Counted from the stretch's first letter, positions 1-14,469 are shown. The stretch: 14,469 bases of DNA from an uncultured bacterium (GCA_964534375.1 CAZHPN010000156.1:1-14469), one strand, 5' to 3'. Translations and numbers: made by a program. Notes: generated by a model not told the origin, from the sequence alone.

Positions 1-1
1 C

Positions 2-55
2 GGGTTGAAGGCGCGGAAGATCAATCTGCCGACCTATCTCCGAAAATTCAAATAG
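2..55 (+). CDS. 3' end of an upstream CDS (partial, unknown product)
   Basis: Frame 2 reads GLKARKINLPTYLRKFK then TAG at 53-55. A GC hairpin (gaggc-gcc-gcctc, 68-80) follows. Too short to assign a function. Confidence 0.3.
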   Translation, partial: GLKARKINLPTYLRKFK

Positions 56-120
56 GACGAGCGGCGGGAGGCGCCGCCTCGCGGTTGGCCGCGGGCGAGC
101 GCGGGCTCGGAACGGCGCTT

Positions 121-178
121 CATTCCCTAGGCATTCCGTAGGCATTTTTCGAGCATTACCGGCTGAGACCGAATGCCT
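121..178. repeat. Four phased 11-bp direct repeats plus an inverted half-site; candidate regulator binding array
   Basis: cattccctagg / cattccgtagg / catttttcgag / cattaccggct start at 121, 132, 143 and 154. gaatgcct (171-178) is the reverse complement of aggcattc (129-136). Confidence 0.55.
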
Positions 179-312
179 TATATATGCCGCCGCACCGGAT
201 TTTCGAAGAAGGCCCGATGTGGCGGGCGATGGCGGCGCTGCGTTTCGGTTCAACCGATGAGAACATGAATGAAAGCGCGATCGCTTCGTTCCTGCGCGAC
301 GAGGAATTCTAG

Positions 313-612
313 ATGGAACCGATTCTAAATATCGTCATAGCCGCAGGTTTGTTGCTCGTGGTCCGGCTAATTGGCGAGCGCGGGCGCGTGCGCGCCGCCC
401 ACGAGGCGCGACCAAACGCGGCCGTTCACGGCGGCGAGGCCCAGAGCCGGCGGTTACGGTCACAACCTATACGTTCCTCAATGATCGGCCAGCGCCCCAC
501 CTCGGCTTCGTCCGCGCGGCGCCGGGGGATGGCGGAGCCGCTCGTGAGCCACGGGGGGACCACAACACCGTCCAGCCGGGAACGAACTACACCCTGGGAG
601 ACGTCGTGGTGA
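313..612 (+). CDS. Hypothetical protein with N-terminal hydrophobic segment; possibly degraded or frameshifted
   Basis: GAGG at 301-304 precedes the ATG, and ILNIVIAAGLLLVV is hydrophobic. The remainder is Arg/Ser-rich and looks out of frame. Confidence 0.25.
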   Translation: MEPILNIVIAAGLLLVVRLIGERGRVRAAHEARPNAAVHGGEAQSRRLRSQPIRSSMIGQRPTSASSARRRGMAEPLVSHGGTTTPSSRERTTPWETSW

Positions 613-711
613 CCATCGTGGACAACGCCAGCGCCAACTGCTTCGTCGAGGCCGGACAGACAAACGGAATCGTTTCCTTTGCTTGCACTGTCCTCTTGAA
701 CATGATTTAAC

Positions 712-727
712 TCTCCAAAGTTGGAGA
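712..727. promoter_or_regulatory. Inverted repeat TCTCCAA-AG-TTGGAGA, candidate operator
   Basis: Perfect 7-bp arms with a 2-nt spacer, about 45 bp upstream of the zinc-finger gene. Confidence 0.4.
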
Positions 728-772
728 ATGTGGGTCAGGTTAGAGCGAGCAGCACCTGGGGGAGGATGAAAA

Positions 773-1018
773 GTGTTTGAGCGAGTTCAAGAACGTCGAA
801 CCGGAACCAAGCCGCCGAAGACAATGGCGTGCCCGGTATGCAAGGGCGTCTCGACGGTCCGCGTGTCGGCGTACGAGGCTAGAGCCTGGCACGATCGACT
901 CAAGTCGGGCGAACCCGGCGCGGCCGCATGGGTGGTTCGGCCGTGTTGGGCGTGCGGCGGGGCGGGCCAAATACCCGTCGAACGGCGCAAGGCGAAGATC
1001 GGCCACTTCGACCGTTGA
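773..1018 (+). CDS. Small zinc-finger protein (DnaJ-type CxxCxG motifs)
   Basis: GGAGG at 761-765 lies 7 nt before the GTG start. Two motifs, CPVCKG and CWACGGAG, could form one Zn site. 81 aa, basic. Confidence 0.7.
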   Translation: MFERVQERRTGTKPPKTMACPVCKGVSTVRVSAYEARAWHDRLKSGEPGAAAWVVRPCWACGGAGQIPVERRKAKIGHFDR

Positions 1019-1314
1019 CGGAAGCAGCCGGTTAGGCGCAGGGCGCCGGCCCCGGCGTGTTGACGCCTGTCGTCTTTCGGCCGCAGGCCCGCGGAAATAT
1101 TCCCGATTCAGAACTGAGGGGTTGGCCGTTGAGGCAATCTTAGAATCGCCACAAGGTATTCAAGCACGCTATGCGACTGACAAAAAATATTCTTCTGAAG
1201 CAAGTGCCGACTGCGCGATTCGGGGTTCGTCGAGCGGCGACCCAGGGGCCTCCGCGATGCTATTGGCGGTGCAGATCCGGCGATGTCCCACAAAAAGCCG
1301 GTACGTCGTTTGAC

Positions 1315-2424
1315 TTATTCCCGCTTGAGTTCTTTCGCCAAAATATCGCAAATTTGCCGCGAGGCCGTACCGTCGCCGTACGGGTTTTTCGCCTGGGCCA
1401 TCGCGGCGTACGCGGCCGGATCGTCGAGCAGGCGCGACGCCTCGGCGACGATTTTTTCGGCGGAGGCGCCGACGAGTTTGACCGTGCCGGCGTCGACGCC
1501 CTCGGGGCGCTCCGTGGTTTCGCGCATCACGAGCACGGGTTTGCCGAGCGCGGGGGCTTCTTCCTGAATGCCGCCGGAATCGGTCAGCGCCAAATAGGCG
1601 CGCTTCAGCAAATGGACGAACGGCTCGTAATCGAGCGGCTCGATCAGGCGGACGTTCGGGATGCCCTGCAAGATCTCGCCGACCGGCCGGCGGACGTTCG
1701 GATTCAGGTGCACCGGATACAGCACGGTGTCCGCCGGGTAACGCCGCGCAATCTCGGCCAGGCCGCGGCAAAGGTCGCGGAACGGTTCCCCGAAACTTTC
1801 GCGCCGGTGGGCGGTCACGAGAATCAGACGGCCGGGAATCTCGGCGAGCGCGGGGTCGGCGAACCGATGCGGCCGATTCGCGACGTCGAGCAAGGCGTCG
1901 ATGACGGTGTTGCCCGTGATCCAGATGCGATCCGGGGTGATGCCTTCGCGGAGCAGATTGTCGCGATTTGCCGCGGTCGGCGGGAAGTGCCACGCGGCGA
2001 GCACGGTCGTCAGGCGGCGGTTGATCTCTTCCGGAAACGGGGAGTACGGGTTGCCCGTGCGCAAACCGGCTTCGACGTGCGCTACGGGAATGCGCTGGCA
2101 GAAGGCGGACTCGGCAGCGGCGAAAGTCGTCGTGGTGTCGCCCTGGACGATCACGACATCCGGCTTCGCTTCTCGGAGAACAGCCGGAAGGTGAGCGAAC
2201 ACGCCAGCCAGAATGTCTTCGAGAGTCTGCCCCGCCTTCATCAGGTCGAGGTCGAAATCGGGTCGAACGGCAAACAAATTCAGCACTTGGTCGAGCATTT
2301 GTCGATGCTGCGCGGTGACGCAAACCAGCGGCGCGAAAGTCGGCCGGCGTTTCATCTCCAAAACCAGCGGCGCGAGTTTGATGGCCTCGGGGCGCGTGCC
2401 GAAGACAAACAAGGCGCGAATCAT
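1315..2424 (-). CDS. wecB: UDP-N-acetylglucosamine 2-epimerase (non-hydrolysing)
   Basis: Family motifs FGTRPEAIK, TAQHRQM, VQGDTTT, HVEAGLR, PFPEEINR, TAHRRE, TDSGGIQEEAP, ERPEG and NPYGDG. 369 aa, with a GGAGG SD upstream on the minus strand. Confidence 0.97.
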   Translation of the reverse strand: MIRALFVFGTRPEAIKLAPLVLEMKRRPTFAPLVCVTAQHRQMLDQVLNLFAVRPDFDLDLMKAGQTLEDILAGVFAHLPAVLREAKPDVVIVQGDTTTTFAAAESAFCQRIPVAHVEAGLRTGNPYSPFPEEINRRLTTVLAAWHFPPTAANRDNLLREGITPDRIWITGNTVIDALLDVANRPHRFADPALAEIPGRLILVTAHRRESFGEPFRDLCRGLAEIARRYPADTVLYPVHLNPNVRRPVGEILQGIPNVRLIEPLDYEPFVHLLKRAYLALTDSGGIQEEAPALGKPVLVMRETTERPEGVDAGTVKLVGASAEKIVAEASRLLDDPAAYAAMAQAKNPYGDGTASRQICDILAKELKRE

Positions 2425-2441
2425 CGGTCCTCCGTCAGGTT

Positions 2442-2450
2442 ATTTTACCA
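2442..2450 (-). promoter_or_regulatory. Candidate extended -10 promoter for wecB (TGgTAAAAT)
   Basis: The reverse complement of attttacca is TGGTAAAAT, just upstream of the wecB SD. No clear -35. Confidence 0.4.
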
Positions 2451-2532
2451 AGTCTTCCGGATGCAGAATCATACAACAAAATCACGCCGCGCGGCCAGAA
2501 ATTCTCTGGGAGAGAGGCATGCATTTTTGCGC

Positions 2533-2561
2533 TTTACATCGGCCCCTGTTCTGGCTAACAT
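2533..2561 (+). promoter_or_regulatory. Candidate sigma70 promoter P1 of the EPS operon
   Basis: TTTACA (2533-2538), 17-nt spacer, TAACAT (2556-2561). Confidence 0.5.
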
Positions 2562-2608
2562 CGCACGCAAATTCGGCAAGGTTTATTGCGCGGTAGTTGG
2601 GGCGGACG

Positions 2609-2637
2609 TTGGATTTTTGTTTCAATAACTCTATGAT
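2609..2637 (+). promoter_or_regulatory. Candidate second sigma70 promoter P2
   Basis: TTGGAT (2609-2614), 17-nt spacer, TATGAT (2632-2637). It overlaps the first ATG of the small ORF. Confidence 0.35.
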
Positions 2638-2800
2638 TTTGATGGCTTTTATTGTCGTCGCGGTCGTCACGGCGATTTCGTTGTTGATCCTGGCGCGGGA
2701 CTTGCTCGTGTGGTTCGCGCGGCGATTCCGCAACACGCCGAAGGCGATTCCGCGTTTGCCGGACGATGAACCGCGGGACAAGAAGGAGGGAGATGGATGA
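2633..2800 (+). CDS. Small single-pass membrane protein, first gene of the EPS operon
   Basis: MILMAFIVVAVVTAISLLILARDLLVWFARRFR...: one TM helix, then a basic stretch and a charged tail. The stop overlaps the next start (ATGA at 2797-2800). The start could be 2597 (TTG), 2633 or 2642. Confidence 0.65.
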   Translation: MILMAFIVVAVVTAISLLILARDLLVWFARRFRNTPKAIPRLPDDEPRDKKEGDG

Positions 2801-3657
2801 AAGAATCGGAGAAGAGAAACACTGATCTCCGGGAAATGGCCGTGATCCTCGGGGTCGGAATCATGACGGCCATTGTCTTCGAAAGTCAGTTTGATGTGGT
2901 GCAAGTGCACAAATTAGCCTTCGTGCTCGCCTTGCCCGTCGCGTTTTTTGCCGTGGCCAAAGGTTTTCGTTACGGGGCCGTGGCGGCCATCATTGCCGGC
3001 GCGGTGTACGGATCGAAATTGTTGTACGACCAGATCTTCGTTGGGTCGGGCATCGGCGAGGGGCGGCTGCAAACCGAGTTATTCAACCTCGCATCGATCG
3101 TGGGCACAGGCTTTATCGTCGGCCTCATCACCGAATTTCTCTACCACCGGCAGTTGGAGCCGTTCAAAGAAGAAGCGACGATCGTCGAGACGTTCGTGCC
3201 GGATGAAGAAACCGGTTTGTACAACTTCAAGAGTTTTCGCTGGATGCTGCGCGGCGAGATGAAGCGCGTGAAACGCTACAATTCGCCGATGTCGATGGCG
3301 TTCCTGAAAATTAAGAACCTGGACGAATTCCAAAAACGCTACGATTATCAAAAAGAGGTGATGTTGTTCCGCGAGATCGGCCATTTCTTGCGGAGCATGC
3401 TGCGCGAGGCCGACTACGTCGGCAAATACAGCGACAACGAAATCGGCCTGGTGCTTCCGGAAACGGGACTGGCGGGCTGCAACGTCGTCTGCAACCGGAT
3501 GCGCGAGAAGTTCGGCGAGATGCACGACCGGTTGAACAAGATGTGGGACGAGGCGACGCTCGACTTCGAATTCAGCCAGGCCAATTATCCGAAAGACGCG
3601 AGCAACCTCGAAGAACTGATCGATGTGCTGGATACGCGTTACGAGCCGATAAAATAA
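2797..3657 (+). CDS. Membrane-bound degenerate GGDEF protein; putative c-di-GMP receptor (YdaK/PssE/PelD-like)
   Basis: About four N-terminal hydrophobic helices. DEETGLYN marks the GGDEF-domain start. The I-site READ sits five residues before a degenerate active-site motif (SDNEI), followed by LVLPET. Strong SD (AAGGAGG). Confidence 0.88.
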   Translation: MKESEKRNTDLREMAVILGVGIMTAIVFESQFDVVQVHKLAFVLALPVAFFAVAKGFRYGAVAAIIAGAVYGSKLLYDQIFVGSGIGEGRLQTELFNLASIVGTGFIVGLITEFLYHRQLEPFKEEATIVETFVPDEETGLYNFKSFRWMLRGEMKRVKRYNSPMSMAFLKIKNLDEFQKRYDYQKEVMLFREIGHFLRSMLREADYVGKYSDNEIGLVLPETGLAGCNVVCNRMREKFGEMHDRLNKMWDEATLDFEFSQANYPKDASNLEELIDVLDTRYEPIK

Positions 3658-3685
3658 TGCGATGAGGAAGGGTTAGGGTTTCGGT

Positions 3686-5725
3686 TTGTTCCGACGGCTT
3701 GTCTTACCTTTGGCCGGGTTCTTCCTGGCGGTGCTGATTGCCCTGTGGCTGCTGCCGTTAAAGGGGCTCCTGCAGGGCGGACAGACCGCGCTGATCATCT
3801 ACGACGAGCCCAATCCGAAGCACGCCGACCTCGATCGCCTGGACGCGCTGATGCTGCGGCAACTGCTCGGCCATTTCGACCTCGCCGCGATCGACATGGT
3901 CAGCACCGGCGATTACAAGGCCAACCAGGTCAAGAAATACGACGTGGTGTTCTACGTCGGCACGAAGGAAGATCTCGCGCCCCCGACCTACCTGATCGAC
4001 GACTTGTTTTTCCGCAAGGGCACGCTGGTCTGGATCGGCGCCAACCTCCAAAGCATGGACAAACGCCACAAACTTAGTTCCTACGGCCTGCAGTTGGTCG
4101 ACGAAGCCGACACGCATGCGACCAATCGCGTCGAATACAAGGGCAAGTCGCTCTGGAAACTGGACACGCGAACGTACCAGGTCGACGTCGTCGGCCAACG
4201 CGACAAGGTGTTTGCCTGGGCGAAAGGCGTGCCTGGCGCCCCGTTGCCGTCCGGCCAGGCGCTGGTGGCCGGCCCCGAGGTGACCTACGCCGGCATGGAG
4301 AGGAAACCCGAAAACGCCGCCGCCGAAAGCTCGCCGCTGCCGCCGCTCGACGAGAAATTGATGCTGGGCGCGCCGCCGCCGCCGGCGCCGGCCGCGACCC
4401 CCGAACCCGCGCCGCGGGTCGCCGCGGAGACGCGGCTCCCGTGGATCGTGCAGGGCGGGCGTTTTTGGTACGTGGCCTCCGATCCGTTCTCCTATGCCGT
4501 CGAAGGCGGCGCGTATCTCGCCTTTTGCGATGTGCTGCACGACATCATGAAATCCGGCGTCAAAGAGGCGAAGCACCCCGGGTTCGTGCGTCTCGAAGAC
4601 GTGCACGCGTTGCGCAACAGCGCGGACCTGATCGCCGCGGCGGATTATCTCCATTCGCGCCATATCCCGTTCGGCTTCACGTTGATTCCGGTCTACGTGA
4701 ACCCGGCGACCAAACAAACGGTTTACCTGAGCAATTCGCCTGAATTCATCAAGACGATTCACGGGCTGGTGGCGCGGGGCGGCACGCCGATCGTGCACGG
4801 GTACACGCATCAAAGCACCGGCGAGACGGCCGTCGACTACGAATTTTGGGATGTGCACGGCGACCGCCCGCTCGCCAGCAACACGGAGTTCGCCGCCGAA
4901 CGCGTGGTGCGGGCGCTGTCCGAGTGCTTCCTGGCCGACGTCTATCCGGTGGCCTGGACGACGCCGCATTACGCCGCGGGCCAGATCGATTTCGAGGCGA
5001 TTCGCGGCTACTTCACGACGGTCATGGAGCGCCGGCAGCCGATCGACCGTTTGGGAACGGATCAGTTCTTCCCCTACATCATCAAGCGCGACATGCACCA
5101 GCAAATCATCCTGCCGGAAAACCTCGGCTATGTGCAGCCGGCGGTCGGCCGCGATCCAAAAGCCATCTTGCAAGATGCGGACAACAGCCTCGTCGTTCGC
5201 GACGGCTGGGGCAGTTTCTTTTTCCACACCTTTCTCGATTTGAAGTTGCTCCAGGAAATCGTCGACGGCATGGACAAACTCGGCTACACGTGGGTGAGCC
5301 TGACCGAACTCAACAACAAGGCCCGCACCGACGACACCGTGGCGCTGACCGGCTCCGGCGAAGTGAAGTTGACCCTGAAAAGCCAGTACCTCGACACGTT
5401 CACCCTCGACGAGGGCGGCGAAAAACAATCCGAGACCTTTTCGTTCCGGCCCGTGACCGGCAACGTCGATCTGTTCGCCTCGGCGCACAAAGGCGAGGTC
5501 CAGGTGTACCAGGGCGTGTATGCGGCGCCGCCGTTGACGTTCGCCAACCTGCGCAAATTCCGGCCGACGATCTCGGGCGTCACGAGTCCCGTGGCGATTT
5601 TCCTGTTGTTCGTCGGCCTGGCGATTCTATTCGTGTTCCTGACGATCTGGATTTTCCTGTTGACGCGCAAAGCCGGCAATGAGTTCCGCAACGTGTTGCG
5701 CAGCCGCGGGAGAGGGCAAGGCTAG
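3686..5725 (+). CDS. DUF2334-family polysaccharide deacetylase (YdaL/PssB-like), membrane anchored
   Basis: N-terminal signal or anchor. NodB-like metal and catalytic motifs VRLEDVH, VHGYTHQ and TPHYAA, plus PENLGY and SFFFH. C-terminal TM at 5591-5665. The TTG start is uncertain. Confidence 0.85.
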   Translation: MFRRLVLPLAGFFLAVLIALWLLPLKGLLQGGQTALIIYDEPNPKHADLDRLDALMLRQLLGHFDLAAIDMVSTGDYKANQVKKYDVVFYVGTKEDLAPPTYLIDDLFFRKGTLVWIGANLQSMDKRHKLSSYGLQLVDEADTHATNRVEYKGKSLWKLDTRTYQVDVVGQRDKVFAWAKGVPGAPLPSGQALVAGPEVTYAGMERKPENAAAESSPLPPLDEKLMLGAPPPPAPAATPEPAPRVAAETRLPWIVQGGRFWYVASDPFSYAVEGGAYLAFCDVLHDIMKSGVKEAKHPGFVRLEDVHALRNSADLIAAADYLHSRHIPFGFTLIPVYVNPATKQTVYLSNSPEFIKTIHGLVARGGTPIVHGYTHQSTGETAVDYEFWDVHGDRPLASNTEFAAERVVRALSECFLADVYPVAWTTPHYAAGQIDFEAIRGYFTTVMERRQPIDRLGTDQFFPYIIKRDMHQQIILPENLGYVQPAVGRDPKAILQDADNSLVVRDGWGSFFFHTFLDLKLLQEIVDGMDKLGYTWVSLTELNNKARTDDTVALTGSGEVKLTLKSQYLDTFTLDEGGEKQSETFSFRPVTGNVDLFASAHKGEVQVYQGVYAAPPLTFANLRKFRPTISGVTSPVAIFLLFVGLAILFVFLTIWIFLLTRKAGNEFRNVLRSRGRGQG

Positions 5726-7056
5726 TGCCGTACACCAGCGTCTATATCGATCTGCTCTTCCTCGCCTCGGCGATCGGCATTTGGCTGTTCCTGTTGTTCA
5801 ACGTCATCCTGACGTTCTTCGCCTTCCTGCATAGCCTGTCCAGCGAAAAGGAACGGCAGCGGCTGTTCCAAGAGCCCTTCCCGTTCCCGTTTGTCTCGAT
5901 TTTGATTCCCGCGCACAACGAGGGCGTCGTGATTCGCCGCACCATCGAATCGATGCTGGCCTTCAACTACCCGCGCGAACGTCTCGAGGTGATCATCGTC
6001 AACGACGGCTCCACGGACGACACGGCGGAAATTGTCGAGAGCTACGCCGAGCGGTACCGCAACGTCAAATTGGTGAACATCCCGCAGGGCGAGGGCGGCC
6101 GCGGCAAGAGCCGCGCGCTGAACGTCGGCCTCGAGCACGCAATGGGCGACGTCATCAGCGTTTTCGACGCCGACAACCGCCCGGAGCCGAACTCGCTGCG
6201 CTACCTGGTCGCCAACCTGGTCAACGACCCCAAACTGGGCGCCGTGCTGGGCAAGGTGCGCACGATCAACGCCAAGCAAAACCTGCTGACCCGCTTCATC
6301 AACATCGAATTCATTTCGTTCCAATGGATCATCCAGGGCGGCCGCTACAAGATCTTCAACCTCGCGACGCTGCCCGGCACCAACTACGTCATTTGGCGGA
6401 AGGTGCTGGAAAAGGCCGGCCGCTTCGACGAGGAAGCGATTGCCGAAGACGCAGAACTCTCCATTCGCCTCTACGAAATGGGCTACCGCATCAAGTTCAT
6501 CCCGTATGCTGTCACGTGGGAGCAGGAGCCGCAGCAGTTGAAGGTGTTCCTGCGCCAACGCACGCGCTGGGCGCAAGGGATGCACTACATCATTCGCAAA
6601 TTCATGCGCATTGCGTTCCAGATGAAGAACCGGCGCATCATGGTCGACCTGTTCTACATGTTCAGCCTTTACTACATGTTTTTCGTGGCGCTCATCCTCT
6701 CGGACGCCATCGCCGTCCTGTCGCTCGTGGGCGTCGTCAAACTGGGGCTGGTCGGACCGTTCAGCTTCATCTGGTTCCTGGCGGGGATGCTGTTTTTCAT
6801 GGAACTGCTGATCGCGGTCAGCATCGAGGAGGAAGAGAGCTTCACCAACATTGTGCTGGCGGGGCTGATGTATGTCACGTATTGCCAATTGTGGATCGTC
6901 GTCATCTTCCGCGCCGCCTACATGCAGTTCATGCAGAATCGGCGCGGCCAGCGAACGGTGTGGGAAAAAACGATTCGGTATCGGTTACGGCGTAAGACCG
7001 AGGAATCGGGCGTCAGCCGCGATCGCATGCGCGAAATGCGCGACGAGGATCAATAG
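5725..7056 (+). CDS. Processive family-2 glycosyltransferase (polysaccharide synthase; YdaM/PssC-like)
   Basis: N-terminal TM, then IPAHNE, VNDGSTD, GKSRALN, FDAD (DxD), AED (TED-equivalent) and QRTRW (QxxRW). About three C-terminal TMs and a WEKTIR tail. No PilZ domain. The GTG start overlaps the upstream TAG. Confidence 0.93.
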   Translation: MPYTSVYIDLLFLASAIGIWLFLLFNVILTFFAFLHSLSSEKERQRLFQEPFPFPFVSILIPAHNEGVVIRRTIESMLAFNYPRERLEVIIVNDGSTDDTAEIVESYAERYRNVKLVNIPQGEGGRGKSRALNVGLEHAMGDVISVFDADNRPEPNSLRYLVANLVNDPKLGAVLGKVRTINAKQNLLTRFINIEFISFQWIIQGGRYKIFNLATLPGTNYVIWRKVLEKAGRFDEEAIAEDAELSIRLYEMGYRIKFIPYAVTWEQEPQQLKVFLRQRTRWAQGMHYIIRKFMRIAFQMKNRRIMVDLFYMFSLYYMFFVALILSDAIAVLSLVGVVKLGLVGPFSFIWFLAGMLFFMELLIAVSIEEEESFTNIVLAGLMYVTYCQLWIVVIFRAAYMQFMQNRRGQRTVWEKTIRYRLRRKTEESGVSRDRMREMRDEDQ

Positions 7057-8175
7057 ATGCGCGGCGGACGGGCGATCGTCGGGTTGGTGGTCGTAGCCGT
7101 CGTGGGGGCGAGCAGCTTGGTGGCGTATCCAGCGACCGTGACGCCGGACAAGGCGGAAAAGCTGGCGAAGAAATTCGTCGAGGAAAAGATGCGCCTGCCC
7201 AGCGGCGGCATCCTCACCAACGGCAAGGTGCGCCGCCTGTTGTTGTTCCCCACCTTCGACCCGGCCGATCTGCAGGCCTCGGGCGTCCTTTCCGAAACCG
7301 CCGGCTTGGCGATGCAATACGCCGTGGCGGCCGACGACCGCGCGCTGTTCGACGGCCAACTGGAATTCGCGCGCCACAAGCTCACCGGCCCCTACGGGCT
7401 CTTTTACTGGAAAATCAGCCACGACGCGGAGATGGCGGCCAGTTCCTCCGCCTGCATCGACGACCTGCGCATCATCGGCGCGGCGTTGGCGGCGGCCGAC
7501 AAATGGCGGCAGCCAACGTACGCCGCGTTCGCGGTGGATATCGCCGACAACGTGCGCAAGTACACGGTCGTCGACCACGTCCTGCGCGATTTCTTGAACT
7601 GGCGCGACTATGGCGAACCGGTCAAGGCCGACACGCTGCAGCTCTCGTATATCGAGACCGCTGTCTTGCGGGCGCTCGCCAAACGCGATGCGGATTGGCA
7701 GCCGATTCTGCAGCGCAGCGGCGACGTCCTGCTCAAAGGCCGTCGCCCGAGCGGCTTGTTCTTCGAACAATACGATTTCGCCGCCGGCCAATACCAGGGC
7801 GAACGCCAGAACATGATCAACCAGCTTTACTGCGCGCTGTTCGCCGCGGAAATCGAGAAGGACGAACATCCGTTCGCCGGCTGGCTGCGCCGCCGCTTCG
7901 CCGCCGATGGCGTGTTGTACGCGCAGTACGACAGCCAGAGCGGCGAGCCGACCGGCATGTTCGAATCGACCAGCGTCTACGCGTTGGCCTCGCGGTACGC
8001 CTATCGCATCGGCGATGCGACGATGGGCGACGCGCTGATCAAGAAGTTGCTCGAGTTTCAAAACCTCAACCCGCTGTCGCCGATGTACGGCAGTTTCAGC
8101 GACGATGAGGTGTACAGTTTCGACAATCTGGAGGCGCTGATTGCGTTGCGTTCGTACAACGAGCGGCGGCGGTAG
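7057..8175 (+). CDS. GH8-like glycoside hydrolase (YdaJ/PssZ-like), exported
   Basis: Hydrophobic N-terminus. LSETAGLAMQYA is the GH8 SE motif with the catalytic Glu. FYWK, SACIDDLRII and YSFDNL are also present. GAGG SD at 7045-7048. Confidence 0.82.
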   Translation: MRGGRAIVGLVVVAVVGASSLVAYPATVTPDKAEKLAKKFVEEKMRLPSGGILTNGKVRRLLLFPTFDPADLQASGVLSETAGLAMQYAVAADDRALFDGQLEFARHKLTGPYGLFYWKISHDAEMAASSSACIDDLRIIGAALAAADKWRQPTYAAFAVDIADNVRKYTVVDHVLRDFLNWRDYGEPVKADTLQLSYIETAVLRALAKRDADWQPILQRSGDVLLKGRRPSGLFFEQYDFAAGQYQGERQNMINQLYCALFAAEIEKDEHPFAGWLRRRFAADGVLYAQYDSQSGEPTGMFESTSVYALASRYAYRIGDATMGDALIKKLLEFQNLNPLSPMYGSFSDDEVYSFDNLEALIALRSYNERRR

Positions 8176-8246
8176 CGCTTTCTTGAATTGAGGCCGCGCC
8201 GCTTCGGGCGAATCCGGCGTCGGCTGTCGCGTTTGGGGAGTGGGCG

Positions 8247-11200
8247 ATGAAAAAACGAAAGTTCCTGTGGGCCGCACTGCTGGGATGCCTGGCGGTTGGC
8301 TGGGCCGGAGCCGCCTGGGCGGGCCCCTATGAAGAGGGAATGTCCCTCTTCAATTCGGGCAATTACCAGACGGCGGCGCAGCGATTCCGTACGGCGGTCG
8401 AAGAAAATCCCGCCAACGTCGAGGCGATGAAACGTCTCGGCGATTGCTATTTCAACATCTACTCCGAGGCCCATCCCGACTACGGCAAGATCGCCATCGA
8501 AGCCTACTCGAAAGCGCTGGAAATCGACCCGAAAGACGGCGTCACCCGTCTGCACCTCGCCCAAATTTATTCGTGGACCAACGACACCGACGACGCGATC
8601 AAGCAGCTGCAAACCCTTTTGGCCAACGAACCGGAAAACACGTTGGCGATGGTCGAACTGGCCGAAATCTATTCGTGGAAACCGGACACCTACAAACAGG
8701 CGCTCGAGCAGTGCGAGGCCGTCGTCAAAAAAGAGCCGAAAAACAAGCGGGCGCATATGATCGCCGGCCGCGTTTATTCGTGGCTCGGCGAGCATCCGCA
8801 ATCGCTGCAACATTACTCGGCCGCGCTGGATGTCGACCCCAACGACAACAAACTCCGCTTGGAATACGCCAACGAACTGTCGATGGCCGGCAAGTACAAC
8901 GAGGCCATCGAGCAATTCAATTATCTGACCAGCCGGCACGAAACGGCCGACCAAAGCCTCGTCGGCCTGGCGCAAGCATATTACAACAGCCGGCGCTACG
9001 CCGACGCGATGGCCGTCGTCGAGATTGTCCTGAAACGCGAGCCGAAGAACGGCTACGCCTGGCGGCTCAAAGGGCTCATCCTGCACGACCAGCGCCGCTA
9101 TGTGGAGGCCGCCGACGCCTTCAAGAAAGCGCTCGAAATCAATCCGGACGACATCGAGGCCAAGCTTTTGCTGGCCGAAACATACGCCGTAACGGAGGCC
9201 ACGTACCCCGAAGCCGTCGCCGCGTATCGCGACGTGCTGCGCAGCCAGCCCGACAACGCCAAAGTGCTGACCGATCTGGCGCGGATCTACGGCGAATCGA
9301 ACAATTTCCCGTTGGCGATCGAGCAGTACCGGCTGATCCTGGCGAAAGACCCCGACAACTTCGAAACGCGCACCGCGCTGGTGCGGACGCTGATCAAGGC
9401 CAAAAGCTACGAGGAGGCGGTCCGCGAGGCCCGCGCGTTGATGCAGAAGTCGCCCGACAAGATCGAGGCCAAGGTGCTGTTCGGCGAAACCCTGCTCGAA
9501 GCGGGGCGGTTCGAAGACGCCTTGGCGGTCTATGAAGACGCGGTGAAGGCGAAGCCCCAATATTTGCCGGCGGCCGTCGGCCTGGGCTGGGCGCACCACG
9601 CGTACAGCATGGACCGCATCGCGCAGGGCCAGAAACTTCAGGAGACCATCAAGAAACAAACGTTCGGCATCATCGACCGGATTCATTATCTCTGGGTCGA
9701 AGCGAGCGAAACCTGGCACTTCAACCGCGCCGTCACCGTTTTGACCGAGGCGGCGACGAAATTTCCCGATGCGACCGAGCCGCACCTGAAGCTCGCGGAA
9801 GTCTATGCGCAGCACAAGGCGTACAAGAGTTCCATCGAGAGCTACGAAAAAGCGCTGCAAATCGACCCGCGGAGCGTGCCGGCGTACCTCGGCATGGCCT
9901 GGGTCTACGCCCAGATGGGCAACAGCCAGAAATCGATCGACGCGATCCGCCGCGCAGCCCAGATCGAGCCGACGAACGCCGACGTGTTGGGCAGTCTGGG
10001 CGACGCCTACGCCTACCAACAGGACGTCTCGCAGGCGATCGAAGCGCTCGAAAAGGCGGTGACGATGAAGTTCACCGACCTGGAACTTCACCGACGACTG
10101 GCCAATTTGTATGCACAAAACCGCAAGTATTACGACAAGGCGATTCGCGAATGCCAGTTCATCCTGGAGCACGACGCCGCCGATGACGACACGCGGCGGC
10201 TCCTGGCGCGCGTGTATTCATGGAAGGAGCAGTACGACGATTCGGTCAAGGTTTACGAGGAACTGGTCGCCCGGCGCCCGCAGGACCAGGATCTCTATCT
10301 CGAAATGATGAAGACGAAGATGTACTCCGGCAAATCCGACGAGGTGATCGCCGAGTTGCGGGTACTGTTGACCAAAGAGCCCGACAACGTCAACGCGCGG
10401 TTGGCGCTGGGCAACGCCTACGAGGCGCACAGCGATCTCGAACTAGCGGACAAGGAGTTCACGACGGTCCTCAAGACCGATCCGAAGAACGGCAACGCGC
10501 ACCTCGGCTTGGCGACGGTGTACCGGGAGAAGGAGCAGTTCGACCACGCGGTCGTCGAATATCGCGAGGTCCTGGCCACGAACCCCGACTCGGCGGAGGC
10601 GTACTACGGCCTGGGCGTGATCGACCGCCGCGCCGGCCACTACGAGCGCGCCATTGCGATGCAAAAAAAGGTGCTCGAACTCGATTCGAGCAACCTCAAC
10701 GCGTTCGCCGAGTTGTCGTACAACCACTACCTGTTGGCGCGGCGCTACGTGGCGACCACGGGTCAGTACCAGCGCGCCTGGTGGCTGCTGAGCAACAATT
10801 GGGGCGACATCTACGGCGTGTGGGGGGAATATCCGGCGAGCGTCGAGCAGATGCGCGCCATTTTGCTGGACGACCCCGGCAATTGCGACCTGCGTTATCT
10901 CCTGGCGCAAGAGTTGCAAAATCACAATCGCAACAAAGAAGCGGTCGCCGAATTCCGCAAACTGCTGTCGTATTGCCCGAACCACATCGGGGCCCGCGTC
11001 GCGCTGGCGGACATCTTCTCCTACAGCCCATCCACGTACGCCTGGGCCGTGACGGAGACGCTCGAAATCGTCAAACGCGAGCCCGACAACTACGATGCGC
11101 ATCTGCGGCTCGCCCGACTCTATTCCTGGTCGTTGCAGTACACGGCCTCGATCAACCAATATCTGTGGTGCCTCAAGATTCACCCGGACGCGGTCGACGT

Positions 11201-13553
11201 ACGGCAGGAATTGGCGCAAACCCTCTCGTACTCCAAGATGTACAAAGAATCGCTTACGCAATACGAGATCGTCCTCGCCCAGGATCCGTCGCGCAACGAC
11301 GTGCGCATCGAGATGGCCAAGGTCTTCTCCTACGAAAACCGCAACGATGAAGCGATTCGCCAGTATGAGGTCATTCTCCAGCGCGACCCGAACAACTTCG
11401 AGGCCAGCTTCGCGCTCGCCAACCTCTACAGTTGGGACCGCCGTTACTATCACCGCGCGATCGATCTGTATCGCAAACTGTTCCTCAAGTATCCGAAGAA
11501 CGTCGAATCCCGGATGGAATACGGGCGGCTGCTGTACGAGCGCGGCGAGTTCAAGGACGCGGAAGAGGCCTACCGCAACGCGGTCGAACTCGAGCCCGAC
11601 AACGCCGACGCCCACCTGATGCTCGGCCGCATCTATGTGGCCAAACACCAATCGGACAAAGCCGTCGACGAATTCAACCAGGTGTTGCAGGTTCGACCGA
11701 ACGATGTCGACGCGCACTATTATCTGACTTCGATCTACTCCAGCGACGAGAAGACCTGGCCGCAAGCGATCGACCACGGCTTGGCCGTGCTCGCCATCGA
11801 GCCCAACAACGACGAAGTCCGCGAGTTGGTCGCGCGCGTCTACGCCTCGATGGACGACCACGCCAAGGCGGCGAAACATTACGCCGTGCTTGTGGAGAAC
11901 AATCCGAACGACGACGAACTCCGCTATCAATACGCGCTCAGCCTTTCCTACGCCGAAGACTACAGCGAGGCGGTCGAGCAATTCCAGAAATTGGCGCTAA
12001 AGAAGCCGGAAGACGTGCCGATCCGCCTGGAAATGGGCTTGGCGATGTCCGCCCTTGGCCAATACACCGACGCCATCGTCAACCTCGAATTCGCCGTCGG
12101 CCGCGACCCGTGGAACGTGCGGGCGCGCAAAGGCTTGGCCAACTCGTACAAGAACGCCAGCAAGGTCGACGCGGCGATCAACCAGTACAAACGCATTCTC
12201 GTGATCGACCCGAACGACAAGGAAGCGCGCGAGTTTCTCAAACTTTACGGAATCGAATACAACGACGTGGCGTTTCTCGATCAATGGTTCAACTCTCCGG
12301 GCAAGACGATGCTCGCCGGAGGCCCGCCGACGGGGCCGCCCGGCGTGGACGACGCGGAGGTGCGATACCGTTTGCGCCTCGCGGATGAGTTGGCGCGCCA
12401 CTCGCGCTACAAGCAGGCGCGCTACGTCTACGAGGATCTTGTCCGAAAGGATCCGGCCAATCTCTACTACCGCCTGGCCCTGGCGAACATCTACATTCAG
12501 TCGGGGATGTACGCCAGCGCCAGGCTGCAGTTTCAGGTGGTGCTGCGGCTCGATCCGGACAACGCCGAGGCCAAAACGGGCCTCGCGGAAGTCGCCTGGC
12601 TCTCCGCGCCGCGCCTCGCGACAACGGCCGAGTTTGACGACATTCATCGGTTCTCCCGCACAAACACCATGCTGGCCTTGGGCAGCCGGTTCACCTATCT
12701 CTTCGGCGATGGCGGCGAAGCGTTTGGTGAGTTGGTTGCGGCCCGGCACGCCGAGCAGCACGAAGTGCACATCGATCGGCTCTCCCCGCGCGTCGGCGCG
12801 GCGTACGATGTGTTCGGCGAAGTGACCCTCCGCGGCGAATACGCGCCCAACATCTACTCGCGCCTGCCGACGACGCACAACTGGTTGGGGTCGGTCACGA
12901 CCGACATCTACGATTACGTCGGCCTCGAAGGTTATTACGACCGCACCGACGTGCGCCAGACGATTCTGGCGATGGAGCAGCACGTCGCCTCCACGGACCT
13001 GGGCGGCGTGCTGCGCGTCTCGCCGCTGGCGGAACTCAATCTGCGCGGCGAATATCGGCACAGTTGGCTTGGCGGCGGCTCGCTCGTCCGGCCGAATCAA
13101 TCCGACCTGGCCAGCGGCGCCGCCGCGTACACGTTTTTCAAGGGTCCGTATTTTACACCCGGCTACGTGTACACTTGGCAGATCTTCGACGATGAAACGC
13201 CGAACGTCCTCGGCGTTTACTTCGCGCCGCGCCGCTTCCAGAGCCACGGCTTGACGTTCGACGTACGCGACCAGGTCGGCCAGAGTCTCGTGTGGGACGT
13301 CGGCGTGTCGCCCGCCTACAACATTCTCGGCAGCGATATTCAAAAGACGCAAACGGAATGGACGTTGAGCGCCTACGGCGGCGTCGATTGGCTGATCACG
13401 CTCAACCACCGGCTCGCCGCGCAGGTCAGCGGCGGCGCCGACGTCAGCACCAACACGTTTTACGAATACTCGCTGGTGCTCACCTACACGTACATCTTCG
13501 GGAAGTTCAAAGGCGAGTGGCTGCAGCAGCGCGCGACGGAAACGGAACCGTAA
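8247..13553 (+). CDS. Giant TPR protein with C-terminal outer-membrane beta-barrel; putative polysaccharide export protein (PgaA/PelB/BcsC-like architecture)
   Basis: Sec signal ending AWA. Roughly 35-40 repeats of about 34 aa with the TPR pattern (A...Y..AL..DP.N..A...LA..Y). From about 12606 the sequence switches to amphipathic beta-strands with a YFAP motif and a final strand YSLVLTYTYIF. Confidence 0.88.
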   Translation: MKKRKFLWAALLGCLAVGWAGAAWAGPYEEGMSLFNSGNYQTAAQRFRTAVEENPANVEAMKRLGDCYFNIYSEAHPDYGKIAIEAYSKALEIDPKDGVTRLHLAQIYSWTNDTDDAIKQLQTLLANEPENTLAMVELAEIYSWKPDTYKQALEQCEAVVKKEPKNKRAHMIAGRVYSWLGEHPQSLQHYSAALDVDPNDNKLRLEYANELSMAGKYNEAIEQFNYLTSRHETADQSLVGLAQAYYNSRRYADAMAVVEIVLKREPKNGYAWRLKGLILHDQRRYVEAADAFKKALEINPDDIEAKLLLAETYAVTEATYPEAVAAYRDVLRSQPDNAKVLTDLARIYGESNNFPLAIEQYRLILAKDPDNFETRTALVRTLIKAKSYEEAVREARALMQKSPDKIEAKVLFGETLLEAGRFEDALAVYEDAVKAKPQYLPAAVGLGWAHHAYSMDRIAQGQKLQETIKKQTFGIIDRIHYLWVEASETWHFNRAVTVLTEAATKFPDATEPHLKLAEVYAQHKAYKSSIESYEKALQIDPRSVPAYLGMAWVYAQMGNSQKSIDAIRRAAQIEPTNADVLGSLGDAYAYQQDVSQAIEALEKAVTMKFTDLELHRRLANLYAQNRKYYDKAIRECQFILEHDAADDDTRRLLARVYSWKEQYDDSVKVYEELVARRPQDQDLYLEMMKTKMYSGKSDEVIAELRVLLTKEPDNVNARLALGNAYEAHSDLELADKEFTTVLKTDPKNGNAHLGLATVYREKEQFDHAVVEYREVLATNPDSAEAYYGLGVIDRRAGHYERAIAMQKKVLELDSSNLNAFAELSYNHYLLARRYVATTGQYQRAWWLLSNNWGDIYGVWGEYPASVEQMRAILLDDPGNCDLRYLLAQELQNHNRNKEAVAEFRKLLSYCPNHIGARVALADIFSYSPSTYAWAVTETLEIVKREPDNYDAHLRLARLYSWSLQYTASINQYLWCLKIHPDAVDVRQELAQTLSYSKMYKESLTQYEIVLAQDPSRNDVRIEMAKVFSYENRNDEAIRQYEVILQRDPNNFEASFALANLYSWDRRYYHRAIDLYRKLFLKYPKNVESRMEYGRLLYERGEFKDAEEAYRNAVELEPDNADAHLMLGRIYVAKHQSDKAVDEFNQVLQVRPNDVDAHYYLTSIYSSDEKTWPQAIDHGLAVLAIEPNNDEVRELVARVYASMDDHAKAAKHYAVLVENNPNDDELRYQYALSLSYAEDYSEAVEQFQKLALKKPEDVPIRLEMGLAMSALGQYTDAIVNLEFAVGRDPWNVRARKGLANSYKNASKVDAAINQYKRILVIDPNDKEAREFLKLYGIEYNDVAFLDQWFNSPGKTMLAGGPPTGPPGVDDAEVRYRLRLADELARHSRYKQARYVYEDLVRKDPANLYYRLALANIYIQSGMYASARLQFQVVLRLDPDNAEAKTGLAEVAWLSAPRLATTAEFDDIHRFSRTNTMLALGSRFTYLFGDGGEAFGELVAARHAEQHEVHIDRLSPRVGAAYDVFGEVTLRGEYAPNIYSRLPTTHNWLGSVTTDIYDYVGLEGYYDRTDVRQTILAMEQHVASTDLGGVLRVSPLAELNLRGEYRHSWLGGGSLVRPNQSDLASGAAAYTFFKGPYFTPGYVYTWQIFDDETPNVLGVYFAPRRFQSHGLTFDVRDQVGQSLVWDVGVSPAYNILGSDIQKTQTEWTLSAYGGVDWLITLNHRLAAQVSGGADVSTNTFYEYSLVLTYTYIFGKFKGEWLQQRATETEP

Positions 13554-13737
13554 CGAGCCGGCGAAGTTCGCTGCCTACGGCGCCGAATCGCCCGACAAGA
13601 ATTCATAGATTTCGTGGAAAAACGAAAAATCCAGCCGACGCCGAAAAGTTATTGAACCGTGGATGTTTCTCGCCGGCGGCGTGACGTCGCAGTTATTGTC
13701 ATTGTCAATAAAATAGGAATTGCGCGCGGCCGTCGCT

Positions 13738-13753
13738 AATTAGATATCTAATT
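13738..13753. promoter_or_regulatory. Perfect 16-bp palindrome AATTAGATATCTAATT, candidate operator
   Basis: Exactly self-complementary. It lies in an AT-rich intergenic region about 33 bp upstream of a candidate -35. Confidence 0.6.
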
Positions 13754-13786
13754 CACGGAAAAAGTCGCGGCCCGGCAATTTTTCAC

Positions 13787-13816
13787 TTGCCCCGATCGTC
13801 CAGACCGTGCTATTGT
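13787..13816 (+). promoter_or_regulatory. Candidate sigma70 promoter with extended -10 for the lipoprotein gene
   Basis: TTGCCC (13787-13792), 18-nt spacer, TGc-TATTGT (13808-13816). Confidence 0.5.
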
Positions 13817-13867
13817 TGCGAAGTCGGGCGCGCTTTCATGTGGGGATTTGCGGAGGCTCCCTCTTAC

Positions 13868-14469
13868 ATGAAACGCGCATCCTGGTTAATCCTCTTTGGG
13901 CTATCGCTCGTCTTTCTCCTGGCGAATCTTGTCGGCTGCGACGCGCCGGGCGTCGCCGCCTCGGCGGCCGCGGCGAACGGCGACCGCGTCGAGGCGGTGG
14001 ACGTCGTCGTTGTGCCGCCCGCGGCGGCGGACGGCATCTCCTTGGCGGCCGACATGTCGGCCGATTCTTTCGCCGCCGTGTCGACTCACACCCGCAGATG
14101 CGACGCGGAGACGTGCCCCGACGGTTGCTGCAACGCCGATGGCCAATGTGAAACCTCGGCCAACAAAAGCTGCGGCCGTCACGGCGTCGAGTGCGTCGCT
14201 TGCGTCTTCGGGACGCAGTGCATCTGGGGTCAGTGCGAGAAGTTCTGCAACTCCGACGATTGCAAGACCGGCTGCTGCAACGGCACGACCTGCGAAAAGG
14301 GCGACACGGTCGCTTTGTGCGGCGCGGCCGGCAACGTTTGTGAGGCGTGCGCCGCCGGGCAGGCGTGCGTGAACGGCGCCTGCGTCAGCGCCGGCGATGA
14401 CGACGACAACGACGACGACAACGACAACGACGACAACGACGACAACGACGACAACGACGACAACGACAA
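13868..14469 (+). CDS. Cys-rich repeat lipoprotein with Asp/Asn low-complexity tract (partial, runs off the window)
   Basis: Translated by hand: MKRASWLILFGLSLVFLLANLVG-C (lipobox LVGC), an Ala-rich linker, two 10-Cys repeats (14099-14383), then DDDDNDDDNDN... GGAGG at 13852-13856. Absent from the ORF track because no stop is reached. Confidence 0.85.
   Translation, partial: MKRASWLILFGLSLVFLLANLVGCDAPGVAASAAAANGDRVEAVDVVVVPPAAADGISLAADMSADSFAAVSTHTRRCDAETCPDGCCNADGQCETSANKSCGRHGVECVACVFGTQCIWGQCEKFCNSDDCKTGCCNGTTCEKGDTVALCGAAGNVCEACAAGQACVNGACVSAGDDDDNDDDNDNDDNDDNDDNDDND
14396..14469 (+). repeat. Coding tandem repeat (GACGACAAC)n encoding Asp/Asn
   Basis: Continuous gac/aac codons, in frame with the 13868 ATG, up to the window end. 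Confidence 0.95.

Follow-up and report, generated by a model that had tools for sequence, protein, structure and literature searches.

Gene organization and host

The locus analysed here lies in a stretch of 14,469 nucleotides (the window) from an uncultured wetland bacterium, and it raises the question of what a run of genes reminiscent of Gram-positive exopolysaccharide (EPS) loci does beside the gene for an outer-membrane exporter, and which polymer it would make. A preliminary description had presented it as a candidate new system, in which a Gram-positive yda/pss core was joined to a diderm exporter and to a gene for UDP-ManNAc supply. ORF positions were checked and the six genes sit exactly where that description had placed them. 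The features are the following:

1315..2424, minus strand: wecB, non-hydrolysing UDP-GlcNAc 2-epimerase, predicted to supply UDP-ManNAc (TIGR00236, PF02350)
2425..2796, no strand: divergent intergenic region, 372 bp, presumed to contain the promoters of wecB and the operon
2797..3657, plus strand: membrane-anchored degenerate GGDEF protein, predicted I-site c-di-GMP receptor, YdaK/PssE-like (PF00990, RxxD)
3686..5725, plus strand: DUF2334 protein, 679 aa, predicted polysaccharide de-N-acetylase (PF10096, CE4-like fold)
5725..7056, plus strand: processive family-2 glycosyltransferase (GT2), PssC/PgrC type (PF13641, identity to PssC/PgrC)
7057..8175, plus strand: membrane-anchored periplasmic GH126/PssZ-like glycoside hydrolase-like protein (matches to PDB 3ren and 6r2m)
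8247..13553, plus strand: outer-membrane exporter, 1768 aa, with signal peptide, about 1450 TPR residues and C-terminal porin (TPR families, AF2 model)
12612..13496, plus strand: 16-strand beta-barrel domain, exporter residues ~1456-1750 (AF2, Foldseek)

The five plus-strand genes are tightly packed as an operon, with wecB divergent, and their coupling is borne out by the gaps and overlaps. The stop of the DUF2334 gene and the GTG start of the GT2 gene overlap by 1 base, the ATG of the hydrolase gene comes directly after the GT2 stop, and gaps of 29 bp and 71 bp separate the GGDEF gene from the DUF2334 gene and the hydrolase gene from the TPR-barrel gene, respectively. GC drops to 0.54-0.57 around the divergent intergenic region (2425..2796), where no Rfam riboswitch was detected and where a single sigma-70-like site is located at 2533-2561, such sites being no commoner than in shuffled sequence. 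The ATG of the GGDEF gene, at 2797, has a strong Shine-Dalgarno sequence ahead of it. Metatranscriptome contigs of three libraries matched, with no differences, parts of each of the five operon genes, which is a weak hint of expression, DNA carry-over being possible. The host genome, 94% complete, is diderm, with Omp85 and LpxC present.

The neighbourhood search proposed in the preliminary description was carried out on 80 DUF2334 loci, of which seven (L004-L010) form class A and 73 form class B. The gene order of the window operon recurs in all six class A loci long enough to show order, so the arrangement is not due to chance. Class B loci carry a module of wecB, DUF2334 and GT2, next to which no TPR-porin gene could be detected. 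DUF2334 orthologues were present in 6/7 genomes of the host's family and in all seven genomes of a second family of the same class; the B. subtilis control genome was positive in the DUF2334 search.

The synthase and its predicted c-di-GMP switch

The GT2 protein matched PF13641 (3.6e-34), and the motifs DAD, AED and QRTRW can be read from its sequence. It was 44% identical to Listeria PssC (66% positives over 417 residues, E 6e-131), 43% identical to A. baumannii PgrC and 36-38% identical to the synthases of Bacillus thuringiensis and Priestia, against 27% for E. coli PgaC; with NfrB there was no significant alignment. The top NCBIfam model was PgaC_IcaA (1e-54), whose 186 bits are far under the cut-off of 422, and scores against the CelA/BcsA models were likewise far under their cut-offs. 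A tree of 44 rows, for which every other class B row was kept, put the window GT2 in one group with PssC, class A, class B, A. baumannii and Bacillus/Priestia; PgaC and BcsA fell outside this group, on long branches. Identity and tree thus agree in placing the enzyme with PssC, as had been anticipated, and not with PgaC, BcsA or NfrB, although at this degree of sequence identity substrate or linkage could differ from those of PssC. The term Gram-positive core is nevertheless misleading, because the PssC-type synthase family, together with DUF2334 and wecB, occurs widely in diderm phyla.

The GGDEF protein matched PF00990 over residues 136-281 (8.3e-14). SDNEI stands in the place of GGDEF and is preceded, five residues ahead, by an RxxD motif (READ), which was present in 5/5 class A homologues aligned in frame. 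Against Listeria PssE the identity was 24% (E 2e-9), with equal length and layout, and the assignment as a degenerate GGDEF protein of the YdaK/PssE-like I-site type holds. YdaK of B. subtilis is described as having SDERI and RxxD, and changes in the latter as abolishing EPS production (PMC5422440). PssE is reported to be essential and to bind c-di-GMP (Kd 0.79 uM; PMC4125290).

Proposed supply of ManNAc

The wecB product matched TIGR00236 (3.1e-145, 484 bits, cut-off 210) and PF02350 (1.7e-117), and it was the sole Epimerase_2 match found in the 94%-complete host genome; being single-copy, it could also serve other glycans. A wecB gene was located within 10 kb in 40 of the 80 DUF2334 loci, and immediately upstream, in the same orientation, in 30/73 class B loci. 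Its adjacency to the operon is confined to the window and L004-L006, the three closest relatives. In L007-L010 it was not within 10 kb, and in the one genome with both on the same contig they were ~26 kb apart. wecB is nonetheless linked to the PssC/PgrC-type synthase family in three separate arrangements, namely class A, class B and the PGR locus of A. baumannii, and this recurrence supports ManNAc as the sugar of the polymer. In the PGR system, whose synthase is homologous, wecB is reported to be genetically required (PMC12507263).

Predicted periplasmic proteins and exporter

The DUF2334 protein has membrane helices at its N- and C-terminus and a periplasmic CE4-like domain, with a match to PF10096 over residues 300-528 (5.6e-41, 141 bits). 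In its AF2 model (pLDDT 83) the C-terminal membrane helix comes after a beta-sandwich domain, and the top Foldseek matches were PelA (9cgy), CE4 deacetylases, Agd3 and NDST1. The motifs R-[LI]-E-D, H-G-x-T-H-Q, P-H-Y, P-E-x-L-G and F-x-H are kept in its diderm relatives, whereas Listeria PssB lost these metal/catalytic-type motifs, scores 23 bits against Pfam DUF2334, under the cut-off, and showed no BLASTP similarity to the window protein. DUF2334 also adjoins wecB in Nfr-type clusters of Ralstonia and of a Comamonadaceae plasmid, in proteins ~28-30% identical to that of the window. We found no assayed DUF2334 enzyme in the published literature. From sequence motifs and modelled fold, we infer that the protein takes off some N-acetyl groups; it may, in addition, take the place of the BcsB-like subunit that the locus lacks.

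The hydrolase-like protein had been called GH8-like, and its match to Glyco_hydro_8 is indeed above the cut-off (PF01270, 5.2e-9, 36 bits, cut-off 24). It is, however, far closer to the GH126/PssZ type (PDB 3ren, 1.8e-39; 6r2m, 8.5e-24) than to BcsZ (32 bits, cut-off 299). At the position of PssZ E72, the window protein and all six class A homologues carry Glu. Hydrolytic activity is uncertain, because the counterpart of D232, the second predicted catalytic residue of PssZ, is Asn in 7/7 (window and class A).

The exporter has a signal-like N-terminus, as read from the sequence, and TPR families cover its residues ~30-1450 (TPR_19, 1.1e-133, 19 stretches); only eight full-length relatives of ~1760 aa were found. 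The barrel had no Pfam family match. Its AF2 model has 16 strands (mean pLDDT 79) and resembles BcsC (9b8a, 4.8e-19; 6tzk, 4.8e-15), PelBC (9h80, 7.1e-16) and PgaA (4y25, 2.1e-12). All five top Foldseek matches were BcsC, PelBC or PgaA entries, generic porins reaching no better than 1e-10, and the nearest ESM Atlas clusters were PgaA_barrel and BCSC_C. The exporter scored 197 bits with the PgaA model (cut-off 367) and 121 with the BcsC model (cut-off 858). Judged by model and fold search, the exporter belongs to the class of EPS porins that combine TPR with a 16-strand barrel of the BcsC/PelB/PgaA fold, and the TPR-barrel exporter of the preliminary description is confirmed at that level.

Proposed mechanism and alternative explanations

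The operon probably encodes a synthase-dependent machine of the Pss/Pgr synthase family, gated by c-di-GMP and with a layout suited to diderm cells, which would secrete a ManNAc-based, partly deacetylated exopolysaccharide. Of the earlier reading, the dependence on a synthase, the gating by c-di-GMP and ManNAc as the basis of the polymer are well supported; the polymer chemistry and its deacetylation are put forward here as deductions. WecB, whose family is clear, would convert UDP-GlcNAc to UDP-ManNAc. The inner-membrane GT2 would polymerise ManNAc, probably in beta-1,4 linkage as Listeria PssC does, and pass the chain across the membrane, as suggested by the 44% identity to PssC and the recurrent wecB link. 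By analogy with PssE and YdaK, c-di-GMP at the RxxD I-site of the membrane-anchored GGDEF protein would turn the synthase on. In the periplasm, the membrane-tethered DUF2334 protein would remove some N-acetyl groups, considering its CE4/PelA-like fold and conserved metal/catalytic-type motifs, and the GH126/PssZ-like protein may trim or release chains. The polymer would then be guided along the very long TPR scaffold and leave via the 16-strand porin, a function suggested by the fold.

The deacetylation step admits another explanation, which we consider unlikely but worth weighing: the polymer would stay fully N-acetylated ManNAc, and the DUF2334 protein would be a periplasmic scaffold or chain guide replacing the BcsB-like subunit, or else an esterase (e.g., of O-acetyl groups). 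For the Pss polymer of Listeria, the reported sugar is ManNAc and not ManN (PMC13492145), and PssB is itself a degenerate DUF2334 protein. The membrane helix placed after the beta-sandwich domain and the failure to find a BcsB-like protein in the 94%-complete genome are also in line with a structural role, and CE4-fold pseudoenzymes exist, such as BA3943, which was among the DUF2334 fold matches. However, the strict conservation of E-D, H-x3-H and F-x-H in distant diderm relatives argues for catalysis, and the top fold matches are active deacetylases.

A polymer of GlcNAc, PNAG-like or chitin-like and deacetylated by DUF2334, with wecB serving LPS or another surface glycan, seems rather improbable. 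It would account for PgaC_IcaA as the top model of the synthase and for the non-adjacent wecB of four of the seven class A loci, and a single-copy wecB could have other clients. Yet that model was far from its cut-off, the synthase is much nearer to PssC than to PgaC (44% against 27%), the hydrolase is PssZ-like and not PgaB- or dispersin-like, and wecB is tied to the synthase family in class A, class B and PGR alike. It is very improbable that the TPR-barrel gene lies downstream by chance and exports something else, the operon proper being a four-gene inner-membrane/periplasmic module. The class B loci (73/80), where no TPR-porin neighbour was detectable, are compatible with such a module, but in the window the gene follows the hydrolase gene by 71 bp on the same strand, it keeps its position in 6/6 long class A loci, and the top matches of its barrel are dedicated EPS porins.

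Comparison with known systems

Pga, Bcs and Pel share the logic of the window: synthase, periplasmic modifying enzyme, hydrolase and TPR-porin. Pel, in addition, provides the top fold match of the DUF2334 protein (PelA) and also uses an I-site GGDEF receptor, PelD (cited in PMC4125290). The locus had been set apart from the three, and rightly, since the curated models stayed under their cut-offs and neither PilZ, BcsB, PgaB, PgaD nor GT4 PelF was found in the window. Pga (PNAG) was discarded with PgaC_IcaA at 186 of 422 bits, PgaA at 197 of 367 and no PgaB or PgaD, and Bcs (cellulose) with CelA/BcsA far under the cut-offs, BcsZ at 32 of 299, BcsC at 121 of 858 and no BcsB; the likeness to BcsC is confined to the fold of the barrel.

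Listeria Pss is like the window in its synthase (44% identical over the full length), its membrane-anchored degenerate I-site GGDEF protein of the same size, its PssZ-type hydrolase keeping the catalytic Glu, and a DUF2334-annotated gene beside the synthase; its polymer is reported to have a beta-1,4-ManNAc backbone (PMC13492145). It differs in having PssA and the BcsB-like PssD, both missing from the window, and in that PssB is a degenerate DUF2334 protein with its motifs lost while the window protein keeps them. PssZ D232 is replaced by Asn in the window hydrolase. Neither an outer membrane nor a porin exists in Listeria, whose pss operon region is also without wecB; the window has a porin gene in the operon, and wecB. 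The ydaJKLMN genes of B. subtilis, compared by their description in the literature (PMC5422440), likewise include a GH, a degenerate GGDEF with RxxD, YdaL and YdaM, and EPS production depends on c-di-GMP according to the same source; the window lacks an equivalent of YdaN. The proposed match to yda/pss therefore stands for synthase, GGDEF protein and hydrolase, but is incomplete: no PssA and no BcsB-like PssD/YdaN occur in the window, and a search of the 94%-complete genome for PF03170 gave no hit, while control genomes of E. coli and B. subtilis were positive. The DUF2334 protein matches its Pfam family strongly but is without BLASTP similarity to PssB, itself under the Pfam cut-off.

The preliminary description had also held that no characterised diderm synthase system makes ManNAc and that no characterised example was known to its author. 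Two genetic precedents contradict it, E. coli Nfr (2021) and A. baumannii PGR (2025). The N4 glycan receptor system NfrBA-YbcH resembles the window in having a GT2 synthase, an outer-membrane protein with TPR and barrel, and WecB; its synthase is described as c-di-GMP-activated and in need of WecB, and a ManNAc polymer has been proposed (PMC8669469, PMC8669472). Membership of Nfr was nevertheless rejected. NfrB does not align significantly with the window synthase and is unrelated to it beyond the GT2 fold; its c-di-GMP sensor is a fused MshEN domain and its porin belongs to the NfrA_C family, neither of which was matched in the window, while E. coli and Ralstonia proteins matched both. The helper is DUF4434 in Nfr and GH126 in the window.

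PGR (pgrA-G), the glycan receptor locus of phage StAb3, for which a ManNAc-containing glycan has been proposed (PMC12507263), differs from the window in its BcsB homologue and DUF4434/PgaB-C-like protein and in the lack of a DUF2334 or GH126 protein. PgrA and PgrG have no sequence similarity to the GGDEF protein and the barrel of the window, respectively, and the PgrG porin has 390 aa against 1768 aa of the exporter. Nevertheless, this diderm locus includes wecB, a degenerate GGDEF-like protein and a putative outer-membrane porin (PMC12507263), and with PgrC 43% identical to the window GT2 it uses, by sequence, the same synthase family. The operon would thus be not a new kind of machine but an outer-membrane version of those described in Listeria, Acinetobacter and E. 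coli.

Gene Organization and Host

The operon is real, coherent, and conserved, and it very probably encodes an EPS secretion system of the Pss/Pgr family, named after the Listeria Pss system and the PGR locus (pgrA-G) of A. baumannii. Its most likely role is synthesis, gated by c-di-GMP and by a synthase-dependent route, of a polymer based on ManNAc and possibly deacetylated in part, which would be exported via a BcsC-type porin. The gene boundaries of the preliminary description were exact, with one gene on the minus strand and five on the plus strand.

Genes of the operon and the divergent wecB, with family matches
1315-2424, minus strand: wecB; TIGR00236, 3.1e-145, above the cut-off
2797-3657, plus strand: GGDEF protein, 286 aa; PF00990, 8.3e-14
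3686-5725, plus strand: DUF2334 protein, 679 aa; PF10096, 5.6e-41
5725-7056, plus strand: GT2, 443 aa; PF13641, 3.6e-34
7057-8175, plus strand: hydrolase, 372 aa, weak Glyco_hydro_8 match; PF01270, 5.2e-9
8247-13553, plus strand: TPR protein, 1768 aa; TPR_19, 1.1e-133

The DUF2334 and GT2 genes overlap by one base, the GT2 gene abuts that of the hydrolase, and the other gaps are of 29 and 71 bp. An Rfam scan of the whole window detected neither a c-di-GMP riboswitch nor any other family, the sole match being COG2908 RNA at an E value of 0.19, far under the gathering score. Promoter and terminator scans gave no more sites than shuffled sequence. The ORFs at 313-612 and 777-1313 were not treated as genes, as they had no family match and no relatives among the 80 loci described in the following section.

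The window spans an entire contig of 14,469 bp, one of 381 in a 6.3-Mb metagenome-assembled genome (MAG), 94% complete. Two Omp85-family genes and LpxC were found as outer-membrane markers and, to judge from these genes, the host is a diderm with LPS. Near-identical DNA recurs in several wetland and peat metagenomes. At the other end of the window, a partial ORF (13787-14467, plus strand) that runs off the contig carries a lipoprotein-like signal (LVGC), several Cys-rich repeats of the CxxGCC type, and a long Asp/Asn run, with no Pfam or NCBIfam match. Over the Asp/Asn-coding repeat (14008-14469), the summed depth of contigs was very high in each of the four runs; the repeat is probably the reason for the end of the assembly at this point.

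All five operon genes were matched over short stretches, with zero differences, by contigs of three metatranscriptome libraries from three studies; the junction of DUF2334 and GT2 lies within one piece (5679-5939) and the start of the GGDEF gene within another (2666-2858). These pieces are a weak hint that the operon is expressed; they may stem from DNA carry-over, since there is also a piece on 734-1017, where no gene was seen. This last region, upstream of wecB, was matched with zero differences by contigs of one library and holds no ORF with a family match or relatives; the match may be an unannotated transcript or DNA carry-over. wecB (1315-2424) and parts of the operon had no contig coverage in the three libraries, an absence that means nothing in contig data.

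Conservation of the Operon

A pattern scan of one genome per species with a 12-sequence DUF2334 profile gave 359 stretches with DUF2334 relatives, of which the best 80 loci were kept and compared with the window proteins by tblastn. In these best 80 of 359, distributed over many diderm phyla, a synthase lay within 10 kb in 73 and wecB in 40.

Seven of the best 80 loci (class A) follow the order of the window: GGDEF, 680-aa DUF2334, GT2, hydrolase, and TPR-barrel. All seven are in MAGs, labelled Deltaproteobacteria where a label is given, and the full gene set was present in the six that are long enough to show all the genes. wecB adjoins the operon in three of them (L004-L006). Exactly one wecB per genome was found in L004 and in the four without an adjacent copy (L007-L010), in one of which it lies about 26 kb from the cluster. 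Within the lineage of the window, full-length DUF2334 orthologues were present in 6/7 genomes of its own family and 7/7 of a second family; the other 26 sampled genomes had none.

The other 73 of the best 80 loci (class B, L011-L083) belong to Bacteroidota, Ignavibacteriota, Acidobacteriota, Desulfobacterota, Elusimicrobiota, Omnitrophota, and others. Their compact three-gene module comprises wecB, the gene of a DUF2334 protein (about 1300 aa, with parts that resemble GHL6/GHL10 hydrolases), and a PssC-like GT2 (for example, L021:7948-14698 and L035:8681-15245). GT2 was present in 66/73 and wecB in 37/73, directly upstream on the same strand in 30/73; among the class B loci with long flanks, wecB was found in 25/43. 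Four class B loci examined closely had no GGDEF gene and no TPR-porin neighbour. In a Bacillota sample, 81 of 301 genomes had DUF2334 matches. Eight Bacillota regions were inspected; one had a DUF2334 match to the window protein together with wecB, and none had a window-type synthase.

Synthase and Predicted c-di-GMP Receptor

The GT2 aligned over its full length with PssC, the GT2 of the pssA-E operon of Listeria monocytogenes (44% identity, 66% positives, E 6e-131); its identity to A. baumannii PgrC was 43% (E 7e-121). Identity to E. coli PgaC was 27%, and the PgaC_IcaA model scored 186 bits against a cut-off of 422. Neither E. coli NfrB nor the Nfr-like GT of a Comamonadaceae plasmid gave a meaningful alignment with it. 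In a 44-row maximum likelihood tree, for which every second class B row was kept, the window GT2 joined its close relatives and then the rows of Bacillus/Priestia, A. baumannii, class B, and PssC/Enterococcus, while PgaC, BcsA, and one Lactiplantibacillus GT2 fell outside on long branches. The comparison sequences of Listeria, Enterococcus, Bacillus thuringiensis, and Priestia were taken from plasmid-labelled records. By this grouping the GT2 is PssC-like, and the placement with PgaC/IcaA or BcsA, which would have spoken against the preliminary description, was not observed in this tree, built without IcaA and YdaM.

The GGDEF protein has membrane helices at its N-terminus and resembles Listeria PssE in length and layout (24% identity, E 2e-9). 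In its motif L-R-E-A-D-Y-V-G-K-Y-S-D-N-E-I, an RxxD I-site stands five residues ahead of SDNEI, which replaces GG[DE]EF. RxxD is kept in 5/5 class A homologues aligned in frame (L010 not counted). PMC4125290 reports that PssE binds c-di-GMP with a Kd of 0.79 uM and is essential for Pss synthesis; in B. subtilis YdaK, which has SDERI, the RxxD motif is needed for EPS production (PMC5422440). By analogy with these proteins, the window protein is a predicted c-di-GMP binder. When the synthase and the GGDEF protein were modelled as a complex, the score was 0.05 against a mark of 0.32, which speaks neither for nor against an interaction.

Hydrolase and DUF2334 Protein

The hydrolase matched PDB entries 3ren (1.8e-39) and 6r2m (8.5e-24), which we take to be the founding structure of GH126 and the structure of PssZ, respectively, and by these sequence matches it is a GH126/PssZ-type protein. 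PMC13492145 mentions an X-ray structure of PssZ and GH126 geometry. The alignment was referred to a Listeria protein with E at 72 and D at 232, as published for PssZ. The Glu matching E72 is present in the window protein and in 6/6 class A homologues. At the position of D232 (the second of the predicted catalytic residues), the proteins of Listeria, Priestia, and Enterococcus have D or E and 7/7 of the window and class A proteins have Asn, which makes hydrolase activity uncertain. The catalytic base may be located elsewhere, or the protein may be mainly chain-binding.

The AlphaFold2 model of the DUF2334 protein (pLDDT 83) consists, from N to C, of a membrane helix, an alpha/beta domain, a disordered Pro/Ala linker, the DUF2334 domain, a beta-sandwich, and a long membrane helix. 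Its top fold matches were PelA (9cgy), CE4 polysaccharide deacetylases, Agd3, and the NDST1 deacetylase; a sequence search gave no homologue of solved structure. When the window protein was aligned with its relatives, with the long class B proteins, and with the Nfr-associated proteins from Ralstonia and Comamonadaceae, the motifs R-[LI]-E-D, H-G-x-T-H-Q, P-H-Y, P-E-x-L-G, and F-x-H were conserved. All five are lost in Listeria PssB, which scores only 23 bits with the Pfam model. The E-D, the H-x3-H, and the late His resemble CE4 motifs 1, 2, and 5. From the model and the motifs we infer an active periplasmic de-N-acetylase. The literature search found no description of a DUF2334 enzyme, and the papers naming DUF2334 were, by title and abstract, not on EPS systems. 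In genomes of the same class as the window (G304-G318), extra DUF2334 paralogues of about 550 aa, with 26-37% identity, exist beside the operon copy, some of them in tandem pairs or triplets (for instance, G317:C2:305573-308579).

Predicted Exporter

Even at E 10, Pfam gave no match for the last 320 or so residues of the TPR protein. In a model made from nine sequences and covering residues 1290-1768, TPR helices are followed by 16 strands. Foldseek placed two E. coli BcsC cryo-EM entries, PelBC, BcsC 6tzk, and PgaA 4y25 at the top (4.8e-19 to 2.1e-12), above general porins, and the ESM Atlas features of the barrel pointed to PgaA_barrel and BCSC_C clusters. Among proteins of similar length, full-length relatives (about 1760 aa) numbered only 8. 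The NCBIfam scores for PrsT (429 versus 312) and MamA (385 versus 200) were rejected as family assignments, since they add up many TPR stretches.

Nature of the Polymer

DUF2334 was also found in Nfr-type clusters. A Comamonadaceae plasmid (L084, 265252-274198) carries wecB, an NfrB-like GT, DUF2334, an NfrA_C TPR porin, and DUF4434, and the Ralstonia solanacearum OE1-1 megaplasmid (L087, 533296-541590) carries an NfrB-like GT with MshEN, an NfrA_C porin, wecB, and DUF2334. Both clusters also hold a small hypothetical gene, their DUF2334 proteins are about 28-30% identical to that of the window, and the DUF2334 gene of such clusters occurs in 136 Ralstonia records of the plasmid collection. 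wecB and DUF2334 thus travel together with two unrelated synthase families; no indirect argument for a ManNAc polymer acted on by DUF2334 is stronger than this association taken together with the single wecB in the genome. We consider ManNAc the probable sugar, and put deacetylation of the polymer slightly below an even chance.

A broader reading, which we regard as rather unlikely, is that DUF2334 is a dedicated de-N-acetylase of ManNAc-based exopolysaccharides, forming a new carbohydrate-esterase family, and that partly deacetylated poly-ManNAc is a major matrix polymer that has so far escaped notice in environmental diderms. At least three types of machine, all with wecB and DUF2334, would produce it: the Nfr type, the compact type with wecB, a DUF2334/GH fusion, and GT2 (Bacteroidota, Ignavibacteriota, Acidobacteriota, Desulfobacterota, and Elusimicrobiota), and the c-di-GMP-gated type of the window with its giant BcsC-like exporter.

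Synthase-dependent exopolysaccharides (cellulose, PNAG, Pel, and alginate) are the main frame in which the biofilm matrix is considered. Members based on ManNAc have come to light only lately, in the role of phage receptors of E. coli and A. baumannii, and the chemistry of their polymers is so far undefined. The window operon presents the Listeria-type synthase family in a complete form for cells with an outer membrane, comprising a predicted c-di-GMP receptor of its own, a deacetylase that is probably active, and an exporter of the cellulose type. If the proposed chemistry is true, a widespread cationic ManNAc/ManN polymer would join the known matrix polysaccharides and DUF2334 would gain a function; with an uncultured host, heterologous expression is the way to test it.

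Comparison with Known Systems

The preliminary description held that no diderm synthase-dependent system makes ManNAc, a statement now out of date, since E. coli Nfr and A. baumannii PGR precede the window system. In E. coli, NfrB is a c-di-GMP-activated GT2 that, with NfrA, produces a secreted EPS needing WecB; in other species, nfrB often has wecB linked to it (PMC8669469). The polymer is called "as-yet-uncharacterized" in PMC8669472. For PGR, PMC12507263 lists PgrA (resembling a diguanylate cyclase but lacking GGDEF), the synthase PgrC, a homologue of BcsB, PgrE, WecB (PgrF), and the putative porin PgrG; phage StAb3 depends on the locus, for which a glycan containing ManNAc is proposed. A literature search for further work on the Nfr and PGR systems gave nothing beyond PMC12507263, and the architecture of the window was not described in the literature searched on Pss/Yda (ydaJKLMN of B. 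subtilis), Gram-negative, and synthase-dependent ManNAc systems.

The window system is not categorically new, Pss, PGR, and Nfr being known precedents, but its architecture differs from theirs. Compared with Pss and PGR, it is without a BcsB-like subunit (not found in the genome), it has a DUF2334 enzyme that is probably active, its hydrolase is altered at the second catalytic position, and its last gene encodes a very large TPR-porin that is BcsC-like and has no sequence relationship to PgrG. Compared with Nfr, the families of the synthase, the sensor, and the porin all differ.
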